From Octopus vulgaris (lineage: Eukaryota), in assembly GCA_951406725.2 (NCBI GenBank), contig OX597815.1:93186001-93250000 (forward strand): DNA of 64,000 nucleotides, written 5' to 3'. Position numbers and translations under genes: made by a program. The notes under the pieces are model-generated. The model was not told the DNA's origin. It did not search any database and saw only the letters and a list, made by a program, of their open reading frames with translations. Below, in pieces: positions 1 to 64,000 of the stretch (within the stretch, counting starts at the first letter, position 1; each line of letters opens with the position of its first letter).

Positions 1-152
1 TCGTATCTTTTCAGAGAGGCCTTTCACATAGGGTAGAGAGACCGAGGACAGTTTATTGGTTTCATCTTCTCTTTTCTTCATAACAAGACAAGGACAAATA
101 TCCGTCAAATGTAAATAATATACATAATTCCTTATCTCTTAAATATAGAACT
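1..152. mobile_element. End of a MITE/DNA-transposon remnant cut by the window edge
   Basis: Ends in ...tctcttaaatatagaactg, a TIR-like terminus (CAGTTCTATATTTAAGAGA on minus). Confidence 0.35.
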
Positions 153-338
153 GTGGTGAGAAAATATTTCAAATTATGGATGAAATCTTCATTTGTAATT
201 TTAATGCCACAAGAATTGTCTGTGTATCTGTTAATGACATTCTACTACAATCTCTCTCTCTCATATGTGTACGCACATGCACACACACACACACACACAT
301 TTAGTTGGAAAGAAAGAAAACCAGCAAAAGTAACTTAC

Positions 339-594
339 CATCTAAGTCGGCACTTGTGCGCGTCCCTGCAGCAGATGATACTTTCAAAATTGGAACCGGT
401 TTAAGTGCAGACATTGGAACAAGACCTTGACTAGACTCTTTCACCTCGGTAGGTAATGTACGCACAAGGCACCATTCCGGCTGTCCAGGAGGGCAAACAT
501 CTATTAGTTCTACTTGCTGACCCTTCTGAACACTCAGGTCCCATGTAGATGTAGCTGAATAGTCAACAATGACAACTGTAACATCTGAAGAACA
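339..594 (-). CDS. Trio: Trio exon: first SH3 domain (CSSDVTVVIVDYSATSTWDLSVQKGQQVELIDVCPPGQPEWCLVRTLPTEVKESSQGLVPMSALKPVP...)
   Basis: ttgcag acceptor and GTAAGT donor; 256 nt, phase 0/1. SH3 motifs VIVDY, L.V.KGQ.VELI, PEWCLVR and GLVP are typical of Trio/Kalirin SH3-1. Confidence 0.93.
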
Positions 595-1057
595 CTGCAA
601 TAAATAAATAAATAGATAAATAAATAAATGAATAAAAGTTAATTAAATTTTAAAAATCACTTTCAATAAATACTTAAAATATATAAACCTTAACATGTTT
701 CTAAGAATCACAAGAATTCCTAAATTTGGTCTTGTTGTTGCTGTGTTGTTCTATGTTGGTCATGATCATACAAACCTTTAGCAAGCAATGAGTCAGTCAA
801 ATGACTAACAATGACTGGCAAATGTCATGTTCCGAATATATAAATTTGGTGTTTTAACCTGTAGTGATCCTTTAGTGAACCATTACTACTAACACTCCAT
901 AATGTGTCTTAAATTTTAAAGTATAGTCAAACACTATAATGTTTATTGATATTCTATGGTTGTGTTTAAAAAGTGATTTAACAAAAAGTTGTCACATAAA
1001 ATAGGTATGGGAGTTTGAATCTACTCAACTCTCACATTATTACACATGTCCTTGGCA

Positions 1058-1270
1058 TCATTTAATGTCTGTTTTTCATGCTCACACAGGTTGGATAGAT
1101 TGACAGGAGCTGGTGAGCTAGAGGATTGCACCAAGCTCTGCTGTCTGCTTTCATATGGTTTCTACAGCTGGATGTCCTTCCAAATGCCAGCCACTTTGTA
1201 GAGTATACTGATACTAGAAGCTTCTAACATGGTACCAGCACTGGTGATGTCACCAAGTAAATTACAAGAC
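1058..1270 (-). mobile_element. RTE-LINE-related 3' tail / SINE-like repeat
   Basis: catcatttaatgtc...ttttcatgc...ggttgga...tttctacagctggatg..ccttcc; same family as 16120-16272, 39060-39350, 45070-45246, 46340-46740 and 60154-60450. Confidence 0.7.
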
Positions 1271-1836
1271 AAAAATCTTCTTGACTGAGAGGGGGAGTAG
1301 TTTTTTTTGGGTGGGGGTGGGGGGGTGATGAGAGGTTAAATTATGAAAGTGGGACAGAAACTGGTGTCTTGCTCTAGAGGAGATACATTGCTACTTCAGT
1401 CAGCGGAGTAGGTGGAGGGTGAGAGGAAGTGGGGGTGGAAAGAAGGCAGTGAAGATGTGCCAAGATGTACTTTCAAGGTACAAAAAGGTGAATGCAAGTG
1501 GAGTGTAACAGAGTACTGGACAGGATAAATGAATAAGGAATTCACAAGAGTGTGAAACATGAGTAGAAGACGGAAGAAAAGGAATGGAGTGAGTGGTGAA
1601 CAGGGGTATGTAAGGGAATAGTAGGATAGCAATGAAATAGTTGGGAGGGGGGGGGGGGGGGTAAAGTGTCACTGCACTTCAGAAAAAGTGGGGTAGAGAA
1701 ACAAACAGTGCACAACGAGATTTAGTTTGCTTCATTGGTGTAGAAAGATTTAACGTAATGCGTGGGTGGGGAACACATAATACACAGCACTGCCTGAACT
1801 CAGTTTTGCTAAGGTGGGAAGGTATTTTCAAGAACC

Positions 1837-2060
1837 TCACATCACTAAACATCTCAGTCCACTGTCATCTTTGTGAAGCTTAACATTGAAACTGGCCCTC
1901 ACTATTTCATCCCATGTCTGTCTGGGTCTCCCTCCCACTTTAAGTGATTGGCACTTTTTCATACAGCTGTCCTCATTCATATGTACTAAATGACTAAACC
2001 ATTGTAGTCTTCTCTCTTGCATGTTACATCTAATTCCTGGTATGTCTAACTTTTCTCTCT
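1837..2060 (-). mobile_element. RTE-clade LINE, decayed C-terminal ORF fragment
   Basis: QERRLQWFSHLVHMNEDSCMKKCQSLKVGGRPRQTWDEIV matches the RTE C-terminal RRLRW.GH..RM...GRPR.TW motif. Confidence 0.8.
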
Positions 2061-2896
2061 AACAAAGTATTAATTCACAGATAACAATTGGAATACTTGC
2101 ATGGTTTTAGGTATGTTCTTATCAAAAGTATTACCTTTATATTGTATGTAAATTTGTGTGTGTGTGTGTGTGTGTAACAATTCTCCCAATTATCTGTGCC
2201 ATGTCAAAGTGACCTGCATGTCTTGTTTAACATAAGAACAACTTACAAATGCCATCTTTGAAGAGAGACATCTCTATTTAAAAAAGACCAACATTTGACA
2301 GCTGGCACTAAATCTTATACAATAGATGATATAAGATACAATAATGGTACATTTACAATTCCTTCAGATGTCTGACAGTTGTTTAAGTTATAGTTACACA
2401 ACATTAAGCACAAAAAAAAAGATTATTTTCCTCTAGGAACAATTGCGTATATGAAGTTAGTTTTCTCAATTCTAAATGGAGAGCATAAAGTGATTAACAA
2501 AATAAACCCATAATTTCACAGACATAAATAGAAACATATTTACAAAACAATGTACATAGGCATATGTAAACAAACATATTTACCTAAATATAATGTACAC
2601 ATACATGGATACACTTACACACACACACACTGATATTCACTAAGTTTTCATTTACCATTGTAGTAAAATACATTTTTAAAACTGCAACTATATTTTCAAT
2701 ATATTCTTTGATTGCAGTAGCGATTCTTATTTGTAGTTACAATTTACTGAAGAAAAAAAGGCTATGTACAAATGTGATGACAGTTATTTTGTTTGTGTTT
2801 GAGAGAGAGAGAGAGAGAGAGATGTACACACACACATAGCCAAATCTCCTTCATATGAGACTTTATTGAAAATAAAAACAAGGAAGGACACATTAA

Positions 2897-3118
2897 CCCT
2901 TTTGTTACCATATTTCTGTTGAAATACATTGCCTTTGTTTCAATAAGTTTGAAAGTAATGAAGAACTTACAACATTAATTTTGACTTTATTAAGCTGGTG
3001 TTTGGAACATAAATTAGCAGGAAATTGTTGATGGCAATATTTAATTAAGATCAATTTAAAATAGGAAGTTTGTATCAAAGAACTAGGTACGGTTTCAGGT
3101 GCAACTGTATGAAAAGGG
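2897..3118. mobile_element. piggyBac-like MITE
   Basis: TTAA|CCCTTTT...AAAAGGG|TTAA. Related copies at about 25985-26233 and a split copy at 19864-21205. Confidence 0.75.
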
Positions 3119-5294
3119 TTAAATGATGTTGTCCTACTTACATATACTACGACTGAATCAAAGACATGAAGGTTACTGTTAATGGCTGCTGGATCAGGTC
3201 TGATGAGGGACTAAACAACAGAAACCCAGCCAAAATCACCCCACCTCATTACACACTGTAGTATAGCTGTGTGACAACTCTAAGTATTGTCAGTGTAATG
3301 TTGTGAAGAGACTTAATGGTATTGATCATGTAAGCCAATATTTACATATTTCGGCTGACAGCCAGAATTAACCAATAGTGTGAGATTTATGGTGATGTGT
3401 ATTTTCACTAACTCTACTTAATGTTTGGGAACATGCCATAAGCAGGGTGGGCGGGGGATAATGCTGAGAGAGAGGAAGAGAGAGAAAGAGGAAAAGAGAG
3501 AGAGAGGAGAGAGATTCAAACATTTAATACTCTTACTTTAGGTCTGGATGTCAAAATTTAATACATTTTATTCTGAGATTAAATCATAATACTGCAAACA
3601 CTCACATGCACACAAATGTCAGTATGTAGATGTATCTGTATAGACAGACACATATACAGAATATGTTTGTAACACACAAAGTTACACACCCTAATGACCA
3701 GAAGTCCTAACTTTCAATACATGAGTGCAGAGAGGGGATAGTTTGGCAAATTTTGTAGGGTGAGGCATAGTTCATTAAACTTTTTTATCAACCTGAATAA
3801 GCTGCCAAACTACATTAAACTTTTTTATCAACCTGAGTAAGTGCGAATGCCAAGTTTTGGTCTGGTAGGATTTGTATATGCAGTAATCACACACACACAT
3901 ATAAATATGATGATGGAAGTCAACTAAATAATGATTATGACTATTGCTTATTAATGAGTTACAACATAAATTTTTAATTGATGCTTTGCAGCTTCAGTCA
4001 CAACTGCTACATATATATCTCTTCTCAGTTTAACACAATGTAGAATGATGACAATTGGTGTTGTGTACAAACATAAGTATTTCTAGACTGCCTCCAGACA
4101 AACAATGTTTAGAACATGGGTAACTCTTTCAGGTGGTGATGATCTATTATTAGCTTGCTTTGTTTCATATAACCTTGAATAACTAACAAGACCAGCCTTA
4201 CAAAGACACACACACACAATTTCACCTCCCCCAACACACATAGTAACATCAGTTGATGTTGTACAGTTTCTATTGACAGATTCCACTCATAAAACATTGG
4301 TCAGCCCGAGTCAAAATAGTTGAAGACATTTGCCCACAGTGCTACGCAGTGAGAACAAACCTGAAAGCATATGCTTTCCTAACTTGTTGGGTCCTTTGTG
4401 TACAGAGATAGCAATTCTGAAGAACTGAGGTTGGAGCATGCTTTTGAATGACTTTATGCCAATCAATCAAATGGCTCTTTTCTGGGTACGGTCTAAGATG
4501 TTTGTGCATATGTCAGCAACACTGTCCCACTTCTCCATTAAGGACTAAAATATCTTCTAGCCCTTATGAGAAAGAGCTAGTTAATGAAATGCAGTCTTAC
4601 TAATGTTAAGGATGCGCTTCTGCCAAGAGGGAATCACAAGATAGTGAGACCTAACAACTGGACTTGAACTGAGTGCTACTTATGATGGCGAAGAAATGTG
4701 GTACAATGCTGTTTTCTTGATAAAAGCAGATTTTTCCTTACTATTGAAAGAGACAAGACTGGCACATACCTAGTGAAAGATGTTTTCAAAATCTGTTTAT
4801 CGAACCAATGGGTTTGGTATGTTGTGTTTAGGTTACAAGTGGATAATACATGGTTAGAGAATATTAAGGATAAAGAAAAGTAATATCATCTGCATAAGAG
4901 TGGAAGTTGTTTGCTGAGGCAGTATGTTACTGACACATAAAAGGAAGAGCAAACTCTGGGGTAAAGTAGAGTTGATAGAATGAGTGATAGAAATATTCAG
5001 CAACAATGCAATCTAATAGGAAGCTACTGATCAAAGAGATAAGATACAGATGGAGACCAGAAGCAGAAAGTTTTAAAAGGAGCTTTGCATAAGACATCAT
5101 GAAAACTCTGGGGATGACAATATTTCTCCCCCCCCCCCCCAACAAGAGCCCTATGGATAGGTGACAGACGAGAGTAGGTCACCAGTGGATCAGGCTTTAT
5201 GAAAATCACACTGGTGGCATGAGAGAGAGAGTGAGAATGAGAGAGATTCAGAATATTGGAAACATTTATAATGGCTGATTCCATTACCTTATAT

Positions 5295-5811
5295 CAGGGG
5301 TCACCAAACTTTTTTCACAATGGGCCAGATAACTGAGAGAATGACGAGTGCAGGCTGCATAACTATTTTGTTCAATACAATACAGTAAATACACAAAAAA
5401 TAAAGACAACCAACATATCTATTTACCAAAACGTTATCAAAGAAGGCAACGATAGCAATAAGATAGTTATATCATACCCAGTGCACACATACCTGAATCT
5501 CACAAACTAAAACAGCAAAAAAGGTGAGATTTGTGAAACTGGTGTTTAGCTCTTAAGATAGCATCAATATTTGCTTTGGAATTGCTGCATCCAATCAAGA
5601 GAATTGCTTTCAAATGTTCATCAGTCAACCTCGTTTGATGTGCTGACTTCACATACTTTATTTTTGAAAATGTTTGCTTGCAGACATAAGTTGTTGCAAA
5701 CACTAATGCCATACCAGAGGCAAATGAACTTTGCAGGTACTTACACAAAAGATGCAGTACAGTGGCGGGCCGGATGAACTGACCACACGGGCCATAGTTT
5801 GGTGACCCCTG
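5295..5811 (-). mobile_element. Non-autonomous hAT (Charlie/SPIN-like) element retaining a transposase C-terminal fragment
   Basis: 16-bp TIRs CAGGGGTCACCAAACT / AGTTTGGTGACCCCTG; 8-bp TSD ccttatat/ccttagat. Minus frame FATTYVCKQTFSKIKYVKSAHQTRLTDEHLKAIL is a hAT dimerisation motif. Confidence 0.9.
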
Positions 5812-7597
5812 CCTTAGATACATTAGAAATAAGTGCAATAGGGAATAGTTAGCAAGGTCAGAGGGTTATTTTTCTTGGAGATGTTATGGATGTGCACATA
5901 TTTTACAAATGAAAATGAAATTTGGAAAAAAGCAAATTTCTGCACATAGCTAAAGCAAAAATTTAGAGGAAATATTAGTTACAAGGGTTTTGTAGTATTA
6001 ATATATCTATGGTATAATATATACATAAGTATAACTGTATGTAATGGCTTAGTAAAATTAGTTCTTTTCTAGTTACTTTATGCCAAGGTCAAGTTGCCTC
6101 TTTTTTCTTTCTTTCAAGATTGATAAAATAACTACCAAAGTACTGGGCTGTGATATAATCAACAAAAAATTCCTTAATGGCACCACCCCAGCTTGGCCAC
6201 AATCCAATGATTGACAATAAAAGAAACACACACACACACACAGAAACGAGCCAATTTGTGTGGAGATCTTTCTACAAAGAAGAAAAATGTTCTGTTTCAT
6301 TGTTGCTTTAATCTTTACAGAAAATCTAATTGAAATAATTGCTGCCTGTTATAAGAAGAAGAGAAGTAAACCACATTGGCTGGGAGAAGAACTCATGGTT
6401 TAAGCAACAAAAAGAAAGAACAAAGAAAACCAAACTGATTTAGAAAATAATATATGGTTCAAGTAAGTAGGTCATGAGAAAATATTAACTCTTGACTAGA
6501 CACAACTCCAGTAGTTTCTATATCCTGTAGTACAAGCCAATCAGAGAGCTGCTACACACAATGCAAATCTACAATACCTTACAATCATAGGAAAGAAAAC
6601 AGCATATGGATAATATGGACCAACATATACGTCTAGAAAGGCAGGATAATCATGGCCAGAATGCCTTTGATTAATAGGTCTGTTCAATTGAAATTGATTT
6701 GTGGCTTAAACATCTACTACAGAATTTTTCCTATATCTCTATTCTACCCACTGTAATAATATGGATAGATTTATGTCAAATCGTATGAAATGTAACAAAA
6801 TAATATATTGTAACATTAACATAAGTTACAGGGTTGAATATAGGTAATTATATCAACCACAGCAATTAACTAGTATTGGTACTTGACTCTTGAAGAATGT
6901 AAGGTCAACATGGTCCCAGTTTATACCCAGAATACAAAGATATCTAAAAACATATTGCAAGTCCTTCTGTTCAGTGCTCTGTTGAGTCTGTCAATCCAAA
7001 ATATAAAGGTAGGGTCACTATGTCTCACACTAACATGAGATTTGGGCCTATGATATACGTATCTTACAAACATCAGTAATATAAATTGAGTGAAGCGTAG
7101 AGGCCAAACTGGGCCAAGACTGATAAAAACAAGAGGTTGAGGATAAATTACGAAATATTTATTACTCAGTAGCAGTGAGTTAAATGTGTTGTACAACAAT
7201 TTCAGATTAAAGGAAGAGTGTGGGTCATGCTGGACAGTATCCACATAATAGGACTCTTCTACAGTGGCAATATCAGTTCACTTGAAGCTTAACTTGAAAT
7301 TTCTGTAAAAGAAGTACTGAATAGCAAGGTGTTAAAATGGGCAGGAGAAGGACACTGCATTTCTAGGGAAGAAAGTTTTGTCAAAGAGTTTAGAAAGCAG
7401 GAAGGATTAATACACTAGTAAAATAACATAAGAAAGAGGCATTATCAGGTTACAATTATATCTAGTAAAAAGGGTTAACAATGGTCCACAAAAGAAATCC
7501 ACATAGAGTATCATTATCCAGTCTACTTCCAGTTAAATGGTGTGATTTCTATTGTACTTAGTGGTATTGCTGGCTATGATATACAGAGCAAATATAG

Positions 7598-7888
7598 GAA
7601 AAAGTATGATAAACACAAGATGCAGTCTATACTATTTGTTCCCTATGTATGTTTTGTCATTGTAACTATTTGCATCTTCTGCAGTGGCTGTTCATAGTGC
7701 AGTTAGATGCAGATGTAGATTTCCAATAGTTCATCACCCTATTACATTATCTCCTGTCAACATAATCTAATAAAGTGTTCCTTTGAGGAACTGTTGGAGA
7801 TCTGCATCTGTGTCTAACTGCACTACGAACGTCCACTAATAGCAAAACGTATGTAAGGAACTGCAGCTTGTGCTTATCATACTTTTTC
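7598..7888. repeat. Old fold-back (MITE-like) inverted repeat
   Basis: 7598-7736 is an imperfect, gapped reverse complement of 7784-7888 (gaaaaagtatgataaacacaagatgcag ... ctgcagcttgtgcttatcatactttttc). Confidence 0.7.
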
Positions 7889-8295
7889 ATACATACGTAT
7901 GTGTACACACACATCTATACTTATAGACAGACAGATATTAATCATCATTTTAACGTCCACTTTCCATGATCACATGGACTGGATGGAATTCATTGAGATA
8001 GGATTTCTATGGTTGGATGCCCATCTTGTCACCAACCCTCACTTGTCCCCAAGTAAGTTAATATTTCGCTATGGCTGGACATATTTCCACAGAAGATTAG
8101 ATACGAAAGACATTACAACTATCACAGAATGTCAAAATTAGGAGACAATAAAACAAACACACACACACAAACAAGCTTCTTTCAGTTTCTGCCTATCAAA
8201 TCCACTCACAAGGCTTTGGTTGTCCCAGGACTTATTGTATGAGCTCAAGGTTTGTTTTCAAAAAACTGCCGCTGTTGCTTCTGCTATTACCATTT

Positions 8296-8387
8296 CTGCT
8301 GCTGCTGCTGCTGCTGCTGCTACTACTACTACTACTACTACTACTACTGCCATTGCCACCACCACTACCACCTGTACTACTACTAAT
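8296..8387. repeat. (GCT)n/(ACT)n compound trinucleotide microsatellite
   Basis: Directly visible. Confidence 0.9.
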
Positions 8388-9011
8388 AATGACGATAATC
8401 TAATGAGTATAAAAACTAGTTAGCATTTGTGTGTGGTAGAAATATTGACTTTATAAAGATCTAAAAGTATTTACTAACAAAACGTGAAAAAAAAAAAAAA
8501 ATTCAACTAAATAAAATATATGAAAGGGTTGTGAAGAGAGTATGATCTCTATCATCATCATAATCATTGAAAGAATGAGCTGGTTGGTAAAGCAGAACAG
8601 AGAAGCCAATTCATTTGTGAAAGATATGTAAGGGAGTATAATATTTACACAGCAGAACATAGTCTCTTTCTTTCTAACTCCCCACCTTCTCTCCCATTCT
8701 CTTGCATGCACGCACGTGCGCACACATGTACACACACACACACATGCACGCACACATGTACACACACACACACATGCATGCACGCGCGCACACACACAAG
8801 CAGTTGCAGAAACTATTTTGTTGAACAAAAACTCTGTCCTAACTTGAAGTCAGGAAATGATTGGCCAAAGATATAATCCCCGCCTGAAGTCTTACTAATG
8901 AAATTACAAGAAAGATAATCATAATAAGTACTTTATGTAGGAAACCTAATAGCACACAAGTGATGTTAACCAACATATCAACATTACAGGAATATTCTTA
9001 CTATATCTCTT

Positions 9012-9048
<37 letters not shown>

Positions 9049-10010
9049 CTCTCAGTATCTCTCTCTCTCTCTCTTTCAATTTGTTGCTGTCTCTTCCATT
9101 CTCTCTCTCCATCTTGCTCATTCACTCTAACTTGCTCTCACTCACTCAATATCTATCTCACTTTTCCTCCACTCTCTTTATGAGATTTATTTCTCAAAAG
9201 AATTTCTAGGCTCAACTGTTTCTTTTGTTATTTCTCAAAAATAAAAGTAAATATAAATAAATAAAAAAAACAAAACTGAAGTCTGTAAACAGAGAGTCCA
9301 TTGATTCTGCGACAATATTTATAGAACAACAGTGGGTGTAGTGGGAAGAGGATGAAGGTAAATGGCTGACATGGCTTCCATATTACTTACCGATATAGAT
9401 TATTGGATATTAGAAACAAGTCTCTTACAAAGAGTTGATTACATAAAATTTCAAAAATATCATTCTTTTATTGTGTTCATTTTTTCAGTCACTTGGTGCT
9501 GCCTTTGAAGGTTTTAGTCTGTTAATAATGTCAAATGTAATGGGGTCTGGAAACTTATTTAATTGATCTAGGAAGGTGGTAAAGCAATGTCTGCCTGGGT
9601 GATATCTGAACTTGGATCATAAAGGAACATAAACAAATACCACAAAGTAGACTGCCATCCATCTGCCCAAACACAGATATTTTTTAACTAAAGGCTTGTT
9701 GAGTGTATGTACATATATTTATGCGTGTGTACATGTGTTTCATAAACAACGGAAAGAGTATACATGATGTATATTCATTTGTATGACATTAGTGATTTAC
9801 TGTCACTAGTCAAGGTTTCCCTCTTGAAGTAGTCTTTCAGGCGAAAGGCCTTGAAGTCCATTGTTGTCTGGATGACTGTATCAAGTGAGAAACTGAATAG
9901 TAATCGAGTGAGTTACCAGCAGTATGTCAGAGTATGTGTGAATAACTGAAATGTGTTGACATATGAGACAATAATACTCAATACCAATTTGTGAGAGTTT
10001 TAATTTAACT

Positions 10011-10340
10011 CAGTGTTTCTCAACTGGGGTCCATATAAGATTTAAGGGGGGGGGTCCACAAAATAAAATAGTAAATTGGGGTTTCACAATAAGTATTTGC
10101 AGAGCCCTTGAAAAAGTTTTGTTGTATGTATTGATATGTATTGCAAAGGAAACAGTTAGGCTTCCTTCTCTAACATTTTACATAGTTCGTCCTAGAGAAG
10201 TCAATGTGTGAAAAACAAAATAGGAATTTGGAAGAAGCATCCATAAAGCTAGTTTTTAAACATTGAATGGCTATGGGGGGAGCGGGGGTTCCACCAGAAT
10301 AAAATAGTTACCAAAGTGGTCTATAGGTTGAGAACCCATG
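10011..10340. mobile_element. hAT-type MITE
   Basis: Imperfect TIRs CAGTGTTTCTCAAC / GTTGAGAACCCATG; degenerate 8-bp TSD atttaact/atttgaca. Confidence 0.6.
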
Positions 10341-11081
10341 ATTTGACAGAATCAAAAGTTAGGATTCAAAAACCTTAGGGTAGCTAAAATTTGTTTCATC
10401 TAATTACATTATACTGCATAATCACATTCATCAAACTTTTAGCCTCTAACAGACTGTCTTCTTTTTTCTGTTCTGGAGTAAACTGGAGCGGAAAAAGGTT
10501 ATTTTAAAGACAGTGACTCAACCATTTTTTACCAATGGATTCTTTTTATTCCTAATTCACTTGGGCAGACCCTCATAGCCATTCAATGTCTACAAAGTCC
10601 CATTATATTTTTAGAATTAAATAATATTTGGAAAAGTACAGAAAAAAGGTTAAAATATTTAGTGTATTGTAGAATTATAAGCAATTTATTGCACCTAGAT
10701 TTTAATAACAAAAAAATCTTATATGGACTCTGATTGATAACTACTGCTCTAAGAGAAACTAAAAGTCTGATGAATATGGTTCTGCAGTATAGCATAAATT
10801 ATGTGAAACAAATTGTATCCACCCTGTACCATTGAATCTCAGCTTTTGTGTTTTCATTCCTTTTCACACACGCACATATCATTTAAGTATATATGAGCAT
10901 GTCTAGAAATACAAGTATATGCATGAGAAGACATACATAAAACAAAACATACAAACCTACACATATAAATTCCAATGAAGAAACCTTGGATCTAGGTTAG
11001 AAACCAGCCCTTTCTCTATTTTCAAGAAATCTTGAACTTAACAACTGAATAATGACATACATACATACATCCATACATACT

Positions 11082-11119
<38 letters not shown>

Positions 11120-11429
11120 TGCACGTGCATGCATGTGTGTATGCATGCATGTATGTGCACACATATACACATATATTCAAATATACAACCAATGGGCTTC
11201 AGTACATTATCCATCTACTAAATTTCACTCATATGGTATTGGTCAACTGGAAGCTATGGTAGGAAGATACTTGTCCAATAAACTGTGTAACAGGATCAAA
11301 GTTGGAGCTACATGATCGTGAAGTGAACATTTATTTTTTTTTCTTTTTGTTTTGGTAACCAGTAATTAGGTAAAAGAAGAAGGGGTCTTATTTAGGCTCA
11401 CAACAGTCAAAAGCATAAAAATAAAATAT

Positions 11430-11860
11430 TTTTGAAGATTCTTTTAACTAGGAATTGGTCTTTTCAACAGTTGTCCTCTTCTGCAGCTTCCATCCACTTT
11501 AATCACTTGGTACTTCTTTGCTCAACTGTTATCCTTCATACGTATTACATGACTATACCAGCTCAGTCTTCCTTCTTACACATTACAAGTGATTCCTGTT
11601 ATACTCAGTTTCTCTCTTACCTCCCTCTGTTGTTCAGACACAGTAACACTACACATCCAACAGAGAATGCTCACCTCATTTTCTTTCACCTATTGCATAT
11701 CCTTTCATTCAATGCCATTATTTTGTTGCCAAGCAACCTTGCACTTATTACACAAGAATCATGCAATCTACCTTTCACTCAAAGAGAGAAAACTTTCATA
11801 ACCAGCAGAAGTAATAAATAATGTCCAAACTTTTCCTAACCCATTCTTGCTCGGGCTAGT
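11430..11860 (-). mobile_element. RTE LINE C-terminal remnant
   Basis: Minus frame RRLSWYSHVIRMKDNS*AKKYQVIKVDGSCRRG, with stop codons. Confidence 0.65.
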
Positions 11861-12416
11861 GTGCTTTCATAGAAAGAAATAAACATCTTTCTATTTGTCT
11901 CTCTCTTAATATATAAAGATACATACCCTACCCCTTATATAAATATGTGTGTATATATTGTGTTTGTCAATAAAAATATATTCAAATATCTATTACTGAT
12001 ATTGAATTAATGATGATTAAAATGTAATTGAATCAAAATCTTATTGACTATACAGCATACACCAATATGTAACTCTAAACCTATTCTCCGGTAGTTACGA
12101 TAATTAAAATGTGTCTACAACAGTTCACACACACACACATGGTGAATACTTGGTTGCTGCTATTGTCACTCCACAATACTTTTTTTTTTTTAATTTGTCT
12201 TTAGACATTATCAATAATTAATTTAACTAAAAATCACACACAAATATATATATATATATAAAAACAATAAAATGATAAAGAAAAATAAACTATGTTTTCT
12301 TTTTATATTGAATTTTCTTCTAAAAGAGATAAGGTTATTCAGAAATAATTATCATATTTCTGTAGAATAGAATTAGAGTTTCTATATGAAATAAATAGCA
12401 GCAACAATAGCGTTAA

Positions 12417-13230
12417 TGATGATGATGATAAGAAATCTCTTTATTTTTGCCACAAAGATGGCAGACCAGTAAGCATTACAGGGACACACAAGAGGGTTTA
12501 AATAGAATATGAATGAAATAGGGGTGGGGACAAAACTCCAGTATGTACAATATATGCATACATGAGGCAGTCCCATGAGCAGGACTGCCACATAGGTCTG
12601 ATTAAAAAACTCCACTGATTCAGGATTCCCTAGGCTACCAAAGTGTGTGCCCTCTCCTAGCTGTTCTCCTGAATCTAACAGGCCCATTCACTAGGGCTAT
12701 GCACACTACCCTCACTCACCTTTCAACAAATTTAAGAAAAATAGTATCAGCCTCTTCATCTTCACTTTCCTCTCCAAGAAGGATTAGAAGTCAATATTGA
12801 TAAAGGTTTAGCTGATGAGGAAAATGTCTATCCTCAGTCCTTTCAATCATGTCCATCACATAAAGCTTTTCACCACAGCCACCAGACAAAGGTAGATTGC
12901 TTGTTCTTGGTTAATGGAAAGCAGTAAGAGTTTGTCCTAAAAACAACAGCTGTGCGACCTTACACTGCAAATTAGCAATGCTATGTCACTGAATGAGCAC
13001 AAGCAAAATAGTTTCATCATGTAGCACATATCTGAGACGGTCCCGGCGGGTGGCACTTATGCTGCCCATCTGCATCTGCTGCAGTTTCAGGTTAGGGATT
13101 TCTGGAAGATATCTAAAGTTCCTAGTTCAAAGTCCTTCTAGAGATCTTTCAGCAGAGGAATTGAAAAACCTCTGGAACAGTCCAGCTAGTTGGTTTTTGT
13201 TGATGCTAAGAGTTTTCCCACCTATATAGA
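12417..13230 (-). mobile_element. L1/Tx1-type LINE 3' end (zf-RVT/C-terminal region plus 3' UTR), decayed
   Basis: Frameshifted minus-strand peptides DETILLVLIQ*HSIANL, AIYLCLVAVVK..*WT*LKGL and KFVER. Ends in AATAAA followed by an (ATC)n tail. Confidence 0.6.
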
Positions 13231-13938
13231 AAACTGACATGTAAGTTTACACTGGTCGCATTGCCTAACTGTTATGGAGTGTGAGTACCTGATAACATTT
13301 TAGATGCCAGATGCTAATATTGTTTCATTGTAGGGAGGAAGCAATAATTTTTTACTGATTTTGATGAACATCAATACTGCACTTCTACTTATTTTATTAA
13401 CAACTTGGGAGGAAATAAAGGTGAAGTTGTCACAACTTAAAATTATAACTTTCTTTAAAGCAATGAAACCTTAAGACTGTAAATGATATGGAACTGTGTT
13501 TTAGAGAAAAACAGAACAGAAAAAAAAAAACTTCTACTTTCAACACAGAAATTAACACTATACAACTATATCCTACTTCAGACAATAATAATGGTGGTGG
13601 TGGTAATAATTTCCTATATGAATCAAACCCCACACATTTGTGGAGTGGGTAAAGCTAACTCTGGGCAAATTAAACCCGAGTCTCTGTTGAAATCAGAATA
13701 TGATGGTAAATATCTAAATATATCAAAGCATTTAGCTTGACAGTTTTCTGTAACTACAAAAACAATATTGAAAATATCAAACTTTCAAAAGTTTTTAAAG
13801 AGTTATGCAAACCTAAATTAGAAATATGTTTTCCCTAAAGTCACTTATGTTTTGGTTAAATTAAAGTTAATTTCATAGATTTAAATCCTTTAGTATCAAT
13901 GCAAACATTTCATTAATGAAATCCATAAAATAACATAC

Positions 13939-14025
13939 CAAGACATTGCTATCGGTGCCATCATAGCTCTCAGCTCTTTTATCTCGCACTTTTTGTTTCC
14001 AATGTAATAATCGAAAAAGCAACAT
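13939..14025 (-). CDS. Candidate alternative first coding exon of a short Trio isoform (MLLFRLLHWKQKVRDKRAESYDGTDSNVL)
   Basis: ATG with G at -3 and an in-frame TAA four codons upstream; 29 open codons ending at TTG|GTATGT in phase 0, matching the SH3 exon. Lies in non-repetitive sequence that retains CpGs. Confidence 0.5.
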
Positions 14026-14450
14026 TCCCAAATATTAGACAGTCATCCTCTTTTTGTGAAATCAATTAAATATCCGAGAATAGATTCCAGTGTAGTCCAA
14101 CACAAAGTTGTTTGCCAAGTGATAATTCAAGAAGAGAAAAATGTCATCCCACTCAAAGCTGCATCTGTAGAGATCTCTCTCTCTCTTTTCTTTTTAAGTC
14201 CATTTTCTGGAGAAAGTTTTCTTTTTAATTTAGCAGCTGACCACAAGAAGCATCACGAATCAATCAGTCTGTTATTATCAACACAGGCAGAAGCAAATAT
14301 TTGACAAAGTCAATAAAATATAATCGATATGAATGTGTTAAATACAGATCTATAATGGGACAAGCACATTCACTGGAGTGAACAGTAAGACGAAGTAAAA
14401 ATGTCAGACAGAGACTGAATAAAAAAACTTATACCACGTATACATTAGAA
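14026..14450 (-). promoter_or_regulatory. Putative 5' UTR/internal promoter of the candidate short isoform
   Basis: No recognisable transposon sequence; several retained CpGs directly upstream of the candidate exon. No TSS can be determined from sequence. Confidence 0.3.
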
Positions 14451-15121
14451 TTGAACTATTACAACAGCGATGACAACTCCTGACACTAAGGCTGCAGTGT
14501 TTAGAAAATTTTCTTAGTATGATGAGAACAGGAAAATTAGCAAAGCAAGCTGATACTTTCAATGTCTGAGTGAAGAATGGTCTGCTGGTTGTATAATGTC
14601 TATTTATACCTGAATGTAGCAGCTGTTTGCTACAGGAGTTCTACTATTTATCTGCCACCACTGTTTTAGTATAGCAGAATGAGTGAATGAGAAAGAAATG
14701 CTACAACACAGAATCCCTTTATAATCTTAACCACCCCGCTCACCATCACCATTTGCAATTTGAGCTTAAACATGAGGGAATGAAGATATGTGTAAAGAAC
14801 AAGAAATATGGGCTGAGAGTGTTAGTGTTGAATGGATATAATGGAATTTGGGTGAATATTTCTTTCTAAAAACTTTAGTAGTCTTTCAGCACTATGGTAA
14901 CAGGTAGTAAAGGAGTTCAATTCTTGGAGTGTAACAATATATAAATATATAACATAATAATTATTAAAGAGAAAGAGAAATAAAAGATATGAAATAATAA
15001 CAAATGCACACACACACCATTATCATGCCAGCATGCAAAAAACAGATGTAAAAGCAATGATAATGTGTGTGATGTGTGAATATGTATACACACATACATT
15101 ATATACATACACACACACGTT

Positions 15122-15186
<65 letters not shown>

Positions 15187-15188
15187 AA

Positions 15189-15221
<33 letters not shown>

Positions 15222-16119
15222 GAATATATGTGTATGTGCGCACACACATCTGTGTGTAAGTAATTTAGAACTGGTGTTGTCAATATTGTGCTATTTTATG
15301 TCCCATAACATAGTGATTTGTCAAAAAGGAGCAGTACTGGGTTGATCTGACTGATAAATTTCTTGAAGACAGTGTGTCAGTATGGTTGCTAACCAATGAT
15401 TGAAACTGATAAAAGAATAAGAGTGAGTTTTGAGTTTGCATGTGTGTGTGTGTGCATGCATGAACATGTGTACATATACACACAAATATACATGTGTATG
15501 TATGCATATGTGTGAGTACATATATCTATAGTTGTATATCTAAATCACTATATATAAGCTCCTTTCACTCTGTTCTAGAATTCACCTTTACTATGTTAAA
15601 TTCCTTCATTAGCTTCCCAGATATTTTCTTTACTATCAACAATATTCACCTGTTCACCACCATACACTTGACACCCCCTGACACCCATTCCTATCTCCAC
15701 TCTCTTTTACTCTTTTACTTGTTTCAGTCATTTGACTGCGGCCATGCTGGAGCACGTTTTTCTTCACATCAAATCTACTACACAAATCTTCCAATTCTGT
15801 CATCTTTGTTGCCTTTGCTGCATCAATATGGATTTTGAATCCCAGTGCAGAAAGAAAAAAAAAGCCCAATTCCTTAACTAAAGATATGCCTGTTTGGTGG
15901 AAGGCCCTGCCCAAACCATTCACTGTTCAACCGCCCTCCTATACTATTGATGTACATCTAAAACTCTTTCCCAACACTCTGACTCTGTAACTGCTCCAAT
16001 CTTTTCTATACTACCTTTCCTCTCCTCACCTTCAAGAAACAAAACAATCCATGCAACTTCTTCCTATAAGAGAGTGCTGTAGTCATCTGTGAAGTTTATA
16101 ACTTTCATAACTACACTCA

Positions 16120-16272
16120 CGGAGTGGTTGGCGTTAGGAAGGGCATCCAGCTGTAGAAACATTGCCAGATAAGACCGGAGCTTGGTGCAGCCTTCTGGCT
16201 TCCCAGATCCCCAGTCAAACCGTCCAACCCATGCTAGCATGGAGAACGGATGTTAAACGATGATGATGATGA
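16120..16272 (+). mobile_element. RTE-related 3' tail repeat, little diverged
   Basis: ggagtggttggcgttaggaagggcatccagctgtagaaac...aacccatgctagcatggagaacggatgttaaacgatgatgat; CpGs intact. Confidence 0.75.
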
Positions 16273-16553
16273 TATATCTATACCATATGGGGCTTCCTAC
16301 ACACAATGATCACATGTCAAAAAAGGTCAAGCATGTGAATAATGATATGTAACTGTAATGGTCAAAACCTAACAGCAAAGTCTACATGAATTAAAACCAT
16401 CCATTTTAAAAGATGCAGCACAGAAATCAAAACTGTCCCCTATCCTGATGATGTGGTCGAGACAATCTGAAAACATTCATAAAAAAAATGTGTGTGCATG
16501 TGAATTTAATCAATCAATCTATCTATAGACAAAGCTGTAGATACACATACATA

Positions 16554-16607
<54 letters not shown>

Positions 16608-16702
16608 TATATTGCACATGCACATGAGTTGTAGTAGCTATTTAAAAACACATGTACTTTTACATTCAGTTCTGCTTATTATTTACTTTGTGATAATATT
16701 TA

Positions 16703-16704
<2 letters not shown>

Positions 16705-16748
<44 letters not shown>

Positions 16749-16774
16749 GTGCGTGTGTGTGTGTGTTATATATA

Positions 16775-16830
<56 letters not shown>
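16705..16830. repeat. (TG)n + (TA)n microsatellite
   Basis: Directly visible; similar tracts at 15128-15221, 27149-27223 and 28922-28981. Confidence 0.95.
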
Positions 16831-16832
<2 letters not shown>

Positions 16833-17446
16833 TCCACTCAGTAAATGCTGAAGACTTTTCAAGTACATCTACAACCAGCTCACTAATAGTATACATCACT
16901 GCAAGGCAGAGAATTCATACTCATTAATATATAACTTATTATCAAACTTTTATAAATGAACAGAAGTAAATATAACAGTATATATGTATGTATGTGTTTC
17001 AGTTACAAATAGTCAATCTCAGAATAAATCATTTGCAGAAAAAAAACAAAACAACAACTTATGTGTGTGGAGTGGGGTGTATGGTTATGTGATTTCATAT
17101 TTAAACATAACACCAATTCTCACAGGGTGAAAATCAGTGTTATAGAAGCAAGCAATTCAGTATTTTAAAGGTTTATATTTTATCAAATCTGGAATGTTTG
17201 ACTCTAATTCAGCAGGATGAAACTAAACAGAAAATTATTTCATCCAGTCTATAGTTTCTAGCAACTCATAACCTTTGAATAATTACAATATTACTTTAGC
17301 ACAAATCCATAAATTTGTATAGGGCAACTATAGTTCATTTAATCTATACTAATTCTAATTAATCATATTCACTCTCAAAGGATAAAAGGAAAAATTAATG
17401 TTGATAGCATTTTAAATCAAGATATAGATGGACCTAAGTAAATAGT

Positions 17447-17556
17447 TAGTAGTAGTAGTAGTGGTGGTAGTAGTAGTTGTAGTGGTGGTAGTAGTAGTAG
17501 TTGTAGTGGTGGTAGTAGTAGTAGTGGTGGTGGTGGTGGTGGTGGTGGTGGTGGTG
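17447..17556. repeat. (GTA/GTG)n trinucleotide microsatellite
   Basis: Directly visible; explains the poly-Val ORF. Confidence 0.95.
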
Positions 17557-19863
17557 ATAGAAGAAAAAGGGAATTTGTTCCAAATATTAGTACAATTTAG
17601 AGGAGGGGTTAGATTAGTTACAATGATTCCAACACTTCACTAATACTTTATTTTACTGACTCTGGTGTAATGAAAAGCACACTTAGCCTCAGTAAAATTT
17701 GATCTCAAACTGTCAAGAACTAAAACAAATATTGCAAGGTATTTTGTACGACACTCTAACAAATCGTCATCATCCACCTCTTCGTAATTTTCATCATCAT
17801 TTTAATGCCCCTGAGGTTAGTTTTCATAGCTGGATGCCCTCTCTCACCTATCAGACATATTTTCATAGAAGATTGGAAGCAAGTAGCACCATTTATATGA
17901 CAGGGATGCATATATATCAGGATTGGCAGTATAACAATTTACACTTTTGTGTAAATGTCTTTCCAGAGAATTATTTCTAACACATCCTCACATTAGAATA
18001 ATTCCGAGTCAGGAGAAAGGTAAAATGAATTGCTATTCAAAAGTAAGTTTTCAAGAAGGAAACATGTAGGACCAGCACCTTATCTTAAAACATTCAGTAA
18101 CTAAAAAGTGTTGTGACTTCTGCAAAGGGAGATTAGATATATCTCTACGGTAGAAATAACAGATGAATTAAAATCATCATCATCATTAATGTTCTTCACC
18201 CATTTTCCATGCTGGCATGGACTAGATGGTACATTTCTGCTCTTTCTAGATGGGTTGGAAAACCACCTTTCACTCAAAGTATTCACAATGCTTAATGTAA
18301 TTGAATTATTACTAGTTAAGTTTCGTGTTCTTATTGTATCATCAATTATTTCTCAATGTCTAAACTACTTCAGAATTTCTTAGTCCATGAAGCATTATTT
18401 TAAATTATTTAATAGAAAATTGAAACCTAATTTTTTCCTCTTATTAGACAGAATTTGAATCTTTTACAATCTTGAAAACTATGAGAAAGAGAGCGGATAG
18501 CCTTCTTTCAGTTTGTCTGGGGATGTAAACAAACCAATAATGGTTGTCAAGTAGTGGAGTGGGGAGCAAACACACAAATATATATAGTTAGCAATTTTGT
18601 TCACTATATTCACTCACAAGGCTTTGGTTGACCTGGAACTATAAAAAGACCTTTGCCCATGGTGCCACATGAAATCAGTGGGTTTCAGGTTCAGCGAGCT
18701 TCTTGACCACACAGCTATGTCTGCTCTTATACTGATATTTTCGCCAACAACCTTTATACTTTCAACTGCTTAAACTTAATTACCCCTACCAACCAGCATG
18801 AAATAACTTGATAAAAACTAAGGATGTTTGCCTTTTAAATGACAATCCTATATATATTGCTTTATTTTATTAGATAAAGTATTTTTATAAACTTAGATAA
18901 AACACACTTCAACTCAATAGATCCTTCACTAAGATACTTGTATTTTTCAGCATACCAAAAACACTATAGTACCCATTATATATAAATTGTATTCCATATA
19001 GTTTACATATGTTAACAGGTACATGTAATTCACCTAGATGCTATCCACTCCCATTTCCACGCCATTCAGTGACATCCAGTACACACAACCCATTCTTGAT
19101 ATTAGGTACACAAACAGCCAATCAAATCACTTGTCACTCCTACCAGCAGGAACTGTAAGTCAATGAGAGAGCTTCAACTCATTTCCTTGATCTGTTAGAA
19201 ATACAAGTAAAATTTCCCAGAAATCATACCCTATCTTACAAAAGATATGATACATTGTACAACGTAGTTCTAGACATTAAAATAAAAAGCCAGCATGATG
19301 GTTATGGCTGAAATGCCTTTCATCATAGATCATTTTGAAGAGCCAATTTGGGTCTAAACAACCAGTGACAACCACTATCAACCATGATAAACATATGTGA
19401 AAACAGACAAGACCTTTCTAAGTGTAAAAGTCACTGTCCTGTTGTTATTTCACTCAACAAACTAACAAAGCTATTTTGAGCAAATAAAATTCTACCTACC
19501 ACCCAAGTGTTCATTCATTCCATTATAACTAACATATCAGCATAATACAACTTCTAAACATTCTGGAATTGACACTGACAACACCCTTACAATTAAACAG
19601 TTAATTCCATTAACTCAATGTTCAGTCACTTGTATTCTTATTATCTAACATTACACATTCCCTCACTCTAATTATAGCTTCTGCTCAGCTCTCTCTCTCT
19701 CTCTCGCTCTCACTCTTCTCCTCATTCTCCCACCTTAACGCTTAATTTAGGACCACTGATTCAATCCCTCTCTTTAAGATGAACTTTTCTTGAGTTAAGT
19801 AGTATGTGATACACAAAAGGTAGATGTCCTTATCATTCAATAGAACCTTCAAAGTTAACACTA

Positions 19864-20064
19864 CCCTTTTGATACCAACCCAACTGAGAGCATCACCCCT
19901 AGTTCTATCAGACAAACTTTCTGGTTTAAAGTGATCTAAATTCATATTTCCCATTAAAATTTCATGTTATCAGCTTAATAAAGACAAAGTTATTTTACTT
20001 TATTGCTGTATTTCAGGGTGGTCATTTTATTTATTATTATTTTTTTTTTCCAAATAAACAAATG

Positions 20065-20113
<49 letters not shown>

Positions 20114-20565
20114 CTTCACTCATTTATTACTGTTATTTCAATGCTCGCCCATTGTCTGGAAATCTTTCGTCACACATCTGTAACCTCCATTCTGTTCTTC
20201 TAAGATGAGTATCCTTATGTGAGCATGCGTTTGTGTCCTTGTTTGTATCTGCATATGCTTGTGTGTGTGTTCTCCTCAGCCCCAAACATACACAAAAACA
20301 AGGATATAAACGCATGTGCACATAAGGAGACACATCATAGAAGAACAGAATGGAGATCACAGATGTGTGACGAAAGATTTCAGGATAATGGACGGGCATT
20401 AAAATAACAGTAATAAATGAGTGAAGAATATATATATGAAAAATAACGACGCGGGACTCTGTCGAGGCGAATTAATATATATATATATTTTATCAATTTT
20501 TCAAAAACTTTTCCATTAAAATTTTCTTTCAATTTAGCATTCTGCCTTTTTACAATTTTTCCTTG

Positions 20566-20606
<41 letters not shown>

Positions 20607-21205
20607 CATGTGTTTATTAGGAAAAAAATAAAATAAAATGACCACCCTGAAATACAACAATAAAGCAAAATATCTTTGTCTTTATTAACCTGATAACATG
20701 AAATTTTCTGCTGCTGTCCTAAGACCAGAGAAGAAAAACAAAAAGGTACAGTTCTTGTATTCCTTTGTGTATGTGTATGTGTGTTCATTCACAGTGTTGC
20801 CATTGTGGTAGTTGTTGTTGCCATCATCGGCACCACTGCTGCAGCTGATTGTATTAGTTGTGTTGTTGACATCATATGGTCATCCATGAGGTTTCATGTG
20901 TGTGTTTGTGCATATGGGTTTGCTTCATATATATCCATGCCCTTTATATAGTTTTATTTATATTATCTGTCTCTGTTTTACATTTATCACAGGCATGTGG
21001 GAGATATATCTATATATTCATATATTTATCTATTTATATATTTATTTACTTATCTATTTTTTTTATACATCTGTCTCTATTTCTCATAAGTATCACAAGT
21101 AAGTGCATATATATCTATTGTGTGTGTATTACTTTATTCTTCATTAATTTTTAAAATATTCGAAGAGGGTGCATTTCAACAGAGATATAATAACAAAAGG
21201 GTTAA
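19864..21205. mobile_element. piggyBac-like MITE split by a 1.1 kb composite insertion
   Basis: Left part ccctttt-gatacc...gacaaagttattttact; right part ttcttcatt...aacaaaagggTTAA. ttactttatt is repeated at 19995-20004 and 21129-21138. Confidence 0.6.
20112..20428. mobile_element. Palindromic MITE inserted in a (TA)n tract
   Basis: About 135-bp imperfect inverted arms (ttcttcactcatttattactgttattt... / ...aaataacagtaataaatgagtgaagaa) flanked by TA repeats. Confidence 0.8.
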
Positions 21206-21544
21206 ACAACATGCCCATTATGTCAGCTATGTTGTGCTTCAGTCTCATGTGAGATCATATTTGCATTTCATAGTGCTTCCTCGTGCAGTGCACAAAGGAA
21301 CAGTAAAGACATATAAAAGCATAGTGATAGCCAGGAGGTGGAGTAGTGTAGTGAGAACCAAGAGATGGGGCAGTGTGGTGACAGTCATGAACTGAGACAA
21401 GTAGTTACAATGAGGATATATAGGAGTGTAGCAGACTTGGTTATTCACTGATTGACAAATCTGATAGCACTAGAGTTCATAGTAGTTGACAATTCAGTAT
21501 ACTTTGAATACAGTGAGATTACATTGCAGCAATTTTGGTGTTTG

Positions 21545-21745
21545 GCAAACTGGCAGAATCATTAGCTTGCTGGGCAAAACGCTTATAGGCATTTCATCTG
21601 TTTTCATGGTCTGAGTTCAAATTCTGTTGAGGTTGATTTTACCTTTCATTCTTTCAGGGATGCACCAGTTGAACACTGGAGTTGATGTAATTGACTTATT
21701 CACTGCCCTGAACTTGCTGGCCTTGTGCCAAAATTTGAAATTTGA
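21545..21745 (+). mobile_element. tRNA-derived SINE
   Basis: A-box-like tggcagaatcattag and B-box-like gagttcaaattc; an opposite-orientation copy lies at about 44725-44895. Confidence 0.6.
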
Positions 21746-24700
21746 GATCAATTATAACCGGGGAGAGAGTATTTTAAGATGGTGTGTCTTGGTAATTGTC
21801 AAGAAATTTAAACCATATCACAGCTGTGAGATGTGTTCCTTGTACGTTTTGTTGGCCTCTGAGTTGATTTTTGCAATGCGTGTAATATAATATAGTATAG
21901 AGTATAAAACTTAGATGAACTGCAATTTACAAAGTTCAGGTGATTATAAATGAACTATAAAGATTTTTAATAAGAATGCTATTAGACATTACAAATACCA
22001 ATTTGAGGTAGAAAAAAAATCAACACGATCTATTCACAAGACACTAACCATGTATAATATCTCAGATAATAGCGTGATAGCAAAAGATGAGAACTTGGTA
22101 CAAAAGAAGGTACAGAAGAAATGGGGAAAAAACCACCTTATTTTTTTTTTTGGGGGGGGGCGATGCATACCCTGTGTGCAGATAAGATTTTTTGCAGATA
22201 AGAGTGGCTTACAATGCATTGCTTATCCATGCTTTTTAACTGAACTGAATAATTTTTTTTTTCTTTTTTTAAGTACCACCATTATAGGTATATATATTCC
22301 AGTGAAATTAAGAAATCAAGTCGTAAATAAATGAAACACTCAAATCCATCACTGTACACATGTGTGTGTGTGCACACACACACACACACACAGTTGCATA
22401 TGTATGTATGTATGTATGTATATATGTACATGCCCACATGTGTCTACACACATAAGTACAACATAATCCATACACGCAGACAAGGGTTGATTTATATGAA
22501 AAAGTGAAAATAATATGACCACTTGTTTATTGGGAAATTTGTAAGTCTGATTTATTCTTTTATTTGTTGTCATTTGACTGTGGTCATGCTGGAGCACTAC
22601 CTTTAGTCAAACAAATCAACTCCAGGGCTTATAAGCCTAGTACTTATTCTTTCGGTCTCTTTTGCCAAACCACTAAGTTACAGGTGATGCAGTAGACACA
22701 ACTTTAGTGGGAGAGGGGTACAGTCAATTTGCTTGTTCCCAGCACTTTTCTGAATTCAGTCAATGAAAGTCAAAACTGGGCAAGAAGTGGGATGGATGGA
22801 TTTAGAATTTAAAGATGTGCCCCAATACAGTAAGACATTTGTCTCCAAATATATCATTCAAGGGAAAAAGAAAACAAAAAGGGAACAGGTTTACAAGGTC
22901 ATTGGTTGACCTTCAATACAAACAGATAAATCATTTAGTTTTGATTATATGAAAAACACTGCTAGAATTAAATTAACTACAATTTACTGACTTAATATAC
23001 CAGAATTACTGAATAATTAAATTTGAACTAATAGACAATATTTTGTCAAACAACTGTATCACATGTACATAGAAGGTAATAGGTGCTACAGTTAGTTCTC
23101 AGGCAGAGTCACTGAATACATCAGAAGAAGAACTGAACAAGAGACAATAATAAATCTCACATACATATGGAAGCCCATTTGAAACTGTGGTCTTCATACC
23201 TTTCTGATAGGAAAACATACACACCTTTCTGAAACTGATATGACTTATCAGACACTAACCAAAGCAACGCCAACTTAAATGACTGGGAAACATAATTGTT
23301 TACACAGACAAACGTATATATAGAACAGTATACAAGTACTGCATACGGACATATGAACAGTAACACACAATCAAGAAGTTGTTATCTAGCTTGAAACTCA
23401 GCATGACATTCTTAACAAACCCAAGATCAGATCACTAAGTACACTTGCAATTTGTCATCAATAAAAAAAATCTAACAGAATAACATTCAACAGATAATTT
23501 TAACTATCAGGGTTTCCTTCTTTCAAGAAAAGGTGTTGGGGATGAAGGGATGAAAATCAAGATGTAGTATAGCAAAAAACCAGTCAATGTTTGGAAGGAT
23601 ACACTAAATGGAATTATCTTCACAACAGCACTATGATGATGGCAAGAGAACACAACAATAAGAGAATCACTATGTGGCCACTTCTTAACTAGTTAGAAAT
23701 AGCAACCAATTTTCCATCAAATGGCACTTTAGTGTCTTGAAAAGAGTAGTCCTAGACATGCAAGGCATGCCTTTGATTAAAGGTATACTTGATCAGGAAT
23801 GAGTATAAATGAACAACTGTAGAGAGGAATAACAAGGTACGGACTGGACAACAAAATTTGTGGTTGCCTTACTGTTTATATTCTGACTTAAAATTTTGCC
23901 AGGGTCAACTTTATCTTTCATATGTCAAAAGAATTAAGTGCCAGTTAGTCTTAACCATATGGCTAAGAGGTTCAGACTAAGTGGTTTCAGGTTCAATTTA
24001 CAGTGCTATTGGGCTAAATGTCTTTGATCATAATCTCAAGGCAACTGAAGTCTTTCAAATGAAATTTATAGAGATAGAGACTGTGTGAAGTTCTCTGAAA
24101 TGAGACTTAAACCACTGCACAATTTAACATAACTACCATGTCCCTTGAGCACCTTTAGTGGAGTTCATACTGTAGCAAGCATTTAGGCCAGGACTTCTGC
24201 CTGAAGTAATTTCCATTCACCAATGACAGATGCTCTTAAAAGGATCATGAACACTGCCTTCTCCTCAAGCTAAGATATAAAGATAGGACACTTTTACTGG
24301 GAGGAAAAACAGAAAAACCGGATAGGCATGACTTCAACACTTTTAATCACAAATTTGCTGCATCAAACTGACCTGAGGCTAAATAGCAACACTACCACCA
24401 CAATCAGCAGGTGCAAGAAATAGACTGGATAGTGGACAGAAAACATGTCCAGTGTGTCATACTCCATACCACACAATTGAAGTTTGTCAGCATGCACCAT
24501 GTAGTTAGGTACTGGCAAGGAATACCTGGAACTGCTAATTTATGAACCACTTGTAGTTATTCAGCCAGTTATCTGTACCTTGGTTCTGTTGATCACAGAT
24601 GACCAACACTATCAATGCTATTACAAAAAAGAGCAAGTTTCTCACAGAAATGAAGATTGTAAGTATTGACAATAGGCCTGGCTTTAAAGAGAAATTCCTT

Positions 24701-27147
24701 GAACAACAACAACAGGAAGAATATCTAACATAGGCAGAAGGCCACATATTTTAGAAAGGAGAACAATCAATTTAATCAACTTCATTGATAGACTGGTTAT
24801 AATAATAAACATTTTAATGATCTCAGAAGGATCATTGAAATAAGAATTTTTGGTGGGAAGTGAATTTAAAGCTTCACAAAAGCTATGACAAAATACTGCT
24901 TGACACTAAGTCTGACATTATCTACTCCATCAACAGGCTCATATTTTCCTACTAAATAATTTGCAAGAGCTAAAAAGCTAATTTTAGTCAATGACTTCTT
25001 AGACACTTTGATTTGAAATACTGCAATGGGGAGAGATACTAAACTGCAGTTGCAGACATAAGAAAGTTTAATTAATTAACCAACATATGACAGATTAGTC
25101 AAATTACTGTTAGTAGCAAAGTGTTATTATGAAGGTGAGAGAAAGACAGTTGCAGTTAAAATTGTTGAACTAAAACTACACAAACTTGCAATTAAAGTTT
25201 CTACAGTTTCAGAATTGTTACTGTTTTTAATCAATTTTAATGTTCCAGACAATTCTTAATTTGATTAATTGCTTTGGGTTCAAAGGACTGCTAATTTAGT
25301 TTTATTCAATGTATCACCATTATATAATAAAAACAAAGCTGTCTTGCAAAAGATTCAATGTAGTTACATTACTGAAGACATTAACCCTTCTAATGCCAGC
25401 CAATCCAAGGTCCCATTTACCTTTTCATACAAAATATTTTGATCAAAATCCCAAACAAAATTTCATAATTACATCAATGATATTGAGATTTCTGTTGGCT
25501 AAACTTACATCATAATTTTACACAAGAACTATTAGTTAAATTATATATCAAACATCAACGTATTTCCAACATCATTATCATTTTAAAATTCATTTTTCAT
25601 GCTTGCATGGGTTGGGTAGAATTTATCGAACCAATTTCTATGGCCAGATGCCCTTCTCGTTGCCAATCCTCACCTGTTTTCAAGCAAAATAATATTTTCC
25701 TTTAGCCAGACATATTTTTGCAGCATTCTGGAAATGAAGGACACAAAGGAGACAAACACACACATGATAGGCTTCATCTACCAAATCCACTCACAAGGCT
25801 TTGGTCAACCTAGAGATACAGAAGGAGACACTTAGCAAGGTGCCACACAGTGGGACTGAACCAGAAGCCATGTGGTTTGGAAGCAAACTTCCTAACTACA
25901 TAGGTATACCTGTGCTTTAATACAGTAATAATGATTTTACTTATTCATCTTTTCCAAATTCTCAAGTGTTCTGGCAATTAATTTAATCATTTTTATACCA
26001 ACCTGCCTAGTAGGTATAAAAGCTTTGAAACTACCACTGGTTCTTTAAGCTTGTAAGCTTCCTGTTTAAAAGGGATCTAAATTAAAACTGTCCATCAAAA
26101 TTACATGCCAATTTATGTTCTAAACACCAGCTTAACAACAGAAATGTTGTTTTACTAAATTCTTCATTATTTTCAAAATTAAATGAAACAAAAGCAATGA
26201 ATTTCAACAATAATATGGTAACAAAAGGATTAAATGTACTGGCAATTCATTCTTGTAAGAAATAGGGCCAGTGAGATAACCCTTTTGTGATTATACTACT
26301 AAGTAGATTGCTGAAGTCTTTTAATTGATTTTCAATATAATCAAGAATTTGGAGGGGTTTGATAAGAGAGGTTTATACAATCATATTTTGGTTTAAATAT
26401 GAGCATAACACTTTAGTACAGGTAACCTCACATGGTTTGGTTTCAAAGGGATTAAGCAATATTTGTAGAAAAGCTGTGGAATGTGTCTGTGGCAACCTGA
26501 CTGAATACACAAATTATAAAAGTAACACATCAAGCCTTTTCTGATAATTTGATAATATCTGGGGGTGTGAAGTACCACCACCAAAAATCATGGAATCATC
26601 CCCTGCCTTTCTCTCATTCCTGTTCTATATCAATTTTCTTCCTGCCAGTATGGGTGTGATTGTTTATTTGTTAGAGCCATTTCTTTTTCATTTTTTTTTT
26701 AATCGCTGAATACACTTTCCTTCAGCTAATCATCACTCAACTACTTCTCACAGTTGGAAATATTTGTCAGTCAATTTTTCTATGGAAACAGCAGTATTTA
26801 TTTCCTAATTATCAGTTATAAATTTTCGAATTTCAGTTTTTCAATAGAAATTTCTTGAATATTCTCTCCTCCCACTACATGCTGTCTGTTCCCTCCCTAC
26901 AAATGATTCAACACTAGGATGGTTATTTGCACCACATGTTCCTGAATACTACATGTATTGCAATGTTTGCAGGTTTCAGTGAACAACAACTATTTTATCT
27001 TTTTTCCTCATTTATCAACATCGGGGTTCCATTGATATGATCTTTGGTTGTCTTCAGATATATTTTGACATTTAAACGTTTCTTAGGACAATGTATAATG
27101 CATAAGAACTAACAAAGACCACTCTTAAGATCAATCATAGCTCAAGG

Positions 27148-27219
<72 letters not shown>

Positions 27220-27711
27220 GTGTGTATGCAGAGAGAAAGAGAGAGAGAAAAACACAGTATAAAGTAACTGACAAGCTTTACACACTGGAATTATTATTAG
27301 AGAGAGAAAAAAACATTTTACGTCTTGGAAAGAGATAAATAATTATGATGGCTAAATAGAAATGAATTGTATGATTTGAAGAGATAATGTGTGATTACTA
27401 AGATTAGGAAAATTAGATTACAAGAATTTGGGGGAATTTCTAAAATATTCAACTAAAAAGATGAATAAATATGAATTAAATTGTAATAGTAGTGGGAATA
27501 CTAAAGAAATGATATTATTAAAAATATTTTATCATATCATTCACTGAAATATAAGAGTATTTATTGAAGGAAATAGAGAAACTAAAAATAAATTTAAATC
27601 TAAGGGAAATATCAAAAAGTTTAAGTACGCTGCATGTTGATAGGTTTGTTTAGTTTAACCCCCAGTTCAGTGCTCATCATAGATCAATGATATTCCAGCA
27701 ATAAAGCATCT

Positions 27712-28022
27712 TTTTACTTGTTCCAGTCATTTGACTGTGGCCATGCTGGGGCACCACTTTGAAGAATTTTTTAGTTGAATGTATTGACTCCAGTACTTAT
27801 TTTTTTTAAAAGCCTAGAAACACACGTGTGTGTGTGTATACACACACACACATACATACATACACACACACACATACATATAATGGGCTTCTTTCAGTTT
27901 CTGTCTACCAAATCCACTCACAAGGCTTTGGTCGGCTCAAATACACTTGCCCAAGGTGCCATGCAGTAGGACTGAACCCTAGGCCACGTGGTTGGGAAGC
28001 AAGTGTCTTACTATGTAGCCAC
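27712..28022 (-). mobile_element. Near full-length tRNA-derived SINE with internal (CA)n
   Basis: ttttacttgttccagtcatttgactgtggccatgctgg ... accaaatccactcacaaggctttggtcgg ... ggactgaaccc ... gtagccac. Partial copies at about 8175, 15705, 22560, 25770 and 36220-36780. Confidence 0.75.
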
Positions 28023-28570
28023 TTTATTTCAGGATCAATTTATTTAGTAATAATATATCATATCTTTTCTTAAACTGGTAGGATGTTATTCAAACATGAT
28101 ACAAGTGTCATTTCTGGTGTATTAAGAAACCACATAACTGTTCCTTTGTTGCTTCATAGTGAAATGTGCATGTGTGTGTGTGTGAGGAACAGAGGGAGAG
28201 AGAGAGAGATAACAACACAGTAAAAGGAACTGGTAAGATTTACAGTAGAATTATTGAGAGTGTGTACCATGCTGGATTATTATCATTTATTGATTATATG
28301 TGAAATTCCAAAATATTGAACCTCACAGTAAATCATCATCATGTCATTTAACTCAGGCTTATATTTAACATAGAGTAACAACCAAAAGCATTTTTTAAAG
28401 GTGAAAATTATTGATAAGTAATTAAAACTATTAATGATATAAAGCAAAATAAATATAGACACATGTTCATAAGAAAAATATTTGATAGCATAATCACCTT
28501 GTATCTGAAAGTGTATGAATATACAAATTAACAAATGCATATTTATGTGTGTGTGTATGCCTATATGTAT

Positions 28571-28609
<39 letters not shown>

Positions 28610-28918
28610 GATATAAGCTCATGTGTACATGTGTATAACACACAAGCAGATGAATTTGTTTAAATAATCACTTTTAGTTTGTTTTTCGAAACTTGTGTTA
28701 ATATTCTGCAAGCTACCATCTAAATAAGTGTACAGTAAAACCTTGTTTGTAACTACAGCAGGCAGAATAATGTCCCAGAACAGACATTTAGCAAACAGAC
28801 GCCATAAATATTTAGATTCAGAAAATCACAACAGCACTGAGTTGCTGATAAACAAATTGGAGTTGAGAGGAGTGGTGATGTAACTCACAACATACAATAT
28901 ATACATACAGCTATATTA

Positions 28919-28985
<67 letters not shown>

Positions 28986-30148
28986 TTATGAAGACAGACA
29001 GACATAGGTATACACACACACACCATCATCATGATATTATGTCCATTCTTTCATGCTGGCATGAGTTTGATGGATTGTCAGGTCACCCTCCAGAACATAA
29101 TACTGGCAAACTCTGGCACTGTTTATATCTTACAGTGAAGACTGGGGGTATCTTATCATACATACAAACATACATATTTTTACTGAAACATACACACATA
29201 CACAAAAATTTAAAATAAAACAATAAAAAATAAAAATCCCATACATACTCATACACATACATATATACATACATACATACATACATACACAAGCATTGCA
29301 ATGTGTGTAAGGAAAGTAAAAATAAATAAAGCAGCTACCTAGGAGGTGTGTATTTCCTTTTCCATGTACCGGTGCCAAGTAGATTACATTGATGGCTGAA
29401 GACTCCTACAGACACCTGAGAACAACAGTGGTGCTGAATCTTCACTGCTAGACTGAATATCTTACGACCAGTGAGTGAGAGAATGAGAGAGGGGGTAACA
29501 GTGGAGAACATAGAAGAAGCATAACGCTGTTATCGTAGCTGTTTGGTGAACAAAACAGTGATCAAAGGTTTTCCGACCAGGAAAACACTGATTTAGTTTT
29601 CTGACATAGGATATCTATGACAATATCATTATACAATGTGTCCCTTTTAAAATATAGAAGGTTATGATTTCAGGTAGATATGGCTGCTGCTTCTAGTGGG
29701 CCAAGTGACTGTATGGAGGCACCCTTATCAATTCACAAAATGAAGATAATCACAGATAAGAGTAAATGTCTCTCACAGTAGAGAGACATTGAAAGGAGAT
29801 AAATAACAGGTGCAAGGAGTACTGTTGTGGGAAAGAGTAGCAACAAGTGAACAACAATACACAGATAAAATTCCCACTGTGTCCATTCAAAGCTTATAAG
29901 CAGCGGAAGAAAATCAATAATGTTTCCATTTAACCCAAAACAAATCAGCTTGACATGTGCAATACTGTAACATTTTATCAAGAAATTCTAACTTCAATAT
30001 TCATTGACACAAAGGAAGTTTGACAAATGAAAAAATTTATATTTTCATCATGGCAAACCAAAGCATATTCTATATGAATACAAGTATAACTACAGTTGTT
30101 ATAAACAATGAATTGAATAGAGTTTTTTTAATCATATATATATATATA

Positions 30149-30318
30149 CAGATATTGTTATATTTCGGAATCGTCATTTTGCCAGTTTAGCCAATAACAA
30201 CACACGCACTATATATTTGGTGTTACTTTGCTTCAGTGTTATTTATTTTTTACATTAATCTTAATCTTGTTATTGGCTAAACTGGCAAAATGACGATTCC
30301 GAAATATAACAATATCTG
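30149..30318. mobile_element. MITE with perfect 52-bp TIRs (Tc1/mariner-like, TA target)
   Basis: CAGATATTGTTATATTTCGGAATCGTCATTTTGCCAGTTTAGCCAATAACAA at 30149-30200 and its exact reverse complement at 30267-30318; the left flank is (TA)n. Confidence 0.88.
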
Positions 30319-30368
30319 TTTCAACACACGACTTCACATAAAAAATCTTGCACAACAAATATATAAAC

Positions 30369-30413
<45 letters not shown>

Positions 30414-31330
30414 TATGCACATGTATACACACACACAATGCATATATCTGTAAATATCATAATTTTAACATCCATCTTACCATGTTAGTGTGTGGTCAGA
30501 CAATAAACTTAGGAGAAGCAAATATTTCTACAACGCTGTCACTATATGTATTTCCACATTCATAGAAGTGACAACGTTTATATGAATGACTTCTCATTTA
30601 CAATCAATAAGTACATGTTAGGACATGAGGATTACATACATAGTGACAGAGATAAAAAAAAAACCTAGATACATGTAAGTATATAAACAAACAGACAGGC
30701 AGAGATATACACACACACACACACACAGAGTTTTCATACTGAGTTATAACAAAAACAATTCTACAAAAAACTGAAGGCTTACTCTATGCTTTTTGTAGAG
30801 CACAAATTTATTACTCTAATGCATACTGACAATGATTTCAAAGTTTCAGCCAGCTTAGCTATCATCAGAATGACACACACACTACCCCCACTGCCACCAA
30901 ATTACCATTGAGTTAACAGTTACTTTTCTATGCTTTTACAAGTCAGGTGAAATTTATTGAGGGAGATTTTCTATGGCTGTTTGCCCTTCTTTTTTCCAAC
31001 TTACACCAATTTTCAAGTACAGTTATGTTGCTCCTAACCCTTTGAACATGAAAAGTACAATGGCCTGACATATTTTCTCAGAAGATTGCAAACAAACAAC
31101 AAAACTTGTATGATGGTAATGTCTCTCTGCAATTAGTGTATGGTGCCAAGAGAGGAAGTGCATGTGTATACAACAGACCTCTTTCAGTTTAATATATAAC
31201 AGGAGAGTCCATCATATATACATACACACACACAATGTGAACTATGAGCACATGTGAAATAGACTTTTCCCAATCCTCAGGTAGATGTATGTAAAAATGT
31301 ATTGGTATGTATGTGCATACATATGTACGT

Positions 31331-31373
<43 letters not shown>

Positions 31374-32899
31374 AACATTATCAAGGCTACAGCTTTGTTC
31401 TCCTTGATTAGCCTCACATCTCTAACATAATCAAGACCTACCTCCCTATCATACATCCCCACTTATTGCCCACCTGTTTATCATCCACTCTGACACCTGT
31501 CTCTATCACCCTTGCCTTTATTATTCAAGAACTCATGCTCCTATTGCTATTCTCTCAATCATTCACCCTTCTTCTCATTCTCATTGTATTATGTTACTCA
31601 TGTGACTAAAGACAGCAACTGATCTCTTTGGCTCACACTATATAATTTCCAGTGTAACTAGGCATGCCATGGGGTCTGTCTGACCCTCTTATCAACACTC
31701 TACCCATCTCTCTGTTATCCACATCATCCTAGATTTCTTGCCCATTTCGAGGCATATAGATTAGTGGTCTCAGTAGATCTGCATGTATCCCATACAATGC
31801 AAATTTGCTAACAACACCAATCATTCTCTCCCACAATTTATCAGCCTCTTGCTGTCTGCCACTCTATCATCTCCATCCTCTCTAGTACTGGTGCAATGAT
31901 AAATTGCACCCAATACATTTTAAGTGGTTGGTATTAGGAAGGTGTAATAACCATGTCAAAAATGAAACATTAAGGGTGAGATGTGATCTGCTGACCAGTC
32001 TGGGAGGGCAGTAATTCTGAATAAGAACTCAGATTTTGATGACTTATCCAACCCGTGCCAGCATGGAAAGTGGATATTCAATGATGATGCTGATGTATGC
32101 ATATATTTGTGTGTGTGTGTGTACATATGATAGTAAATGTAGCCTGGCACAGAAGGAGGAAAAAGGAATGTGTAGAAAACAGACAAAAAGGCAAGCAAAA
32201 CACATAGACATGCATCTTTCAACAGTTATCAACCAAGAATCATCAAAAATTTGACACCTTATTAATAATATTGTCCAATTTGGTGACAGTAAATTTGGTT
32301 GACAGCAAAAAGCTGCTGGGGTATAAATAAGTGAACATGAAGGACAGAGTGAGGAATGTAAAAAAAAGGATGGGATTCTCTTGACAAGCTATAAAAGTAT
32401 GAGTTATGAGGAGATGGGAAAATATATAAAACAAAAAAGCAAGAAAAGTAACAGAAAAAATAAATAACATGTAATAAACGAAATATAATTTGTATACATA
32501 GAAGGCCTATCAGCTATATGACAGAATTAAGACAAGACATGCGATAATAACACTATTATATATTTATTTTGTAGGGAGTGTAACACAGCCATTTATGTGT
32601 AGGTGCAATTTAGGTTCTAACTGGGGTCCTAGAACTTCTAGAAACTTCAAATATTTTTCACATCTAACTGAAAACAAAAGTAGTTACTCAATGAACTCTG
32701 AACAAGGTGAAAAAAATGAGAAAAAAATTAGATTACACTGAGTATATGATAATGAAGGAGAAAGGTGTAGCCCAGGGGTCATAACTCTGAAAGCCATTTG
32801 GTTAGATTAGCTCTCTTTTAATCTGTAGTAAAAGTATGAAAGGTATTTAGATTGATCGATTAAATAGTACTTTAAATAATGAGGTTAATATAACAGAGT

Positions 32900-33450
32900 G
32901 ATGGGTGTTGGATATTGTCTGTGTGTATAAAAACTACATGTTCACAGTCTAAGGAAAAATCTTTTATTCAAAAAGAAACAATTAGCTGGTGATTCAGTGA
33001 ATGAAGCATTTGTACAAATCTAAATCTCTTCATAAGCACTTGAGAGAGATGCTTGTGGTAGCAATGCTGAGTGTGATACGAAACCAGTAGAATTTAAAAC
33101 TTGCAAGTGTTTGGTCAAAACCTTTTACAAATAGGGGTTGGGTATTCAGCGTTTTGAGCAATAAGGAAGCTGCCAACTCAGACAAGGTTATTGCAGAAAA
33201 ATATCATACCAAATTTTGTGAACTTTTGAAGTGAGATCATTTCTGCAAAATTTTTAATTGCTATGAGACTGATGGAGGTATGGTGGTAGAGATACACAAA
33301 TCACATGGGAGGAGACCAAATTGCTTGATGATAAATTAATGAGGGATAGGTTAAAATTACTTTTTTGCACCATTTTATCAAGGGATTCGAAAGTGAAGCC
33401 ACTCTATGTTTATCGTTCAGAGAAGTGTAGTATCTTCAAAAATAACAAAA
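32900..33450 (+). mobile_element. Tigger/pogo transposase remnant
   Basis: Decayed peptides EAANSDKVIAEKY...IFNCYET and GDSKVKPLYVYRSEK resemble Tigger GEAASAD...VFNCDET and GDFKLKPLLIYHSEN. Confidence 0.65.
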
Positions 33451-34819
33451 ACAATCCTTGATGATACTTCCTTGCCAATTACAACACATTACATTTTTTA
33501 TTCTACCAAATGATCCCCTATATTCATTACCATCAACAGCACCTTCCACTATTACAATTACTACTTCCACTCAGGTAAAAAGCATATCGATCTTTTAGAG
33601 ACCATTAATCTTCTAATGTAGTCTTGTTATAATATGGTGTACATCCCTCCATTTATCCTCCTGTACTGCTAGCCATTATTCCCCATCCCTCAAATCAATA
33701 CTTTATTGACAACCTTCACTCTCTTACCTCAACTATTTCATCACCTGTGCTCTCTCTTAACATCACATATTATCCTTCTATACTGCCAACCACAATCCCA
33801 CTTCGTCCAGATTATCTGTTCTTAAGATCTATCACATTCTCTTATTGTAGAGGACCATATATATATATCTGTGTGTATACGCACACTCAGAGGTAAGAAA
33901 AATGGGGAGATTAATAATATATACCTGAAATATAGGTGGATTAGGTGAAATAGGTATAAACTTTAGTTATTTCTCTTCTAGAAACTGAATAGAAATTATA
34001 CTCTAAGGTGTCACAAGGATACAGTTGACCCTGAAACATCTAACAAACAATGCTGCTTCTATAGTGATACACAACTTAAGAGCGACTGAAAAAGTTCAAT
34101 AATCAACAATATAGACAATTAGCAAATGTTAGAAGGTATCACAAGTACAAATTTATCTTGAAATGCAATCAAACGAACAGTGATAGCAGATTAAAGGCCA
34201 GTAAAAGTGACTGGTCACTTTCTAGTTTTGTTCAGATAGAAGCTTTTAATAATAAACCTATCATTGACTCTGTATATATCTCAAGTAGATGACTCTAGAA
34301 ATCTAGTCTGTAATCACTGGACCAGAAATAAGAGGAAATATAGGCCATGTCATCTAAAATATAACAATAACAATTACAGAATATTGGGAAAAAACAAGGC
34401 AAGGTTTAATGTTAGACAGAATAATTGTTGCCTAATATAGGAAATAAGATAGAGTTTGCCAAAAATGGCAATTCATTTGAGTTGGATGTAAGGAAAGATT
34501 ACCATCCTAATGATTAAATAATAAAGAACAGATAAGAAATATGTTCAATTATGCTGTATAACATCTGGAGTAATCCAGTCGTATAAACAAAACCTGTCAT
34601 ATATAAAATATTGACTTTTTTGTTAGATCAGTAATTTTGGAAATAACTATTTTATATTAAATAAAACCTCAACAAAACTTTCCAGTAATAATGTTTTATT
34701 AGCTCAATATTGATTTTCAACTAAGTTTCCTAATGATTTTTCTTTTCTTTTTTTAAATGAAAGCACACACACATTTACTTACACTAACCAAAAGAGGAGG
34801 AAGGATGAGCTAGCAAAGC

Positions 34820-35430
34820 AAGCAAAGGTGGTTTTTCACTGTCTCACTGTTGTATTGCAGGTTCATTCCCTAACTTTAATCCTCCTCTATATCCCTCTAC
34901 TTATTGCCTTGAGTAAGGAAAAGGCTAGCGGGAGTCAACCATGGAGTTCCTTAGGCAGCCCAGTACTCATTTTGACACTCTTCCAACAACTCCAGGATAT
35001 GTGGAGCTCCCCAACCCTTTAAGGGAACTCACCTAGGAAAAGGCCACTTAAATGTAAAAACCTTCAGCTTGCTGGTCACTGCAGCCATCTTTAGTCTGCT
35101 GGGCCACTGTGGTCAGACCTTCAAGTCTAAAGAATGAGATCAGATTGCATGAACTGACTCTCACTTTCAAACTAAGCACAGGCAGGAAGAACATCCCTCT
35201 GGTACTTGCATTTGCAGCCCCTGCATGTAGGCATAGCTGCTCTTCTTAATGATCTTTAGACAATAAGAACTGCTATCATATCCCTCTAAGAATGATCTTA
35301 CATACTTTTTCCAAGTCTGTCCCGAGCTAAACAACAGTGGGCTTTGGTGGATGAGTTTACCACTAACATTTAGCAACTGTACCCATATGCACCTTTAGTA
35401 CAGTCCACACTGTTGCAAACAGTAGGTCTG
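34820..35430. mobile_element. Unclassified decayed retroelement-like fragment
   Basis: GC-richer island with broken reading frames; no diagnostic motif recognised. Confidence 0.25.
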
Positions 35431-35711
35431 AAAATAACTCTCTTCTTTCTACCAGCCATGGATGTCCTGTAATGGATCACATATGCTGTTTTTTGCCACA
35501 ACAGACAATTTCAGGGAAATTTTTATTTTCAATGTCTTGTATAACTCCTCACTCAATAATAAACTAAGATAGTGACAATTCTACTAACTATATAAAGTAA
35601 TTCTACACCAAGCTAATGAAAGAGCCTCTATATGGTCAGTTGACCCAGTAGAAATAGCAGCTAAATCTACCTCCAATTTCACTCAAGGAAAAAAGACATA
35701 TTTGATAATAT

Positions 35712-35742
<31 letters not shown>

Positions 35743-36834
35743 TAGAGAGAGAGAGAAATGGTCATGTCTGGAAATCCTGTGCTTTATCACGGTTGACCTG
35801 GGTAAATAACAAGTTACATAACAACTCAAGAAACAATCTCTCCATTTCTAATGATTTAAATAAAACAAATAACAATAACTAATTTATCACTGTCAAACAA
35901 TTTCACTTTGCCATAATCCCCACTTTCTCCATATAGAATGAAAGAACCAAACCAGTAGTTTTCCGACAGCCAAACTCTCAGGCAAATATTAAAACTCTGC
36001 CACAAGTACTCTAATGATTAGTCAAGCTTGATGTTAAGCAGGAAAAAAAAAATCTATTGCCAAGAGAAATCATCTCATATTTATATTATAGAAGGAGGGA
36101 GGGAGGTAGCTAAGTTTAGATAGTCCATATGAATAACAGTTAAAGCAGTAAAACTAAACTGTTGAACAACATAAGTATAAAAAACAAAACAAAAAAAAAA
36201 ACGACTTTCATATTGTGCTTGTTTCAGTCATTGGACAGCAGTCATGATAGGGTTTAGTCAAACAAATTGATCCCAGTAGTAATTTTTTAAAATCTGGTAC
36301 AAATTTTATTGGTCTCTTTTGCAAAACCGGTCAATTTGCAAAGCCATAAACAAAGCAACACCAGTTGTCAAGTTGTGGAGATAGGAGTGGGGTCAAATAC
36401 ACACACTGTATACACACACACACATCTATCTATATATGATTTGGTTATGAGGATTCTTAAGAACCAAGGCATATCAACATGTAGGACACATGCTCTGTAT
36501 GTTATAGTGTAATCTGTTATGACAACATTAAAATATAATTCTACCAAAACAGGTGTTGTACATTTTAAATGCTATTTATATTTACTTTTTATATCTATCT
36601 ATCAATCTACCAATCTACATGTACACACACAAAAGGCATTCATACAGCTTCTATTAGCCAAATTCACTCACAAGGTATTCGTTAGCCTGAAGTTATAGTA
36701 GAAGACACCTGCACAAGATACCGTGCAGTGGGACTGAATCCAACTGAACCTCAAAGCAAATTTCTAAAGCACACAGCTATGCTAGTAACTTTACTATGTT
36801 GTGGTCACACTCTCAAGACAGAGCCAAGCAAGTA

Positions 36835-37848
36835 CCGTAAAAATGCAATTAATTTATGCACTTTTTCCACAAAAATAAACATATACTTTAGGAGGAGTGT
36901 AAATTACATGAGTAGATCATTTCTGGTTTTTTATTGAAATTTTTTTGTCGAAAAAAGATGTACAAAACAAAAATTCATACCAGAAGTTGACTCATTTAAT
37001 GTCAGAAGAGGTTTTTACAGAAAAAAATAATGCCTTAAATATGCATAATGAAGTTGACTTTTATTTATGCTGGGTGGTATAATGCTTACTTTTACTGTAT
37101 AAATTTACTAAATCCATTAAATGGTGAACTAGTTTTTGAAGTCTGACGGTCTTGCTGGTAAATACGTTCCAGGCCATATTTTACATTGCTTGGAGTTTCT
37201 ACTTATCGCAATGGAGCACATGTTTAATTTCTCCTCTGCAGTAAACAATTCATAAATTCTGTTCATACTGACAATAACGGTAATGGCAAATTTTTAAGTT
37301 TGCTTGACATTTTATAAGTGTGAAAGGGATTAAAGTTTTGATCATAATAAGTTTGATCAGCCACCTTCCTCTGTCGGTGGAGTAGTGTCATCCAAGCTGA
37401 TGCATATTGGTAACTAAACTTAATTTGCAATACTTGTGCATATTTATCAGCTTTGTTGGTAATTCTTATCAACAATTCCTGTGATCGTGATTTGAGAAGA
37501 CATACAGCAGTATGCTAAAGATCAGACATAATCTCTTGTGGGCAAGAAATGTAAAATAAAGTTTATGACAAACAGCACAAACACTTTGTAATTTAATAGC
37601 TTTCAATGTGATACCTGTTAAACAGAAATTATTTTTATCTAATGAAAATTTAATAAAATCTAATCATAAGTAAGTGAAATTATGCTAAATACAACTAAAT
37701 TGAAAACCTTTTTCCTCTGACTATATCAGAAATTTTGGAAACTTTTAGATGTGAATTTTACACAAGTAGAAGCCTTTTTTAACAAATTTTATCCTGAAAA
37801 TCACCTGCATAAATTACACAGGTGCATAAATTACATGAGGCTTCACTA
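36835..37848 (-). mobile_element. pogo/Tigger-like DNA transposon remnant
   Basis: TA|CCGTAAAA...taatttatgcac and gtgcataaattac...|TA degenerate TIRs. Internal KADKYAQVLQIKF..ASAWM resembles a CENP-B/Tc5 HTH. Confidence 0.55.
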
Positions 37849-39714
37849 TAAAAAGAATTGATATAACAATATATCTAACACTTCTAATATTCCTGTTTTG
37901 AAGTCCCCTTTTTCTTTCTATTCTGACATGGTGTACTATATGTCACTACATGTCACCTATCATGTTGGTCATATCATCTCAGCTGTGAAGCCTAACAGTT
38001 TAACATTTAACCTTACCTCTAATGTGTCAACGATTGAGAGTCAAAAAGGTAGCTTCTATAGCAAGAAACAACAGCCAAATTTTGCACAAATCAAAACCTT
38101 ACCTTTTCTTTTTGCATCTTTAACAATCCTCTTCCATACATAGCTTCCACTGACAACTCACAATACATTCCCTATCCCCACTTATCTTTTTATTTCTATT
38201 TTTACATATATTGGCTGATGTCTTTAAAAACCAGCCAGTCACTGATTTGTTTGTGCTCTATTTTTCATGTAGACCATAAGTGAACTCATGAGTTCACTTG
38301 TAATCTATTTTTCATGGATCACACTTATCTGATTTGTCTTAAGTCCCCAATTTTTCTTTTCTCAGAGGGTGATTTTGGGGGAAGATTTGGCTTAATTTTA
38401 ATGCACAGAGGCTCTCTTGTTCCCTAAAATTAAATTTTGGTTTACTAAAGATGTTTTAGGCAGAATGTTTTACACAAGATATTTTGGTAACAGTATGAAG
38501 CATTGTCACAAATTTAGTGCAATTCAAATCGACAAGTGACATAAATAGTACTATTCCCAATGATTATAAAACATACCATGTCTCAGTACCATGTAATATC
38601 ATGATAGTCAAACATGGTATGATTTATATATTATTATACACAAACACATTTCATTAAGTCTAGCTTGCATACTATGAGGAAAACCTTTTGTCGCCAACAA
38701 AGAAAATCTCTCAGCTATATAAAAGAAACATAAAGCAGAATGAAGTGGGGAGGGCAAAGCTATATGATCTGACTGTGATATTATTAATTTCATGATTTCA
38801 ATAAATCAATGATATCTATATTGGTCACGAGAGTAACATTACACTATATCCAATATGATGCTGGGAACATTGTTTGGAAATAAAGGAAACTACAGATGAA
38901 CACCAGAAATAAATGTCTGTATAAATAAAGTGATGAATTGGCACCTGTTTCAACTGTATTCTAAGTTCAAATCCCACTAAGGTTAAGTTTACCTTTCACT
39001 CTTATAGGGTTCTTCTTCTTCGTCATCGTCATCGCCGCCACCACCACCACCACCACCACTCTCCTCCTCATTTAATGTCCGTTTCCCAAGCTGGTATGGG
39101 TTAAACAATTTGACAGAAACTGGCAAGCCAGAGAGCTGCACAAGGTTCCAATTATCTGTTTTGGTTTGGTTTCTATGGCTGAATGCCCTTCCTAACATCA
39201 ACCATTTTACAGACTGTACTGGATGCTTTGTACATGGCACCAGCACCAATGCTATTACATGGCACCAGCATGGGTACTTTCTGTGGGACACGGACACAAG
39301 TGCATTTTTATGCGGCACTGGCATCGGTGTTTTTTACATGGCATCAGCACAAGAGCTTTTATATAATAAACCAGGGTAGCAGCTTGGCAGAAATGTTAGT
39401 GTGTCAGATGTGATGCAGTACAGTAAGTGTCTGAGCTGTCCACATCCTGACAACAACCCTACAATCCTAGTAATGACGCAGGAGCCAAATTGTATTGACC
39501 CTCAAGCATCAACCTTTTGCTTGGATAATATCAGTAGTGTGGAAAGGGAAGGCTTGCATGCATAAGTAACTGGCAGTCTTCCACAAAGTTGTCTGGCTGG
39601 TGGCACACACACACACATAAATGGTTAACTCCAACTAACAGAGGTCTCCAGATAATCAGATAACATACTAAATATTAATAAAAAAAAAACTGACACTTTG
39701 TTGGTTACAGCATT

Positions 39715-40010
39715 GAAGGTTTCAGTTGATCTGATCAACGGAACAGCTTGCTCATGAAATTAACATGCAAGTGACTGAGCACTCCAAAGATATGCATACT
39801 CCTAAAGTAATTCTCAAGAGGTTTCAGCATGACACAGAATGTGACAAGGCTGGCTTTCTGAAACACAGGTACTAATAATTTTTGCCAGCAGAGTGAACTG
39901 GAGCAACATGAAATAAGGTGTCTTGCTCAAGGACACAATGCACCACTGGGTATCAAACTAACAACCTTACAATCATGAGTCGAACACTCTAACCACATAG
40001 CCATGTGCCT
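39715..40010 (-). mobile_element. tRNA-derived SINE (second family)
   Basis: tRNA-like head on minus near 39940-40010 (ggcacatggctatgtggttagagtgttcgactcatgat) followed by gtgtccttgagcaagacac. Confidence 0.65.
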
Positions 40011-40896
40011 TCACATACTTAATACTAAGTAACTTGCTGGAAGAGGAGCTAAAGTCAAAAGATACAGAGAACATTTATGTAAACAGAATAATGTAGTTGA
40101 TGATGATAATGAAGGAAAGCTGAAGAAAGGATCTATTAAAAATAGTGTAAAACACAAAACTAGATAAATGAACAGCTGCACATTAAACACACCAGATATA
40201 CTGTAACTTATACTGTCTTGAAACTATGTTCAATAATGTGCAGTACAGTATAACAGTTTGGATATGTGTGGGTTTCACTGTAATGTCTGTTCTAAAGTTT
40301 TTTTCTTTCTGGTGTATGATGGTTTCAAGTCTTTCTTTCACTAAACCATCACTGGTTTTGAATCATCAAATACTAGTTTCAGAATGGGCTCAGTTATTAG
40401 AAGGTACACATAAAATGAGATCAACATTTAATACCTGACCTTAATTGAGAGAAGTGAGATCATCAGTGTATGACATTAAATATGTTAGTGACACCAATAA
40501 TATGCTCCTATATTTCTTTTTAAAATTCATTTAACATAAGTGTGATGGTATATTTGTTTGGAGCAATTATTTTTACAGCTGAACCATGTTCTCCTAACAC
40601 TAACCACTTAACTGTGAAGTCGAGATAAAGCCTGTCTTTATTCAATAAGGCAACGTAAAGAAAATGGAGTTAGATGGCTTGTGCAGGGACAGAAGCAAAT
40701 GAAAATTGTAAGAATGGAACCTGTGGTATGTTTACACTTACAATAGGGAATTATTCATATATCTAGAATGGAACAGCTGCCACATAGACATAGATTTTTA
40801 CATCACCACCTACTCAAATTGTTGTGTAACTAATTGAATCAATCTTTGGCATACAGATGTGATGTACCTGTAGCAAACATTTTGTCTAATCAGCTA

Positions 40897-41251
40897 TCTC
40901 TCTCTATATAAACGGCAGTTTGTCTGTGCGTTTTCTGTGTGTCTGTTTTCCCGTACCCTCACTCTGACCACGGCTTTCAACCGATTCTGATGAAACTTGA
41001 CACACACATAGCCCAATGTCATAATTCAAAACTAACGCAGCGAAAATTTTGAAAAGTTCCCCCAGTTCTGAAAAAAATCGATAAATTCGACATGGGGTCG
41101 AGAATCAGAAACCCAAACCACAGACCGTCTAGGGGACGCAACTCCACCTTTTTTAACTCTCAAAAAAAATTTACCATCATTTTTTTCCCATTTTTTTGCT
41201 ATTTTTTGGCTATAACTCTCTAAAAATGCTTTATAGTTATTTCCCTTACAA
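40897..41251 (+). mobile_element. 3'-truncated non-autonomous Helitron-like element
   Basis: A|TCTCTCTCTATATAAACGGCAG start, (TCTG)-like repeats, aaccgattctgatgaaactt core, CpGs intact. No 3' hairpin or CTRR; flanked by a 32-bp direct repeat. Confidence 0.65.
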
Positions 41252-42194
41252 ACCTGTAGCAAACATTTTGTCTAATCAGCTATTTAGTTATAAAATTATA
41301 TCAAATGGTTGTATTTTGACATTGTCAACATTTGATCAGGCGATTAAGGTTGGACTAAATCCGTTGCAGAAATTGGATGGTCCTAACTAGTCAATCGGTG
41401 TTTGAGCAACAGTTTTTATCCTAATGCAGAAAAATTCTCTTCCTGACTGCCAACCGTTATATAAGAAACACTCTAGAGATGAGATCACAAGCCAAACAGA
41501 TGTCTTTCCATGAACTATGCTACCTAGAACACAGAACCATGCAGTCCAGCATACAGAACCAAGCCATGAATTACCAAACCAGTTACTTATCAATATGTAA
41601 GACATTTGCCATGTAATTTTCAAAACAGTTACATTGAATTTAGCTGGTTCTTCTTATCATTAGTCTTTCTACAAGACTGGATATGAGAGACTTTGCTTGT
41701 AATATGGTGATGCTTGTTTATAATTATCTCATGATTTCAAGAAAAAGAGACACAAATACACACATATATGCACATGTATAAACACATATATACACATGAC
41801 AAGGTTTCTTTCAGCTTCCATCTGCTATATACACCCAGAAAGCTTTGGTTAATCAGTGGTTATAAATGACATTTGCTTAAGGTTCTACACAATTGGACTG
41901 AACATGAAACCAAACCATGTGGTTGGAAAGTGAACTTTTTAACTACCCAACCTTATATATATGCAAAAATGCTTATAAATATATTCTGACTAATGATATG
42001 TATGAAAATAGGTTAATGTAGAATGAAGACTTAAATGAATATAAAACATTGTTTTCTAAAGTTATGTACAATGTATACTCATTATAAAAAAGTACTATTC
42101 TAAAGTGATGTAGACTATTCACTATAAAATACACTATCTACTAAAACGTAGAATTGTGTATGCTCACATATGCTGTATCCTAAAGTGATGTAGA

Positions 42195-42540
42195 GTGTAA
42201 CAGTTACATTTATCTCTGCTTATGACCCTCAGTCTGGGCTGAATGATGAGCAGAAGGATCGATTCTATGAGATCCTTTTGCAGACCACCTCAACAAGAAA
42301 TGACAGAGACTTTATTATTGTGGCTGGTGACTTCAATGGACATGTTGGACAGCCCCCTCATGGATTCCAGGGAATGAATTGGGGGCTATGGTTTTGGACC
42401 TAGAAATGAGGAGGGAACAAGACTGCTGGAATTCTGTGATGCAAATGATCTCATGATCTGCATCACTAACTTCAAAAAACCAGCCAACCACTTAATCACT
42501 TATCAGTCTGGTGAGCATATAAGCCAGATTGACTACCAGT
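42195..42540 (+). mobile_element. RTE LINE AP-endonuclease fragment
   Basis: VTFISAYDPQSGLNDEQKDRFYEILL...IIVAGDFNGHVG...GGYGFGPRNEEGTRLLEFCDANDL.I..TNFKK..HLITYQSG..SQIDY. Confidence 0.9.
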
Positions 42541-42587
42541 AAAGTTGTTAACTTGATCATATGATTCCCTTAAATTGTTTCTATCTT

Positions 42588-43661
42588 TTTATGCTTTGAA
42601 GAGAGCAGAAATTGAAAGAGAGGAGAAAGTAAAAAGGTGACATTTGCTTTGAAGTGAGAGGAGAAAATGAAACCAAGGAGAAAGTGAAAGATGTATGTAT
42701 GTGCATATGAAATGGATGTATATGTGTGTGTATGTGAGAGAGACAGACAGAAAGGGAGAGAGAGAGAATGAGTGAAGGTGTGTTGTCGTGTATCTACTTT
42801 TTTGCATGTATGTGTAAGTGGTACTCACTCAATCTCCCTCTCTCTCTCACACACACACAATCTTTCATATACACGTACATAAATACATATGCATACATCT
42901 AATTTGCATGTATATGTGCATACAGAGAAATGGATGCCTTGTAAGGTACACACTCATAGAAAATGTGATGTCATTGCATCAGATAAAATGTCTTTTAGGA
43001 TAGGTGAATTATAGAAAGATCATAATGTAAAATTTTTGTAATGCAAATATGTAAATGAAAATAAAATTTATTTGTTAGCTGAAAGATTACTGAATCTTTT
43101 GATAGCCCATACATTAAAATTGGCAACTCAGTTTCTGAATGTATTCGTTAGTTTCTGTAAAAAAATTTTTTATTCATTTATGCTTTGAAGAGAGCAGAAA
43201 ATAAAAGAGAAGAGAAAGTGAAAGACGTATGTACATGTATATGAAATGGATATGTGTGTGTGTGCATGTGAGAGAGAGGGTGAGTGAGTGAAGGTGTGTG
43301 TTGTTACGTATGTGTAAGTGGCACTCAGTCTCTCTCTCTGTCTCACACACACAAATTCATATGCACATAAATAAATACATATGCATATATCTTTTTGGGT
43401 ATGTGTGCTTGTGCACATGAGTGACTGTATTTTCTCATAACATATAGAGAAATGGTTGTCTTTTAAAGTACACACTCATATAGAAAATGTGACATTGTCA
43501 TCACAGTATAAAATGTTTATGATAGTTGACTTACAGAAAAGATTATGATGTAAAATTCTTGTAATATGTAAATAAAAATAAAATTTATTTAGTAGACGTA
43601 AGATTACTGAATCTTTTGATACCCCATATGTCAAAATCAATAACCCAGTTTTCAAATGCAT
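42588..43661 (+). repeat. Diverged tandem duplication (two units, starts 589 bp apart)
   Basis: tttatgctttgaagagagcagaaa at 42588 and 43177; shared tacacactcata...agaaaatgtga and aagattactgaatcttttgata blocks. Confidence 0.85.
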
Positions 43662-43849
43662 AAGGAAGATACACACACACAAACTCTCTTTTATATATAT
43701 ATGGAAGTGTACCTGTCTGTCATTCCCTTTATCTGTCTATCTCTTCCTGTCTTCTCCCCTTACCTGGTATCAGCCACTCTCATTATGTCACATTTCCCCA
43801 AACCTAACACTTTTGCACCCCTCTCATTTTATCATGTAATAGCGCAACC

Positions 43850-44000
43850 CCCATTATCGATTGTCATTGAAACCCAATTAGCCTATAATTGAACTGGATG
43901 TTAGTTCAACATGTATACAAAGTTCAGTGAAGATTGCTTCCCTAGGTTTGGGCGGCAAGATGGTAACAGACAGATAGAAATTGCCATTTATATATAAGAT
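43850..44000 (-). mobile_element. Helitron-like 5' end fragment
   Basis: Minus strand starts A|TCTTATATATAAATGGCAATTTCTATCTGTCTG, similar in layout to the element at 40897. Confidence 0.4.
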
Positions 44001-44479
44001 ACTCCAGTGATGTATCATGTGTGTTCATTATTAAATATACTGGATGCTAGTGATGTATCATATACTATATACTAAAATGATGTAATGTGTGTGTTCACTT
44101 TAAAACAGACTTTATAGAATTTGTGTGTGGGTATCCAATTTGTGTGAGATAATAGAATATTTTACCATCATTAACCAATATAAACTCTTCATTCACAACA
44201 ATGGAAATAAAATAAAGAAACAACAAAAAAATGAAATTACGATTAAAAACTAAGTAAAAATATAGAAGCAATTTTTGGTTAATATCTTTTTTTTTTCCTT
44301 TTTCATATCAAGTACATAATTGTTTCTCCAATATTCTAAATTATAATGTTATGTGGAGAATATTATAAAATATAATTGTCTATATTTAGATATAGTCTAT
44401 TGAATAATTTCCACAAATCTATTTATAGCAATGAATGAATTATTCAATCAATGAATCAATGAAAAGTGAAAAATCTTAC

Positions 44480-44609
44480 TCTGTTGCTGCTGCCACTGCT
44501 ACTGCTACTGTCTGTTGTGGCAGTGGTGGTGTTGGAGTTTACTGACACCAGACTAGCGCGACGTTCAATATGGACTTCATCTAGAGATGCTGTGTCACTT
44601 TCCATATCC
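44480..44609 (-). CDS. Trio: Trio exon: Ser/Thr-rich PH1-SH3 linker (DMESDTASLDEVHIERRASLVSVNSNTTTATTDSSSSSGSSNR)
   Basis: tttgtcag acceptor and GTAAGA donor; 130 nt, phase 2/0. It exactly bridges the phase-2 end of the previous exon and the phase-0 start of the SH3 exon. Confidence 0.9.
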
Positions 44610-45946
44610 CTGACAAATAGTAAAAATATTTCCACTGTCAAAATCAAACAATTTTAAAATTCAACTTTTATATTTACAACCTAAAAATAAACAATGTGAT
44701 AATTAACAGAAGAGGAGATAAATTGGCTTCAAATTTTGGCACAAGGCCAGCAAGTTAGGGATTGGGGATAGTCAATAAGATTGACCCCAGAGCTCAACTG
44801 GTACTTATTTTATCAACCTCAAAAGTATGAAAGGCAAAGCTGACCTCAGTGGAATGTAAAGATAGATGAAATACCACTAAGCATTTTACTTGGCAGAATC
44901 GATTAAGCAGCCATTTCCAAAAAAAACAAATGTATCTTAAAAAATATAGTTATGTTCATCCATACAATGAAATCTGCAACTGTCTTTAACAGTAACTGTC
45001 TATTATCCTAGACCAAAGAAATATATTTGTTTGTAACATCACTAAATTTCTCGTAGAAAACTGTTTGCCATGTAAAAAGTACCCAGTACTCTCTGTAATG
45101 TGGCTGATGTTAGAGAATGACACCTAGTTGTAGAAACCAAGTGAAAACAGACTATGGAACCTGGTGTGGCCCCTAGCCTTGCCATTTGTTGTAAGCTGTC
45201 TAACCCATGCCAGCATGGAAAACAGACATTAAATAATGATGATGACTTAGTCAACCAATTTTTTTCATCATAGATATCAATATTATTTATATTATATAAA
45301 CACTTCAATTCATATGGCAAAATATATATAATTCTGATTTTAGCTGAACTATATTACTTTGACATATTCACCAGCAAAGACATGTACCAGTGATAACATT
45401 GTTACAGCTAGGTTTCTATATCAATGTAGGTTAGATAATACTAAAAATTAAAATATCTAACAATTTGAGGCTTCCACCACAGAGTGCTGTATGAATATTT
45501 CAGGCAGGGTGATGGTGGAAAAGTTCATCATTATAGTACACACAACCACCTTACAGTAGTATTGGATTTGATGACATTTTGCCTCCACTCTCCACAAAAA
45601 ATAACAGTAAACTGCTAAGGTAGTTAGTACCTAACCAACTCGATAGTGAGTTAGAACCAAATTGCAAACTAGTGTAAAATTCTGAGTATCATATTTTCTG
45701 GCACAGTTGTAATATGATGTGTACCGTGTTGAATGTGTCAGCTCCAATGTGGTAGGCAGGTATTTTGGTTACTGTATTGTTTATGATGCGATAGGTAGGT
45801 AGGTAGGATGGTACTCTGGTCGCTGTGACGTGGTAGGTATGAACCCTGTTTAGTGTTAGCAGTGATTCCAGTATTCTAATACAACAAACAAGTATATATA
45901 AAAAAAAAGAGAGAATAAAACCACATTTTCATGTGCTTGAACTTAC

Positions 45947-46092
45947 CGACTTGTTCTGTTAACAAACATCTTTGGTGCTGCGACAGATTTTGTTAGAGGT
46001 TCTTTCAAGGCAGAGTGCATATAGACGAGACGTTCTTGGATTAACTCTCTCATCTTCTTCACCCACTGCTGTTTTGTATCCAGTGATGATGC
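45947..46092 (-). CDS. Trio: Trio exon: PH1 C-terminal helix (ASSLDTKQQWVKKMRELIQERLVYMHSALKEPLTKSVAAPKMFVNRTS-R)
   Basis: ttatgtag acceptor and GTAAGT donor; 146 nt, phase 0/2. Matches recalled TRIO ASSIENKQDWIKHIREVIQER...ALKEP. Confidence 0.95.
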
Positions 46093-46339
46093 CTACATAA
46101 CCAAGGAGCAGAGATAGAACTTGAAAGAATTTTCATTTAACAGTTTCATACGTGACACAATCTTGACATCACCAGATTCTTTCCCACATACATGTTCATA
46201 TGCAGACACACACATACACACACACAGTCATACACATAAAAACACAAACATGTACAAGCACAAATGTGTGTGCGCACACACACACACACACACAAATATA
46301 AACATACATGTAATTAGCTTCAGGCATTTATATTGAAAT

Positions 46340-47095
46340 TCATCATCATCATCCTCATTTAATGTCCATTTTCCATGCTGGAATGGGTTGGACGGTTTGA
46401 CTGAAGTCTGGAGAGCCAGCGGCTGCACCAGGCTCCAATCTGATCTGGCAATGTTTCTACAGTCGGATGCCCTTCCTAATGCCAACCACTCCGAGAGTGT
46501 AGTGGGTGCTTATTATGTGTCACCGACACAGGAGCCAATCAGGTGGGTCTGGTATTGATCACATTCGGATGGTGCTTTTTGTGTGCCACTGGCACAAGAG
46601 CCAGTCGGGGGGGTACTGGCATCAGCCATGTTTGGTTGATGCTTTTTATATACCACTGCCACGGGAGCCAGTTCGGATGGTACTTTTTACGTGCCACTGG
46701 CACGGGAGCCAGTCAGGGGGCACTGGCCACAGCTACAATATTGGTTTTACTTGACTCAACAGGTCTTCTCAAACATATCATATCACCCGACGCATCAGGG
46801 GTATTCTTAACAGGGCTGGACATGTGTGGCTGCAATCTCACTTTAGTTGCCGGATCTTCTCAATCACAGCATATCTCCAAAGGTTTCAGTGTCTTGTCAC
46901 TGCCTCTGTGAGGCCCAATGTTCGAAGGTCATGCCTCACCACCTCATCCCATGACCATACCAGTGCAGTTGCTTCTCTTGCACACCACATTTGATGCTTC
47001 TTATGCCCAACTTTTCTCTCAGGGAGCTTACACACTGTCGCGTATGGTCACTAACATTACACATCCAGTAGATCATACTAGCTTCAATTCTTAAA
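46340..47095 (-). mobile_element. RTE LINE 3' portion (ORF end, repetitive 3' UTR, (GAT)n tail)
   Basis: Minus frame LREKLGIRSIKCGVQEKQLHWYGH, followed by the tail family ending in gatgatgat. Confidence 0.8.
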
Positions 47096-47475
47096 TACCA
47101 ATTCGTTTATTATTTAAAGATACTTCACAATGGAAGGTAAATATCTACTTTTGTCAATATGTCAGTATATAAATTATTATAACTGATTGTGTCAACATAT
47201 CAAACTATACCTTAGTTTGTCAATACACCAATCTATAAGCTATTACATCCTATTTTCTCAACTTATCAGGTTATTTTAATTTTTCAACATATCTGACTCC
47301 TAGAAGGAAGTTGTGTCTACAAAATAAGAGAACCGACTGCACAAGTTATAAGAGTTAAACCTTTTATTTTCTTGCAATTATCACCATATCTACAAATGAA
47401 AATATATAAAATTGGCAACATTACTAATGTTTGGCTTATATAAATACTAAGAGTTAGTCTGCTAAATGTTCATAC

Positions 47476-47577
47476 CTTCAAAATTATTCTGTAATCAGAA
47501 ATTGGTGCTCTTCCTGTCCAAAGTGCAAACTTGCATTCATCACCTTCTATATGTTCAGTGATGTTGATTTCTGAAAT
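47476..47577 (-). CDS. Trio: Trio exon: PH1 middle (ISEINITEHIEGDECKFALWTGRAPISDYRIILK)
   Basis: ttttatag acceptor and GTATGA donor; 102 nt, phase 0/0. Matches recalled TRIO TEHVEGDPCKFALWVGRTP. Confidence 0.95.
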
Positions 47578-48671
47578 CTATAAAAACACAAAGCAAAGTA
47601 AATTTAAACGTTTAGTAACCACATTTCTAACAACAACAACAAAAACAACACAACCTATATGGTTCAATTAATTAGAAATAATCAAGAATTTGGCAAAGGT
47701 TTGTATAAAGTAACTTTTATTGGAATAGTATCAGTCTATTGTTTAGAACAGAACTTATAGGGCTCTTATATAAAGGGATGGTAATGGATAGTAATTTAAA
47801 TGCAAACACTTTAAAAATGTACAATTTGGAGTAGGTAGGTATTATCGGACTAGTGGTGATCTCATGAAGGTTGGAATCTATGACAAAACCTAAATTAAAA
47901 TAGGTAGAAACAATTTAATGATTGTCCACACATAAGTGTGCGTGATTGGTTTGTGATTTGTATATAACTAGAACACGTCTTAGGGGGTGCATAGAAAGTT
48001 AAACTGTGATCAACAAGACTAAGTAGTGGTCATAATAAATAGACTACAACAACTATAGTACTTGATTGAAGCAATTTTTTCCTTCGTATAATGAGTTATT
48101 TGATGAATATTGATATTTCTCCAAGCAGGAGAAAGCATCCTGATACTTTCTTGTATGTAGCTAAACTCAATTGGGGGTGAGGTGGGGAAATTTAGTGATT
48201 TTATTGCCACATACTGTAAATAGTGTTGTTTTAGATTCAGTCAAAAGTGATTTCATTTGTGACTGTCCTTCTTTTAAGGTTTCTGAGACAGAAAGGTGGG
48301 ATTGGTGAAAGATTTTACTGCTATTTCTAGTAAGCTGTATAACCATGTAGAAAATATCTTAACTCTGAAGCAGGAAATCTTGGTTTAACAGTTACCAGCT
48401 TTCTGTATTTAGAATGGCTTTGATCAATGTAATAAATGAAATTTGTGCACAAAGATACTCTAAGTAGTGAGCTCACCCCTCTGCAGGAAACTATCATTGT
48501 CAGGAATTTGCTGAGCATTGATAAAATTACAAGATTACCCTTTGGAAAAGCATCAATGTTCATAAAATTACTGGTTTTATTGACAGGAAAAAGGGGTAAA
48601 TTAATCTAATCAATTTAGATTAATTATTATGCTTCCTAAGTTATATTTACCAAAATCCAACCTAGTACTAG

Positions 48672-49152
48672 TCAATATCTATAAAGCTGAAATGCGAAAA
48701 ATTTGTTTGTCTCATTTTGGGATGGGAACGGTTTAAGGGGCGGTAGATGGGGTCGGATTGGCTTCAAAATTTACAGGGACATGTAAAAAGAGGCAAGGAA
48801 GCAACTGGACTAGGTTAGAAACCCCTATCTCAAAAGCTGTGGTTACTAGGGCAACAAAACCCAGACTTTGACAAGTGTTTGTCGTTTTTCTCTTTCGGAT
48901 ATCACTCTGTCTTCCTCGATCTCTCTCTTTCCTTCCTTCCCTCCACTTTCTCTTTGTAACGATGTTTGACAGCTTCGTCTCTCTGTCACTCTTTCTCCCA
49001 CTACTTCTGTCTGTATCTATAGAGAGAAAGCGTTGACAGCCGCAAAAGTTTAAATATTCTCGCCACAGGTCTTTTAGAATGGTGAATTATTATCGCCCAC
49101 CACCACCGCACAATCATAACAGATATTATTAATCAGATATATTGTGTTAATT

Positions 49153-49183
<31 letters not shown>

Positions 49184-49976
49184 ATATAAATATATATATA
49201 ATGTGTATACATAATTATATGTGTATATATATAATCATCAATATCTATAAAGCTGAAATGCGAAAAAGTTGTTTGCTTTCTTGGTTATTTGTCTCATTTT
49301 GGGATGGGAGCGGTTAAAGGGGCGGTAGATGGGGTTGGATTGGCGCCAAAATTTACACGGGTGGGTGGGTAAAATGGGGTGGGCAATGGTGTGAGGAGGG
49401 TTGCAAGTCGCTCGGGGCTTCTGTTTGCCATGGTGAGGAATATGGGAAAAATTGAGTTTTATGGGATAGACAGGTTGCACTGTTTGAATAATGGTGGCTT
49501 TTCATGTTGCTGCAGGGGCTAGAGGCAGTTATCTTTAATTATGGGTGTAAAAATTTGGGGGATTTTGGAAGTGGGGGTAAAAATTTTCAACTTTTAAAAA
49601 GAGTACATTTTTGCCCTATTTTTAGATTTACTTTTTTTCTGTTTGCATTATTTGGCTGACATGGGTAAAAATGGCATTGTGTTAAAGGCCAAAATTTTAG
49701 CTTTCATTTGCATCATGAACCATCAAAATATACCAGAAAAAAGTATCAAATTTCACAAAATTTTAAGTAATTTTGGATTATGTGATTTTATGTGCACGCG
49801 TAAGAGAAAGCGAGGCAAAGTCTGAGAGAAAGGAAGAGTAAGAGAGTGGGAAAGTGAGAGAGAAAGGAGAGAGAAACAAAAGGAGGGGAGAATGTATCGA
49901 TAAGAAACAGAAAGGAAGCAACAGAAAGTAACAATCATACCCTCACCCATGCGTAGAGTGGGTCACCTTAAGCTAG
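48672..49976 (+). mobile_element. Composite non-autonomous Helitron (two 5' ends, one 3' end)
   Basis: TCAATATCTATAAAGCTGAAATGCGAAAAA at 48672 and 49238; 3' hairpin-like cccatgcgtagagtggg then CTAG|T at 49973-49977. Confidence 0.75.
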
Positions 49977-52900
49977 TATTTATAATAAAGTCTATACAAT
50001 ATGTGTCTGCTGTACAGAGGAATGAATATTGACATTGAGGCAGGGCATTCCATCCCCTCCCCCATCTCCACCCTCTCTTGCTTCTGATTTAGTCCATCAC
50101 TAGTTTTGTTATATTCTAGTTTTTCTCCTTAGTCACAATAAAATATTTCCATCTCCCACTTAAAAAAAAAAAAAACAATAATGCATGTGATAGAAAAACA
50201 TTGATTTTTTTCTTAGCAGTTACAAACAACATAGGTAGCAAAACTGGCAGAGTTAGAAGATCAAATGAAATTCTTTGTGGTAGTAGTATTTATAGGTAGT
50301 GAAGTGGCAAAGTTACTACATGCCAAATGAAGTGTCTTAGAGTATTTATTCTTGTTTCAAATACTGCAGATATCAACTGTGTCTTTCATCCTTTTTGAAG
50401 TGGCGGGGGAGGGGGGGGGGTAAAATAAAGTACCAGAGAGGGAAGTGAACTAATAGAAGTGTTAGAGTCAAATGGAATGCTTTGCACTTTTGTTCCAGCC
50501 CTTTGTATTCTGAGTTCAAGGTAAGTCTGCAGTTTACAGAGGTGGTAAACCTACACTGTCATTTTTGTAGCATATCAAGTTACTCTTTTGTTATGGCTGT
50601 GTGCAATGGTGCACTGTTTAGGAACTGCTACCCAATACTATCAAAGCATAGTTTAGAATTCATAGTCGAGCTACATATAGTGCAATTTATACTAAACACC
50701 AACAATTTGCTAACACTGATCCCCTAAAAAAATATTTTCTAATGACTACAATTGTCTTTATGTATCAGAAATCACCACTAGTACACCATATCTATCACTA
50801 TGCTCTTTACCCAATCTTAAAGATAAACCATATCTACCACTATACCCGTTACCCAATCTTTCCACTCCAGCAGGACTTTATATCTTTGAATCCTCTCACT
50901 CCTGTGACTTATGTTTCCCATCAATCATGATAATCATCAAACACCATCTTATCCCCCATGGAAAGCAGATGTTAAACAATGATGATGATGTCTCAGTCAA
51001 ATGCTACAGAATGGCTATGGGTACTGATCTTTTCTGATTTTTCATGTACATTTCAGTTTCCTACATTTCTCAGCTTCTATTTTTTATCTCTGAGAACAAT
51101 TCTGTTTTTACACTTTGATGATCACTCTCCTGCCATTCACCACTGAACTGTGAAGTATTAGAGCCTATATATTTACAATTAAGGTTGAGTGACTAGTCGT
51201 TAATGTTTAAGGTTTTCTTGGACTACATTCTTCAGTATGCTCTTTTGATTTTTAAAACAGCAGAGTAATTTGAATGAGATTTGGTTGTTATTTCTGACAG
51301 GTTAATCAAATGCATGATGGTTGTCTTGGTTTGTGTTATATTTAGTGTTGTAGAATGTGTATATACTCCTGATAAGTGTTACATCTAACATTGTTGTACA
51401 GTGTCTATATTCATTAATGGTTGTTGTATCTAATGTTATAGTTATAAAGACTAATTAGTAGTTGGTCTACCATTGTAGGATGATTAACTAAGATAACTTC
51501 AATGACATTATGGACCATTTACTATATTTTTATAGCACTGAAATATAGATTTCTAAAAGAAAATACTGTATTTTACTATATCTGTTATAGTACATTGTGT
51601 ATGTAATGATGGAAGGCAGAAACCATTTTACAGTACTACAAGACAATATATTATGATGTGCATCCAGTCAAACGTTCTAAGTTCACACTGATAATGAAAG
51701 GACTGGGGAGACACTCCTTTCTTAATTTCTTCAGTTTAGTTGCTAACAGGTTTGAGAGAGAGTGAGAGGGAAAATAGCCCTAGTAGCTGACTGGCGCTAT
51801 ATTTATTAACCCTAAAGGGAAGAACGGTAAAACTGATCATGGTGTAATTTGAGTGCAGAAAGCTGGAACAAATATCTCAAGGTATTTTACATAAACTGGA
51901 AAATAATGTTCAAAAATGTAAATGTATTTTCTTTCAGTATCTAAATGGGAGGAAGAAAAGAAGTCTATTTTCAAGAATGTTGATTGCTTGCTTTAAAGAC
52001 TATTTGTAAGAAAGATCAGACAAGACTGAAGTAGAAAATGGTTCTTAGAGCCATCAGTAGGAGGTAACATTCTTTTACATAAAGGTATATATTACAGCTG
52101 CTTCTTTCTTCATCCAGCTAACTGACAAATGTCCAGGTTGCTCTCTTTAATCAAATCAGTTTAATCTAGGTCAAGTAGTTTCTTCCTTGAAATATCTTTT
52201 CCCCTTTCTCATTGCTATAAGAAAAACAATGACATTGGAGCTAGGGAGGGGGGACTGTGTGGTTGCTCAATATGCTAGAAATAGTAGACAAATCTCCATC
52301 ACCTTACACATTCCAACATCTTAAATAAGGAAAGGATACATTAAATAAAGTGGTCCTACATATTTCTAAATGGTCAGAGAGAATGCTTATGGCCATAAGT
52401 CTACTAAACCAAGACTGATTTGGAATTAAATGACAACCAACTAGAAAGAAAAGCTAAAGAAGCTTTCCATACATTCTTTTCAGCAGGGTTTCAGAAGGGA
52501 AGGCTGATAAAAAACATCACATTCACAGTGTAACTCTTAAGATTCTTCTCTATTATCTCATACATCATTTCTGTTTCTTGTATTCACTGCTATGGAATCC
52601 TAGTACAAAATACATTATCATATAAAGGGATAATGAAAATACTAGAAATATATCTTAATAACAGAAGTCTGAGATTTTCCTGCTGTGTTGGTGTGTGTGT
52701 GTATAGAGATAATTATTATAAGTGTCACATTTTTTATTAGTAGAAGTTCCTTAAAGATGATACTATAAATGACTTTACTGATAATATCAGGTCCATGACC
52801 AGATGCAAAGAAACATCTGATCTCTGTGTTATTGCTGAAGAAAAAGAGAAATTCCAACAAAATCTTTTAATGACTAACAATTGCTTCTTATATAGGTACA

Positions 52901-53708
52901 AGGCTTAAAATTTTGAAGGAGAGGTTAGTTAATCAAATTGACTGGTTACTTTATTTTATCAACTCCAGAGGCATAAAAGGTGAAGTTGACCATGACAAGA
53001 TTTGAAACTGGAACATAAAGAGCCAAAGTAAATATCACAAACTTTTTTATTTACAAATTCACTACCATCAGTGATTAATAATTGTCGACTACTTAAGCAA
53101 CTAATTAACCAGTTAATCACTCAATCTATGATGGAATGAGGATATTAAATGATGAGGATGATGAAAAAAGTCCTTTTGTTTCATTCACAACCTCTTCAAT
53201 AACATACTCTCTCTGCTTCAGATCAGCTTAAGAATGCCGCTAATGGCAACAAAATGACTTTACAACAATAGCTGATTGATTGGTTAACTGAATGATTAAC
53301 CCTATAATTGATTAGTTAATTGGTTGAATAGCTAATCAATTAATGAATAATAAAGAAATGAGACAGAACCAGTGTATGTGTGTTTATTATTGGCAAAATG
53401 ACCCTCCCAATATACAAGATCTGCTTCAACACAGAAGTTTACATTGAGAATCTTGCAAACCACATACAAGAATGAAATACTTCGCTTAAAGTTTTTGAGA
53501 AATGCATTAATATCACACACTCTCATTTTCATTACAGCCAAAAGTTTGTGATCTTGCAGCTAAATGAGAAAACATTGTTAAATAAGGTAAAGGAAAATTA
53601 AATATAATTTCTGACAAGTAAATTTAATTGAAATAACCTTCCATCAAGAATCCATTTTTTGTATTGAAACTCTATTGTTAAAAATCAAAGTAACAGAAAT
53701 ATACTTAC

Positions 53709-53891
53709 AAGTAACTTGGTTTTATACATATATTTTGATTTTCCATTACTGTCTTTAATTTCTTTAGCAAAGACGAGACACATCTCAAATAAGAAGATAC
53801 GTCTCTCTCTTCCTTTCTTTATCAAGTTCTTTGGTTCCCAGACTGTGAAGTTATCTTGTAAAAGTACTTCACCTAAAGCTTCTAAATTATC
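53709..53891 (-). CDS. Trio: Trio exon: N-terminal half of PH1 (DNLEALGEVLLQDNFTVWEPKNLIKKGRERRIFLFEMCLVFAKEIKDSNGKSKYMYKTKLL)
   Basis: tttgtag acceptor and GTAAGT donor; 183 nt, phase 0/0. Matches recalled TRIO PH1 (GELILQESFQVWDPKTLIRKGRERHLFLFEMSLVFSKEVKDSSGRSKYLYKSKL). Confidence 0.96.
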
Positions 53892-55366
53892 CTACAAAGA
53901 AATATCAGGAAAAATGTAAGAAACACAATTTAACACGTGAAATATTTTACACTAAAAATAACATTTTGACAAAAAAAAAACAAACTAAAAATCAAGGCCG
54001 AGTTATATATAAGTATTTTTGACAAATTAACATCATTACACACTGATTTATTTGGACTAGTCTTCTGTTTCATTGCTCACCTAGCCAGTGGGGTGGCATC
54101 ATTTGAAGGCTAAAACAATACAAAGTGCATTGTGATCAGGGATGTATAACAACATCCCAGAGTCTGGTCAATCCTGTGATACTGTAACACACACACACAC
54201 ACACACACACACAATGAAAGTAATAAGTAATATTTCTAGCCAGAATATTTGGTATCTGCTGTCAACAATACAGTGATAGGTTGGAAAACTGATGTCATGG
54301 ACCAGTTTTGATTCCTGAAAGTAAACTAGTTTCATTCATAACAACAATCCTTAAAAAAATTCAGAGCTGCTAGTTTATTTCCTGAAGACATAGGGTTACA
54401 CACCTCCCCTCTGATGAATATTGCTTGCTACTAACAAACAATGAGGTATCAGAGATATTTAAAGTGTTTCTTTGTTCTTTGAAAATCAATTATAATACAG
54501 AAGGTAATAAAATGATGTAGAGAAGAAATCAGTTTCTGCTGAACAATGAAACTGATTTCAATTCTCAACCAAAGCAAATTTACATCAATTCCATCACTAA
54601 TATCTTAGAGAAAGGCACAAGCATCACAACCAAATATGTCAGCTTGTGTATGAGCAAGAAATCATAGATAAAGGGAAAAACTAATAAGTCTCTCAACATG
54701 ATAGCCCTGTTGACTAAAATTTTATGTTGTGTATCTTGGGCACATCAACATGAAAGTGACCATCATTCACCACAGAAATTGATGGATATTAGAAGTTACT
54801 GACACTCAGAAAGTACCAATATTTCATGTTTTATGACACTGCAAACTAACAACAAATAGTTGTTCCTACTCTGTGGTATCTATTTACAACTAGATTGACT
54901 AAGCCATTTAAGATAAGTATTTTTGCCCAGGAACTCAACCAGTACCATTGAAAGGATATGAACCACTGATTTTTCAGTCAGTAGTTCGAGTACTTTACTC
55001 CTTGGCCATGAAGGCATGATACAATCACAGTGTTAAAGCCATGACAAGAACCAGTGATGTCTTGGTTGGTAGTTCAGCACCCTGTTCCCATGGTTATTTG
55101 TGACCACAAGTAAAAGTTTCAGAATGTAGATGGCCAATGTTATATTTGATATCAAAAGTCCAACTTGACAGCGCATTAACACTGCTGTTGTTGTTATTCA
55201 GTCAGCTGTCAGAATTGTGGCATTCTTGTTGCTGTTTGTATAGGTCTGACAGAGCTTGCAAATGTTATTTTCCCATCAAATCAATGTGTATATAGAATTT
55301 TATTGTTGCTGGAAGCAGAGACATCAGGGGATGCAGGAAAAATGCAAGACCTGTTGGTTAACTTAC

Positions 55367-55444
55367 CTCTAAACCTTCTAGCATGCTTAAATGCATGGCA
55401 TCATTAGCTTTCTTTGGCACATTCACCATTACATCGAGCCCGTC
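55367..55444 (-). CDS. Trio: Trio/Kalirin RhoGEF exon: C-terminal helix of DH1 (DGLDVMVNVPKKANDAMHLSMLEGLE)
   Basis: ttgcag acceptor and GTAAGT donor; 78 nt, phase 0/0. The peptide closely matches the recalled TRIO/KALRN DH1 end DGLEVMLSVPKRANDAMHLSMLEGF. Confidence 0.95.
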
Positions 55445-56689
55445 CTGCAATAAAATAAATTTAACGTATATATTTGAATGTCACACACACATTTTTACAT
55501 GGATTAAAACATGTAAATACTGACATAAACAACACAACATGCTTATTATTCAGTTTTATTCAATGCTTATAACTTCTTCATAGCTTACATACCATTAAGA
55601 GATGAGATAAAAAAAAAGTATAATAGTATATGATAAAGATATGAGTGTGAGTGTTGTATGAGTGTATATGCTGTTTGTGTCAGTTATATGAGTGTGTCTG
55701 TGTTTGTTAAAAATAAATCAACAACTTAATGCGTAAACAAATTTAACTATTCAAATCTGAATATTTAGCCAAGTATCCTTTCATTAAGATATAGAAGTGA
55801 AGTGTGGTGCTACCAATTTAGATTGGTAGTGCCACACCTTAACATATCATAAATGCTGAGTCATGATAAGAGGATGAAGTTTAGGAATGTTGCATCATTT
55901 TGGAGAGGAAAGATTTTTAAAAGCAAAGAAGAAAGAGAAAATGTTCTTTAAATACTTTTATCGAAGAAAGACTGAAAGTATAGTCAGTAAGTTCTATATT
56001 AACTTAGTTTGCTCTCACTTGGAACCATTTCATATTTATCACTAATATTTCTAAGAAAGGTTTCCATGTAACAGCTTCTCCTGCCACCCTCCTCTATATA
56101 TAATTTTAAAAATCCCAAATAGAAGGAGGAAGTAAGAGGCTGGCCATTGTTGTAGAAGATAGATGTTTAGTATCATGGCTGTGTCAGCACAAATCAGGAT
56201 ATAACTGGGTAGGAAAGTGCCCTATATGACATGAATATATTTGTAGTTGGTGACAACTCGAAAGAGGAAGGCGAGAGTGTCAAAGAAATATCACTATGAG
56301 GAGTCACTTAGTAAGGAGGAATAAATATGATTTTTTAAATGAGTTTAACCCAGTGTTAAGGTTAAATAAAACCATCATTGTTGTAATATATAAAGCAATA
56401 ATACATTTTATTATTGATATCACTGTTGAAGACAAAAAAGTGGTATAGAAGTGCTATTGTAAGAGACTGTTGAATGTTGAGGATGCATGGGTTAGAGAAA
56501 GGCTGCCTCAAGCTGACCCTACAGAAGGGACCAGCAAGTCAAGTTGACAATACTGTGGTAGAGGGCCATTAGGGGAAGTGAAGGAGATGCTCAAAATATC
56601 TAGTGATAACCCTGATACATGATAACCACCCAGATAATTAATCAAGAGAAAAGCCATACACAATAGCTGGCATACATGTATCACTGTAA

Positions 56690-57600
56690 ACTGCTACAAG
56701 GGCAAAGGAGATGCCTTAGAGAGAGAAATTAAAGAGGAATCAAGCTACTGGATCAGGTTATGAACAACATAGAGTCATAACCTAACTGATCTGTAACAGA
56801 ATAAAGCTAAAGGAGATGCAGTTTGACTTTGTGCTTGGCAGAGGTACCATTGATGCAATCTTCTTAGTGAGGCAACTGTGAGATACTTGACTAAAATTAA
56901 ACCATTATTCCTGAAATTTGTTGACTTGGAGAAGACCTTTGACAGGATACAATGTTCAGTAATTTAATGGGTGCTAAGGAAACTGGGTTCAGATGAATGG
57001 TTTGTAAGGGCTCTACAGGTTATGTACAAAGATGTAGTAAGTGGGAATTAACAATAATTTCAGTGACAAATTTAAAGTGAAAGCAAGGATCCATCAAGAC
57101 TCACTCCTATATGTTGATGATTTAGATCTCAGAGCTAAATCAGTGGCATTAGAGAAGAAATTTCAGGCATAGAAACTACACTTAGAATTAAGAGGCCTCA
57201 AGATAAACTTAGAAAAGACTAAAGTTTTAGTAAGCCAGCAAAAAGACTAGACCTCAGTATCATCAAGGAAATGACTTTTCTCAGTATACAGAAAAAGAGT
57301 AGATATAAACTCTGCATGCTGTACCCAGCATAAATATGGACACATAAGAGGTGTAGTGGAATTATAGGCAGTCTAACTAAGAAAGTAAGCTTTGTAATAT
57401 GACAAATGTGCTGGAGTAATATGTACTATAAGCACATCAGAAATAAATTCTCGTATTATCCAGACAGCTCACAAGACGTAGTTGATAGCTTCTGTTAACT
57501 AGGGAACATTGTTAGCAGAAGAATTGGTTACATTGAGAAGAACAAGTCAGAAAAGGCTCAGGAGCTATCACAACTGCTGGTAACAAAAGTTTTTCTTCCT
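56690..57600 (+). mobile_element. RTE LINE reverse-transcriptase remnant
   Basis: EMQFDFVLGRGTIDAIFLVRQL...KPLFLKFVDLEKTFDR and LLYVDDL, with many stops and frameshifts. Confidence 0.85.
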
Positions 57601-57985
57601 CTCAGTGTGCTCATTGCACCAATGTCTTCCTCTACTTCCTTCATGTCTGGGTTCTCTTTGCTCTTCTCCTTCCCTCACTGCTCCCCACACACTCAGTCTC
57701 ATTTTATTTCATTGCTCTCTCCCCACTGCTACTTTACCTACTCTACACCCCTTCTCATCTTTCTCCCCACCACTAGCTGAACCCAACAGCCCCTATACTG
57801 CTTCCCCTCAATAATTCTCATGTGCCCAACCAACCAACCACTCACTCTATCACCTTTCTACTTGCTCCACCCATTTCTCAATAAGCCCCCCCCCCCACCG
57901 ACATTAATTCCTTATCTGTTTCCTACCATACCCCTCCCCACCAATTAGCACCTACTCCTTTACCACAACTATATATCTGTTCCTC

Positions 57986-58814
57986 TTATCTTGCCCCACC
58001 TTATACCCCTGCTTAGAATCATCATACCTCACTCTTCTATTCTCCCTCAGTTATAGGGGCCACTTTAGACTCTTATGTTGGCAAGTTACATGATAATCTT
58101 CACTGATGCTGGTGACATGAAAAAGCATCCAGTACAATTTGTAAAGTGGTTGGTGTTAAGAAGGGCTCCATCTGTAGAAAGCATGCCAAAGTAGACATTG
58201 GAGCATGATACAGTCCCCCAACTTGTCAGATCCAGTTGAACCATCCAACCCATACCAGCATGGAAACCATAAGTATGCAGCTGCTACTGATGATGTTTAT
58301 GTTGTTCCTTAAGTCAAAGGTAGTTGTTAAGATTATGACTATTATGAAAATGGTAGCAGAATGGGTTAGTGGGCAACTAGTTATTTTAGTATTGTTACAA
58401 ACAGAACTGTGTTGGGTTCACTTCAGGGATGAAATCAAAAATGAGGGTTTGATAGCTCAACACACAAAAGTGAAACAAAAAAAAAAACAGTAAAGAGAAG
58501 TAAGGCAGTCTTGGGATTGATGGTGTACAACTGTATCAGGACATGGGAACACGAATAGGGGGGGGGCATAAGTAGATATTTTTGTTATAATGAAGAAGCA
58601 GATAATTGGATAATGTACTGAACAAGTTATAGGTTCAAAACTACTGAAGGCATTTTGTTTTGTTTCAAAGCAGAGTTTTAAATTTCTACATTGTTATCTT
58701 ACCCCACCTTATACTTCTGCTTAGAATCATCGCACCTCTTTCTTCTATTCTCCCTCAGCTTCTGAGGCTACTTTAGATTGGCAAGTTACATGATGGTCTT
58801 CACTGATGTTGGTG
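57986..58814 (+). repeat. Local ~120-bp direct repeat (57986-58114 and 58694-58814)
   Basis: ttatctt.ccccaccttatac..ctgcttagaatcatc...tcttctattctccctcag...ggcaagttacatgat..tcttcactgatg.tggtg occurs twice. Confidence 0.8.
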
Positions 58815-59309
58815 CCTACATTTTGGGTTTATCACCAAATGTGTTTATTAAGCCTACATTTGATATCTCCTGCTTCTTTTATAGCCTCACATCTCTCTAC
58901 TATCTCCCTATCTATCTACCACTCATTCTCTTTCCACCCACCCTTTCTCCTGTTTCATTGTACTATGCAGCCGGTATAACTAGGAATGGCACTCGATCTG
59001 TCCAATCCGCTCTTCTCTCTGACAACCACTCTATTGCATCATGTTACTTGAAGAATGCAAACAGCAGTGAACCTGTCTGCACTCAATGCCCCTATCATAA
59101 TATCTTTCTCTCCCAACAAAACATCTAAGTATGAAGGATTGTATTAGATTTGTATGTAACCAATACACATTACCATCCCCATTATGTGCAACCAATCATC
59201 ACTCTTTATCATCCATGTCATACACTACTGTAATTCATAATGCTCTCTTAAAATTAATCTCTTACAATTTATCGCTCCATCTGTATCATATTTACATACA
59301 TAAAGCTTC

Positions 59310-60450
59310 TTAGTTAAAAGCATGATTAAGAATATGGAAACAAGGAAGGCAACTGGACCATTATGGGTATTCATCACTGAGATGCTGAAAATATCTGATG
59401 AAGTAAGACAAATGCTACTCACACATAGTCAATCAGGTAGTACAAAGAGGTGACATACACAATGACTACAAAAGCAAAGCAAATACTCTACAAAGAAGCA
59501 ACTAGAGAAACATCAAAATGATGGACCATCAGGTTATGTAGGTAAGAGAGATAGTACAACTAATCAGAGGATTCTTTAATATAAAAATTTTATTGGAAGT
59601 CACTTCCAACAAGATAACAAGCAACCAGCAATAAAACAGGTATTAAATAACCACTTGGTTTGTTGGGAGTCACAAAAGAAAAGAGAGAAAAATATTTAAT
59701 GAGTACCTGCCCTGAAAACCATAAAATGATCAACACAGATTTAAAACAATTACAATTGTATATAAACAAGGAAGGATTCCATAAGACAGAAGCACAGGAA
59801 AGAATCTACTAGAGTAGAAAGACTTCTTATGAGTGAAAGCATCATCAGTGAGAGGATGAAAATTATTAGAAAAATGACGCACTCAAGTAGTAACTTGAAA
59901 AGAGGAACCAGAGAAGAAACTTCAGCCTTGGAATAGGTAAGAACCAGGTAATGTGTACTAAACGTAAATTATCATGTGTGCACAAGAGATGCAGTAGGAG
60001 CATGGGTAGGCTTTGTGTGTGGCAGATGCTCAAAAGCAGACAACAGAAACAAATTCTTTCAAATGCTTTGAAGGCTCTCTAGAAGTAGTTGATAGCTTCT
60101 ATTACCTAGGTGACCTAATTAGCAATAGAGGTGGATGTCCTGAAAGCAAGGTATCATCATCATTTAATGTTTGCTTTCCATGCTGGCATGGGTTAGACGA
60201 TTTGACTGAAACTGGTAAGTTGGAGAGCTGCACCAGGTTCCAGTCTAATTTGGCATAGTTTCTACAGCTGGATGCCCTTCCCAATGCCAACCACTCCAAG
60301 AATGTAATGGGTGCTTTTTACATGCCACTGGCACTGCTGCCATTTACATGACACTGGCAATAGCCATGACTACAATCTCGCTTGGCTTGTTGAGTCTTCT
60401 CAAACACATCATATTGCCAAAGGTCTTGGTCACTTGTCATCACCTCCATG
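59310..60450. mobile_element. RTE fragments (+) interrupted by an RTE-tail repeat (-) at 60154-60450
   Basis: IKNMETRKATGP...ITEMLK and SLEVVDSFYYLGDLIS on plus; the tail repeat is in the opposite orientation. Confidence 0.65.
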
Positions 60451-61314
60451 AAGCCATCCAGAGTAAGAAAAGAGAAATGTCCAACCCAAGCCAGCCTGGG
60501 AAAATGAACTGCTTCTGATAGTGGTGGTGGTGGTGGTGGTGATGATGATGATATTATTACATACATCCCAATTACTATATTGAATTAATTGATAATTAAT
60601 GCAATAAAAGGAGTTTATTTTCTAGCCATCAACACAATATGGAATTTTATTGAACGATCTAGCAATGATGGTGGTGGTGGTGGTGGTGCTGACAGAAACT
60701 GGAGACTAAATGCCTTCATGTATCTTATTGCATACCTTTACATTTTGTCATTACCATCATTGTCATCAACAGCAATCATCACCATATAGTGTGTGTGTGT
60801 TTTATTTTTTAAAAATTATATTTTCTACAGACATTTACAGTGCACTCTCCATCTGATTATGGAGTAATTCATTAAACGCGCACACACGCACACATATTGT
60901 AAATAGAAACCTAAATACTATTCAAACTATGATGAAATCATTAAAGACTGTAAACAATAGAGATTGAAAGAAGATATCTAGAAAATGATATGCCTACAGA
61001 GTTGACCTAAAGATATCTAGAGAATGATATGACTGAGGAGTTGAACTGGGTAATAGACTAGTTAATTATGTCTAAGCTATCTATTTAGCCTAAGAATTCA
61101 TAGAATATAAGCACAAAGTGTACCAAGGTCAATGCATTGATGTCATTTTTTGTGTTCTAAACTGGTTTAATATACAACCAAAAAGAATTGATATCATTTT
61201 CAATTCAATTTATGGATATAACTGAATGGCTAAGATGCTGGTACAGCAGTAATCTTTAGAAGTACAGGGGAGGACAGTCAAAAGTTGAATATGCTCTCTT
61301 CTACTAGCTACAGT

Positions 61315-61382
61315 GAAGGCTAACACCTTCAATTGCTATGGGGAAGGCCAACACTTTCAATGGCTATGAGGAAGGCCAACAC
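61315..61382. repeat. 28-bp minisatellite, about 2.4 copies
   Basis: gaaggc(t/c)aacac(c/t)ttcaat(t/g)gctatg(g/a)g repeated. Confidence 0.8.
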
Positions 61383-63340
61383 TCACTAGCTAAGATAAAG
61401 ACTGAGTTCTCTCTATTCCACAAGCTATGATGGGAGCCATCAGACCTCTGCTTGCTATGTTGAGACTGACATTACAATCTACAAAAAAAGAAAATTCTCC
61501 CTCACAGTCTAACATGAACGATAATTCTCCATTAATAAACTTGATGGAGGCTATTTTCTCTTTTTCACTAACTACCTTTATTCTGTCAAGTAATTCTGTC
61601 ATCATTTTCAAAGTCAGGGTATCTTTGAATGCTTTCTGAAGCACTTAATGATACATCAGAACATCACTGTTTTAACATTCATTTCTCTGAAATTTGGCAT
61701 ATATTGTCATTTTTGTCCTATCTCATCTATGTAAAACAACTTCCCAAGATCTGACGCAACAGTTTTTCTCAGGTCCCCATTTTCTGGTATCTCAACTGAC
61801 AGCACTTCTAACTAGCACTCATTGTTTCATTATTTTTGGAATAGAGTTGTACTAATACCCACCTCACATAGAGTTACTGAACCTTGATCATATTAAAAGT
61901 TTGATTTTTTTTATAGTTAACAGTCCTAATAGCAGATTTAATAATTCAGAATGCCCAGAGGAATTCTCTATGAATAGCTATGGCTGATGTTTATTACAAA
62001 ATAAAATTAAACCACAGATCTGAAACTTTCCAAAAGAACTGTATTAGTGGAGTATGAGTAGATATATGATTTAAACAATGATTTTTAATTATTGTTTGTG
62101 GTCGTCTCAATACAGTAACAACAATGCCTGTTGCTTAGTGCCAGGTAAGACCTGATTGAGAAGACCTATGGTCAAAGATATTTCAAACATGTCCACCTGC
62201 CTTTTTTTTTCCCAGACACAGCATATCTAGGATTACATCGAGCATAACCTTCTTTTTCAAATACAAAAAAGTATGGGAACCTTGACAGTTATTGCATTAG
62301 TGGCAGGAATACCATATAGATAGAATGATACCCAAATGGTAAAACCAGTGATCTCACTGCAGCTGTTGACTTTAATAAGCATATTGGACAACACCATAAA
62401 GGTTCCCAAAGTTTGCCCTAGTAATCATAGTTGGAATGCTCTTGTTGCACTCATCTTGTCACTGTCTCCTGAAACTTTCCCAGTTATTTTGCTATCTCAA
62501 TACTCTTCCATCTCTCTCGTTCACTGACCTCTCTCCATATGGCTTCATGACACCCTCTTATCTATCTCCCTTATGCCCCATCACTTGCTAATATTCACAC
62601 ATACAATAAAAGAGGGATAGCACTATCTTCTATTTATCCCACCCATTCTTATTCTTTCTTCCTCTCTTCCACTAGTCTCTAGCAGTATTCTTTTGCTTCC
62701 AACATTGTCCCTTCTCTACCAACCTCTGATAGCAACAGTCATGTTCCATCACACTTTAACTCCTTAACACCTGCTTTAAATTAACTTATGTCAACCTCTC
62801 TCTTATTTTGCCTCTCAGAGTCGAGAGGGTTCTATGCCCTTGCAGAGTTACCAGGCAACATCACTAGTGCTAGTGTCATGAAAAAAATGCACCCAATAGA
62901 TTCTGTAAAGCGGTTGGTATTTAAATGGGCATCCAGATGTAGAAACTATGCCAAAGCTGAGAAGATTAAGTGAAACACCATCCTCTGACCCATAGAGGAG
63001 GGCAGTAACTCTGAAAAAGATCTGACATTATTTACAATGGACAGATAGTTGTCCTAAGCTTGTTTGTTGTTTCCACAACGATTCAGCTGATGTACTTTCC
63101 AGCCTTTATCAGGTGTTCTGGCAAAATTACAAACCCAACCCTTTATTTGACTAATGGGATACTCTGTTCTCATTCCTAAGGTATTCTTTTGCTTTTTTCT
63201 TTTTGCTGATGTTGTTTTTTGTTGATATTATTTCCCAAGTCACTGCTTAAGATTAAACTCAAAATTTGAGGATTAGTAGCCTGTGCTCTTATCTACTATG
63301 CTATATGCCCATATAGCATAGTGGGCATATAGTATAGTGG

Positions 63341-63950
63341 AGACCCAACTCTGAAAACAGAGAAGTCGTCACAGATCTTAATCAAGAACAAGGATTACTT
63401 CATACCAATGTAGTACAGACAACTGACCCAACCCTACAGTAAGCTGCCACACATGCACGGTTTTCATAAGGTTCATAAGGATGGTATTCCATTAAGACCT
63501 ATAGTGAGCTGTAGAGGTTTGGCATGTCATCTACTGAGCTGCTTCCTTGTGAATATAATCAGTCCATTAGTAGTTAAGTCAACATCGTATGTGAAAAATT
63601 CCACTCACTTCACTGAATTGTTCAAGGATACTCCCACTGGATCCAACCAGATGGTGAGTCTAGATGTGATAAGTCTGTTTATCAAAGTCCTAACTGATGA
63701 AGCACTATCAGTTGCTTCATCAGTTGATAGCGATGAAGCAACTGACGAACACCTCTCTAAAAGAACACACTAGTATACCAATAGGAAACATGATGGAAAT
63801 GTTGACTTCCTGCATAGAAACTTACCTACTTCAGAGTAGATACTAATATATATATATCGACAGAAAGAGGTTTTAGCTATGGGTTTGCCATTATCACAAG
63901 TAATAGCCAATATATATGTGGAATACTTTGATATATACATGGAATACTAT
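63341..63950 (+). mobile_element. Penelope-like element reverse transcriptase remnant
   Basis: HGFHKVHKDGIPLRPIVS...YVKNS...MVSLDVISLF and YRQKEVLAMGLPLSQVIANIYVEYF are PLE RT motifs; the frame is disrupted. Confidence 0.88.
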
Positions 63951-64000
63951 TAAGAAAAGATAAAATATTAGGCTTATAGGCCCAAAAATTCACTCTATAA

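Follow-up and report, generated by a model that had tools for sequence, protein, structure and literature searches.

The two halves of Trio act on Rac and RhoA, and flies, worms, and mammals adjust the balance between these outputs through internal starts. In the case of Kalirin, the Duet promoter lies after SH3-1. An internal promoter within an intron, it precedes exon 35 and gives rise to GEF2-only transcripts, some with the kinase and some lacking it (Duet 9, Duet 12) (PMC3541206). Drosophila Trio M consists of SH3 and GEF2, has a 5' UTR of its own, and is a major form in fly heads (PMC11321036). In C. elegans, which has a single Trio gene, UNC-73E is a short isoform that carries the RhoGEF domain only (10.1101/052019; 10.1101/2021.05.08.443256). 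Finally, ARHGEF25 (p63RhoGEF) has alternative N-termini that set a membrane versus cytosolic location (PMC5105084).

Here we describe an exon on the minus strand of a 64,000-nucleotide stretch of Octopus vulgaris DNA (hereafter, the window) that probably acts as an internal first exon of Trio and gives rise to a GEF1-less protein composed of a leader, SH3-1, and GEF2, a protein likely to activate RhoA. An earlier note on this DNA had predicted a GEF1-less Trio isoform that begins with SH3; that architecture is already known as Drosophila Trio M and is not a new class of isoform (PMC11321036). Like Trio M, the octopus form would lack GEF1, combine SH3 with GEF2, and have a 5' UTR of its own, and its 5' exon, which lies between GEF1 and SH3-1, is spliced onto SH3-1 in both of the contig runs that we aligned. 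The two differ in that the 5' UTR of Trio M contains an intron whereas the octopus leader appears to be a single exon, and SH3-2, Ig/FN3, and kinase domains may be retained in the octopus form, unlike in Trio M. Duet starts within an intron, as is predicted for the octopus form, and has a different N-terminus. UNC-73E is likewise a short RhoGEF form, and it acts in Galpha-q-Rho signalling (10.1101/052019; 10.1101/2021.05.08.443256). The alternative N-termini of ARHGEF25 also precede a TrioC-type GEF, but ARHGEF25 is a separate gene and undergoes palmitoylation of Cys, whereas the octopus leader has no Cys. Since it lacks Cys and is followed by SH3-1, the octopus leader falls outside the lipid-anchored class of the Duet/p63RhoGEF type.

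Among the protein clusters examined, there is no arthropod protein that begins with SH3, and none of the papers among the literature matches listed deals with a Trio isoform from molluscs. What is new here is the support for the octopus exon, a leader that is hydrophobic and then basic and is conserved among molluscs, and a TAA codon at the position of a scallop Gln. The SH3-first option is thereby added for octopus in an architecture known from Drosophila, and nothing is overturned. Cephalopod neurobiology gains an isoform-specific exon, a candidate promoter, and a junction with which to probe Galpha-q-RhoA signalling.

The minus strand of the window contains, at 55450-44480, Trio exons that encode the last part of GEF1 together with PH1 and the linker. 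The candidate exon therefore sits in the 43.9-kb (~44-kb) intron that separates GEF1 from SH3-1. The SH3-1 exon shared by Trio and kalirin (339..594, minus strand, 256 nt) is entered in phase 0 and left in phase 1, and its CAG acceptor is preceded by a polypyrimidine tract. At 85 of 85 positions, its residues are identical to those of O. sinensis kalirin X4 (residue 1659 onward), so the window is part of an Octopus Trio/kalirin gene. Exons for the linker and GEF2 follow on the same strand, those for GEF2 (C2:93105396-93121783) 65-80 kb downstream. GEF1, SH3-1, and GEF2 are thus arranged in tandem order within one gene, as in Trio and Kalirin. The canonical upstream exon, which encodes the linker after PH1 (44480..44609, minus strand), ends in phase 0 and is the competitor for the SH3 acceptor at 594 in full-length Trio. 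The 120 kb of octopus sequence scanned yielded no exons past GEF2 (beyond residue 2336). All 15 members listed of the 27 in the octopus protein cluster are long forms of 2,578-3,182 aa, and none of five frames derived from the window has an exact match in the protein collection.

The stretch 13939-14300 is present in 20 of the 24 sequencing runs considered. In 14 small contig runs, which come from 4 studies and carry 2 species labels, 0.92-1.00 of the words of this stretch are present; that these runs represent RNA is a guess, none being recorded as such. Four of the 24 runs were aligned to 13700-14800, namely the contig runs X1 (organism A) and X7 (organism B) and the raw RNA runs X23 and X24. 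X1 yields one contig covering 13939-14561 and X7 yields one contig covering 13939-14532, both with genomic letters throughout and no variants, and coverage is absent both at 13700-13921 and above 14587. At 13939, the two contigs end with an identical set of 30 loose letters that equals window positions 565-594, where the SH3 exon begins, and is present as one copy in the window. Therefore, 13939 is joined to 594 at the exact GT and AG. This junction, which the earlier note had predicted, is present in 2 of 2 contig runs aligned, under two species labels and in two studies, and the joined form lacks a GT-AG intron of 13.3 kb (595..13938, minus strand).

The SH3 side of the junction, at 30 letters, is one below the 31-letter bridging rule, and this length presumably reflects a k-1 overhang at the branch where the canonical exon merges. 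Ending 30 nt into the SH3 exon, the contigs reveal neither start, strand, nor expression level. The letters at the far end of the X1 contig are ones that we take to be Illumina adapter. Given that the exon is single-copy in its own genome, where the stretch 13900-14450 has a single match, a processed DNA copy is an unlikely source of the joined form. In raw RNA of organism E, a relative, of which ~6% was read, X23 gave 0 reads and X24 gave 1 read, with no junction read. We consider the exon and its junction almost certainly real.

When the minus strand is re-read, an in-frame TAA (14037-14035) is followed by three codons and then by an ATG at 14025 that opens 29 codons, MLLFRLLHWKQKVRDKRAESYDGTDSNVL, running to 13939. 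This coding part (13939..14025), which is hydrophobic and then basic, ends in phase 0 at a donor that reads TTG/GTATGT. The frame, stop, phase, and donor are all as the earlier note described them, and the SH3 exon (594-339), to which the frame was said to be fitted across 13.3 kb, does start in phase 0. Under a loose rule, 24 candidates on the minus strand of the window have the same pattern of an ATG leading to a phase 0 donor, and the pattern of frame and donor is therefore at chance level; it is the contig splice junction and the match to a scallop leader that lift this exon above chance. Further candidates of this kind with good donor scores are located in the same intron at 38168-38103 and 29511-29416 (minus strand).

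The CpG content of the exon had also been cited in its favor. The observed/expected CpG ratio is 0.47 relative to an intron median of 0.17, but 4.2% of 433 overlapping 640-nt windows reach 0.47 and higher values occur elsewhere, so we set this argument aside as weak. In the 500-nt windows at 20001-20500, 30001-30500, 41001-41500, and 49001-49500, the ratio is 0.72-0.88. A search of Rfam gave 0 matches.

At its 5' end, the exon extends beyond the span of 13939..14450 first proposed for it; the 3' bound at 13939 stands, and the X1 contig carries the exon to at least 14561. Using TATA and initiator consensus motifs, we located a TATA box candidate, TATAAATA, at 14601..14608 (minus strand), 30 nt above a match to the initiator YYANWYY at 14574..14580 (minus strand), which predicts a start at the A at 14578. 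The predicted start lies 17 nt above the end of the X1 contig, and the contig ends fall 17-46 nt below it. Four such TATA and initiator pairs outside of microsatellites are present on the minus strand of the 64 kb, and 0 are present on the plus strand. Neither the X1 nor the X7 contig contains an upstream splice joint, and this, together with the TATA and initiator pair, leads us to infer a first exon of ~640 nt (13939..14578, minus strand), with contig support from 13939 to 14561 in X1 and to 14532 in X7. Thus, the exon is likely an internal first exon of octopus Trio with a predicted promoter and a start near 14578.

That the exon is instead an internal cassette or cryptic (poison) exon of a long transcript, or that the joined contig is an artefact, is very unlikely in our estimation. 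A possible acceptor, consisting of an AG and a pyrimidine tract, is present at 14372, the contigs cannot reveal a 5' end, and the overhang amounts to just 30 letters. Against this, both contigs pass 14372 without any upstream joint and reach 14532 and 14561, just below the TATA and initiator pair, the same junction recurs under two species labels in two studies, and a scallop gene model starts with a homologous peptide.

Several smaller features surround the predicted promoter. An E-box, CAGCTG, lies just above the TATA box (14620..14625, no strand assigned), which is weak evidence given 19 such hexamers in the window, and a short inverted repeat at 14614-14633 surrounds it at a level not above chance. 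Together with the TATA box, which is one mismatch off the MEF2 consensus, these elements might point to expression in muscle or neurons.

Using the SH3 region as query, we retrieved 24 proteins, including the kalirin-like isoform X1 of the scallop Ylistrum balloti (XP_060073162.1, 1,406 aa). This computed RefSeq model, which was retrieved via the SH3 region and not via its leader, consists of a 23-residue leader, SH3-1, GEF2, SH3-2, Ig, FN3, and kinase, in that order. When the scallop leader was compared with all six frames of the 43.9-kb intron, the best score, 58, was obtained at 14046 on the minus strand, while the next site scored 32; 0 of 500 shuffles reached 58 (mean 34, maximum 53). The scallop and octopus leaders are identical at 11 of 23 residues (Karlin-Altschul E ~0.003), and from the ATG at 14025 onward 7 of 16 residues are identical, accompanied by conservative changes. 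In both animals, the homologous leader meets SH3-1 at one and the same position; GEF2 follows in the scallop model and would follow in octopus, and the octopus leader has 13 extra residues before the junction. A leader common to octopus and scallop has therefore been kept across mollusc classes. The conservation of frame and leader outside octopus that had been anticipated is accordingly seen in one scallop gene model. The leader, which had been called novel, already has a homologue in RefSeq.

XP_060073162.1 is the sole protein with such an N-terminus among 164 proteins, as judged with a screening motif that misses some SH3-1 sequences. No second homologue of the leader appeared in word, HMMER, degenerate-pattern, ESM Atlas, or exact searches, all of which are weak for so short a query, and no candidate emerged when the whole 40-codon frame between the two stops was used in a word search, also a weak method. 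HMMER with 32 residues against 1.84 billion representatives gave 1 match, a repetitive protein without any matched stretch, which we rejected. The degenerate leader pattern matched metagenome contigs 12 times, in all 12 cases without Trio context and apparently by chance, and scallop residues 1-100 retrieved only generic SH3 clusters from the ESM Atlas.

The scallop model also bears on the TAA upstream of the octopus ATG. The scallop frame is open from its first Met, whereas octopus has TAA where scallop has Gln, after which Y-L-G-M is identical in both. The upstream ATG at 14046, which aligns with the scallop first Met, therefore opens a uORF of three codons in octopus (M-T-V-stop, in frame, 14035..14046, minus strand). 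The TAA does precede the proposed start, but the earlier reading of it as a sign of that start overlooked this ATG. The TAA is not an assembly error, because both the X1 and X7 contigs contain it. Judging from the alignment, the simplest reading is a recent change from CAA to TAA that would have left the second shared Met as the start.

Cephalopods recode heavily via A-to-I editing, and the stop might be read through or recoded so that translation begins at ATG 14046 as in scallop, which would make the leader 7 residues longer. The alignment of that ATG with scallop Met1 and the identity of Y-L-G after the stop would fit such a scheme, which we nevertheless hold to be highly improbable. Both contigs show genomic letters here, albeit rare variants would escape notice, conversion of UAA to a sense codon requires two edits under the genetic code, and a recent change from CAA to TAA accounts for the same data more simply. 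Neither a local 14-bp stem nor an intronic partner for editing beats shuffled sequences. The stem, a hairpin over the start codon at 14020-14086 (minus strand) that covers the TAA and the main ATG, has a z of -0.84, 40 of 200 shuffles folding equally well, and five other leader windows gave z values of -0.29 to 1.0. The best intronic complement scored -29.7 versus a shuffle mean of -28.1, the shuffles having been scanned with a coarser step.

With the ATG at 14025 as the start, as in the recent-change reading, the exon has a 5' leader of ~550 nt containing 7 upstream ATGs. The last of these is the uORF ATG, which has a purine at -3 and whose stop falls 9 nt before ATG 14025. Translation from ATG 14025 would presumably proceed via leaky scanning past the upstream ATGs. 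It is also conceivable, though unlikely, that the exon is a genuine first exon that acts mostly as a non-coding leader, with uORFs blocking ATG 14025 and the protein starting downstream. The product would then be an SH3-less, Duet-like GEF2 form that starts at the next in-frame Met in octopus, residue 61 within the SH3 exon, or there would be little protein. The 7 upstream ATGs may suppress translation, particularly the one with a purine at -3 and an in-frame stop 9 nt before the main ATG, and a second scallop model, X4 (P0054), begins at a Met within the end of the SH3 exon. Against a non-coding role, 7 of 16 residues from ATG 14025 on match scallop, and the open frame keeps its phase into SH3, as translated sequence would be expected to do. 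More speculatively, the TAA between two conserved ATG positions might serve as a translational switch and the leader might be an ancient, previously undescribed motif for targeting in an SH3-first Trio found throughout molluscs, a proposal that we regard as quite improbable. If it were true, uORF control, read-through, or double A-to-I recoding would set both the production and the N-terminus of a RhoA-activating Trio.

With the exon spliced in frame to SH3-1 and ATG 14025 in use, the predicted product is a GEF1-less protein with a 29-residue leader, SH3-1, and GEF2, of ~707 aa if it ends after GEF2 or ~1,536 aa if SH3-2, Ig/FN3, and kinase are included. The donor that closes the final GEF2 exon (C2:93105396, minus strand) reads CT/GTAA, and read-through of this donor gives an end of the form ...KEL-stop. 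The same end is common to 6 proteins from snails, a nemertean, and Logan contigs, so the short product would be ~707 aa, and by sequence comparison the KEL-stop appears to be a short 3' end that has been conserved in Trio.

The GEF2 of a decapod-like relative (P0107) matches 6D8Z (Trio) with an E-value of 1e-121 and 2RGN (ARHGEF25) with 6e-117, compared with 5e-65 for N-terminal GEF chains. The match to 6D8Z and 2RGN includes a C-terminal ALQSPI-YQ stretch, and the same extension is present in the octopus's own genome. The DH-PH of P0107 is nearest to TrioC/p63RhoGEF and includes the PH extension at its C-terminus. TrioC acts on RhoA, and Galpha-q activates it in any context (PMC9372627). By homology to TrioC and p63RhoGEF, the octopus product would activate RhoA rather than Rac, with exchange that depends on Galpha-q.

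The leader carries a net charge of +5 in 18 residues, and its hydrophobic moment of 0.14-0.39 is low, so it forms no clear amphipathic helix. Since the alternative N-termini of ARHGEF25 set the location of that GEF (PMC5105084), a targeting role for the octopus leader is plausible by analogy. We tentatively suggest that the leader might substitute for the missing Sec14/spectrin half by serving as a tag that targets the protein to membranes or to partners.

Other N-termini ahead of GEF2 came to light among the relatives compared. Of these, three leaders from scallop and one from scorpion were compared with 70 kb of the octopus gene downstream, where none scored above its own shuffles. A scallop cluster (P0054-P0061) contains further GEF2-only N-termini, with Cys-containing leaders in contig proteins, and a scorpion cluster (P0128-P0129) contains a GEF2-only N-terminus with an MGxxxS start. 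The scallop Cys leaders and the scorpion MGxxxS start are suggestive of lipid anchors.
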